In this document: positions 1-26,401 of the stretch, one piece after another | Position numbering within the stretch: position 1 is the stretch's first letter | Layout: the number at the start of each line of letters is the position of its first letter | Virus genome (UHGV): UHGV-1485618 | Direction: 5' to 3' (one strand) | From: a virus | DNA length: 26,401 nucleotides | Program-made: the position numbers and the translations under genes | The notes under the pieces: model-generated | The model's input: only the letters and a program-made list of their open reading frames with translations | What the model was told of the DNA's origin: nothing | Database searches by the model: none

Positions 1-199
1 CAGAAGCAGAAAAAGCTTATTATGCTTCCATCGGAAACGATGATCTGGCAGCCTGAGTTCACAGATAAAACACTCTCCAGGAAACCCGGGGCGGTTCAGC
101 GCACTATTGCTGCCATAGCCTTAGCAGCGAAGTAATCACGTAATGTCGCATCACTTGCCATTTCTGGGCGTTTGATATCTGCTTCATAAAACTCGCACA

Positions 200-493
200 T
201 CATTCACCTCCCAGAGCCTTGCTGATTGCTGCAAGACCTTTATTAACAGCTCCATACCATTCTGGACATGTTGTCGTTGTTCTATTTTTGGATTGCTTAA
301 GTAATAACTGAAGTGCTTCGAGAAGGTCAGGAGCTGCTGCTATCAGTAGCGCATCCTCCCTTTCATTTCTTGTTGCTGCTTCAATGTATGTGTCACCAAT
401 CGTCACACCATGGAACGTAGTCATCATCTCGTTGACGTTTCTAACCGTGTACTTCCATTTACCAGGCGTACCCTTAAACTCTTTCATATTCAC
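200..493 (-). CDS. Early-left hypothetical protein, 97 aa; possibly Ead/Ea22-like (AAAPDLLEAL motif)
   Basis: ORF downstream of N in the pL operon. The family guess rests only on a remembered motif. Confidence 0.55.
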   Translation of the reverse strand: MNMKEFKGTPGKWKYTVRNVNEMMTTFHGVTIGDTYIEAATRNEREDALLIAAAPDLLEALQLLLKQSKNRTTTTCPEWYGAVNKGLAAISKALGGE

Positions 494-543
494 CTCTGTT
501 GTTTATGCCAAAAATAAAGGCCGACTATGCGGCATAATTATTT

Positions 544-732
544 TTAACTATCATCAATACATGGCACTTTATTCCAGTCGATATCGTTTTTATTGTCGTC
601 CCACATGTCTTTGTTTTTGTATTTCTCGCTACATCCTAGGCAAATGTTGTATGGCCTACCGATAAGGTTTAACGAAATACGTTGCATTTCATTTGATTCA
701 AACATGTATCCACAGAACTGACATTTATGCAT
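544..732 (-). CDS. Small Cys4 zinc-ribbon-like protein, 62 aa (CxxC ... CxxC), in the ral-equivalent position
   Basis: ORF immediately downstream of N; two CxxC pairs (C4/C7 and C31/C34); AT-rich DNA compared with its neighbours. Confidence 0.5.
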   Translation of the reverse strand: MHKCQFCGYMFESNEMQRISLNLIGRPYNICLGCSEKYKNKDMWDDNKNDIDWNKVPCIDDS

Positions 733-735
733 ATC

Positions 736-1068
736 TCACCCCTCATACAGTAGCTTACTGCCTAATTTCATTTTCTGGCGACCAACACAAGTCACACCCA
801 TTTCACTGCGTGGCTTGCTGTACCATGTGCGCTGATTCTTGCGCTCAATACGTTGCAGGTTGCTTTCAATCTGTTCGTGGTATTCAGCCAGCACTGTAAG
901 GTCTATCGGATTCAGTGCGCTTTCTACTCGTGATTTCGGTTTGCGATTCAGCGAGAGAATAGGGCGGTTAACTGGTTTTGCGCTTACCCCAACCAACAGG
1001 GGATTTGCTGCTTTCCATTGAGCCTGTTTCTCTGCGCGACGTTCGCGGCGGCGTGCTTGTGCATCCAT
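736..1068 (-). CDS. N: Antitermination protein N (lambda type)
   Basis: Translation from the internal Met (MDAQARRRERRAEKQAQWKAANPLLVGVSAKPVNRPILSLNRKPKSRV...) matches lambda N as I remember it. ATG on the minus strand at 1068-1066, with an AGGAG-type Shine-Dalgarno upstream. The listed ORF start at 1158 is an in-frame extension through nutL. Confidence 0.9.
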   Translation of the reverse strand: MDAQARRRERRAEKQAQWKAANPLLVGVSAKPVNRPILSLNRKPKSRVESALNPIDLTVLAEYHEQIESNLQRIERKNQRTWYSKPRSEMGVTCVGRQKMKLGSKLLYEG

Positions 1069-1178
1069 CTGGATTCTCCTGTCAGTTAGCTTTGAGTAAC
1101 GCGCCGTGATGCTTATCTCCACGGTTGCTGTCTTGCAGCTGCATTTCGCGCTACTCAAAGCTTTCTGCTTTGAATGCT

Positions 1179-1209
1179 GCCCTTCTTCAGGGCTAAATTT
1201 TTAAGAGCC
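1179..1209 (-). promoter_or_regulatory. nutL (boxA GGCTCTTAA, boxB GCCCTGAAGAAGGGC)
   Basis: Minus strand reads GGCTCTTAAAAATTTAGCCCTGAAGAAGGGC, a lambda-type nut site about 110 nt upstream of N. Confidence 0.8.
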
Positions 1210-1254
1210 TCACCTTCAATGGTGGTTAGTGCGTCCTGCTGATGGCTTAAAATT

Positions 1255-1322
1255 ACAAGAAAGATTGTATGTTGTAAACAAGGAATATTGTAAAAATGGG
1301 CGTGAAAAACAAACTCCATTGT
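1255..1322 (-). promoter_or_regulatory. OL1-OL2-OL3 operators of phage-434 type with pL
   Basis: Three 14-mers with ACAA-N6-TTGT symmetry: ACAAGAAAGATTGT (1255-1268), ACAAGGAATATTGT (1278-1291), ACAAACTCCATTGT (1309-1322). Confidence 0.85.
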
Positions 1323-1350
1323 TTTTAAACGGAAAATAGTTTGTTTTTTG
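1307..1350 (-). terminator. Possible t_imm-like terminator ending the cI-operon transcript (AT-rich hairpin plus T-run), overlapping OL3
   Basis: Inverted repeat AAACAAACT (1307-1315) / AGTTTGTTT (1338-1346) flanked by T-runs on both strands. Stem is AT-rich and the loop is long, so this is weak. Confidence 0.3.
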
Positions 1351-1372
1351 GTTGTCGAAATTGAGGTTAGGA

Positions 1373-2726
<1,354 letters not shown>

Positions 2727-2734
2727 GACATTCC

Positions 2735-2766
2735 CGCTCTTACACATCCCAGCCCTGAAAAAGGGC
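2735..2766 (+). promoter_or_regulatory. nutR (boxA CGCTCTTAC, boxB GCCCTGAAAAAGGGC)
   Basis: Lambda-type boxA at 2735-2743 and boxB hairpin at 2752-2766, between cro and cII. Confidence 0.85.
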
Positions 2767-2845
2767 ATCAAATTAAACCACACCTATGGTGTATGCATTT
2801 ATTTGCATACATTCAATCGATTGTTATCTAAGGAAATACTTACAT

Positions 2846-3139
2846 ATGGTTCGTGCAAACAAACGCAACGAGGCTCTACGAATCGAGAGTGCGTTGCTTA
2901 ACAAAATCGCAATGCTTGGAACTGAGAAGACAGCGGAAGCTGTGGGAGTTGATAAGTCGCAGATCAGCAGGTGGAAGAGGGATTGGATTCCAAAGTTCTC
3001 AATGCTGCTTGCTGTTCTTGAATGGGGTGTCGTCGACGACGACATGGCTCGATTGGCACGACAAGTTGCTTCGATTCTCACCAATAAAAAACGCCCGGCG
3101 GCAACCGAGCGTTCTGATCAAATCCAGATGGAATTCTGA
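2846..3139 (+). CDS. cII: Transcriptional activator CII (lambda type)
   Basis: Translation from the ATG at 2846 (MVRANKRNEALRIESALLNKIAMLGTEKTAEAVGVDKSQISRWKRDWIPKF...) matches lambda CII from memory; AGGAAA Shine-Dalgarno upstream. Confidence 0.95.
   Translation: MVRANKRNEALRIESALLNKIAMLGTEKTAEAVGVDKSQISRWKRDWIPKFSMLLAVLEWGVVDDDMARLARQVASILTNKKRPAATERSDQIQMEF
2855..2868 (-). promoter_or_regulatory. pRE CII-binding site (TTGC-N6-TTGC) at the 5' end of cII
   Basis: Minus strand reads TTGCGTTTGTTTGC, the expected position of the pRE -35 region. Confidence 0.6.
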
Positions 3140-3171
3140 GGTCATTACTGGATCAATCCACAGGAGTCATT

Positions 3172-3342
3172 ATGACAAAACGTCGTAAGAAATACCAGGA
3201 AAAAGAAGAGATTCGACACCCTGATTCACCTGAGGGATTAGTGGTAGCCGCAGCAAATAACAGGGCGTTCGCAGAGCGCCTTGTTGGTGTTTACAGACTA
3301 GCCAAAGCAGGAGTGAAACATGGGCGTCGTTAAGTTAGCTGA
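3172..3342 (+). CDS. Possible small basic protein, 56 aa, between cII and the replication initiator
   Basis: ATG at 3172 preceded by AGGAGT; [56 protein letters not shown] overlaps the O-like start by 23 nt. Below the 60-aa cutoff of the supplied track. Confidence 0.3.
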
Positions 3343-4150
3343 TTACAGGCCTCAACTGGAGGTCGTGGAGCATCGCGTGGCAGAACTCGAAGATGGCTAC
3401 ACTCGGACTGCAAACACACTGTTAGAAGCCGCCATGCTTTCTGGGCTTACTCTACATCAATTACTGATTGTTATGGCTGTGTGGCGCAAGACATACGGTT
3501 ACAACAAAAAAATAGATTGGATCGGAAACGAACAGTTCGCTGAACTCACTGGCATGGCACCAACCAAATGCTCTACCGCCAAAAACGAGCTTATCAGAAT
3601 GGGAGTTCTCATTCAGGTGGGGCGTCAAGTTGGTATGAATACAAACATTTCCGAGTGGAAAACGAAAGTTAACGGATTCGGTAAAACATTTACTAATTCG
3701 GTAAAACAAACCTTCACCAAATCGGTAAAAAGCAATTTACCGAATCAGTCAAACACAAAAGACAATATACAAAAGACAATAAATACAAATACCCCCTTAC
3801 CCCCTAACGGGGGCGGCGATGGGCAGGTTAAACCTGAACGTCGAAAGGCAGAACGAATCGACTACGAATCCTTCCTGAACGCCTACAACACCGAAGTCGG
3901 TGACAGACTTCCACACGCTGTTGCGGTCAACGAGAAACGAAAACGCCGCCTGAAGAAAATCATCCCGCAACTGAAAACGCCAAACGTGGACGGTTTCAGA
4001 GCGTATGTCAGGGCGTTTGTACATCAGGCCAAGCCGTTTTACTTCGGAGACAACGACACGGGCTGGACGGCTGATTTTGATTACCTGCTGAGAGAAGACT
4101 CGTTAACGGGAGTTCGGGAAGGGAAGTTTGCAGACAGGGGGATTGCATGA
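3320..4150 (+). CDS. Replication initiation protein, lambda O / P22 gp18-like
   Basis: N-terminal region resembles lambda O, iterons are embedded mid-gene, and the gene is followed directly by a DnaB-family helicase. Confidence 0.85.
3672..3795. repeat. Phage replication origin: three direct iterons (TCGGTAAAA core) plus one inverted copy, followed by an AT-rich tract
   Basis: ATTCGGTAAAACA (3676), AATTCGGTAAAACA (3696), AATCGGTAAAAAG (3720) at roughly 20-22 bp spacing; inverted TTTACCGAAT at 3737-3746; AT-rich 3747-3795. Mirrored in the protein as [14 protein letters not shown]. Confidence 0.7.
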
Positions 4151-5523
4151 AACAGGATATCGAAGCGAGCGTTATCGGTGGCCTGCTGATTGGTGGATTA
4201 ACACCAACTGCCAGTGACGTTCTGGCAACGCTGGAGCCGGAAGCGTTTTCAATTCCGCTCTACCGGAAAGCCTTCGAGGTTATCCGCAAGCAGGCGCGAA
4301 ACAGAAACCTAATCGACGCGCTGATGGTTGCCGAGGAGTGCGGAGAGGAGCATTTCACGTCAATCCTGATGACCAGCAAAAACTGCCCGAGTGCCGCAAA
4401 CCTGAAGGGATATGCCGGAATGGTCGCGGATAACTATCACCGCCGTCTGGTGCTGGAAATCATGGATGAAATGCGTGAACCAATTCAGAGAGGAACCATC
4501 GACGCATCGAGTCAGGCGATGGATGAACTTGTAAAGCGTCTTTCAGCCATCAGAAAGCCACGTGACGAGGTTAAACCTGTACGGTTAGGGGAAATCATCA
4601 CTGACTACACTGACACGCTTGACAGGCGTCTGAGGAACGGAGAAGAGTCCGATACCCTGAAGACCGGAATCGAAGAACTTGATGCTATCACCGGAGGGAT
4701 GAACGCGGAAGACCTGGTGATAATAGCTGCTCGTCCTGGTATGGGGAAAACCGAACTGGCGCTGAAGATTGCCGAAGGCGTTGCAAGCCGCGTTATTCCT
4801 GGTTCTGACGTCCGGCGCGGAGTATTGATTTTCTCAATGGAAATGAGCGCATTGCAGATTGCAGAGCGAAGCATTGCCAACGCCGGGAGGATGTCGGTTA
4901 GCGTACTGCGAAATCCTGCATCGATGGATGACGAAGGCTGGGCGCGTGTTGCTAACGGCATGAGTCAGCTTGCAGATTTGGATGTATGGGTAGTCGATGC
5001 CTCGCGGTTATCGGTAGAAGAAATTCGCTCAATCGCAGAGCGGCACAAACAGGAAAATCCAAACCTGTCACTCATCATGGCGGATTATCTTGGCCTGATT
5101 GAGAAGCCTAAAGCAGACCGCAACGACCTCGCAATTGCTCACATCTCAGGAAGCCTGAAGGCGATGGCGAAAGACCTGAAAACGCCTGTTATCTCCCTAA
5201 GTCAGCTTTCGCGCGATGTTGAGAAGCGACCAAACAAACGCCCGACAAACGCAGATTTGCGTGATTCAGGAAGCATTGAGCAGGACGCAGACTCAATCAT
5301 CATGCTCTATCGGGAAGCGGTATATGACGAGAACAGTAGCGCCGCGCCATTTGCTGAAATCATCGTGACGAAAAACCGTTTTGGCTCGCTTGGTACGGTT
5401 TACCAGCGGTTCTGTAACGGACACTTTGTTGCATGTGACCAGGATGAAGCCAGACAGATTTGCACAGCATCAAATGCACCTGCTGCGCGTGGCAGACGAT
5501 ATGCACAAGGGGCTGACGTATGA
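4147..5523 (+). CDS. Replicative DNA helicase, DnaB family (P22 gp12-like), 458 aa
   Basis: Walker A ([10 protein letters not shown]) and DnaB-like helicase motifs; start overlaps the O-like stop. Confidence 0.9.
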
Positions 5524-5550
5524 CCGTCTACATCACTGAGATAATAACAG

Positions 5551-5579
5551 GGGCTATTTACACAGTAGCCCTTTTTTAT
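5551..5579 (+). terminator. Rho-independent terminator (tR2-like) after the helicase gene
   Basis: GGGCTA (5551-5556) / TAGCCC (5566-5571) stem followed by TTTTTTATT. Confidence 0.6.
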
Positions 5580-5604
5580 TGGATTAAGAGCGAGGGGAAT
5601 CCTG

Positions 5605-5817
5605 ATGGACACCGTTAACGGAATGTGTTCAGACGCACCGCGTGCCAAGAAATGTAAATGCGGAAAATCACCGACAATATTCGACATGGAGAACGGGTGC
5701 CAAATCTACTGCGCTAACCACGCTGCTGTGGCGGCCGCGAATTATCGCAGTGCGGTAACGGAGTGGAATAACTTGAAATCTGTTAGAGAGGGAAGTCATG
5801 AAAAAACTAACCTTTGA
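5605..5817 (+). CDS. Small Cys-rich hypothetical protein, 70 aa, at the start of the nin region
   Basis: ORF with five Cys; overlaps the NinB start by 20 nt. Confidence 0.5.
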   Translation: MDTVNGMCSDAPRAKKCKCGKSPTIFDMENGCQIYCANHAAVAAANYRSAVTEWNNLKSVREGSHEKTNL

Positions 5818-6238
5818 AATTCGATCTCCAGCACATCAGCAAAACGCTATTCACGCGGTACAGCAAATTCTTCCAGACCCAACCAAACCAATCGTAGTAA
5901 CCATTCAGGAACGCAACCGCAGCTTAGACCAGAATCGGAAGCTTTGGGCTTGCCTTGGTGACGTCTCTCGTCAGGTTGAATGGCATGGTCGCTGGCTGGA
6001 TGCAGAAAGCTGGAAGTGTGTGTTTACCGCAGCATTAAAGCAGCAGGACGTTGTTCCTAACCTTGCCGGGAATGGCTTTGTGGTAATAGGCCAGTCAACC
6101 AGCAGGATGCGTGTAGGCGAATTTGCGGAGCTATTAGAGCTTATACAGGCATTCGGTACAGAGCGTGGCGTTAAGTGGTCAGACGAAGCGAGACTGGCTC
6201 TGGAGTGGAAAGCGAGATGGGGAGATCGGGCTGCATGA
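5798..6238 (+). CDS. ninB: NinB (Orf) recombination mediator
   Basis: Translation MKKLTFEIRSPAHQQNAIHAVQQILPDPTKPIVVTIQERNRSLDQNRKLWACLGD... matches lambda NinB from memory. Confidence 0.9.
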   Translation: MKKLTFEIRSPAHQQNAIHAVQQILPDPTKPIVVTIQERNRSLDQNRKLWACLGDVSRQVEWHGRWLDAESWKCVFTAALKQQDVVPNLAGNGFVVIGQSTSRMRVGEFAELLELIQAFGTERGVKWSDEARLALEWKARWGDRAA

Positions 6239-6762
6239 CTATCAAATCAAATACGCCAGCACACGACAAGGACTGCTGGCAAACGCCGCTTTGGCTTTTT
6301 GATGCACTGGATATTGAGTTTGGATTCTGGCTGGATTCGGCAGCGAGCGACAAAAATGCTCTGTGTGCTCACTGGCTAACTGAGGCCGACGACGCGCTCA
6401 ATTCTGAGTGGGTAAGCCACGGTGCAATCTGGAATAACCCACCGTACAGCAATATCAGGCCGTGGGTGGAAAAAGCCGCTGAGCAGTGCATACAACAGCG
6501 ACAGACGGTAGTTATGCTTGTGCCAGAGGATATGTCAGTCGGATGGTTCAGCAAGGCTCTGGAGAGTGTCGACGAAGTTCGCATTATCACTGATGGACGG
6601 ATTAATTTTATCGAACCATCGACAGGGCTGGAGAAGAAGGGAAACAGCAAAGGCTCCATGCTGCTGATTTGGCGACCGTTCATCAGTCCTCGACGGATGT
6701 TTACTACCGTATCCAAAGCGGCATTGATGGCGATCGGGCAGGGCGTCGGGAGGGCGGCATGA
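6235..6762 (+). CDS. Phage DNA N6-adenine methyltransferase (Dam-like, NPPY motif)
   Basis: Motifs [13 protein letters not shown] and WNNPPYS; ATG at 6235 overlaps the NinB stop (ATGA). The listed ORF start at 6175 is an upstream extension. Confidence 0.85.
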
Positions 6763-6935
6763 GACGACAGCGACGAAGTTTCACCGACATCATCTGCGAA
6801 AACTGCAAATACCTTCCAACGAAACGCTCCAGAAATAAACGCAAACCAATCCCAAAAGAATCTGACGTAAAAACCTTCAACTACACGGCTCACCTGTGGG
6901 ATATCCGGTGGCTAAGACATCGTGCGAGGAAATGA
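6759..6935 (+). CDS. ninE: NinE
   Basis: Translation from the ATG at 6759 ([58 protein letters not shown]) matches lambda NinE from memory; ATGA overlap with the methyltransferase stop. Confidence 0.85.
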
Positions 6936-7339
6936 CAATGCTTTTAATTCAACCTGGATTTGGCCTTAGCATCAAAAAAGGGCACATGTTTGGCGAGAAA
7001 GAGTCTCAACGAAAAATGGTGTCGATACGGTTGCCATTTATCAGTATTTGTTGGCTAAACAGGGAGGCAACAAATTATTGGTATACATGCGCCAGAGCAG
7101 CATTTAACGACCCTGAGTGGTTTGTAGAAAACCACCACGCAGTTCGTCAGGCAAAGAGAAAGGCCAACATGACATACATGAAGGCGTATCGAAAAGCATG
7201 GAAAGAACACCGCGATCGATACCAGCAAGACATGGAAAAGCTTGAATCAGAAAACATGGAATTAAGACGAAAGCTTGGTGAAGCAAAACGAGACATTGAT
7301 GCTTACAAGCGACTTTTTAATGGTGAAAGCCATGCTTAG
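6932..7339 (+). CDS. Hypothetical nin-region protein with C-terminal coiled coil; start uncertain
   Basis: ORF between NinE and NinF, which I recall as adjacent in lambda. Possible ATGA-coupled start at 6932; an alternative internal start (MTYMKAYRK...) has an AGAAAGG Shine-Dalgarno. Confidence 0.45.
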
Positions 7340-7508
7340 CCCATCCCAATCCCTTCAATACCAGAAAGAAAGCGTCGAGCGAGCTTTAACGTGCGCTAAT
7401 TGCGGTCAAAAGCTGCATGTGCTGGAAGTTCACGTGTGTGAGCACTGCTGCGCAGAACTGATGAGCGATCCGAATAGCTCAATGTACGAGGAAGAAGACG
7501 ATGAGTGA
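7332..7508 (+). CDS. ninF: NinF
   Basis: Translation from the ATG at 7332 ([51 protein letters not shown]...) matches lambda NinF from memory. Confidence 0.8.
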   Translation: MLSPSQSLQYQKESVERALTCANCGQKLHVLEVHVCEHCCAELMSDPNSSMYEEEDDE

Positions 7509-7713
7509 TTACCTGAAATGGTATCTCTGCCACCGCTGGTTAATTAAGTTTGCTGTAAAAGACTGGATGACAGCGGATGCCAACAAGCTTAAACAACGAA
7601 AGGACTATTACTACGCCAGAATGAAGGAAAACTACTGCTCAATCCGCACTCGCATATTTATTAAAAAAGACCTTCAGTCAATTCTTCAATTGCGAGGGAA
7701 GGTAAATGGCTAA
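7501..7713 (+). CDS. Hypothetical nin-region protein, 70 aa
   Basis: ORF overlapping the NinF stop and the following gene start; no family recognised. Confidence 0.45.
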   Translation: MSDYLKWYLCHRWLIKFAVKDWMTADANKLKQRKDYYYARMKENYCSIRTRIFIKKDLQSILQLRGKVNG

Positions 7714-7996
7714 TCTACGCAAAGAAGCGCGCGGCAGAGAATGCCAGGTACGTATTTACGGCATATGCAATGGCAATCCTGAAACTACAGTTCTGGCACA
7801 TTACCGGATGGCTGGAATTTGCGGAACGGGAATGAAACCTGACGACATGATCGGCGCATGGGCTTGTAGCGCGTGTCACGATGAAATCGACCGACGCACC
7901 CATAATCTCGACAACAAAGACGCCAGACTTTACCACCTCGAAGGCGTGATCAGGACGCAGGCGATACTGCTGAAGGAGGGGAAGATTAAGTCATGA
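7706..7996 (+). CDS. ybcO: YbcO-like small putative nuclease (DUF1364 family), 96 aa
   Basis: Translation MANLRKEARGRECQVRI.GICNGNPETTVLAH...ACSACHDEIDRRTH matches E. coli DLP12 YbcO from memory; Cys/His cluster. Confidence 0.7.
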   Translation: MANLRKEARGRECQVRIYGICNGNPETTVLAHYRMAGICGTGMKPDDMIGAWACSACHDEIDRRTHNLDNKDARLYHLEGVIRTQAILLKEGKIKS

Positions 7997-8355
7997 ACGA
8001 ATATCAGTTTGTGCTTCCGTACCCGCCGTCGGTGAACACCTACTGGCGAAGACGGGAAAGCCAATACTACATCAGCGATAAAGGCCAGAAATACCGAAAA
8101 GACGTTCAGCAAATCATTCGCCAACTCAAGTTAGACATTTTCACCAAATCACGACTCCGCATCAAAGTCATCGCAGACGTTCCAGATTCCCGCCGCCGCG
8201 ACCTCGACAACATCCTGAAAGGTTTACTCGACTCCCTTATCCACGCCGGATTTGCGGAAGACGACGAGCAATTCGATGACATTCGCGTAATTCGTGGTGT
8301 GAAAGTACCAGGCGGACGGCTTGGAATAAAAATCACCGAACTGGAGAACGTATGA
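7993..8355 (+). CDS. rusA: RusA-family Holliday junction resolvase
   Basis: 120 aa with the RusA-like motif PDSRRRDLDNILKGLLDSL and family-typical length; ATGA overlap with the ybcO-like stop. Confidence 0.9.
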   Translation: MNEYQFVLPYPPSVNTYWRRRESQYYISDKGQKYRKDVQQIIRQLKLDIFTKSRLRIKVIADVPDSRRRDLDNILKGLLDSLIHAGFAEDDEQFDDIRVIRGVKVPGGRLGIKITELENV

Positions 8356-8540
8356 ACGCCACAATTCAAACGATACCAGAGCTTCTTATCCAGACACGAG
8401 GCAATCAGACCGAAGTGGCAAGGATGCTTTCCTGCGCAAGAGGAACAGTGCTCAAGTACAACCGAGACAGTAAAGGCGAGCGTCACGTAATAGTTAACGG
8501 CGTCCTGATGGTCAAACAGGGAAAAAGGGGAAGGCCATGA
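8352..8540 (+). CDS. ninH: NinH-like small DNA-binding protein
   Basis: Motif GNQTEVARMLSCARGTVLKY...HVIVNGVLMV resembles lambda NinH. Confidence 0.8.
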   Translation: MNATIQTIPELLIQTRGNQTEVARMLSCARGTVLKYNRDSKGERHVIVNGVLMVKQGKRGRP

Positions 8541-9160
8541 GACTCGAAAGCGTAGCTAAATTTCATTCGCCAAAAAGCCCGATGATGAGCGACTCACCAC
8601 GGGCCACGGCTTCTGACTCTCTTTCCGGTACTGATGTGATGGCTGCTATGGGGATGGCACAATCACAGGCCGGATTCGGGATGGCTGCATTTTGCGGTAA
8701 GCACGAACTCAGCCAGAACGACAAACAAAAGGCTATCAACTATCTGATGCAATTTGCACACAAGGTATCGGGGAAATACCGTGGTGTGGCAAAGCTCGAA
8801 GGAAATACTAAGGCAAAGGTACTGCAAGTGCTCGCAACATTCGCTTATGCGGATTATTGCCGTAGTGCCGCGACGCCGGGGGCAAGATGCAGAGATTGCC
8901 ACGGTACAGGCCGTGCGGTTGATATAGCAAAAACAGAGCTGTGGGGGAGAGTTGTTGAGAAAGAATGCGGAAGATGCAAAGGTGTCGGCTATTCAAGGAT
9001 GCCAGCAAGCGCCGCATATCGCGCTGTGACGATGCTAATCCCAAACCTTACCCAACCCACCTGGTCACGCACTGTTAAGCCGCTGTATGACGCTCTGGTG
9101 GTGCAATGCCACAAAGAAGAGTCAATCGCAGACAACATTTTGAATGCGGTCACACGTTAA
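8537..9160 (+). CDS. Q: Late-gene antiterminator Q (lambda type)
   Basis: 207-aa translation MRLESVAKFHSPKSPMMSDSPRATASDSLSGTDV... matches lambda Q from memory; followed by pR'. Confidence 0.95.
   Translation: MRLESVAKFHSPKSPMMSDSPRATASDSLSGTDVMAAMGMAQSQAGFGMAAFCGKHELSQNDKQKAINYLMQFAHKVSGKYRGVAKLEGNTKAKVLQVLATFAYADYCRSAATPGARCRDCHGTGRAVDIAKTELWGRVVEKECGRCKGVGYSRMPASAAYRAVTMLIPNLTQPTWSRTVKPLYDALVVQCHKEESIADNILNAVTR
8824..8837 (-). promoter_or_regulatory. Possible paQ CII-binding site (TTGC-N6-TTGC) antisense within Q
   Basis: Plus strand GCAAGTGCTCGCAA, i.e. TTGCGAGCACTTGC on the minus strand. Confidence 0.45.
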
Positions 9161-9202
9161 CAGCATGATTGCCACGGATGGCAACATATTAACGGCATGA
9201 TA

Positions 9203-9231
9203 TTGACTTATTGAATAAAATTGGGTAAATT
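9203..9231 (+). promoter_or_regulatory. Late promoter pR' (-35 TTGACT, 17-bp spacer, -10 TAAATT), overlapping the qut region
   Basis: TTGACT at 9203-9208 and TAAATT at 9226-9231, directly downstream of Q. Confidence 0.85.
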
Positions 9232-9238
9232 TGACTCA

Positions 9239-9431
9239 ACGATGGGTTAATTCGCTCGTTGTGGTAGTGAGATGAAAAGAGGCGGCGCTTACTACCGATT
9301 CCGCCTAGTTGGTCACTTCGACGTATCGTCTGGAACTCCAACCATCGCAGGCTGAGAGGTCTGCAAAATGCAATCCCGAAACCGTTGTGCAGGCTCTAAC
9401 TATTACCTGCGAACTGTTTCGGGATTTTTTC
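9239..9431 (+). ncRNA. 6S-type short late transcript from pR' to tR' (about 194 nt)
   Basis: The distance from the predicted start to the end of the tR' T-run matches the lambda 6S RNA length. Confidence 0.7.
9373..9430 (+). terminator. tR' terminator (long hairpin plus T6)
   Basis: ATCCCGAAAC (9373-9382) pairs with GTTTCGGGAT (9416-9425); inner GCAGG/CCTGC stem; followed by TTTTTT. Confidence 0.8.
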
Positions 9432-9434
9432 TTT

Positions 9435-9509
9435 GGGTCAGTCGTATAAAGGTCATTACGGAAGGCTGTTAACCTTCTTATCGTGGTTCGAGTCCACGCT
9501 GTCCCGCCA
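9435..9509 (+). tRNA. tRNA-like gene, predicted anticodon GUU (Asn), CCA encoded; one mismatch in the acceptor stem
   Basis: Hand-folded cloverleaf: acceptor GGGTCAG/CTGTCCC (T-T mismatch at pair 4), D-loop with GG, anticodon stem GAAGG/CCTTC with loop CTGTTAA, T-arm CGTGG-TTCGAGT-CCACG, discriminator G, CCA. Confidence 0.5.
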
Positions 9510-9514
9510 AACAT

Positions 9515-9590
9515 GCTGGTTTAGCTCCAATGGTAGAGCAGTCGCCTTGTAAGCGAATGGGTAGCGGTTCAAGTCCGTTAACCAGCACCA
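9515..9590 (+). tRNA. tRNA-like gene, predicted anticodon UGU (Thr), CCA encoded
   Basis: Hand-folded cloverleaf: perfect 7-bp acceptor GCTGGTT/AACCAGC, D-arm GCTC-CAATGGTA-GAGC, anticodon loop CTTGTAA (stem has a G-A mismatch at 27-43), T-arm AGCGG-TTCAAGT-CCGTT, CCA. Confidence 0.55.
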
Positions 9591-9832
9591 TAACTGAGCC
9601 GTAGCCACTGGCTATCCTGAATTCATCAGTGATAGTTATGCTGCGGCCTTCTACACATGACCTTCGTGAAAGCGGGTGGCATGAGGTTGCGCTAACAACC
9701 TCCTGCCGTTTTGCCCGTGCATATCGGTCACGAACAAATCTGATTACTAAACACAGTAGCCTGGATTTGTTCTATCAGTAATCGACCTTATTCCTAATTA
9801 AATAGAGCAAATCCCCTTATTGGGGGTAAGAC

Positions 9833-10156
9833 ATGAAGATGCCAGAAAAACATGACCTGTTAGCCGCCATTCTCGCGGCAAAGGAACAAGGCATCGGGGC
9901 AATCCTTGCGTTTGCAATGGCGTACCTTCGCGGCAGATATAATGGCGGTGCGTTTACAAAAACAGTAATCGACGCAACGATGTGCGCCATTATCGCCTGG
10001 TTCATTCGTGACCTTCTCGACTTCGCAGGACTAAGTAGCAATCTCGCTTATATAACGAGCGTGTTCATCGGCTACATCGGTACTGACTCGATTGGTTCGC
10101 TTATCAAACGCTTCGCTGCTAAAAAAGCCGGAGTAGAAGATGGTGGAAATCAATAA
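9833..10156 (+). CDS. S: Holin S (lambda type, dual-start Met1-Lys2-Met3)
   Basis: Translation [34 protein letters not shown]... matches lambda S from memory. Confidence 0.95.
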
Positions 10157-10616
10157 TCAACGTAAGGCGTTCCTCGATATGCTGGCGTGGTCAGAGGGAA
10201 CTGATAACGGACGTCAGAAAACCAGAAATCATGGTTATGACGTCATTGTTGGCGGAGAGCTATTCACTGATTACTCCGATCACCCTCGCAAACTTGTCAC
10301 GCTAAACCCCAAACTCAAATCAACAGCCGCCGGGCGCTACCAGCTTCTTTCCCGTTGGTGGGATTCCTATCGTAAGCAGCTTGGCCTGAAAGACTTCTCC
10401 CCCAAAAGCCAGGACGCAGTGGCATTGCAGCAGATTAAAGAGCGTGGCGCTTTACCGATGATTGATCGCGGTGATATTCGTCAGGCTATCGACCGTTGCA
10501 GCAATATCTGGGCTTCACTGCCGGGCGCTGGTTATGGTCAGTTCGAGCATAAGGCTGACAGCCTGATTGCAAAATTCAAAGAAGCAGGCGGAACGGTCAG
10601 AGAGATTGAGGTATGA
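10140..10616 (+). CDS. R: Endolysin R (lytic transglycosylase, lambda type)
   Basis: 158-aa translation [39 protein letters not shown]... matches lambda R from memory. Confidence 0.95.
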
Positions 10617-11050
10617 GCAGAGTAACCGCGATTATCTCCGCTCTGGTTATCTGCATCATCGTCTTCCTGTCATGGGCGGTTAATCATTACCGTGATAACG
10701 CCATTACCTATAAAGAACAGCGCGATAAGGCCGCATTCATTATCGCTGACATGCAGAAACGTCAACGCAATGTAGCAGAACTCGACGCCAGATATACAAA
10801 GGAGCTTGCTGATGCTAACGCGACTATCGAAAGTCTCCGTGCTGATGTTTCTGCTGGTCGTAAGCGCATGCAAGTCGCCGCCACCTGTGCAAAGTCAACG
10901 ACCGGAGCCAGCAGCATGGGCGATGGAGAAAGCCCAAGACTTACAGCAGATGCTGAACTCAATTATTACCGTCTACGAAGTGGAATCGACAGGATAACCG
11001 CGCAGGTTAACTACCTGCAGGAGTACATCAGGACGCAATGCCTGAAATAA
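10613..11050 (+). CDS. Rz: Spanin inner-membrane subunit Rz
   Basis: N-terminal transmembrane segment and coiled-coil periplasmic domain directly after R. Confidence 0.9.
10812..10997 (+). CDS. Rz1: Spanin outer-membrane lipoprotein Rz1, embedded in the +1 frame of Rz
   Basis: Embedded ORF with signal and lipobox (LVVSAC) followed by a Pro-rich mature region; start taken at the third Met of the listed ORF. Confidence 0.75.
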
Positions 11051-11081
11051 TTTTTTTGCAAATCACAAAGTCCATTTAATG

Positions 11082-11105
11082 AGCCTCGCGATGCGGGGCT
11101 TTTTC
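11082..11105 (+). terminator. Rho-independent terminator after the lysis cassette
   Basis: GC-rich stem AGCCTCGC / GCGGGGCT with GAT loop, followed by TTTT. Confidence 0.7.
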
Positions 11106-11111
11106 CAATAA

Positions 11112-11136
11112 ATGCGTACCGCAACGCATGTTTTTT
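11112..11136 (+). terminator. Second tandem terminator-like hairpin
   Basis: ATGCGT / ACGCAT stem with 6-nt loop, followed by GTTTTTT. Confidence 0.55.
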
Positions 11137-11251
11137 ACACCGAACCTGCCCCTTTGGAATGGGCCTTTGAGGATACCAGTTAGTGCTGGCGAGCCTCGGT
11201 GGGCTGGTTTCCTGTGCGGCAAAGGTTCATTTCAAAGAGTAGGTACACGCT

Positions 11252-11749
11252 ATGAAATCATTAACCCTCTTCAATCAACCAATTCGTATCGGTGAAGATG
11301 GCATGATCTGCCTCACTGATATGTGGAAAGCCAGTGGTAAAAGTGAATCTGAATCGCCTTACCACTACCTGCGAAACAAGCAGACCAAAGAGTTCTTAGC
11401 CGAGCTGGAGAAAAACCACGAATCTGTGGTTTTTACTGAGCGCGGTGTACACGGTGGAACATATGGCGGGAAGTTTGTTGCTTACGATTATGCGGCTTGG
11501 TTAAACCCCGGGTTCAAGTACGCGGCCTATAAAGTCCTCGATGACTACTTCACCGGAGAACTTCAGCATCGCAACAGCTTAAGTGCGCAGCTCAACATGA
11601 AATGTCATGAGTTTGACCAGAAGAAAGACATGGCGAGCTTCTGCGGACAAGGGCTGGCAGCATGGCGCTATACGAAGCCAGTGTTGGTCGCTGAGATTAA
11701 CTCCCTGGCTAACCAGCTGCAGATTACGATCCCCGGGCTTCCGGGATGA
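11252..11749 (+). CDS. KilA-N domain protein, 165 aa
   Basis: N-terminal IRIGEDGMICLTDMWKASG and ERGVHGGTYGGKFVAYDYAAWLNP fit the KilA-N/APSES-type DNA-binding pattern. Confidence 0.65.
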   Translation: MKSLTLFNQPIRIGEDGMICLTDMWKASGKSESESPYHYLRNKQTKEFLAELEKNHESVVFTERGVHGGTYGGKFVAYDYAAWLNPGFKYAAYKVLDDYFTGELQHRNSLSAQLNMKCHEFDQKKDMASFCGQGLAAWRYTKPVLVAEINSLANQLQITIPGLPG

Positions 11750-12003
11750 GTGATCGTGTCATTGAATGCGCCTCCAGAGCGGGGCGTGACTTCTCAGAGT
11801 TCATGAAAGGTGAGAAGGGCATGATGGAAGCATTGGCCTCGGTGGATGAGTTTGGCGAGCAGCTGCGCCTCAACGGCTGTGTCAATCATCACTTTGTTAG
11901 CTACATGATGCGGAACTCGATCATGCAGGCATTCATGGACATGGCAAAAGCCGAGAGGAAAGAAGAGCGCCGGCGTAAGCGAGCGGAAGCAAAAGCGAAG
12001 TAG
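11746..12003 (+). CDS. Hypothetical protein, 85 aa, basic C-terminus; translationally coupled to the KilA-N gene
   Basis: ATGA overlap with the upstream stop; no family recognised. Confidence 0.5.
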   Translation: MSDRVIECASRAGRDFSEFMKGEKGMMEALASVDEFGEQLRLNGCVNHHFVSYMMRNSIMQAFMDMAKAERKEERRRKRAEAKAK

Positions 12004-12298
12004 CCATTACAAAGCCCATCTACGGGTGGGCTTGATAATGAAACCGGAGTTAATTTCTGGTCACTAATTAACGGCAGTACAGCGAAACAACCCAAGCCAG
12101 AAAGTGGGGAAATAACACTGGCAGCCACTGAAAGATGAACCTCCTGCCTGATGGCAAAAAAGATTCTTTGTGGTGGCGGACTGATGGAAAGACATCGGTT
12201 ATTGCAGAGACCATTCAATGAGTGGTCTCGACAATGGCTTATACCCTGCACGGGATAACTTAACTGATATCCCTTTTAACGGATAAACGGAGCCAACA

Positions 12299-12541
12299 AT
12301 GGCAGAGATTATTCCCATGACTGAAGAACAGAAATTCCAGTTAGAGATTTACAAACTGGTCATGAACCAGAACGCAGCCGCAGAGGAAGCATTTCAATTC
12401 ATTGGCACTGACGAGCTGAAGCTTGAGCTATTCAAAATTCACTTCCAGTCAGGCGGCGCTAATTCAGATATCACGACCCGAACTATCGAAGCGGTGCGTA
12501 AATCGAAGGAAGCGTTAGACCTGTTCACCACCGGAGCATGA
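12299..12541 (+). CDS. Hypothetical small acidic protein, 80 aa; first gene of a two-gene cassette
   Basis: ORF after a 295-bp intergenic region; its stop lies 1 nt before the next start codon. Confidence 0.5.
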   Translation: MAEIIPMTEEQKFQLEIYKLVMNQNAAAEEAFQFIGTDELKLELFKIHFQSGGANSDITTRTIEAVRKSKEALDLFTTGA

Positions 12542-12542
12542 T

Positions 12543-13031
12543 ATGACCACTATTGCATGGGATGGAAAGACCCTGGCATCTGACACCCAGGCATCATCTG
12601 GTGATGTTGTGTGTTCGTATACAGAACAAAAGATTTACACACCGCCAGAATCTGGGTGGGAGGTTTGCGGCAGTAAAGTGGTTGCATTAGGTTGTTCTGG
12701 TGATTGCGGCGCGGAGATGGAATTGCAGGAACTGCTTAAGAACAACCTGACGTATGCATCAGAATTTCTCCCGACATTCTCTTTCACCGCGCTTGCTATC
12801 ATCGGTGCTGGTCGTGCTTACATCATCTCAAAAGAGAAAGGCGAAACGCGGGCGAGTATTTCGCGACAGGTTGAACCGTATGCCATTGGTAGTGGTGGGC
12901 TGATTGCTCGCACAGCCATGCACTGCGGCAAAAATGCGAGAGAAGCGGTACAAGTCGCAATTGATCTTGACTGCTATTCCGGCGGCAGCGTTGATTCGTT
13001 CCCCGCTGGGAAGCAAACAGAAGGGAAATAA
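12543..13031 (+). CDS. Putative Ntn-hydrolase, HslV/proteasome beta-subunit-like threonine peptidase, 162 aa
   Basis: Starts Met-Thr-Thr-Ile (Thr nucleophile exposed after Met removal). [17 protein letters not shown] and [13 protein letters not shown] align by eye with E. coli HslV (AGDGQAT, KVIAGFAGGTAD, IAIGSGGPYAQAA). GGAG Shine-Dalgarno 6 nt upstream. Confidence 0.55.
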
Positions 13032-13036
13032 TCAAT

Positions 13037-13525
13037 ATGGCAGCACCAAAGGGCAACCGATTTTGGGAGGCCCGCAGTAGTCATGGGCGAAATCCTAAAT
13101 TCGAATCGCCTGAGGCGCTGTGGGCTGCTTGTTGTGAATACTTCGAGTGGGTGGAAGCTAACCCGCTATGGGAGATGAGGGCGTTCTCGTATCAGGGTGA
13201 AGTGATACAAGAGCCTATCGCCAAGATGCGAGCGATGACCATTACCGGCCTCACTCTGTTCATTGATGTGACGCTTGAAACATGGCGCACATATCGCCTG
13301 CGAGAAGATTTATCTGAAGTCGTTACGCGAGCAGAACAGGTCATCTACGACCAGAAATTCTCTGGCGCAGCCGCTGACCTTCTCAACGCTAACATCATCG
13401 CCCGTGATTTGGGCCTCAAAGAGCAGTCGCAAGTTGAAGACGTGACACCTGATAAGGGAGATCGCGATAAGCGGCGCTCTCGTATCAAGGAGCTATTCAA
13501 CCGTGGAACTGGACGCGATTCTTGA
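13037..13525 (+). CDS. Terminase small subunit (P22 gp3 type)
   Basis: 162-aa translation [47 protein letters not shown]... matches P22 gp3 from memory; contains a pac-like sequence. Confidence 0.9.
13304..13325 (+). other. pac site (P22 type) inside the terminase small-subunit gene
   Basis: GAAGATTTATCTGAAGTCGTTA (followed by CGCGAG) matches the P22 pac sequence as I remember it. Confidence 0.65.
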
Positions 13526-14999
13526 TAACCTGAGCGACGAAGAGCAAATCGAATTGCTCGAGCTACTCGAAGAAGAAGAGAACTACCGGAACACACACCT
13601 GCTATATGAATTTACGCCATACAGCAAACAGCGTGAGTTCATCGACGCCGGACATGACTATCCAGAGCGATGTTTTATGGCTGGTAACCAGCTTGGTAAG
13701 TCATTTACTGGTGCTGCTGAAGTCGCGTTTCACCTTACAGGGCGTTATCCGGGCACAAAAGGCTATCCTGCTGATGGTAAATATGGCGGTGAGTGGAAAG
13801 GTAAGCGTTTCTATGAGCCTGTTGTCTTTTGGATTGGTGGCGAGACAAACGAGACTGTAACCAAAACGACTCAACGCATCCTGTGCGGTCGTATCGAAGA
13901 GAATGACGAGCCTGGCTACGGTTCCATACCGAAAGAGGACATCATTAGCTGGAAGAAGTCTCCTTTCTTTCCGAACCTTGTTGATCATCTTCTGGTTAAG
14001 CATCACACGGCTGATGGCGTTGAAGATGGCATTTCAATCTGCTACTTCAAACCATACTCTCAAGGCCGTGCTCGCTGGCAGGGTGACACAATCCACGGCG
14101 TGTGGTTTGACGAAGAGCCACCATACAGCATTTATGGCGAAGGTCTTACCCGTACCAACAAATACGGGCAATTCTCAATTCTGACGTTTACCCCGCTGAT
14201 GGGGATGTCTGACGTTGTTACCAAGTTCCTGAAGAATCCCAGCAAGTCGCAGAAAGTGGTCAACATGACCATCTATGATGCTGAGCACTATACCGACGAG
14301 CAGAAAGAGCAAATCATCGCATCCTATCCCGAGCACGAGAGAGAGGCGCGTGCTCGCGGTATTCCTACGATGGGTAGCGGTCGAATCTTCCAGATACCGG
14401 AAGAGACGATTAAGTGTCAGCCGTTCGAGTGTCCTGATCACTTCTACGTCATCAATGCAATGGACTTCGGATGGGATCACCCACAGGCACATATCCAGCT
14501 TTGGTGGGATAAAGACGAGGACGTGATTTATCTTTCTCGCGTCTGGAAGGCCAAACAGAAGAAGGCGACAGAGGCATGGAGTGCTGTTAAAGCATGGAGC
14601 AAAAACACCCCTACGGCTTGGCCTCATGACGGGCATCAGCACGAAAAGGGAGGCGGCGCTCAGCTCAAGGAACAATACGCCGAAGCTGGGTTCGACATGT
14701 TGCCAGATCATGCAACATGGCCTGATGGAGGTAATGCGGTCGAACCCGGGATAGCAGAGATACGCGACATGATGCTCGACGGTCGTTTCAAGGTATTTAA
14801 CACCTGCGAGCCATTCTTTGAAGAGTTTCGTCTGTATCACCGCGATGAGAACGGGAAGATCGTCAAGCTAAATGACGACATCCTTTCTGCTGTTCGCTAT
14901 GGCTACATGATGAGGCGTTTTGCAATACAGATGCGAGACATCAAAGATCCTAAAGAGATTGATTACTCAAGCTACAACATACCTTGCGGAGTTGGATGA
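13503..14999 (+). CDS. Terminase large subunit (P22 gp2-like), 498 aa
   Basis: Size and position between small terminase and portal; ATPase and nuclease-type motifs; overlaps the small-subunit 3' end. Confidence 0.9.
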
Positions 15000-17200
15000 T
15001 GGCTGATGATAGAAAGATGACTGACTGGCATCGCAAGGTGCTGTGCAACTTTGATAATGCCTGGTCAGCAACGAAGGATATGCGTGAGCAGATTATTGAG
15101 GCTCAACGTTTCGTCCGGGTGTCCGGCGCACAGTGGGAAGGCAGCACAAACGCTGGTTACTCATTTGATGAAGGCAGGTTTGAGCATTACCCGCGCTTTG
15201 AACTGAATAAGATTGCCCGTGAATGTGATCGCATCATTGGCGAGTATCGACAGAATCGCATCAGCGTTAAATTCAGGCCTAAGGACGATAAGGCATCGGA
15301 AGCGTTAGCCGAAAAGATGAACGGCAAATTCCGCGCTGACTATCAGGAAACATCCGGTGGCGAAGCGTGTGATAACGCATTTGATGATGCTGTAACGGGC
15401 GGATTCGGTTGTTTCCGCATGTGTGCCGATTACGAAGATGAAATGGATCCGAGTAACGAGCAGCGACGCATCAGCCTTCTTCCTGTTTACGACCCAGCGA
15501 CATGCGTTTTCTTCGATCAGGACAGCAAGCAATATGACCGCTCTGATGCTATGTGGGCTATGGAAATGTTCTCCATGACGCCTAAAGCGTTCGAGGCTGA
15601 ATACCCTGATTCCATCGCGGCAAGTCTTTCTCGTGATGACACTGGTACTCAATATGACTGGTCAACGCCTGATGCCATCTATGTTGGACGCTACTACGAA
15701 GTCCGCATAGAGAAGGTGAAGCTCACAGCATGGCGTAACCCTGTCAGCGGAGAAACGGCAATCTATGATGAAGAGCAAATCAAAGATATTGTCGACGAGC
15801 TGACCGATGGTGCATTCGAACTGATTGGCGAGCGAACGGTGAAGAAACGCCGAGTTTATTGCGGTCTTCTGTCTGGCGCTGAATGGCTGGAAGAACCGAA
15901 GCGTATTCCGGGCGAACATATTCCTCTCATCCCGGTATATGGGCGTCGTTCATTTGTTGATAATCAGGAGCGAATCGAAGGCCACGCAGCAAAAGCGATG
16001 GATGCACAGCGTCTTGAGAACCTGATGGTTTCCATGATTGCAGATAATGCTACTCAGGCTGGCGGTGATGGCATTCCTATCGTGGATGTTGATTTCATTC
16101 CCGGTCCATTAATGAATCACTGGGCAGAGAGGAATAAGAAAAGACCTGCAGTTCTTCCCATGACCAGCAAGAAGGACAAAAACGGAACGGTCATTTCAGA
16201 GGCTCAGGTTGCTGGCTGGACACCTCCGACACAAATGCCTCCTGCTCTTGCCGGGCTATTGCAGTACACCGGAACGGCTATTCAGCAAATTACAGGTGCG
16301 TCGCAGCTTGAGAACATGCCGAGCAACGTCGCTACCGATACCGTTGATAGCATCTTTAACCGGATGGACACGCAGTCCTATATCTACATGGACAACATGG
16401 CTAAATCCATGCGCCGTGCTGGCGTCGTGTGGCTTTCTATGGCTCGTGAAGTCTATGGCAGCGATACGCCAATGCGCATCGTTAATGAGGATGGCAGCGA
16501 TGACGTGGCGCTGATGACTGGTGAAGTGGTTGACCGTCAGACAGGGAAGGTTATCGCGCTTAACGACCTTTCGCAGGGTAACTATGAAGTGACTGTCGAT
16601 GTCGGTCAGTCGTTCGCTACTCGCCGTGATGCAACGGTTAAGTCGTTGCTTTCCATGCTGGCACTTATCCCGCCAGGAACGCCGAAGCATGACCTTGTAT
16701 CGTCGATGATTCTCGACAATATGGACGGCGAAGGGATGGACGACCTTAAAGAATACAACCGCAATCAGTTGCTTCTGTCTGGCGTTATTAAGCCGAGAAC
16801 ACCAGAAGAACAGCAGATGGTTGAGCAGGCGAAACAACAACAGGCCAGTCAGCCAGATCCGGCTATGGTTGCTGCGCAAGGTCAGCTTCTTGCTGGTCAG
16901 GCTGAATTGCAGAAAGCGCAGAACGAACAAGCAGCCATTCAGGTTAAAGCATTCCAGGCACAGACGGATGCTCAGGTTGCTGCGGCAAATGTTGTGAAAA
17001 TCCTCGCATCTGCCGATAGCCAGCAAAAATCTGATATCCGTGAGGCGCTGAAACTGCTCGGACAGTTCCAGCAACAGCAAGGAGATAATGCCCGTGCTGA
17101 TGCAGAGCTTGTCCTGAAAAGTCAGGCACAGGGCCATGCGCAGCGCATGGACATCAGCAGCATCCTGCAAAAATCAACTCAGCAACAACCACAGCAGTAA
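14996..17200 (+). CDS. Portal protein (P22 gp1-like) with long C-terminal helical barrel
   Basis: About 734 aa with a Q/A-rich C-terminal region resembling the P22 portal barrel. Start taken at the first ATG (14996, or 14999); the listed 14984 start is a TTG. Confidence 0.9.
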   Translation: MMADDRKMTDWHRKVLCNFDNAWSATKDMREQIIEAQRFVRVSGAQWEGSTNAGYSFDEGRFEHYPRFELNKIARECDRIIGEYRQNRISVKFRPKDDKASEALAEKMNGKFRADYQETSGGEACDNAFDDAVTGGFGCFRMCADYEDEMDPSNEQRRISLLPVYDPATCVFFDQDSKQYDRSDAMWAMEMFSMTPKAFEAEYPDSIAASLSRDDTGTQYDWSTPDAIYVGRYYEVRIEKVKLTAWRNPVSGETAIYDEEQIKDIVDELTDGAFELIGERTVKKRRVYCGLLSGAEWLEEPKRIPGEHIPLIPVYGRRSFVDNQERIEGHAAKAMDAQRLENLMVSMIADNATQAGGDGIPIVDVDFIPGPLMNHWAERNKKRPAVLPMTSKKDKNGTVISEAQVAGWTPPTQMPPALAGLLQYTGTAIQQITGASQLENMPSNVATDTVDSIFNRMDTQSYIYMDNMAKSMRRAGVVWLSMAREVYGSDTPMRIVNEDGSDDVALMTGEVVDRQTGKVIALNDLSQGNYEVTVDVGQSFATRRDATVKSLLSMLALIPPGTPKHDLVSSMILDNMDGEGMDDLKEYNRNQLLLSGVIKPRTPEEQQMVEQAKQQQASQPDPAMVAAQGQLLAGQAELQKAQNEQAAIQVKAFQAQTDAQVAAANVVKILASADSQQKSDIREALKLLGQFQQQQGDNARADAELVLKSQAQGHAQRMDISSILQKSTQQQPQQ

Positions 17201-17290
17201 TTAACCCATAACGTGCAATGGCTGTCTTTATGAGGCCTGGAACCCTATTGCCTTCCGACGGGCTGAACATCGAGTAAACAGGGGTAACAA

Positions 17291-18184
17291 ATGGAACAGA
17301 TGGCAGAAAACACACCAGAAGTTGAAATCGAAACCGACGCGTCAGAGCAGATTCCTGATGATGTCGAACTGGCTGAAGAAGTCGAAACAGAAGATGGCAG
17401 TGAGTCCTCTGGCAATGATGCAGAGGAAGCTACTGAAACTGATGACGACGAATCAGAACAGGAATTCTACTTTGGTGACGAAAAGCTGGATTCGCCAACC
17501 AGCGAAGATAGCGCAGAGCATGGACTGGTAAAACACCTGCGCAAGACGATTAAAGAGAAAGACCGCGAGCTGAAAGAGCTGATGCGTCAGTCTCAGAAAC
17601 CCGTCGAGCAGCAGCCGGTAATCACTCAACCACCGCGAATGCCAAAACTGGACGATGAGGACATCGGTTTCGATGAAGAAATCTACCAGCAACGCATGGC
17701 TAAGTGGGCAGAGGATAACGGCAAGTACCAGCAACAGGAGATGGCTCGCAAGCAGAAGGAGCAGGAGCTTCAGGCTGCCTATCAACAGCGATTATCCAAA
17801 TATCAGCAACGTGTTAAGGCTCTCAAAGTTCCTGGCTATCAGGAAGCTGAGCAGGCCGTACTCGAGGAAATCCCCATCGAGACACAAAACTCGATCCTGT
17901 TTGAGTCAGAGAAGCCGGAAATCGTTGTTCTGGCGCTTGGTCGCAACGCTGAACTGCGCAAGCAACTGGCAGAAGCTACCAACCCCGTAGCAATTGGTCG
18001 TCTGCTGGAACGTATCGAATCGAAGGCCAGAATCATGCCAAAAGCAAAAAACACGGCAGCCACAACCCCGACAGTTAAGGGGAGCAACGGCGCAGTAATC
18101 AATAACCTCGACAAACTGAAAGCCAAGGCGCTGGAAACTGGTGACTGGACGCCGTATTTCGCCGCTAAAAAGGCAAAAAAATAA
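17291..18184 (+). CDS. Scaffolding protein (P22 gp8-like)
   Basis: Position between portal and coat; acidic N-terminus, coiled-coil middle, basic C-terminal helix-turn-helix-like tail. Confidence 0.75.
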   Translation: MEQMAENTPEVEIETDASEQIPDDVELAEEVETEDGSESSGNDAEEATETDDDESEQEFYFGDEKLDSPTSEDSAEHGLVKHLRKTIKEKDRELKELMRQSQKPVEQQPVITQPPRMPKLDDEDIGFDEEIYQQRMAKWAEDNGKYQQQEMARKQKEQELQAAYQQRLSKYQQRVKALKVPGYQEAEQAVLEEIPIETQNSILFESEKPEIVVLALGRNAELRKQLAEATNPVAIGRLLERIESKARIMPKAKNTAATTPTVKGSNGAVINNLDKLKAKALETGDWTPYFAAKKAKK

Positions 18185-18202
18185 CCTATCGGAGCATTAA
18201 GC

Positions 18203-19456
18203 ATGGCTAACCAATTAGCAAAAGACCTTGAAATCATGTTCGAAAACTACGTTGAAGGCTTTGAGGCCGCCTGCGTAGTTTCCCGTAACGCTAAAAAATT
18301 CCGTCCCGGTGATACAGCAATGCAGCGAGCAGGTGATGTTCTGTATCGTCCGCAGCATTACCACATGAACATTGAGGAAGGCCTAGACCTCAGCGGCAAA
18401 ACGCCAACAGCACTGGTTCAGCGCCTTGTTCCTTCTGTGTTCAAGGAGCCGAAAAACATTCTGTACACTCTGGATGCGCGTGAAATGCGTGACCCGGAAC
18501 ATAAAACTGAAGCTGGTCGCGCCGCAGGTATGCGCCTTGCTGCACAGATTGACTCTGACCTGATTTCCATGGTTACGCAGCGTGCTACTAACGTGATCAC
18601 GATGGCTGACTCAACCACAGGTTCACAGGGCCGTGATTTGTGGAACTGTGCGGCAGGTATTGATGCCACCATGACGGCGATTGGTGTACCGCAGGGTATC
18701 AATCGTCGCTCTTTCTGGAACCCCTTCAACTACAAAGACCTTGCTGGCGAGCTTGGTCACCGTGCCTATGCTCAGGGCGCAACCCTGACAGCATACGAAA
18801 AAGCGCAGATCCCTCCGGTTGCGTCCTTCGATAGCTACAAGACCGATATTTCTGGTCGTGTTCCGAAGGGTACAGCAACTTCCATTACGCTGGCAGCAGC
18901 ACCTGCGCACAAGGTTGAAGCGAAAGATGCTAACGATATGCCAGTGGATAACCGACAGGGGACCATTACGGTATCTGCTGAAGGTTTGCAGGTTGGCGAT
19001 GCGTTTACCATCGCAGGGGTGAATTCCGTACACCAGATCACCAAAGATACCACCGGGCAGCCGCAGGTATTCCGCGTTCTGGCAGTTAGCGGAACGACAG
19101 TAACTATCTCCCCGAAAATTCTGCCGCCTGACAACGCGGATGTCGCCAGCCGTCCATATGCAAACGTTGATGCTAATGCGGCAAGTAGCGCAGCAATCAC
19201 CATTCTCAACAAAAATGCCGCACCGGCTAACCTGTTCTGGGCTGATGGTTCTGTTGAACTGATGTACGGCAAACTGGCGTTCCCAACTGGTCAGGGTCCA
19301 CAGGTAATGACAGCAACCACCGAGCAGGGCGCTACGCTGATCATGTCTTACGCCTTCGACCACATCAAAGGCGTAACCACTGCGCGTTTCACCACTCTGT
19401 ACGGTTGCTCTGTACTTGTTCCTGAATATACGGGCATCGTTATTGCCGGGCAGTAA
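18203..19456 (+). CDS. Major capsid (coat) protein, P22 gp5-like
   Basis: 417 aa; C-terminal half shares motifs with P22 coat (RPYANVDANAASSAAITILN, NLFWADGSVEL). Confidence 0.9.
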   Translation: MANQLAKDLEIMFENYVEGFEAACVVSRNAKKFRPGDTAMQRAGDVLYRPQHYHMNIEEGLDLSGKTPTALVQRLVPSVFKEPKNILYTLDAREMRDPEHKTEAGRAAGMRLAAQIDSDLISMVTQRATNVITMADSTTGSQGRDLWNCAAGIDATMTAIGVPQGINRRSFWNPFNYKDLAGELGHRAYAQGATLTAYEKAQIPPVASFDSYKTDISGRVPKGTATSITLAAAPAHKVEAKDANDMPVDNRQGTITVSAEGLQVGDAFTIAGVNSVHQITKDTTGQPQVFRVLAVSGTTVTISPKILPPDNADVASRPYANVDANAASSAAITILNKNAAPANLFWADGSVELMYGKLAFPTGQGPQVMTATTEQGATLIMSYAFDHIKGVTTARFTTLYGCSVLVPEYTGIVIAGQ

Positions 19457-19463
19457 TTTTGGT

Positions 19464-19486
19464 GGGGCTTCGGCCCCATTTTTATT
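19464..19486 (+). terminator. Strong Rho-independent terminator after the coat gene
   Basis: GGGGC-TTCG-GCCCC tetraloop hairpin followed by ATTTTTATT. Confidence 0.8.
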
Positions 19487-19497
19487 GGGAGAAGACA

Positions 19498-19686
19498 ATG
19501 GCACGAACAATGCTCTATAAGCCTGGCAACATGATCACCTGTGGTCAGTTTGCTGTCGATTACATCATTGTTGATGACGAAGAAGTTAAATCTCACCTGA
19601 AAAAAGGTTGGGTGAAAACTCCTGAAGAAACCGCAACGAAGCAAAAAGTGGCTAAGGCGGAAGAAGATGGCGAAAACGAAGGGTGA
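19498..19686 (+). CDS. Small hypothetical protein, 62 aa, between coat and gp4-like genes
   Basis: ATG at 19498 with GGGAGA Shine-Dalgarno; overlaps the next start by 20 nt. Confidence 0.5.
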   Translation: MARTMLYKPGNMITCGQFAVDYIIVDDEEVKSHLKKGWVKTPEETATKQKVAKAEEDGENEG

Positions 19687-20128
19687 TCTCGTTCTAAAGG
19701 CTTTACGAAAAGCCGGGCTGTATTCCAATGCCACGTTGACAGATGCTGACCCTCAGGCAATTGAAGATGCCATTAATGACCTCGAAGACATGATGGCAGC
19801 ATGGCAGGCTAAAGGTATCGAGCTTGGGTATCAGTTTGCTGATACAGAAAACGGCATCATGCCGTTACCGGACGATGATTCAGGTATCCCTGCATGGGCA
19901 AATGATGGCGTCGCTTTGAAACTCGCTGTGCAAGTGTGCATGGATAACGTCATTCAGCCGTCAGACGCTCTCCTTACCGCTGCTGACAGTGCATATCAGA
20001 CAATCTGCATCGCTTTAACCAAAATACCACCACTTGAGCGGCGAAATGACATGCCTCGCGGTAGTGGTAACAAAAGCGCGTTTACGTGGAATCGGTTTTA
20101 CATCGAGAAAGATGATCCGAGTACGTGA
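19667..20128 (+). CDS. Head-to-tail adaptor / tail accessory factor, P22 gp4-like
   Basis: Translation KTKGDLVLKALRKAGLYSNATLTDADPQAIEDAINDLEDMMAAW resembles P22 gp4. Confidence 0.7.
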   Translation: MAKTKGDLVLKALRKAGLYSNATLTDADPQAIEDAINDLEDMMAAWQAKGIELGYQFADTENGIMPLPDDDSGIPAWANDGVALKLAVQVCMDNVIQPSDALLTAADSAYQTICIALTKIPPLERRNDMPRGSGNKSAFTWNRFYIEKDDPST

Positions 20129-20137
20129 GGTGAATAA

Positions 20138-21556
20138 ATGCCGATTCAGCAACTTCCGCTTATGAAAGGTGTCGGCAAAGACTTTCGAAACGCCGACTAT
20201 ATCGACTATCTGCCAGTGAATATGCTGGCTACACCCAAAGAAATCCTCAACAGCAGCGGATATCTTCGATCATTCCCGGGCATTGCCAAACGTTCTGATG
20301 TGAACGGTGTATCTCGAGGCGTCGAGTACAACATGGCGCAGAATGCTGTTTATCGTGTGTGTGGTGGCAAGCTGTACAAAGGCGAAAGTGAAGTCGGTGA
20401 CGTCGCCGGAAGTGGTCGTGTATCAATGGCGCATGGTCGGACATCACAGGCGGTAGGCGTTAATGGTCAACTGGTCGAGTATCGCTATGATGGCACGGTT
20501 AAAACCGTATCAAACTGGCCTACAGACAGCGGATTCACGCAGTATGAGTTAGGCTCAGTCCGCGATATTACGCGCTTACGTGGGCGTTATGCGTGGTCAA
20601 AAGACGGAACTGATTCATGGTTCATCACTGACCTTGAAGACGAATCGCATCCTGACCGTTACAGCGCACAATATCGCGCAGAATCGCAGCCGGACGGCAT
20701 CATCGGCATAGGTACATGGCGAGACTTCATCGTCTGCTTTGGTTCATCGACGATTGAATATTTCTCCCTGACAGGCGCAACTACCGTTGGTGCTGCTTTG
20801 TATGTCGCGCAGCCATCGCTGATGGTGCAAAAAGGCATCGCCGGGACTTACTGCAAAACGCCGTTTGCTGATTCGTATGCGTTCATCAGCAATCCGGCAA
20901 CGGGTGCGCCGTCTGTGTACATCATCGGTTCCGGTCAGGTATCACCAATCGCCAGCGCGAGCATTGAGAAAATACTACGCTCCTACACTGCTGATGAACT
21001 GGCTGATGGCGTGATGGAATCGTTGCGGTTTGATGCGCATGAGCTGCTGATTATCCATCTTCCGCGCCATGTCCTCGTGTACGACGCATCTTCAAGTGCT
21101 AATGGTCCGCAATGGTGTGTACTGAAAACAGGCCTGTATGACGATGTGTACCGCGCTATCGACTTCATTTACGAAGGCAATCAGATAACGTGCGGCGATA
21201 AGCTGGAATCCGTGACCGGGAAATTGCAGTTCGATATATCTTCACAATACGAAAAACAACAAGAGCATATTTTATATTCCCCTCTAATAAAGGCTGATAA
21301 CGTTTTAATAAATGACCTTGAATTAGAAACATCTGGCGGCGTGTGTGATAGAATAGATAGAATATTTATATCAGCCACTACAGATGGAATTAATTACGGT
21401 CATGAGCAAATGGTTGTATTACAAAAACCATTTGTATATGACAATCGCGTTTTATGGCGAAGGGTTGGTCGAGTTAGACGCCTCATTGGATTTAAATTCA
21501 GAGTTATTGCAAAAGGTCCTGTTACATTATCAGGCCTTTCTATTCGTGTAACATAA
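20138..21556 (+). CDS. Tail hub protein, P22 gp10-like, 472 aa; the 3' ~300 nt are compositionally AT-rich
   Basis: Size and translation MPIQQLPLMKGVGKDFRNADYIDYLPVNMLATPKEIL match the gp10 family. Confidence 0.75.
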   Translation: MPIQQLPLMKGVGKDFRNADYIDYLPVNMLATPKEILNSSGYLRSFPGIAKRSDVNGVSRGVEYNMAQNAVYRVCGGKLYKGESEVGDVAGSGRVSMAHGRTSQAVGVNGQLVEYRYDGTVKTVSNWPTDSGFTQYELGSVRDITRLRGRYAWSKDGTDSWFITDLEDESHPDRYSAQYRAESQPDGIIGIGTWRDFIVCFGSSTIEYFSLTGATTVGAALYVAQPSLMVQKGIAGTYCKTPFADSYAFISNPATGAPSVYIIGSGQVSPIASASIEKILRSYTADELADGVMESLRFDAHELLIIHLPRHVLVYDASSSANGPQWCVLKTGLYDDVYRAIDFIYEGNQITCGDKLESVTGKLQFDISSQYEKQQEHILYSPLIKADNVLINDLELETSGGVCDRIDRIFISATTDGINYGHEQMVVLQKPFVYDNRVLWRRVGRVRRLIGFKFRVIAKGPVTLSGLSIRVT

Positions 21557-21577
21557 ATCGAAACTAAAGGAGTAGAT

Positions 21578-22123
21578 ATGTTGAGTGAAAACGCAAAAGA
21601 TATTCCTGGATATGAAGGTTTATATGCCGTAACAGAGGATGGGCGAGTATATTCTCACTCACGTGTTGTTAAGGCTGCACATGGCAGCACGCAACTCAGA
21701 AAGGGGCGCTGGTTAAAACAACACGAGAATAATAAAGGTTATCTATATTTGCCACTTAGTGTTGATGGAGTTAAAGTAAAATGGCTTGTGCATAGGCTTG
21801 TCGCTCTTGCTTTCGTCCCCAATCCAGAAGGCAAGCCGTTCATAAATCACATAGATAACAACCGAAAAAATAATAATGCTTCTAATTTAGAGTGGTGTAC
21901 TCAAAAGGAGAATATGAAGCATTGCTCATCTCAAGGCAGGGTGAAGTTTCCGGCTTTAAAAGGAGAAAATAATCCAATTTCAAAGCTCTCATATGAGCAA
22001 GTAATAGAAATAAAGAAATCAAAGGGAGTTAATCAAAGAGAGCTTGCTAAAAAATACTGTGTCAGTCAGACGGTGATTCACAATATCCAGTCTGGTAAAT
22101 CGTGGAGGCATGTTAATGGCTGA
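21578..22123 (+). CDS. HNH homing endonuclease with N-terminal NUMOD4-like motif, 181 aa
   Basis: [18 protein letters not shown] motif and H-N-N signature ([16 protein letters not shown]); AT-rich; inserted between gp10-like and tail-needle genes and overlapping the needle start. Confidence 0.8.
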
Positions 22124-22964
22124 TTCGAATCTCAATACACCTGTTATTGTTCAGGCCACGCGGCTCGATACATCAATCCTTCCACGCAATATCTTCTCGC
22201 AGTCATATCTGCTGTACGTTATCGCACAGGGAGCTGATGTTGGTAACGTGGCGAACAAGGCCAACGAGGCCGGGCAGGGCGCTTATGACGCACAAGCCAG
22301 GAACGATGAGCAGGATGTGATTCTGGTCGATCACGAAATTCGACTGGCATCGGCTGAAGCGAAGATACAGGACCACGAAACAAGGATCACTAACGCAGAA
22401 GCGGCGATAGTCGGCCTTGATTCGCGATTAACGACAGCAGAAAACGATATTGATTATCTGACTGATGAAGTTGTCGCCATTCAAAACACGCTTTCAGACC
22501 ATGAAGCGCGCATTGATGCTCTGGAGTATGCCACTACTCGCAAAAAGTCAGAGGTTGTTTACTCTGGCGTATCAGTAACAATCCCGACAGCGCCGACCAA
22601 CCTTGTTAGCCTGCTGAAAACGCTCACGCCGTCATCCGGCACGTTGGCACCATTCTTCGACACTGTTAACAACAAGATGGTTGTGTTCAACGAGAACAAA
22701 ACCTTGTTCTTCAAGCTGTCGATCGTCGGGACGTGGCCCAGCGGAACCGCCAACAGGTCAATGCAGCTAACATTCTCCGGCTCTGTTCCTGATACGCTGG
22801 TCAGCAGTAGTAATGCGGCGACAACAACCGACAACATCCTGTTAGCTACGTTCTTCAGCGTGGATAAAGACGGCTTTCTTGCCACAAATGGCAGCACGTT
22901 AACCATTCAGTCTAATGGTGCGGCGTTTACTGCCACAACCATCAAAATCATTGCGGAGCAGTGA
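22116..22964 (+). CDS. Tail needle (P22 gp26-like N-terminal coiled coil) with a divergent C-terminal knob-type domain
   Basis: N-terminus [43 protein letters not shown] resembles P22 gp26; total length about 282 aa. Confidence 0.85.
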
Positions 22965-23443
22965 TGGAAATAAAGCTCATCGATAATCCGGTGAAGCTTG
23001 CAGAATTCCTCAACAACCCGGCAAACACGGGAAATATCGTAGACAGTGGAGATAAATACTACATCAAGCCTGATGCGGTATACCTCGGCATCTACGAAGG
23101 ATTAGTGCTGGCTGGCGTTCATGAAGTGCGTAACTTCTGGCATAGCGTTGTTGAATGCCATGCGGTGTACGACCCCGGATTCCGTGGTGAATATGCACTG
23201 CAAGGGCATCGATTATTCTGCAAATGGCTTCTCGAAAACTCACCATTCCTTAACAGCATCACTATGGTTCCTGACACCACGAAATACGGACGGGCAATTA
23301 TCCGTTTGCTTGGCGCTACCCGTGTTGGTCACCTTGATGATGCTTATACCAGCAATGGAAATCCTGTAGGCATCACGATTTATCAGTTACCGCGCTCAAA
23401 ATACGAGGAGCTAAAGAATGTTAATTTTCCAGATTGCCAATAA
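22961..23443 (+). CDS. P22 gp14-like virion protein, 160 aa
   Basis: Call based on position after the needle gene and on size. Confidence 0.55.
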
Positions 23444-24074
23444 GCACCTCAGCAAAGTTGTTTACTGCAAAGGTGGCAGTGATGGCGGTTCAAAAGCCCA
23501 GGCACGCGCAACTGAAAAGGGTATCGAATTGCAGCGTGAAATGTGGCAAACGAACATGCAAAACCTCGCACCGTTCACGCCACTCGCTCAACAGTACGTA
23601 TCACAGTTGCAAAATCTTTCCTCTCTTCAGGGGCAAGGTCAGGCGCTTAACCAGTATTACAACTCCCAGCAGTACAAAGACCTTGCAGGGCAGGCGCGTT
23701 ACCAGAGTCTGGCAGCAGCAGAGGCAACGGGTGGATTAGGCTCTACAGCAACAGGAAACCAGTTAGCAGCAATCGCACCTACACTCGGTCAAAACTGGCT
23801 GTCAGGTCAGATGAACAACTACAACAATCTGGCAAATATCGGCCTTGGTGCTCTTACAGGTCAGGCAAACGCCGGGCAGACCTATGCAAACAATGCCAGT
23901 CAGTTGTATCAACAGCAGGCAGCAGCAGTCGCAGCAAATGCCAACCGACCATCTACAGGTCAGAAATTGATTGGTGGAATAGGTTCCGGTGCTGCTATTG
24001 GTGGCAGTGTTGGTGGTCCATGGGGAGCGGCAATTGGTGCAGGTGTAGGTGCTCTCGGCTCTCTTCTTTACTGA
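23418..24074 (+). CDS. Ejection protein, P22 gp7-like
   Basis: Position and size; Gln/Gly-rich low-complexity sequence typical of ejection proteins. Start uncertain. Confidence 0.6.
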   Translation: MLIFQIANKHLSKVVYCKGGSDGGSKAQARATEKGIELQREMWQTNMQNLAPFTPLAQQYVSQLQNLSSLQGQGQALNQYYNSQQYKDLAGQARYQSLAAAEATGGLGSTATGNQLAAIAPTLGQNWLSGQMNNYNNLANIGLGALTGQANAGQTYANNASQLYQQQAAAVAANANRPSTGQKLIGGIGSGAAIGGSVGGPWGAAIGAGVGALGSLLY

Positions 24075-24086
24075 TGGAGGTGAACA

Positions 24087-25499
24087 GTGGCAACTTGGCA
24101 ACAGAGCATCAACTCCGGTGGTTTTCTGGCTGGAATTGGTGCGCAAAATGAGAATGCGCCAAAGGCGAGTGATGTAAATGAGACACTGGCTTACATTCGT
24201 CAGAATAATGAGGATGCCAGGCTTGGTCGCAACAATATCGGTCTGCAGGCTCTGCAGGGAATAACAAGCACAATGCAAGGATTGCAGCAATATGATCAGC
24301 AGAAGCAAGAGGCAGCATTCAGAAAGAATTATGCTTCTGCTATTCAATCAGGTGATCGACAGCAGGTGCGAGATCTGATGACCAAATATCCTGGTCAATT
24401 AGAGAAGATTCAGTCTGGTATGAAGTGGGCAGACGAAGACCAGCGCAATTCTATCGGCACATTAGCGGCTGGCGCCCGCCTTGCGTCATCGTCTCCAGAA
24501 GCAATGCAATCATGGCTGCAAAACAACGCCAAGGAACTGACTCGCGTCGGTGTTGACCCTAATAACGTTGCTCAGATGTATCAGCAGAATCCTTCAGGAT
24601 TTGGTGAGTTTGTTGATCACCTTGGAATGTCAGCGCTTGGTCCTAATGATTACTTCAATGTTCAGGACAAGATGGCTGGTCGTGAGATTGACCGAGGCAG
24701 GCTGGCAGAGACAATCCGCAGCAATCAGGCTGGTGAAGCACTTCAGGCGAGAGGGCAAAACCTTTCCTATCAGTCAGCAATGACTGGACACAATATCGCA
24801 GCACAACGCTTAGCTCTGGATCAGCAAGAGTTCGGGTTTAAGATGCAGCAAGCGCAGGAAAAGGCTCAGCAGTTGATTAGCGAAGCACCTAAGCTGTCAG
24901 TAAACATGGAAAAAGGCATCGAGACGGCTGTAAACAATGCCACAGCATCATCAAACTCAGCCAATTCTATGAGTGCGCTTGCTCAACAGTTCAGAGCAGA
25001 AAAACCAACGACAGGTTTGTTCGGTAACGCACAGAACATGTTCGCAAAACTTACTGGAAGCGATACGACATTGCGTGATTTGCGCATCCGCCAAAATGCC
25101 CTTGTTAACAGTCAGGTTCTTAAATTCCTACCTCCCGGCCCAGCAACGGATAAAGACGTTGAGATCGTTCGACAGGGTGCGCCAACTGACATGGATAACC
25201 CTGAGACGGTCGCAAGATGGCTTGATGCAATGGCAAACCTTGAGCGACGAAACGCGCAGTTTAATGAGTTTAAAGCCGAGTGGATGAGCGCGAATGGCAA
25301 CCCTGGACAATCGCGTAATGGCGGTCAGATATTGGGGTTGGATGTTAAAAAAGGTGAATCATTGGGGAGTGCCGTTAAGCGGTATATGTCAATGAATACT
25401 GACGCAGCGCCAGCACAAGATTCGACGCCTTCAGGAGAACCACGGAATCAGGTTGGATCATATACCTCAAAATCAGGCATTCAATTTACGGTGGAATGA
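24087..25499 (+). CDS. Ejection protein, P22 gp20-like, 470 aa
   Basis: Position and size within the P22 gene order 14-7-20-16. Confidence 0.65.
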
Positions 25500-26401
25500 T
25501 GAAAGTAACTGCAAACGGTAAGACATTTACCTTCCCTGATGGTACGAGCACGGAAGATATTGGCACCGCCATTGATGAGTATTTTGCTGGTCAGGCTGTT
25601 CAGCAAAAAACAGTTAATCAGGACAATAATGCACCAACACGGGAAGAACCATCATTGATGCAACAAGCTGGCGATTGGCTCACTGGTGGTCAAAGTGCAG
25701 GGCAAATTGCAGAACAGGCTGGTCGTGGTCTGGTAAACATACCATTTGACGTATTGCAGGGTGGCGCAAGTCTGATTAATGCAATCAGTCAGGGGCTTGG
25801 TGGGCCAAAAGTATTGGATGATGTCTATCGTCCAGTAGACAGACCGACAGACCCCTACGCTCAAGCTGGAGAAACAATTGGCGGGTATTTAGTTCCAGGA
25901 GTTGGAACGGCAGGAAGCATGGCTATTGGATCACTGGCAGAGGCCGCAAATCAGAAAGGTGATTTCGCACAAAATGCAGCTAAAAATGCCGGAGTTAACC
26001 TTGCCGCTCAGGGTGTTCTTTCCGCAGCAGCAAAGGGAATAGGGCGTGGAATAACGGCTATAAAAGGTGATATTGCGCCAGAAGTGGCGAAGAAAATTGC
26101 CACATCAGAATCGATGGGCGTGACACCAATGACATCTGATGTTATCCCGCCGAAAAATGCTTTCACTCGCGGACTTACTCAGGATGCTGAGGGTGCTTTG
26201 CTCGGGACAGGCTCAAAGCGAGCGGAGCAATATGCAACGCGTAGTAAGCTGGTAAGCAATTATTTTGACCGTTTTGGTGAGTACAACCCTGATGATGTGG
26301 TGAAATCTCTGACCACCACGTTAAGGGGACGGAAGGATGCCGCTGGCGCTGTTATCAATGACGTCACCAATAAAATGGGTAATGCCGCAGTTGATACCAC
26401 A
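25499..26401 (+). CDS. Ejection protein, P22 gp16-like; 5' partial, runs off the window end
   Basis: No plus-strand ORF is listed here although minus-strand ORFs are, consistent with an open frame lacking a stop inside the window; ATG at 25496/25499 overlaps the upstream stop. Confidence 0.55.

Follow-up and report, generated by a model that had tools for sequence, protein, structure and literature searches.

At its left end the window, the whole stretch of 26,401 nucleotides that was analysed (UHGV virus genome UHGV-1485618), covers immunity-proximal genes of the leftward early (pL) operon from an E. coli-type lambdoid prophage. Two small genes, here called gene A and gene B, lie on the minus strand directly after the antiterminator gene N, as a preliminary description of this DNA had stated. 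The identity of N is confirmed by its family matches (Table 1), and the same N is so annotated in mEp213, Dewey and E. coli prophages. The genes are tightly packed. The ATG of gene A stands 3 nt past the N stop codon (TGA at 738-736), and its Shine-Dalgarno sequence, GAGGGG, falls within the 3' end of N, which thereby carries the ribosome-binding site of its neighbour. A spacer of 50 nt separates gene A from gene B, and the gene B stop shares an ATGA at 203-200 with the start codon of the gene that follows. The order N-A-B recurs in mEp213 and in the IMG/VR locus L016. With 35% GC, against 51% in N and 49% in the whole window, gene A was rightly called AT-rich. A promoter scan of positions 1-1500 found no sigma-70-like promoter, and an Rfam scan of positions 1-3000 returned no match. 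Between the repressor gene and pL lies a 134-aa ORF (1373-1777, minus strand) with a signal-peptide-like N-terminal segment and no Pfam match; its position matches that of lambda rexAB, and it may be a lysogen-expressed moron.

Table 1. Features at the left end of the window, listed from N leftward.
Feature	Positions	Strand	Evidence or content
Antiterminator N (lambda type)	736-1071	minus	Pfam N36, E 3.5e-25; phrog_271
Gene A, 62 aa, CxxC-x23-CxxC	544-732	minus	ORF list
Cassette-boundary element	495-534	minus	hairpin GCCG-CATAGT-CGGC, then CTTTATTTTTGGCATAAACAACAGA
Gene B, 95 aa from ATG 487	200-487	minus	homologue starts; AGAGGTG just 5' of the ATG
Gene B codons 1-60: N-module (KEFKGTPGKWKYTVRNVNEMMTTFHGVTIGDTYIEAATRNE) and invariant helix EDAxLIAAAPDLLEALQ	308-487	minus	family alignment
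Gene B codons 61-84: hypervariable cassette (LLLKQSKNRTTTTCPEWYGAVNKG)	236-307	minus	cassette typing
Gene B codons 85-95 and stop: conserved tail LAAISKALGGE	200-235	minus	family alignment
Next pL gene, first 35 codons	96-203	minus	intact homologue of 66 aa (MCEFYEADIKRPEMASDATLRDYFAAKAM...), cluster c22 of the slot catalogue
IS3-family insertion sequence, terminal ~98 nt	1-98		minus strand reads TGAACCGCCCCGGGTTTCC...

Both genes are under strong purifying selection, which marks them as genuine coding genes and not chance ORFs. When gene A is compared with the HK225 homologue and with those of three metagenomic contigs, pS is 0.8-0.9, which is saturated, and pN is 0.14-0.21; the closest informative pair gives a dS of 0.16 and a dN of 0.03. 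Codons 1-60 of gene B show dS values of 0.14-1.0 and dN values of 0.007-0.056, for a dN/dS of about 0.05. The start of gene B needs correction. A mechanical ORF opening at GTG 493 does exist and yields the 97 aa given in the preliminary description, but all database homologues begin with MKEFKG and AGAGGTG stands just 5' of ATG 487, so that the true product is most likely 95 aa long. The gene that follows is cut at codon 35 by an IS3-family element, which supplies its stop codon. The end of this element matches 24,808 places in 4,073 E. coli genomes, where the annotation is IS3-family transposase. Such a terminus accounts for the contig ending at this point, and the insertion leaves the pL operon of the prophage interrupted just beyond gene B.

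Gene A is already known as a sequence, being 100% identical to the hypothetical protein mEp213_050, and it aligns over its full length with phrog_19863 (residues 1-62 on profile positions 1-62, E 5.6e-47). The family is tiny: among 50,697 phage records, gene A occurs besides mEp213 only in Louie and HK225, a search of 5.8 billion proteins gathered 8 clusters, and an exhaustive profile search of 1.8 billion representatives returned 10 matches, several of them spurious C2H2 arrays, and so enlarged the family by just a handful of relatives. Pfam, NCBIfam and PADLOC gave nothing significant for it, and a sequence search of the PDB gave no match. In L007 and L159 a homologue follows immediately on an N gene of another type; in L156 it stands second after N, and in L009 it immediately precedes a third type of N. 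The L157 homologue comes right behind a B-family gene, that of HK225 is second in its operon, and that of L010 sits among consecutive small early genes of a T4-like phage; all of these contexts are the proximal pL operon or an early gene cluster. The HK225 homologue (L013) has the same short hairpin, CCGCATCAGCGGGTAAC, on both sides, at about 1470-1500 and about 1690-1710, and these flanking copies may be the trace of a cassette insertion.

The protein has five cysteines, arranged as C4-x2-C7, C31-x2-C34 and a fifth at residue 59. C31 and C34 are invariant, and no full-length member, distant ones included, lacks C4 or C7; the other conserved features are MQRIS, G/K-PYNIC-x2-C, W-D and ND-I-x-W, and the C-terminal half is acidic and aromatic (DMWDDNKNDIDW). 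An AF2 model (pLDDT 85.5) combines a zinc knuckle with a beta-hairpin and puts the second CxxC at the N-terminus of a helix, with the two conserved CxxC pairs placed so that they are predicted to hold one zinc. The model and the fold search fit a treble-clef-type finger better than the zinc ribbon that had been proposed, and we adopt treble clef as the predicted class. The fold scores against known treble-clef fingers (RING, FYVE, the ClpX zinc-binding domain, the anti-sigma factor CsfB/Gin) and against the zinc-bearing HNH fold are all sub-significant, with no family-level sequence match to treble-clef or HNH families, and the weak fold matches include ribosomal zinc-finger proteins and the Cap5 HNH domain. 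Could gene A be a degenerate HNH (beta-beta-alpha-Me) nuclease? It lacks the catalytic residues: the conserved strand, MQRISLN, contains no histidine, with MQRIS in place of the HNH catalytic His, and Pfam gives no HNH match. This candidate was rejected.

What gene A shares with other phages is its place. A catalogue of the position was built from 80 viral contigs carrying the same N type, in 77 of which N could be located. The first gene after N encodes Ral at 17 of the 77 loci, Nmad5 at 15, the 83-aa phrog_2471 at 11, the 156-aa phrog_1636 at about 10, a 107-aa protein at 8 and gene A at 3; DUF7446 and several further families are also found there, so that more than ten unknown families share the position with Ral and Nmad5. 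Lambda and P22 likewise have ral as their first gene leftward of N, and the placement of gene A in a ral-equivalent position holds. The slot has defined edges, the conserved 3' end of N on the left and an element of about 40 nt, a hairpin followed by a T-run, on the right. Gene A is thus a rare occupant of a recombinationally exchangeable slot, and the position after N emerges as a sharply bounded hot spot for more than a dozen unrelated small genes. Among the genes found there only Ral has a known role. Guilt by position is for that reason weak evidence, and for the same reason the slot is a compact place in which to look for factors of counter-defence or host takeover.

The right edge of the slot looks like a putative small intrinsic terminator, equivalent to tL1, judging from its sequence. 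Its consensus is (G)GCCGCATAGTCGGCC-TTTATTTTTGGCATAAACAACAGA; an exact 15-mer of it is present in 52 of 160 fetched loci, and, with at most 2 mismatches allowed, it follows N at 37 of 80 N loci, whatever gene occupies the slot and with unrelated sequence to its left. Folding gave a dG of -13.5 with a z-score of -2.1 over 60 nt and -1.08 over 73 nt, so the score varies with the stretch folded, and the GC stem has only 4 bp. A consensus terminator scan did not call the element at 495-534. Canonical terminators with different stems lie 3' of the diverged gene A homologues in L159, L007 and L156, and in HK225 and L009 a hairpin without a T-run follows the homologue. Some loci (L002, L101, L107, L115, L116) contain two copies of the element, one behind each of two consecutive cassettes, and these twin copies resemble a repeated cassette boundary. 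Because gene A lies upstream of this terminator-like element, we infer that it would be transcribed together with N before antitermination.

Gene B, too, is not new as a sequence, and like gene A it is an addition to an existing family. Far from being an orphan, it belongs to PF27050 (Phage_P22_Y8K6), the family of P22 orf78. The PF27050.1 assignment is precomputed on an identical 95-aa protein (P0009) and on all 120 homologues among the matches listed, and the PGAP label of one variant reads 'XkdD/Y8K6 family phage-associated protein'. Membership of gene B is accordingly a precomputed annotation: the Pfam set that was scanned did not include this newer model and gave no significant match, nor did NCBIfam or PADLOC, and a PDB sequence search gave only matches with E>0.7. 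Profile comparison agrees with the annotation, with an E of 1.6e-26 against phrog_1273 and an hhalign probability of 96.6% (E 5.4e-10) against P22 orf78, the founding member. P22 orf78 follows directly after ral in the order 24-(sieB)-ral-orf78, and gene B has the same relative position. The two proteins have in common an AAP[DE]LLEAL helix and an ARAAIxKALGxE tail and differ in the type of their N-module. A search of the published literature on XkdD and P22 orf78 found nothing functional. B-family genes are present in 18 of the 77 N loci, second after N in most.

The family is built from exchangeable parts. Residues 1-60, which end in the invariant helix (also given as LIAAAPDLLEALQ), and the last 11 or so residues are near-invariant, and residues 61-84 are hypervariable, differing in length as well as in sequence. 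Across 89 genes of the family, 9 N-module types, 18 cassette types and 25 downstream genes are freely combined. The transitions are equally clear at the DNA level: alleles are 96-100% identical over the N-module and helix and 49-60% identical between differing cassette types, with sharp breakpoints. This contrast between flanks and cassettes rejects frameshifts or point-mutation drift as the origin of the variability. A diversity-generating retroelement was rejected in view of the differing cassette lengths and the discreteness of the types. The putative recombination joints lie inside the gene, at the invariant helix, and so constitute a clear case of intragenic mosaicism that could be used for domain swaps. 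Structure prediction, which the preliminary description had proposed as a check on both proteins, gave a confident model for gene A and a mixed one for gene B, where helices at 42-67 and 74-91 are modelled with good confidence but residues 1-39 are poorly modelled, at low confidence. The cassette is predicted to take in the last part of helix 1, the loop and the first part of helix 2. At codon 74 (266-268) the window's gene B encodes Cys (TTTTCPEWY); all other examined members of this cassette type have Tyr there.

The preliminary description had also noticed an Ead/Ea22-like motif in gene B. Residues 5-54 match an alignment of 20 Ead/Ea22-like proteins (hhalign 98.5%, E 3.2e-15), and a 151-aa relative (L155), with a score of 84 bits against Pfam Ead_Ea22, shares 39% identity with gene B across residues 5-90 (BLASTP). 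Together, these matches indicate that the motif reflects true homology. Gene B itself stands outside that Pfam family: it has no match to Pfam Ead_Ea22 (PF13935) at E<=1, and homology to lambda Ea22 by direct comparison was rejected at an hhalign probability of 0.1%, leaving a link that runs only through the intermediate Ead/Ea22-like protein. The layouts correspond. In Ead/Ea22-like proteins, as in gene B, the N-module comes in alternative types and is followed by an Ala-rich helix (FIAAANPATVLALLDELE) and a hypervariable middle part; the tail is again conserved, here AAGIGVKGE, comparable to the gene B tail in its G-x-E, and both are early pL-operon proteins. Unlike them, gene B has neither the N-terminal ALREAAEKA segment nor the coiled coil nor the C-terminal domain, and it adjoins the N position, whereas Ead/Ea22 genes lie in the exo-xis region; lambda Ea22 itself is without the N-module common to gene B. 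Ea22 has a central coiled coil and a C-terminal domain (PMC10834534), and it is reported to be pro-lysogenic and tetrameric, with a mosaic C-terminal part (PMC7093339, PMC10834534); functional differences among Ead/Ea22-like proteins have been ascribed to their variable C-terminal parts (PMC7093339). Gene B is thus in effect a miniature Ead/Ea22-like protein. The shared N-module and the layout of scaffold and cassette tie the P22 orf78 type to the Ead/Ea22-like proteins, two groups of early genes that are both unexplained.

What could these two genes do? Their position and timing suggest accessory roles in host interaction or counter-defence. The explanation that we favour, at somewhat better than even confidence, takes gene A for a zinc finger in a swap slot that inhibits a host protein, and gene B for a miniature Ead/Ea22-like homologue of orf78, with a scaffold and a variable tip. 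The earlier observation of the two genes is thereby confirmed and its interpretation partly supported.

For gene B, the invariant helix and the conserved tail would form the base of a helical hairpin and the cassette its tip. Recombination at the invariant helix and the tail would exchange the tip, which may set the binding partner, on a scaffold made of the conserved parts. By analogy with the pro-lysogenic Ea22, the protein might then modulate early development or a host factor, and not restriction. A broad anti-restriction role for gene B is unlikely, though the evidence against it is weak. The motifs of neither protein were found in the supplementary files of an accessory-gene screen (PMC12373910). 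The main rival for gene B holds that the variable segment is neutral, a tolerant linker or a recombination scar, with the activity residing in the N-module, the invariant helix and the tail. It is a serious possibility, if on the whole an unlikely one. In its favour, the DNA breakpoints at the ends of the conserved blocks are sharp, the cassette length ranges from about 14 to 42 residues, cassette type is not associated with N-module or downstream gene, and the overlap of the tail with the start of the next gene could alone explain why the tail is conserved. However, cassette types stay conserved when they recur in other backgrounds, as LLLKQ[ST]KNRTTTTYPEWY does with three N-module types, and their sequences remain compatible with a helix and are modelled confidently within the helical hairpin. 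The Ead/Ea22-like proteins, in which the variable parts are credited with the functional differences, also have the same layout. These points argue against a neutral segment.

A bolder extension of the scaffold-and-tip reading can be formulated, and we think it decidedly unlikely as a whole. Lambdoid phages would use the interval from N to the hairpin as a dedicated cassette-exchange site for unrelated immediate-early genes, and the product of gene A would be a new zinc finger that inhibits a host immunity protein. Gene B and the Ead/Ea22-like proteins would make up a scaffold superfamily, whose cassettes, swapped at invariant linker helices, direct one shared activity at different host factors.

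For gene A, translation would be coupled to that of N, and the protein would probably be made with N from the immediate-early transcript, ahead of antitermination. A small zinc-stabilised protein produced at this stage would most probably bind and inhibit a host protein, in counter-defence or in host takeover. The proposal draws on the swap-prone early slot that gene A shares with Ral, the predicted timing, the acidic and aromatic tail, and the sporadic distribution.

Gene A could instead act on nucleic acids, as a regulator resembling Com of Mu or Ogr of P2, or as an N cofactor that stabilises or modulates the antitermination complex. Its tight linkage to at least three antiterminator types, directly after or before them, would fit such a role, as would the ribosomal zinc-finger proteins among its weak fold matches. 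Its size and CxxC-x23-CxxC spacing are also reminiscent of Com and Ogr. However, it has no Pfam match to Com, Ogr/Delta, DksA/TraR or YacG at E<=1, its acidic C-terminal half is unusual for a nucleic-acid binder, 74 of the 77 loci with the same N are without it, and one homologue resides in a T4-like early cluster that has no N. A role as an N cofactor or at nucleic acids is on these grounds improbable.

The comparison with Ral is the most obvious one. Both genes lie at the same site immediately after N, both products are small (66 aa for Ral, 62 aa for gene A) and contain cysteines, and both would be expressed very early, in the case of gene A by inference. They have no detectable sequence similarity. 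The preliminary description had seen no resemblance to Ral, and the comparison bears this out: the hhalign probability of gene A against lambda Ral is 0.2%, at which homology is rejected, and the Ral family is absent from the Pfam, NCBIfam and PHROG matches of gene A. Gene A might nonetheless be a functional analogue that alleviates type I restriction, for example of the EcoKI type, by means of an unrelated sequence. The shared place, size and timing speak for it, and against it stand the failed comparison with Ral and the lack of a match to any anti-restriction family in Pfam, PHROG, NCBIfam or PADLOC. Moreover, more than ten unrelated families occupy this position, a predicted nucleotide-modification protein among them, and function therefore does not follow from position. 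We regard a Ral analogue as more improbable still than a regulator, and inhibition of a host protein remains the preferred reading of gene A. The least credible idea is that A, B or both are morons expressed in the lysogen that shield the host, for instance through superinfection exclusion or defence: the AT-richness of gene A relative to its surroundings, typical of horizontally acquired morons, and the terminator-like hairpin 3' of it would agree with this, but the scanned region is without a sigma-70-like promoter, both genes sit in the repressor-controlled pL operon coupled to upstream genes, and PADLOC gives no match.

Some related phages carry duplicated components of this region. Two B-family paralogues occupy a single pL operon in Dewey (L001; 1696-1938 and 2605-2883) and also in L102, and in both pairs the N-modules and the cassettes differ. 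In mEp213 (L002), two different genes annotated as N lie in one pL operon (1501-1773 and 2926-3258), one of the lambda/HK244 type and the other of the HK620 type, and the genes downstream of either N are in turn followed by a copy of the hairpin element.

Follow-up and report, generated by a model that had tools for sequence, protein, structure and literature searches.

The OLD nuclease of phage P2 is the effector in classical P2-lambda interference, and it kills by cleaving the host tRNA-Thr(UGU) within the anticodon stem (Govande et al., NAR 2025, gkaf874). Phage tRNA-Thr(UGU) genes rescue by standing in for the cut host tRNA, and the UGU anticodon is required to replace thrU in the reading of ACA codons (Govande et al., gkaf874). 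The same study reported that tRNA-Thr21 of phage 21 ‘also protected against P2-OLD’ and resisted the purified enzyme, at site 1 almost completely, and that OLD also cuts the host tRNA-Asn(GUU), more slowly than thrU. In a 2026 preprint, Derzhaev et al. describe the tRNA-Thr(UGU) of phage HK446 as a strong counter-defence for OLD-sensitive phages. On its own, one tRNA-Thr(UGU) neither rescued lambda itself nor relieved the toxicity of OLD in recB-deficient cells. HK446 carries a protein inhibitor of OLD too, and the authors suggest that its tRNA may have another purpose (Derzhaev et al. preprint).

[quoted passage not shown] AriB cuts between positions 40 and 41, beside U36-A-A-U39, and the change U39A, made in tRNA-Lys, abolishes cleavage; the enzyme also reads features outside the anticodon arm. 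Rescue from PARIS needed tRNA-Lys(UUU), and the Lys, Thr and Asn tRNAs of T5 together neutralise the system. The sets of T5 and T4 hold nuclease-resistant copies of the isoacceptors targeted by PARIS AriB and P2 OLD, although they are large arrays (about 24 tRNAs in T5) of virulent phages, with their own promoters and sequences only distantly related to those described below. The T5 tRNA-Thr has a C31-G39 closing pair and G39 (UAAG), as does the tRNA-Thr of this work, and the T5 tRNA-Asn also has no U39.

Tandem tRNA-Asn and tRNA-Thr(UGU) genes are known from temperate enterobacterial phages. Phage P1 carries them in the same order as here, 2 nt apart, with C31-G39 in its tRNA-Thr. Unlike the present pair, that of P1 (1349–1502 of our record L009) lies downstream of the C1-controlled ban promoters, its tRNA-Thr is about 80% identical to ours, and its tRNA-Asn is more divergent and keeps a host-like UAAUCA. 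Stx-converting lambdoid phages have ileZ-argN-argO between Q/pR' and stx, usually explained by the supply of rare codons. This is likewise tRNA cargo in the same late-operon leader region, although with Ile and Arg anticodons and unrelated sequences. Among lambdoid phages, the SfI genome paper described tandem Asn(GUU) and Thr(UGU) genes downstream of Q and listed one or both tRNAs at the same position in Sf6, ST64T, PS3 and phage 21, citing a 1991 paper on the late region of phage 21. For Kapi1, its authors report two tRNAs and no more. The cassette studied here is therefore already described, widely annotated and, in its Thr member, functionally characterised; it is not new.

A tRNA-Asn/tRNA-Thr cassette between tR' and S

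The window analysed here, a 26.4-kb stretch of viral DNA, comes from a mosaic lambdoid phage that runs from immunity, replication and nin genes through a lambda-type Q and the lambda S-R-Rz genes to P22-like head and ejection genes. Kapi1, E212 and CUS-3 are its best overall matches. The features that bear on the cassette are as follows.

8537–9160, plus strand: Q, lambda-type late antiterminator of 207 aa (ORF list; matches lambda Q and the ‘antitermination protein’ of lambda, HK446 and Kapi1)
9203–9231, plus strand: late promoter pR', TTGACT-17-TAAATT (identical to lambda pR'; PR'-like in the HK446 annotation)
9372–9430, plus strand: intrinsic terminator tR', with an outer stem of 9372–9382 and 9416–9426 and a T-run at 9425–9430 (alignment to lambda)
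9431–9591, plus strand: tRNA cassette of 161 bp, standing for 165 bp of lambda, 44780–44944 (alignment, computed junctions)
9435–9509, plus strand: tRNA-Asn(GUU), 75 nt, encoded CCA, discriminator G73, anticodon stem GAAGG/CCUUC (ARAGORN and Rfam)
9510–9514, plus strand: 5-nt spacer AACAT between the tRNA genes
9515–9590, plus strand: tRNA-Thr(UGU), 76 nt, encoded CCA, G1-C72, C2-G71 and A73 (ARAGORN and Rfam)
9833–10156, plus strand: holin S, the first late gene downstream (ORF list; lambda-family holin in matching records)

The original prediction had folded two tRNA genes by hand at 9435–9590, with anticodons GUU and UGU, and had named ARAGORN as a check. ARAGORN called exactly two tRNA genes in the window, both on the plus strand, at the same coordinates and with the same anticodons. 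Both matched the Rfam tRNA model RF00005 over its full length (positions 1–71 of 71), the tRNA-Asn with 55.3 bits (E 1.4e-9) and the tRNA-Thr with 61.5 bits (E 2.9e-11). The gathering score is 29, and both values are far above chance. The predicted encoded CCA, canonical T-loops (TTCGAGT in Asn and TTCAAGT in Thr) and GG of the D-loop were seen in both genes. The two mismatches read by hand also stand: the acceptor stem of the tRNA-Asn has a U4.U69 mismatch, and in the anticodon stem of the tRNA-Thr (GUCGC/GCGAA) the top pair G27.A43 cannot form, leaving a stem of 4 bp. The ARAGORN cloverleaf of the tRNA-Asn has a further mismatch, U13.U22 in the D-stem, that the hand folding had missed. In E. 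coli the identity elements for AsnRS are G34, U35, U36 and G73, and those for ThrRS are G1-C72, C2-G71, G35 and U36. All of them are present in the respective cassette tRNA.

The sequence is lambda-like from Q through pR' and the 6S leader to the end of the tR' T-run at 9430, and homology to lambda is back at 9592 and continues into S. Alignment of the tR'-S interval thus confirms the proposal that cargo had precisely replaced lambda sequence, 161 bp for 165 bp between lambda-identical flanks. Lambda itself, as the original prediction stated, has no tRNA in this interval: in its 165-bp segment ARAGORN found none, and the only Rfam match at E ≤ 1 was a meaningless one to a snoRNA. That the lambda segment might be an eroded tRNA pair is ruled out by the same results.

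A promoter scan of 9100–9900 returned pR' as the sole sigma-70-like site and found no internal promoter for the cassette. Because pR' is the only promoter-like site upstream, late and Q-dependent expression is the natural reading of the cassette's position behind pR' and tR'. Once Q takes the pR' polymerase past tR', the tRNAs would be transcribed at the head of the late RNA, from which host enzymes would then excise them. A simple terminator scan missed tR', with its long loop, and is uninformative on terminators here. The 33-nt interior of the tR' hairpin (9383–9415) matches the reverse complement of the lambda interior at 32 of 33 positions; its outer stem and T-run are as in lambda. The lambda orientation is found in lambda, HK446, Kapi1 and all 11 classifiable lambda-type loci from IMG/VR. 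Since the flipped interior of the window recurs in the closest E. coli prophage (ETEC1730, L139), it is a variant of the lineage rather than an artefact of assembly. A 69-aa ORF on the minus strand (9305–9514) runs antisense across tR' and the tRNA-Asn and is probably spurious. A transcriptome paper on Kapi1 lysogens shows the tRNAs covered by a clear antisense signal and notes a comparable one in the Salmonella prophage BTP1.

The 156-bp pair is identical at 156 of 156 positions to that of phage 21 (AJ237660 4702–4857) and is also 100% identical to those of Salmonella phages S135 and P6; the pair of HK446 and Kapi1 matches at 155 of 156, the lone difference being at spacer position 9512. Near-identical copies occur in Escherichia, Salmonella and Shigella phages, with a form carrying compensatory variants in a Klebsiella phage. 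Among 5,426 complete E. coli genomes, 369 carry the cassette; both tRNAs are annotated there by PGAP, as they are in the records of Kapi1 and mEp506. Phage phiv205-1 carries the cassette too. Its record and those of HK446 (NC_019714, JQ086372) and phage 21 (AJ237660) have no tRNA annotation on it, which probably explains the statement by Derzhaev et al. that HK446 ‘encodes a single’ tRNA.

We scanned viral and genome collections with the exact 20-mer of the Asn D-arm and gathered 125 related loci. The left junction, TTTTTT(A/C)TTT followed by GGGTCAG, is shared by phage 21, L and Kapi1. At least 110 of the 125 loci have it, with the tRNA-Asn starting 4 nt past the terminator T-run, behind at least three unrelated upstream contexts (about 91 loci with a phage 21/L-type terminator, 15 with a lambda-type tR' and about 10 with a third context). 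The window, with its T-run ending at 9430, tRNA-Asn starting at 9435 and S starting at 9833, has the phage 21-type position. Phage 21 has the same 156 bases directly past its late terminator T-run and the same lambda-like sequence downstream, yet upstream it has its own Q21, promoter and short terminated leader RNA in place of the lambda-type Q, pR' and tR' of the window; in phage L, too, Q and terminator differ while the cassette starts at the same point. HK446 and Kapi1 share the lambda-type frame from Q, pR' and tR' to S, although not the flipped tR' interior. Kapi1 is in addition a P22-like podovirus with similar late genes. The virion modules of the carriers differ: HK446 is a siphovirus, SfI a myovirus, and Kapi1 and the window phage are podoviruses.

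Anticodon stems of the cassette tRNAs and the nucleases OLD and AriB

The tRNA-Thr of the window has the sequence of both phage 21 tRNA-Thr21 and the HK446 tRNA-Thr(UGU). The suggestion that the pair might counter host defences that target tRNAs has thus been borne out experimentally for this exact tRNA-Thr, in its plasmid-borne phage 21 and HK446 form. Compared with host thrU, the anticodon loop is identical and the stem differs at 8 of 10 positions. The host stem, ACUGA/UCAGU, places CUG and CAG in register at 28–30 and 40–42. The cassette stem has UCG and CGA there, with no CNG in register, and contains the published C28U/G42A change. The features of OLD resistance, namely the UGU anticodon, the lack of CNG in register and the shortened stem, are all present. 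Since the window tRNA-Thr is the published resistant sequence, the G27.A43 mismatch is one of two published determinants of OLD resistance and not a sign of decay.

The tRNA-Asn may extend this pattern. The host asnT stem has CGG and CCG at 28–30 and 40–42, so that CNG stands on both strands, and the cassette tRNA-Asn has AAG and CUU, neither of which is the motif. CNG is found on both strands (CAG/CUG) in 7 of the 18 distinct Asn variants from the related loci, mostly of the Klebsiella type. At positions 36–41 the cassette tRNA-Thr reads UAAGCG where host thrU reads UAAUCA, and the cassette tRNA-Asn reads UAACCU where host asnT reads UAAUCC; U39 and the recognition context of AriB are thus lost in both. 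Our literature search brought up no published test of these tRNAs against AriB, and from these positions we may reasonably infer, rather than report as a result, that the tRNA-Asn resists OLD and AriB. Outside the anticodon arm, its conserved U4.U69 mismatch could be another element of resistance.

We think it likely that the cassette is a late-expressed pair of nuclease-resistant replacement tRNAs, with codon supply as an added benefit. Its main job would be to replace host tRNAs destroyed by abortive-infection nucleases of the Toprim family. The tRNA-Thr, with the anticodon loop and ThrRS identity elements of the host tRNA, no CNG in register and a stem one pair shorter, would survive and sustain ACA decoding; the tRNA-Asn would do likewise for host tRNA-Asn(GUU), which OLD cuts more slowly and PARIS AriB attacks as a secondary target. 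For the window, expression, processing, charging and resistance would follow by extension from identical sequences carried on plasmids. More tentatively, we propose that the cassette is a countermeasure in two parts, rather than one anti-OLD tRNA accompanied by a passenger; this we put forward as possible and somewhat short of probable. The tRNA-Asn(GUU), overlooked in both OLD studies, would then in its own right resist Toprim tRNases of the OLD/PARIS family and take the place of a host tRNA that they cut. In that case the joint occurrence of Asn(GUU) and Thr(UGU) genes, in P1 as well as among lambdoid phages, would have an explanation.

The protection would be partial at best because a lone tRNA-Thr(UGU) failed in recB-deficient cells and for lambda, and because ARAGORN found no tRNA-Lys(UUU) in the 26.4-kb window. 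The recombination region of the phage, which bears on the triggering of OLD, falls outside the window. We also considered HepS of Gifsy-1, which cuts Thr isoacceptors (GGU most, then UGU and CGU) together with Ile and Ser tRNAs and is triggered by siphovirus J proteins. We set it aside as the relevant nuclease, as it has no specific link to the cassette and the window virion is P22-like; for siphovirus carriers it is possible.

For genome annotation the pair is a routine and correctly recognisable feature, and its value lies in its context, as a compact natural case of a temperate phage with what would be nuclease-proof copies of the tRNAs that P2-, P4- and prophage-borne nucleases destroy. 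It also illustrates that a stem ‘mismatch’ in a phage tRNA can be a functional feature and not damage.

Covariation, codon usage and alternative explanations

The original prediction had left room for decaying copies, since both genes contain stem mismatches. From the 125 loci we obtained 18 different sequences of the tRNA-Asn and 21 of the tRNA-Thr, in which the Asn D-arm is invariant by construction, having served for selection. Among the 18 Asn variants six pairs are changed on both sides and 90.2% of cells are paired, and among the 21 Thr variants four pairs are changed on both sides and 94.6% of cells are paired. The observed covariation score was reached by none of 500 shuffles, and when the pairing partner was slid by 1–3 columns as a control only 21–53% of cells were paired. 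The Thr G27.A43 is unpaired in all 21 variants, while the Thr acceptor stem compensates at three pairs. The Asn U4.U69 is unpaired in 16 of 18 variants, across three acceptor-stem haplotypes. Both tRNA genes are thus real and under selection and are not decaying, and the hedge falls away: the mismatches are conserved while neighbouring pairs compensate, and the G-A in the tRNA-Thr belongs to the published mechanism of resistance.

That the genes are remnants of captured tRNAs that no longer work, with mismatches as marks of erosion, we hold to be extremely improbable. The U.U in the Asn acceptor stem, U13.U22 in its D-stem and the G.A in the Thr anticodon stem are what erosion might look like, yet mismatches do not accumulate but are kept through the three haplotypes, the six Asn and four Thr pairs show compensatory changes, the Rfam bit scores are about twice the threshold, the identity elements and CCA are intact, and the cassette is nearly identical in phages of three host genera. 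For the tRNA-Thr the idea is refuted by rescue experiments, in which the identical tRNA, expressed from a plasmid, decodes ACA in vivo. A different proposal, that a prophage expresses the tRNAs to make good the damage that integration does to a host tRNA gene, or to change host translation in the lysogen, is very unlikely. The lambda pR' is not controlled by the repressor, and some read-through of tR' is therefore conceivable in a lysogen. The authors of the OLD preprint suggested a role of this kind for HK446. Against it, the position of the cassette, in the late operon and past a terminator, is the wrong one for a lysogenic conversion gene. Kapi1 has the same cassette, yet its integration site is argW, a gene for neither Asn nor Thr(UGU), and its prophage is flanked by a duplicated 17 bp of the tRNA 3' end. 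The virulent phages T5 and T4, moreover, carry an OLD-rescuing tRNA-Thr(UGU), and the closing pair of the T5 gene is that of the window.

The suggestion that the tRNAs support late translation is compatible with the codon counts: ACA occurs 16.2 times per 1000 codons in the window late genes (28% of Thr codons), about twice the host level, compared with 8.1 in lambda late genes (12%) and 6.9–8.6 in a 50-kb sample of the E. coli chromosome (14–16%). The figures in the SfI paper, 17.3 vs 7.1, show the same bias. ACA is a rare host codon, and it is read only by the single-copy thrU; Asn codons are modestly enriched as well (48.5 per 1000 vs 36–41). Taken alone, more decoding of ACA and AAC/AAU in the late burst, with no part in defence, nevertheless seems unlikely to account for the cassette. 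The homologous late genes of P22, which has no tRNA genes, tolerate 13.0 ACA and 52 Asn codons per 1000, and the early genes of lambda and of the window phage are equally rich in ACA. Supply would not call for a stem unlike that of the host at 8 of 10 positions around an identical loop, nor for an invariant G27.A43, and in published work over-expression of host thrU failed against OLD toxicity whereas the phage tRNA-Thr succeeded. Because P22 is nearly as rich in ACA without tRNA genes, we take codon supply to be a real but secondary benefit, and one compatible with nuclease-resistant replacement: the high use of ACA makes the loss of thrU especially damaging for such phages, and the same tRNA-Thr would provide both resistance and extra ACA decoding.

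Variant cargo in related loci

Several related loci carry other cargo in the same position. In about nine of them (L018 from E. albertii, L027, L050, L095, L097, L106, L114, L115 and L127) the tRNA-Asn is followed by a chimeric tRNA-like element and a tRNA-Gly(UCC). The chimera joins the 5' half of the phage tRNA-Thr to a 3' part like that of host thrU, has an anticodon stem of three pairs (ACUGA/UCAUC) and is not called by ARAGORN. In locus L125 the chimera has an intact, host-like anticodon arm and is likewise followed by a tRNA-Gly(UCC). The Gly(UCC) isoacceptor is another reported target of OLD (Derzhaev et al. preprint). Klebsiella phage ST16-OXA48phi5.2 (L006) and several IMG/VR loci have Asn, Phe(GAA), Thr and Arg(UCU) genes in the slot after Q, sometimes with Gly(UCC) in addition, and the Asn and Thr copies in these longer arrays carry compensatory stem changes. 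If the cassette is indeed a two-part countermeasure, lambdoid phages would have, just past the late terminator, a slot that generally receives tRNA cargo directed against tRNases, and this cargo would include Gly(UCC), Arg(UCU), Phe(GAA) and the chimeric thrU-like variants.

Salmonella phage L (L005 581–652) and phages of the ST64T type have a second gene of 72 nt with a Thr-like acceptor (G1-C72, C2-G71, A73) and a rearranged anticodon arm. The record of phage L labels it ‘tRNA-Leu (TAA)’, and the identical element of locus L107 received no ARAGORN call. In two E. coli prophages, H36 (NZ_OZ040950) and H37 (NZ_CP196291), an HNH endonuclease gene lies beside the tRNA pair in the interval between Q and the holin gene; T5 similarly has HNH genes interspersed with its tRNA genes. 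The exact Asn D-arm 20-mer also occurs on short contigs of two metagenome-assembled genomes, labelled Segatella copri (L015) and Collinsella sp. (L019), which are most likely misbinned enterobacterial phage contigs.

Follow-up and report, generated by a model that had tools for sequence, protein, structure and literature searches.

The peptidase locus

Does the 162-aa protein encoded just ahead of the small terminase gene in a P22-like virus genome (UHGV-1485618) represent a proteasome-like protease and, if so, does it act with its gene neighbor, with host HslU or on its own? These questions arose from a first-pass annotation of the window, the whole 26,401-nt stretch of DNA analyzed here, which read the 162-aa protein and the 80-aa protein upstream of it as a two-gene cassette encoding an HslV/proteasome-like threonine peptidase. 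The gene boundaries given there were confirmed: the two ORFs (12299–12541 and 12543–13031) follow each other on the + strand, a single nucleotide separating the TGA of the first from the ATG of the second, the 80-aa protein is acidic as described (calculated pI 4.72), and the intergenic region upstream of both (12004–12298) is 295 nt. The gene for the 162-aa protein, hereafter the peptidase, lies between Q and the lysis genes on one side and terS on the other, all on one strand, and its stop codon is 5 nt from the terS start. The features of the locus are as follows.

12299–12541, + strand: DUF2560 gene, 80 aa, a P22 orf80-type backbone gene (PF10834, 1.1e-43), context only
12533–12536, + strand: Shine-Dalgarno (GGAG) for the peptidase, within the DUF2560 gene at its 3' end (from the sequence ccGGAGcatgatATG)
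12543–13031, + strand: CDS, including the stop codon, of the predicted PPH-family proteasome/HslV-like N-terminal-threonine peptidase, 162 aa
13037–13525, + strand: small terminase gene (gp3, terS; PF16677 GP3_package, 3.2e-33; phrog_606), context

A horizontal-transfer signature in the peptidase gene was considered and rejected, as its GC content (0.50 versus 0.49 for the window) is unremarkable.

Fold and homology of the peptidase

Searches with the single sequence were insufficient to place the peptidase. Pfam gave no match to it at E ≤ 1, PF00227 included, NCBIfam yielded a single match, to the model for the archaeal proteasome beta subunit, whose 14.8 bits fell short of the cut-off (224), and phmmer against the PDB reached only E 0.84. 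Homology became significant with the family profile and with structure. The peptidase matches phrog_1040 ("peptidase HslV family") at 2.2e-37, and its family profile matches the proteasome beta subunit (5e-9), HslV (1.2e-8) and the beta-proteobacterial proteasome homolog BPH (3.7e-5) in the PDB. Comparison with E. coli HslV by hhalign (probability 96%, E 2.9e-9) paired MTTIA with MTTIV, ASDTQAS with AGDGQAT, K30 with Lys33, ALGCSGD with IAGFAGG and YAIGSGG with IAIGSGG, and so recovered every segment that had previously been aligned by eye (the N-terminal strand, ASDTQAS and YAIGSGG). The AF2 single-chain model (pLDDT 94.5, pTM 0.89) contains the alpha-beta-beta-alpha Ntn-hydrolase sandwich of proteasome subunits; its top Foldseek matches consist entirely of HslV, BPH and proteasome beta structures, with HslV being the closest solved structure. 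The proposal that the protein is an Ntn threonine peptidase homolog of the HslV/proteasome fold is therefore upheld by profile, hhalign, model and Foldseek alike.

Catalytic residues and N-terminus

Equivalents of the proteasome residues Asp/Glu17, Lys33, Gly47, Ser129, Asp166 and Ser169 are present in the peptidase as D14, K30, G50, S117, D143 and S146, at the positions listed here together with the N-terminal threonine and a lineage-restricted insertion.

12546–12548, + strand: Thr2 codon, predicted N-terminal nucleophile (Thr1 once Met is gone), aligned with HslV Thr1
12582–12584, + strand: Asp14 codon, equivalent of proteasome Asp/Glu17, aligned with HslV Asp17
12630–12632, + strand: Lys30 codon, equivalent of Lys33, aligned with HslV Lys33
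12639–12683, + strand: residues 33–47, beta-hairpin insertion of the enterobacterial temperate-phage subclade only (from spacing, model and hhalign gap)
12690–12701, + strand: G50-C-S-G53 codons, with G50 as oxyanion-hole Gly47 (HslV Gly45) and G53 as Gly50 (HslV Gly48) in the hhalign register
12888–12896, + strand: G116-S117-G118 codons, equivalent of the proteasome Gly128-Ser129-Gly130 loop (from conservation in 220 relatives)
12969–12980, + strand: D143-C-Y-S146 codons, equivalents of proteasome Asp166 and Ser169

Conservation of these residues was counted over 220 relatives of the peptidase. Position 2 is Thr in 210 and Ser in nine, the Asp14 position is Asp in 217 and the Lys30 position Lys in 216. 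Position 53 is Gly in 219 of the 220, as is G118, whereas G116 is invariant (220/220) and S117 is Ser in 195 and Thr in 13. D143 is found in 200 relatives and Ser, Thr or Cys at position 146 in 219; we take these two residues to match D166-S-A-S169-G-G of the T. acidophilum beta subunit. The oxyanion-hole position 50 is Gly in 163 relatives and Ala in 51, and the Ala variants count against the overall explanation that we favor below.

The peptidase starts Met-Thr-Thr, and the N-termini of its relatives are nearly all MT(T/V/I). There is no propeptide, with profile position 1 coinciding with residue 1 in almost all of 150 representatives. E. coli HslV also begins Met-Thr-Thr and has Met1 processed off. 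Host methionine aminopeptidase would be expected to remove Met1 of the peptidase in the same way, and the amine and hydroxyl of the freed Thr1 would then form the nucleophile, together with Asp14, Lys30 and an oxyanion hole at Gly50. The profile and structure comparisons proposed in the first-pass annotation returned significant HslV/proteasome matches, and the three features singled out there (the prospective Thr1, a counterpart of Lys33 and the GSGG loop) are all present. Judged from alignment and model, the protein is almost certainly a catalytically competent threonine protease.

Relationship to the PPH family

Fuchs, Alva and Lupas (2021) described the PPH family as phage- and prophage-borne proteins of ~140 aa that have no propeptide, no insertions, no C-terminal S12/H5 elements and no helix H2. 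The peptidase resembles them in being compact, in lacking a propeptide, the C-terminal S12/H5 elements and H2, in retaining the catalytic triad together with the oxyanion Gly, and in its occurrence in proteobacterial tailed phages and prophages. In the AF2 model a single helix (57–66) lies between strands 48–53 and 81–88, so that H2 is absent; the segment from Gly53 to Phe81 is 28–33 aa family-wide, and the model ends past strand 150–154. Judged by these features and by the PHROG match, the peptidase is a probable member of the PPH family (reference sequence WP_042125023.1).

At 162 aa the peptidase is longer than the ~140 aa of PPH, the extra length coming from ~10 residues inserted as a beta-hairpin between Lys30 and Gly50. 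This insertion (residues 33–47) accounts for its length relative to the 140–150 aa or so of most relatives (median 150 aa). It has strands at 39–41 and 44–46 in the AF2 model and falls opposite a gap in HslV, and the spacing from Lys30 to Gly53 is 23–24 in ~50 of the 220 sequences and 13–14 in most. The C-terminal extensions of longer relatives contain no Pfam domain.

Other proteasome-fold proteins are more distant in architecture. BPH, which is chromosomal, constitutively expressed and forms tetradecamers (PMC5777263), is ~185–200 aa long and has helix H1 as well as H2, together with a lengthened pore loop, whereas the peptidase has no H2. Compared to the 20S proteasome beta subunit, the peptidase is 40–70 residues shorter and has no propeptide, no alpha-ring partner and no H2.

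Relatives were found in 111 phage records and 178 IMG/VR stretches, in contexts containing phage genes. In phage Dewey, the same position is taken by a gene with 91% identity and the same HslV-family annotation. The first-pass annotation, which knew of no lambda or P22 gene described as a proteasome-like peptidase at this position, had allowed for homologs existing as unannotated hypothetical ORFs. Such ORFs do exist, but the implied novelty does not hold, as PHROG 1040, the published PPH family and the annotated Dewey gene all precede our analysis. Because the gene family, the fold assignment and the annotation are already known, the discovery is in itself ordinary. A search of the accessible literature found no experimental data for any PPH member and mention of phage HslV-like proteins at the annotation level only. 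Two HslV-like ORFs have been reported in jumbo phage pSal-SNUABM-04 (PMC7823757), whereas tblastn with the peptidase finds one place only in each jumbo-phage record; the phage HslV-like protein mentioned in the literature is therefore probably a different paralog. PADLOC gave no defense-system match for the peptidase.

Relationship to HslV and HslU

The pocket of HslV that receives the HslU C-tail consists of Phe54, Phe57, Ala79, Lys80 and Gln114 (PMC6429459), and the HslV pore residues Arg86, Arg89 and Lys90 are in helix H2 (PMC5777263). Because the peptidase has no H2, equivalents of Ala79 and Lys80 and of the three pore residues are missing; HslV residues ~67–80 face a gap in the hhalign comparison. 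In H1, positions 59 and 62, which correspond to Phe54 and Phe57, vary among relatives. Identity to HslV (ClpQ) is ~20%, the protein scores below the Pfam and NCBIfam family thresholds, and no hslU is adjacent; across 36 lineages, no AAA+/HslU gene was found next to the peptidase gene. The peptidase therefore lacks the properties of HslV proper, namely a curated model match, an H1 + H2 pocket and pore for HslU, and an adjacent HslU gene.

These observations bear on two ways in which a phage HslV-like protein could involve the host enzyme. Possibly, the phage protein takes over the place of HslV on HslU hexamers and diverts ATP-dependent degradation. This would fit with HslV being its nearest structural match and with the hosts of close relatives all being Enterobacteria, which carry hslVU. 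Phage genomes have also been reported with HslV-like genes only and no HslU of their own (PMC7823757). However, the missing H2 residues and the variability at positions 59 and 62 count against it, and the jumbo-phage relatives probably act in compartments free of HslU, making this hijacking of HslU unlikely.

A catalytically inert mimic that titrates HslU, as raised in the first-pass annotation, would be suggested by the overall resemblance to HslV alone. Inactive proteasome subunits lose Thr1, whereas the catalytic residues of the peptidase are near-invariant, a sign of strong purifying selection throughout the 220 diverged relatives. With those residues conserved, the HslU-docking surface unconserved and the H2 part of the HslU pocket missing, an inert mimic is highly improbable.

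Insertion between the DUF2560 gene and terS

Comparison with related genomes did not sustain the description of the locus as a two-gene cassette. DUF2560 is present in 899 of 5426 E. coli genomes and the peptidase in 10, the DUF2560 protein is 100% identical in prophages without the peptidase, and in alignments with peptidase-free relatives the indel is the peptidase gene alone. The peptidase gene is thus a rare accessory, a precise one-gene insertion between the DUF2560 stop and the terS start of a P22-like late region.

We considered whether DUF2560 and the peptidase could nonetheless be a functional two-protein module, such as a protease with its regulator or adaptor. The DUF2560 gene is immediately upstream in nine of 36 dereplicated peptidase lineages, often by 2–3 nt and with peptidase identity down to 41%. 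However, DUF2560 without the peptidase is ~90 times commoner, the same DUF2560 protein occurs in peptidase-free prophages, and the other 27 lineages have no DUF2560 nearby; moreover, Dewey-type phages have a 95-aa ORF between the two genes, and in one locus (L042) the gene order is reversed. A module is accordingly very unlikely, and the two genes merely share the slot before terS. No conserved partner gene emerged from unsupervised clustering of the ±3 neighbors of 80 loci, which returned TerS, DUF2560, TerL, portal and spanin only. The AF2 model of DUF2560 has four helices (pLDDT 77) and no significant match among PDB folds.

The upstream intergenic region contains three structured elements.

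12005–12040, + strand: hairpin, arms 12005–12018 and 12027–12040 (inverted-repeat search), context
12091–12200, + strand: structured intergenic core, corresponding to the P22G core, context only
12201–12235, + strand: inverted repeat, arms 12201–12217 and 12219–12235, 17 nt, 82% complementary (inverted-repeat search), context

The hairpin and the inverted repeat had both been noticed earlier, at 12012–12033 and, with 7-bp arms, at 12207–12229; both exist, but the lengths first given were too short. Their inclusion in a cassette did not survive, since both are conserved in phages without the peptidase. The hairpin occurs with and without the peptidase gene, and it is a module of the backbone, with isolated copies at other gene boundaries in L035, L037 and L058; the inverted repeat is conserved in peptidase-free prophages. 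The intergenic hairpins are thus parts of the phage backbone. Reading them as promoter or terminator was rejected, with neither a + strand promoter nor a convincing terminator in the intergenic region.

The sequence of 12091–12200 matches P22G, a small non-coding RNA of P22 recently reported from the upstream intergenic region (PMC13397905), and scores 126.8 bits with a covariance model. Covariation support for the P22G structure is strong, with 96.3% of cells in the core paired and compensatory changes in 16 of 25 pairs (0/500 shuffles). Rfam has no family for the intergenic region, even at E ≤ 1. RNA-motif matches in L099, L134, L153, L162, L172 and L199 were dismissed as chance, as they share no common architecture; that in L162 is inside a 919-aa ORF (covariance model E 0.48).

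Expression and proposed mechanism

Late expression of the peptidase is suggested by its position beside Q, the lysis genes and terS, by the 1-nt and 5-nt gaps to its neighbors and by there being no predicted + strand sigma-70 promoter in 11000–13600. Transcription of the gene would be Q-dependent, as part of the late operon with the genes for lysis and packaging, and translation would use its own GGAG. The transcript architecture is not simple read-through, since the P22G RNA is reported from the region upstream, and the peptidase may be expressed in the lysogen. The protein would then act as a stand-alone peptidase, probably self-assembling and without docking on host HslU. Its target late in infection would be a protein of the host or of the phage, and its role an optional one in fitness or counter-defense. 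We regard this late-expressed, HslU-independent mechanism as evenly balanced between right and wrong.

Alternatively, instead of being a self-compartmentalized degradative protease, the peptidase could work on a single defined substrate as a site-specific processing enzyme or a transpeptidase, in the form of a monomer or small oligomer. The functional analogy for such a non-degradative role is connectase, an archaeal proteasome-like protein ligase that has the proteasome fold, a reduced H1/H2 layer and one specific substrate. The reduced H1/H2 layer of the peptidase would be consistent with this role, which we consider a minority possibility. The best explanation overall is that an inserted PPH threonine protease is expressed late and acts independently of HslU, to which we assign a probability of roughly 55%.

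Placement beside packaging genes and significance

The peptidase gene is directly 5' of terS in backbones whose small terminases belong to at least four unrelated families, and in SeSz-2-like phages it lies between terL and the portal gene. Potentially, this placement reflects the function of an HslU-independent viral mini-proteasome or site-specific protease rather than a mere hot spot for cargo genes, although we view this as a distinctly speculative proposal. If it were true, the peptidase would be made alongside the packaging machinery, and its role would be to degrade a host sensor or inhibitor of the terminase or portal (e.g., Avs-type sensors) or, alternatively, to process a packaging-related protein; this would be the first function assigned to a viral proteasome homolog.

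The locus is also a convenient study system, belonging to a P22-like phage of E. coli/Salmonella. Natural relatives match at the compared junction (the terS start and the DUF2560 protein) and differ by the exact presence or absence of the peptidase gene, the catalytic residues offer obvious sites for mutagenesis, and phage Dewey is an isolated, lytic-capable relative. Such a system makes it possible to address what role a stand-alone threonine protease without an unfoldase has for a phage.

Genome context

The window is the genome of a P22-like temperate phage, in which the genes for an O-like initiator and a DnaB-like helicase share a strand with the lysis and packaging genes. The features that bear on the analysis are:

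CI-type repressor, on the strand opposite to the remaining listed genes
8537-9160, Q-like antiterminator
9435-9509, + strand, tRNA-Asn(GTT)
9515-9590, + strand, tRNA-Thr(TGT)
11252-11749, KilA-N/ORF11CD3 protein, downstream of the spanin gene
11746-12003, 85-aa phrog_875 protein
12004-12298, intergenic region of 295 nt
12005-12040, first hairpin of that region
12299-12541, 80-aa ORF, DUF2560 (PF10834, 1.1e-43)
12543-13031, 162-aa ORF, the peptidase
13037-13525, small terminase gp3 (terS)

Holin, endolysin and spanin genes follow the tRNAs, and gp3 is followed by TerL, portal, scaffold, coat and ejection proteins. The tRNA pair separates the Q-like antiterminator from the holin gene, an arrangement also seen in the E. 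coli 0H26 prophage. Three E. coli 0H24/0H26 "plasmid" records (NZ_CP081778.1, NZ_CP081786.1 of 39,448 bp, and NZ_CP081694.1) share their P22-like phage region with the chromosomal prophage of these strains, and probably are separately assembled circular phage genomes. The peptidase ATG has a GGAG 6 nt upstream, and two details of the first-pass annotation were confirmed, the 1-nt gap between the two ORFs and the acidic nature of the 80-aa protein (pI 4.72).

A threonine peptidase of the proteasome/HslV fold

The 162-aa protein is a homologue of the threonine peptidases with the proteasome/HslV fold. A single-sequence search of the PDB gave no significant match (E 0.84) and the Pfam Proteasome model did not match; in PHROGs the protein matched phrog_1040, "peptidase HslV family" (2.2e-37). 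A profile built from 56 homologues identified in the PDB an archaeal proteasome beta subunit (5e-9), many HslV structures (1.2e-8 to 3e-8) and the beta-proteobacterial proteasome homologue, BPH (3.7e-5). Alignment to E. coli HslV by hhalign (96% probability, E 2.9e-9) reproduced the segments that had been matched by eye, and the AlphaFold2 model was confident (pLDDT 94.5, pTM 0.89), with Foldseek matches to HslV, proteasome beta and BPH only. Two of the checks proposed with the original assignment, a profile search and a comparison of the predicted structure with HslV, upheld it.

In the hhalign register, Thr2, Asp14 and Lys30 correspond to Thr1, Asp17 and Lys33 of HslV/proteasome, Gly53 to proteasome Gly50 (HslV Gly48), Gly50 to the oxyanion Gly (HslV Gly45, proteasome Gly47), and G116-S117-G118 to the Gly128-Ser129-Gly130 loop, while D143-x-x-S146-G-G matches the proteasome Asp166/Ser169 motif. 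Conservation was counted in 220 relatives, among them 142 representatives at 50% identity. Thr occupies position 2 in 210 of these and Ser in nine; also conserved are Asp14 (217), Lys30 (216), Gly53 (219), Gly116 (220), Gly118 (219) and Asp143 (200), as well as Ser/Thr at 117 (208) and Ser/Thr/Cys at 146 (219), and the oxyanion position 50 has Gly in 163 sequences and Ala in 51. Nearly all relatives begin MT(T/V/I) at profile position 1, which indicates that there is no propeptide. The Thr of E. coli HslV is exposed by methionine aminopeptidase, and by analogy the same enzyme would expose that of the phage protein. From its conserved residues, the peptidase looks catalytically competent. The alternative raised in the first-pass annotation, an inert mimic of HslV, is unlikely because the catalytic residues are under purifying selection across the 220 relatives.

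Hallmarks of the PPH family

Fuchs, Alva and Lupas (2021) described PPH, a family of proteasome-like proteins of ~140 residues found in tailed phages and prophage contexts, which is placed alongside HslV and BPH in Group I, has neither a propeptide nor the C-terminal S12/H5, and uniquely with RPC is missing helix H2. The 162-aa protein has these PPH hallmarks and is not HslV itself, an assignment made on features and the PHROG match. It shares with published PPH the lack of a propeptide and the single-helix layout: a single helix (57-66) separates strands 48-53 and 81-88 in the model, and the segment from Gly53 to Phe81 is only 28-33 residues family-wide. In contrast to HslV it has no H2, and HslV residues ~67-80 lie opposite a gap in the hhalign alignment. 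Homologues (E<=1e-10) form 8795 clusters at 50% identity, mostly of 138-150 aa. The greater length of the window protein is due to a beta-hairpin insertion of ~10 residues (residues 33-47) in its subclade; Lys30 and Gly53 are spaced by 23-24 in ~50 of the 220 sequences, against 13-14 in most.

Both the family and an annotation of the gene predate this analysis. Homologues were found by tblastn in 111 phage records. The P22-like Escherichia phage Dewey carries, at the corresponding position, a 90.7% identical gene with the annotation "peptidase HslV family protein", which is also that of many of the other phage homologues; these are all <=38% identical and come from jumbo phages (SPN3US, EL, Erwinia phages), Klebsiella/Salmonella siphophages and myophages, and Vibrio phages. 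No functional study of a phage HslV-like/PPH protein was found in the searchable literature. The nearest experimental datum is the co-localisation of Erwinia phage RAY gp116 ("HslVU protease family") with DNA in the phage nucleus, although gp116 probably represents another paralogue. Some jumbo phages are reported to have two HslV-like genes in their genome (ORF1 and ORF116 of pSal-SNUABM-04); as tblastn located a homologue at only one place per jumbo-phage record, the second gene probably belongs to a different proteasome-homologue family.

Peptidase and DUF2560 share a slot before terS

The proposal that DUF2560 and the peptidase form a two-gene cassette was not borne out, as the genes are not co-inherited: of 5426 complete E. 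coli genomes, 899 have DUF2560 and 10 the peptidase gene. In most P22-like prophages gp3 directly follows DUF2560. Alignment of loci with and without the peptidase gene revealed a precise insertion, starting right behind the DUF2560 stop in place of a ~35-nt spacer, with the gp3 ribosome-binding region supplied by the 3' end of the peptidase gene. The DUF2560 protein of two prophages lacking the peptidase (HZDC01 and C4) is 100% identical to that of the window. When 80 IMG/VR loci were reduced to 36 lineages at 90% identity, DUF2560 was immediately upstream in nine, often 2-3 nt off and with peptidases of down to 41% identity, and absent there in 27; one locus has the reversed order. DUF2560 is predicted to be a four-helix protein, and its model had no fold match. 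In Dewey-type phages DUF2560 and the peptidase gene are separated by a 95-aa ORF (L001:3702-3989, Dewey CDS0076, also L028, L029 and L031, a lineage with a 91% identical peptidase), which shows that the slot gains cargo stepwise. DUF2560 and the peptidase, then, simply share the slot before terS.

In the enterobacterial temperate-phage subclade the peptidase gene lies between the lysis cassette and terS, which is the next gene in eight lineages, starting 4-36 nt past the peptidase stop in seven and 338 nt in the eighth. This position is held across unrelated small terminases (GP3_package, Sf6_terminase, Terminase_2 and phrog_1206), and SeSz-2-like siphophages have the gene between terL and portal. 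Unsupervised neighbour clustering found no conserved partner besides packaging genes. A terminase or portal gene is within 1.5 kb in at least 17 of 36 lineages (binomial p 5e-5 against an 18% positional null, where lineages are not phylogenetically independent and cargo genes not randomly placed); in jumbo and some lytic phages the gene is amid unrelated small genes. Since the lysis-to-terS junction of lambdoid genomes is a cargo hot spot, we read the peptidase mainly as a late-expressed accessory gene, and a functional link to packaging has a low probability.

Two other settings were observed. In L011 (4001-4447, relative P0080, 8-nt overlap), L054, L057 and L058 the gene is immediately followed by the large terminase, and no small-terminase gene could be recognised between them, so that the peptidase gene occupies the expected place of terS. 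At L009:982-1803 (the setting of P0087) a distant member of the family is one of a series of small accessory genes, with an Acb3 (anti-CBASS) homologue ~2.2 kb upstream of it, a single case compatible with an anti-defence neighbourhood.

The upstream intergenic region

The hairpin and inverted repeat reported upstream are both present, each longer than first described, but they do not belong to a cassette: the region at 12004-12298 hardly varies among P22-like prophages, whether or not they carry the peptidase, and is therefore phage backbone. It is modular and folds unusually well (z = -5.9, 0/200 shuffles). Its core (~12091-12200, + strand) matches P22G, a 204-nt small RNA from RNA-seq of P22-infected Salmonella listed without known function (PMC13397905), and has no Rfam family. 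The shared architecture consists of hairpin P1, the long stem P2, which encloses a variable inner hairpin, and a conserved GGCGGAC followed by a GAAAGA-loop hairpin. Divergent copies (L107, L130, L145) were found by covariance model (E 1e-10 to 1e-12) in other phage contexts: a late operon that follows a Q-like gene, a replication/recombination region, and the vicinity of an integrase. The three-helix structure of the core has strong backing from covariation: over eight sequences 96.3% of cells pair versus 77.7% in shuffles, and compensatory double changes occur in 16 of 25 pairs (matched by 0/500 shuffles), with slid controls dropping to 33-54% pairing and the alignment itself being fitted to the model.

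The first hairpin is also found by itself at further gene boundaries of related phages (L035:1605-1641, L037:6252-6289, L058:4951-4984), and insertions lie between modules of the region (59 nt in HZDC01; ~240 nt in C4, including a small ORF; ~400 nt in L019 and L026), a pattern suggestive of module-boundary or recombination-joint sequences.

Proposed function

The HslU C-terminus enters an HslV pocket formed by Phe54, Phe57, Ala79, Lys80 and Gln114 (PMC6429459), and the HslV pore residues Arg86, Arg89 and Lys90 are required for activity and shift upon HslU binding (PMC5777263). Ala79 through Lys90 are in H2, the helix missing from the peptidase family, the Phe54/Phe57-equivalent positions are variable, and no AAA+ gene was linked to the peptidase among neighbours in the 36 lineages; canonical docking to HslU is therefore unlikely. 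Most likely, this late-operon accessory gene encodes a stand-alone N-terminal-threonine peptidase that would become active upon removal of Met1. To be specific, the enzyme would either self-assemble into a chamber in the manner of HslV and BPH or, like connectase, act on a narrow range of substrates.

Follow-up and report, generated by a model that had tools for sequence, protein, structure and literature searches.

The segment between positions 21238 and 22123 of the DNA analysed here (the window, i.e. the whole 26,401-nt stretch of the UHGV virus genome UHGV-1485618) is probably a composite mobile cassette spread by homing. It joins an HNH endonuclease gene, which lies between the gp10 and tail needle genes, to the AT-rich 3' end of gp10 itself. 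The comparisons described below support the view that this gp10 end was imported and never occurs apart from an endonuclease gene, and we propose that it is a co-converted, or immunity, segment.

Composition and boundaries of the locus

Low GC content had been claimed for the endonuclease ORF and the end of gp10 in an earlier note on this DNA. On recalculation the composition was not uniform: GC content fell from ca. 0.52 to 0.36 across positions 21238-22112. In 200-nt sliding windows, values dropped from 0.51-0.54 to 0.355-0.415 between ca. 21200 and 22100, and were 0.52 again at 22100. The lowest-GC 880 nt of the whole window start at 21221 (GC 0.37 versus a mean of 0.488, sd 0.028), and this is the sole 880-nt stretch in the window with a GC content below 0.42. 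The features of the locus are collected in Table 1.

Table 1. Coordinates of the features discussed, as positions of the window.
Feature	Position	Strand	Basis or remark
gp10 gene, full	20138-21556	+	Pfam Phage_stabilise, E 3.7e-283
gp10, resident Sf6-like part, codons 1-367 (head closure/tail hub, PF11134)	20138..21237	+	Sf6 identity
gp10 3' end, apparently foreign low-GC lineage, last 105 codons and stop	21238..21556	+	Comparison with Sf6 and P22
21-nt spacer ATCGAAACTAAAGGAGTAGAT	21557..21577	+	Sequence; Shine-Dalgarno AAGGAG at 21567-21572 for the endonuclease gene
Gene (allele A) of a predicted HNH homing endonuclease of 181 aa, free-standing	21578..22123	+	Pfam, I-HmuI match, model
3' end common to alleles A and B (TGGAGGCATGTTAATGGCTGA)	22103..22123	+	Identical in all A/B loci
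Tail needle gene, Sf6-type knob, resident backbone	22116..22964	+	Pfam Phage_tail_NK, E 2.7e-107
Putative endonuclease target region (speculative)	21401..21438	.	Nearly invariant 38-nt block in cassette-free alleles
Terminase genes	13037-14999		6.6 kb from the endonuclease gene

The change in composition begins abruptly inside gp10, at position 21238, and is sharp to within a few nucleotides. Up to nt 21237 the gene (GC 0.51, GC3 0.53) matches Sf6 gp10 with 100% amino acid and 92-98% nucleotide identity. The remaining 319 nt (GC 0.35, GC3 0.20) are 58% identical to Sf6 in nucleotides and 64% in amino acids overall (local ranges of 53-62% and 60-73%, respectively), with saturated synonymous sites. 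Thus far the claim that the last ca. 300 nt of gp10 are low in GC yet still encode a gp10-like protein is borne out. In this region Sf6 and P22 are 93% identical, and the low-GC tract stands at 64-68% relative to both. The protein that it encodes is under purifying selection (dN/dS 0.08 in the comparison with L021).

At the opposite edge, the endonuclease ORF overlaps the needle gene by 8 nt (ATGGCTGA) if the latter starts at the ATG at 22116, which comparison with Sf6 (MADSNLN) indicates as the real start; taking the first in-frame ATG (22110) as the start lengthens the overlap to 14 nt. The overlap noted earlier is therefore present with either start. The 21 nt from 22103 to 22123 supply the needle Shine-Dalgarno sequence GGAGG (22104-22108), the needle ATG and the endonuclease stop codon TGA (22121-22123), and cassette-free phages have AAGGATTGAGTAATGG where loci with alleles A or B have this shared 3' end. 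Alignment with endonuclease-free relatives, suggested in the earlier note as a check, placed the left boundary at 21238 and the return of homology at the needle start codon. Beyond the first ca. 20 nt of the needle gene, diversity among carriers equals that among cassette-free loci, and the right edge of the cassette thus lies at most ca. 20 nt from the needle start. The sole flank site associated with the cassette is T22121, the T of the endonuclease stop codon.

The endonuclease gene is free-standing, having its own Shine-Dalgarno sequence, ATG and stop codon, and it leaves complete ORFs for gp10 and the needle on either side. It showed no promoter or terminator of its own that exceeded the shuffled expectation. 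No intron (group I and II included) or other RNA family was found within 20900-22500, where a chance-level snoRNA match (E 0.35) was the only one obtained, and the rest of the window contains no second copy of the endonuclease.

The endonuclease

The ORF, described in the earlier note as HNH/NUMOD4-like, encodes 181 aa with a NUMOD4 domain (aa 7-60, E 2.4e-11, 44.1 bits versus a cut-off of 23.4), an HNH_3 domain (aa 70-113, E 1.7e-10, above the gathering score) and a weak C-terminal helix-turn-helix, all detected with Pfam; the last has three helices (aa ca. 139-171). When PDB was searched by sequence, I-HmuI (1U3E) was the sole significant match (E 2.3e-12). Residues H91, N103 and N112 align with the catalytic His75 and with Asn87 and Asn96 of I-HmuI, so that the HNH motif keeps its catalytic His and its metal-binding Asn; the equivalent of Asp74 is Asn, and N90, H91, N103 and N112 are invariant across 42 homologues. 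An AlphaFold model (pLDDT 89.8) contained beta strands over residues 6-70 and C-terminal helices at 139-147, 153-160 and 164-171. The only Foldseek match of this model below 1e-3 was 1u3e_M (E 5.3e-9, probability 1.00, 182 aligned columns, TM 0.52-0.54). The sequence matches and the model together support the assignment of the ORF as an I-HmuI-type HNH homing-endonuclease homologue, which is predicted to cleave DNA. The gene is under purifying selection (dN/dS 0.06-0.08); this ratio, together with the intact ORFs of carriers, suggests that the element is active, as the earlier note had called it.

Distribution and linkage

In P22, gene 10 ends at 8206 and gene 26 starts at 8210, so that the junction is empty, and Sf6 and HK620 likewise have no gene between gp10 and the needle gene. 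The earlier note's statement that P22 lacks a counterpart at this position was thus correct, and it extends to most relatives. Among 135 related loci, 102 were empty, 13 carried allele A, 15 carried allele B (ca. 45% identical to A), three carried a third, HNH-AP2, type of endonuclease, and two were variants, namely an IS1-disrupted allele A and an allele B with a 9-nt insertion. The low-GC gp10 end was found in 52 of the 915 complete E. coli genomes that hold the region (ca. 6%), and in all 52 it was followed by an endonuclease gene (allele A in 16, allele B in 36). The low-GC tract and the endonuclease gene were linked at every cassette-bearing locus, and the tract was absent from the 102 cassette-free loci. 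Sixteen complete E. coli genomes match allele A at no less than 98.5% nucleotide identity, and Escherichia phage HZ41 (OM022251) encodes a protein 100% identical to the window endonuclease. Except where IS1 struck, which inactivated several copies, all A and B ORFs were intact.

Other endonuclease genes occupy sites around gene 10. Loci with the HNH-AP2 type at the gp10/needle junction have a normal gp10 end; this gene is annotated as an 'endolysin'. A related endonuclease at the 5' end of gene 10 shows a similar pairing: in 26 of 26 loci it came with a gp10 whose first 120 nt were recoded. The gene 10 fragments left by this 5' cassette are annotated as pseudogenes. Allele A and the 5'-end endonuclease share 88% nucleotide identity over the leader and the first 47 codons, with 54% identity between the whole proteins, and the same leader precedes allele B, the gene 10 5'-end endonuclease and distant homologues. 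In some genomes gene 10 is bracketed by two endonuclease genes.

Spread and age of the cassette

Among carriers of allele A, the endonuclease ORF was 98.9% and the tract 97.4% identical, and the upstream part of gp10 and the needle gene were 93.7% and 73.7% identical, respectively. The diversity of these flanks equals that of the cassette-free background, and the nearest flank neighbours of carriers are mostly cassette-free. The same cassette (ca. 90% identical) was found in a gp10 backbone that is only ca. 78% identical, and the low-GC gp10-end lineage occurred in backbones 78-82% identical in protein. These patterns support movement of the cassette between backbones. Two left junctions were observed, 30 nt apart (21238 or ca. 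21268), and the sequence between them follows the local backbone variant. In the homologous flanks (400 nt upstream, 150 nt downstream) no cassette-associated polymorphism was present apart from the stop-codon T. We therefore conclude that there is no classical graded co-conversion tract.

All homologues of the endonuclease at 85, 75, 68 and 61% identity were located at the gp10/needle junction, preceded by closely related spacers. In the 85, 75 and 61% types, none of which is from Providencia, the gp10 C-terminus is 84-86% identical to that of the window, versus 62-65% to Sf6/P22, and GC content drops as it does in the window. At the Providencia locus, which carries the 68% endonuclease, the gp10 end is 70% identical to that of the window, versus 62%, and there is no GC drop. 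Homologues at 61-85% identity thus share both the insertion site and the gp10-end lineage, which makes the cassette an old composite unit and not a fresh import. Judging from these alignments, the tract is an old companion of the endonuclease lineage and diverged together with it. Of the co-conversion proposed in the earlier note, the foreign gp10 end linked to the endonuclease stands, and the fresh tract of one recent event does not.

The same data bear on whether homing has to be invoked. The needle gene and gp10 flanks are strongly mosaic without any endonuclease, linkage stops at the edges of the block, and its frequency in E. coli is low, which agrees with a passive mosaic segment: the gp10 end and the neighbouring gene would derive from some lower-GC P22-like phage by homologous or illegitimate recombination, the endonuclease being inactive or irrelevant. 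We consider this unlikely, since the ORFs are intact across carriers with dN/dS of 0.06-0.08, three unrelated or diverged endonuclease genes use one junction, gene 10 has a mirrored cassette at its 5' end, the cassette is much less diverse than the allelic resident segment (97% versus 93% identity), and the linkage of endonuclease and gp10 end lasts down to 61% protein identity.

It is less probable still that the HNH protein serves the phage and is kept for that benefit rather than as a selfish element, either as a packaging helper of the cos-phage terminase type or as a weapon against competing phage DNA. Purifying selection would fit such a role, as would marker exclusion, which is known for I-HmuI-type enzymes (PMC2988022), and the gene is likely to be expressed with the late operon, given its ribosome-binding site and the lack of a preceding terminator. 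However, 6.6 kb separate the gene from the terminase genes; the great majority of close relatives lack it, among them P22, Sf6 and HK620, whose assembly and packaging are normal; and a weapon that cuts the cassette-free allele would mechanistically be the same as homing.

Origin of the gp10 3' end

A full-length donor gp10 of the low-GC lineage was not found in a species scan, in a tblastn search of phage records or in a large protein search. The scan, with one genome per species, yielded only a 66% relative in Citrobacter. In 50,697 phage records, tblastn with the gp10 end returned nothing between 97% (HZ41) and 68% (the P22 group), and APSE, Sodalis and Proteus phages had gp10 ends at 60-67%. 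The large protein search returned partial proteins only. Two candidates were set aside. P0003, a 75% match, proved to be this very cassette, read from an assembly with many errors and frameshifts. In a Providencia rettgeri prophage the endonuclease occupies this junction and GC content is uniform, but the gp10 end, 70% identical to that of the window and less AT-rich, speaks against it as the donor, and Providencia as a source is suggestive only.

That the AT-rich end arose in place, through relaxed selection or AT-biased mutation beside the inserted gene, is scarcely credible: the missing full-length donor and a tract GC3 (0.20) lower still than that of the endonuclease gene (0.35) would suit it, but the boundary is sharp to a few nucleotides, the tract protein is under purifying selection, the same lineage recurs in diverged backbones, the tract is remote from both the Sf6 and the P22 sequence, which are closely similar, and gp10 ends normally where the third endonuclease type occupies the site.

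Proposed homing mechanism

Intronless homing and co-conversion have been described for phages (PMC2988022). By analogy with the intronless homing of T4 seg/mob genes and with I-HmuI, we envisage that a carrier meets a cassette-free P22-like genome, either in a co-infection or as phage against prophage. The enzyme would then nick or cut the cassette-free allele in or near the gp10 3' end or at the gp10/needle junction, and repair would copy the carrier allele. With only ca. 58% identity to resident alleles, the cassette gp10 end would escape cutting (immunity) and offer no place for crossovers to resolve, so that the gp10 end and the endonuclease gene would be inherited as one unit. Exchange points would fall at the cassette edges, at 21238 or ca. 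21268 on the left and at ca. 22116-22135 on the right. In carriers the cassette takes the place of the resident gp10 3' end within the late operon and brings a ribosome-binding site for the endonuclease gene; since its last 21 nt restore the needle ribosome-binding site and start codon, gp10 and the needle gene remain intact.

A candidate for the target, put forward as speculation, is the 38-nt block of cassette-free alleles listed in Table 1 (CGTGAGCAGATGATTGA.CAGAATGAACCGTTCGTTTA). In 87 unique cassette-free sequences it is at least 97% conserved per site, and the window allele differs from it at 13 of 37 scored positions.

Several observations count against homing. The needle gene is equally mosaic without an endonuclease, and general recombination alone could move the block. 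The presence of the cassette in ca. 6% of E. coli genomes with the region is unlike unopposed drive. The Asn at the Asp74 equivalent, the several IS1-inactivated copies and the lack of a graded tract in the flanks point in the same direction.

A broader reading is possible, and we offer it tentatively. Gene 10 of P22-like phages could be a battleground of related endonucleases, each permanently paired with a recoded 'immune' gene-10 end (alleles A and B with the 3' end, the 5' type with the first 120 nt); endonuclease and immune end would form a co-evolving two-part unit across genera (Escherichia, Salmonella, Providencia) and not the by-product of one conversion event. If so, three endonuclease types would compete for the gp10/needle junction, and where a cassette stands at each end, the whole of this essential gene might spread from phage to phage as a small 'HEG island'.

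Comparison with known systems

In the literature searched on P22-like phages, the tail needle and homing endonucleases, neither the cassette with its gp10 end nor the alleles were found to be described. In E. coli P22-like prophages, RefSeq entries named 'NUMOD4 domain-containing protein' or 'HNH endonuclease', and likewise the HZ41 protein, are the same gene in the same place, annotated by domain name only. The 'endolysin' label and the gene 10 'pseudogenes' mentioned above are annotation problems that the comparison flags.

The window endonuclease shares with I-HmuI of Bacillus phage SPO1 (1U3E) the order of an N-terminal NUMOD4 beta-sheet module, an HNH beta-beta-alpha-metal core and a C-terminal helix-turn-helix, as well as the equivalents of His75, Asn87 and Asn96. 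It differs in that identity is ca. 27%, Asp74 is replaced by Asn, and the I-HmuI gene resides in a group I intron, whereas the window gene is free-standing. Unlike the terminase-associated HNH proteins of the HK97 gp74 type, it is not encoded beside the terminase genes, and most relatives lack it.

HEG islands and the endonuclease genes at borders of genetic exchange (Barth, Dunham and Seed 2023, PMC10448857) are similar in that the endonuclease genes adjoin essential structural genes and have shuffled domains; there, however, the domains are T5orf172 and IPA-HNH instead of NUMOD4-HNH_3, and the island exceeds 10 kb, whereas the unit described here is below 1 kb.

The seg and mob genes of T-even phages also lie between conserved essential genes, are present or absent in close relatives and are co-inherited with donor flank (PMC2988022). 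Different endonuclease genes can take the same position in both systems; in T-even phages SegH and Hef replace mobC and mobE (PMC2988022). Carrier immunity through sequence difference in a neighbouring gene is the standard model there. Unlike in T-even phages, the host element here is a temperate P22/Sf6-like phage or prophage and not a virulent T4-like phage, and the linked flank is a long-kept 319-nt gene end at 58% identity and not a few polymorphisms.

The cassette thus exemplifies clearly, but without being unusual, a type of mobile element that is already known, and it changes no current concept. For temperate P22/Sf6-like phages it offers a concrete case of probable intronless homing that is open to genetics, since a carrier (HZ41) and cassette-free partners (Sf6, HK620, P22), near-identical outside the cassette, exist. 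It also ties part of the mosaicism of the tail operon, the point inside gp10 where the lineage abruptly switches, to a nuclease gene that is probably selfish.

Results

In 200-nt windows, GC content was 0.51-0.54 until about position 21100, lay at 0.355-0.415 between about 21200 and 22100, and returned to 0.52 from 22100. The low-GC tract, which the earlier note had recognized as reaching into the gp10 3' end, is the lowest 880-nt stretch of the 26.4-kb window (0.37 versus a mean of 0.488, sd 0.028) and the only such stretch below 0.42. Alignment with Sf6, which is HNH-free, mapped its boundaries. The gp10 genes of the two phages have equal length and, compared codon by codon, are 100% identical in protein and 92-98% in DNA through nt 21237; from nt 21238 to the gp10 stop, identity falls to 53-62% (DNA) and 60-73% (protein). 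The lineage switch is sharp (TTCGATAT to its left, ATCTTCAC to its right), and homology resumes exactly at the needle start (Sf6 GAGTAATGGCGGATTCG versus window GTTAATGGCTGATTCG). We therefore conclude from the alignment that what the window carries is not a simple insertion but a replacement of the 319-nt gp10 end by four joined pieces.

Features of the cassette and its surroundings in the window
Feature	Position	Description	GC3
gp4	upstream		
gp10	20138-21556	PF11134, E 3.7e-283	0.53 (resident part)
Diverged gp10 end	21238-21556	final 105 codons and stop; foreign lineage	0.20
Spacer	21557-21577	21 nt; Shine-Dalgarno AAGGAG at 21567-21572	
Endonuclease ORF	21578-22123	NUMOD4-HNH-HTH, 181 aa	0.35
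Rebuilt needle signals	22103-22123	3'-terminal 21 nt of the ORF; GGAGG 22104-22108, needle ATG 22116, ORF stop 22121-22123	
Tail needle, Sf6-type	3' of the endonuclease ORF	PF16532	0.56
gp14-like DUF2824 protein	downstream		

The C-terminal 105 residues of gp10 are 93% identical between Sf6 and P22, and those encoded in the window show 64% identity to the Sf6 and 68% to the P22 protein; synonymous sites between the window and Sf6 are saturated in the gp10 3' end. This end also contains two tandem copies of the 9-mer GATAGAATA (21347-21364), encoding DRIDRI; the allele B locus L093 (for alleles, see below) has three, which results in an in-frame three-codon insertion in gp10. The HNH/NUMOD4 ORF described in the earlier note is indeed present and, as was claimed there, has no counterpart at this position in P22, where gene 10 ends at 8206 and gene 26 starts at 8210; in Sf6, gene 10 and the needle gene abut. 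The overlap of the ORF with the needle gene was likewise borne out and amounts to 8 nt, since comparison with Sf6 and all relatives places the needle start at ATG 22116, 7 nt past GGAGG (MADSNLN, as in Sf6). The start at ATG 22110, taken from a mechanical ORF list, was ruled out by the same comparison. No promoter-like or terminator-like signals above shuffled expectation, and no match to an intron or other RNA family, were found, and the endonuclease gene is probably read within the late operon.

Both domains of the encoded protein, NUMOD4 (E 2.4e-11) and HNH_3 (E 1.7e-10), exceeded the curated Pfam cut-offs, and a weak helix-turn-helix match was seen at the C-terminus. The sole significant solved relative by sequence was I-HmuI (1U3E, E 2.3e-12): residues equivalent to its His75, Asn87, and Asn96 are conserved, and Asn stands in place of Asp74. 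Across 42 homologues, N90, H91, N103, and N112 do not vary. In an AlphaFold model (pLDDT 89.8), the HNH core lies between a beta region at the N-terminus and three helices at the C-terminus. When submitted to Foldseek, the model matched I-HmuI over its full length (E 5e-9, 182 columns), with no other match below 1e-3.

The cassette was sought in phage and bacterial genomes (L-numbers denote the compared phage and prophage loci). Escherichia phage HZ41 was the only one of 50,697 phage records with the same cassette, and its protein is 100% identical. Of 5,426 complete E. coli genomes, 915 contain the region, and 52 have the low-GC gp10 end at 94% identity or more. The window's endonuclease type (allele A, at 98.5% identity or more) was present in 16 of these, and a second type, allele B, occupied the same place in the remaining 36; neither was found at the junction without the low-GC end. 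The three lists coincide (16 + 36 = 52), and in the E. coli collection the gp10 end and an endonuclease gene are never apart at the junction. In a wider sample of 135 IMG/VR and GenBank loci with both gp10 and needle anchors, 102 had no insert and a gp10 3' end with a GC content of 0.48-0.52, 54-58% identical to that of the window. The end was of low GC (0.34-0.37) in loci with allele A (13) or allele B (15), and also of low GC in one locus with A disrupted by IS1 and one with B and a 9-nt in-frame duplication. In the other three loci a third gene formed a clean 497-nt insertion next to a gp10 3' end of normal GC.

Allele B (WP_000947776, 177 aa, NUMOD4 and HNH_3; for example L005 2841-3374 in E. 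coli O111:H- 11128, also L006, L007, and L008) encodes a protein about 45% identical to A. Both have in common the low-GC gp10 end, the spacer, and 27 nt at the start and 21 nt at the end of the ORF, with strong divergence between. In ETEC6333 and ETEC6334, about 1.4 kb extra separates the gp10 end from allele B. The third gene codes for an unrelated HNH_3 and AP2 endonuclease of 164 aa (L004 2160-2654 in vB_EcoP-683R2, ON470594; L042; L147), duplicates GGATTGAGTAATGG, and ends in QRIE-stop, a mimic of the gp10 C-terminus; its GenBank label in ON470594, 'endolysin', looks wrong. With at least three endonuclease genes using it, the gp10/needle junction is a hot spot.

The left switch lies at 21238 in the window and several further A loci, as in every B locus. 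In HZ41 and most A loci it lies at about 21268 (between …CAGGAACAT and ATTTTATATTC), with 30 nt more of backbone-type sequence, and in these 30 nt each locus matches its own local backbone variant. The right edge, GGAGGCATGT(T/G)AATGGCTGA, is common to all carriers, and the subsequent 12 nt (TTCGAATCTCAA) to all but L019; farther on, variation is like that of cassette-free loci. Mean pairwise identity among the 13 allele A loci was 98.9% in the endonuclease ORF and 97.4% in the gp10 3' end (92.9% among cassette-free loci). It was 93.7% versus 93.8% in the upstream 1 kb of gp10, and 73.7% versus 73.9% in needle nt 21-320. The closest flank neighbours of carriers were mostly cassette-free loci, and no cassette-associated polymorphism was seen in 400 nt upstream or 150 nt downstream, except T22121 in the endonuclease stop codon. 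In L021, the cassette is about 90% identical and the gp10 backbone only about 78%; another copy (L190) is in Salmonella. For the allele A endonuclease, dN/dS was 0.08 in comparison with L021 and 0.06 with the Salmonella copy, indicating purifying selection. All A and B ORFs are intact except where disrupted by IS1; L020 (about 3355-4130) and E. coli M160133 both have this element inserted behind the fifth codon of allele A, which inactivates the gene.

Distant endonuclease homologues (85, 75, 68, and 61% identity) came from P22-like prophages, and every one is located between gp10 and the needle gene. The 85, 75, and 61% types share the 21-nt spacer pattern ATCGAAAC…GGAGTAGAT before the endonuclease, gp10 C-terminal 105 residues 84-86% identical to those of the window (62-65% to Sf6/P22), and a GC drop at the same place inside gp10, from 0.53-0.57 to 0.38-0.42. 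The 68% type, from a Providencia rettgeri prophage, has a related spacer of 27 nt, a uniform GC content of 0.44 across gp10, and a gp10 end 70% identical to that of the window versus 62% to Sf6 and P22. Its sequence gives a hint that the origin lies in phages infecting lower-GC hosts, short of identifying a donor. In this prophage (CP109846), the gp10 call (L192 3180-4973) is 597 instead of 472 aa long and overlaps the gp4 gene, reflecting either an N-terminal extension or a start called too early, and an IS element (rve transposase) interrupts the injection-protein genes. The earlier note had proposed a co-conversion tract imported with the endonuclease. Its association with an endonuclease gene, A or B, held in 52 of 52 E. 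coli genomes, but, because distant homologues have the same linkage, the gp10 end must have travelled and diverged with the endonuclease lineage, an old companion rather than the trace of one recent conversion.

Related genes were found at other sites. An endonuclease 54% identical overall to A is placed within the 5' end of gene 10 in Salmonella phage UPF_BP1 (L003), E. coli K56-43-un (L007 1228-2020), and 26 IMG/VR loci (in the L024-L050 range). Upstream of it, 93 nt are left of the original start of gene 10; downstream is a complete gp10, the first 120 nt of which are 61% identical to Sf6 and 98-100% among the 26 carriers. This cassette is a mirror image of the window's, and in some genomes both bracket gene 10. 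The spacer and first 47 codons of A are 88% DNA-identical to the 5' gene (window 21555-21717 versus NC_047875 20409-20572), which, given 54% for the whole protein, suggests that an N-terminal module was exchanged between endonuclease genes. In some Sf6-like phages (L191 1501-2022 in phage N7; L051-L057), the Q antiterminator and holin genes flank another homologue, about 50% identical, and this interval is a third site of the family in this phage group.

Discussion

The cassette is most likely a free-standing homing endonuclease unit like the T4 seg and mob genes, and it is by this analogy that we infer its cleavage, target, and homing step. The linked gp10 end (58% identity) would shield a carrier from its own enzyme and force exchange points out to the block edges, which would explain why linkage is strict, why the edges are nearly constant, and why no graded tract is seen in the flanks. 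Cassette-free alleles contain a nearly invariant 38-nt block, equivalent to 21401-21438, from which the window differs at 13 sites; we speculate that it might be the endonuclease target.

Passive mosaic exchange could also have moved the block, as general mosaicism and the low frequency of the cassette would allow, but purifying selection, the mirrored cassette at the 5' end of gene 10, and the fact that three endonuclease types have used this one site argue against it. A nuclease beneficial to the phage would fit poorly with the lack of the gene in most relatives and with its distance from the terminase genes. Decay of the gp10 end in place to AT-richness is hard to reconcile with the sharp edge, with selection acting on the tract, and with the occurrence of the tract in distant backbones.

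RefSeq already annotates the gene under a domain name; no description of this cassette, or of the gp10 end linked to it, was found in the literature searched. In the T4 seg/mob systems, to which we liken it, the target is in the neighbouring gene of endonuclease-free genomes, and donor flanks are copied along with the endonuclease gene when the cut is repaired (PMC2988022). Endonuclease genes beside essential phage genes, the shuffling of their domains, and the sharing of one site by several of them are known (PMC2988022; PMC10448857), and the cassette is a well-delimited addition, of modest significance, to this class.
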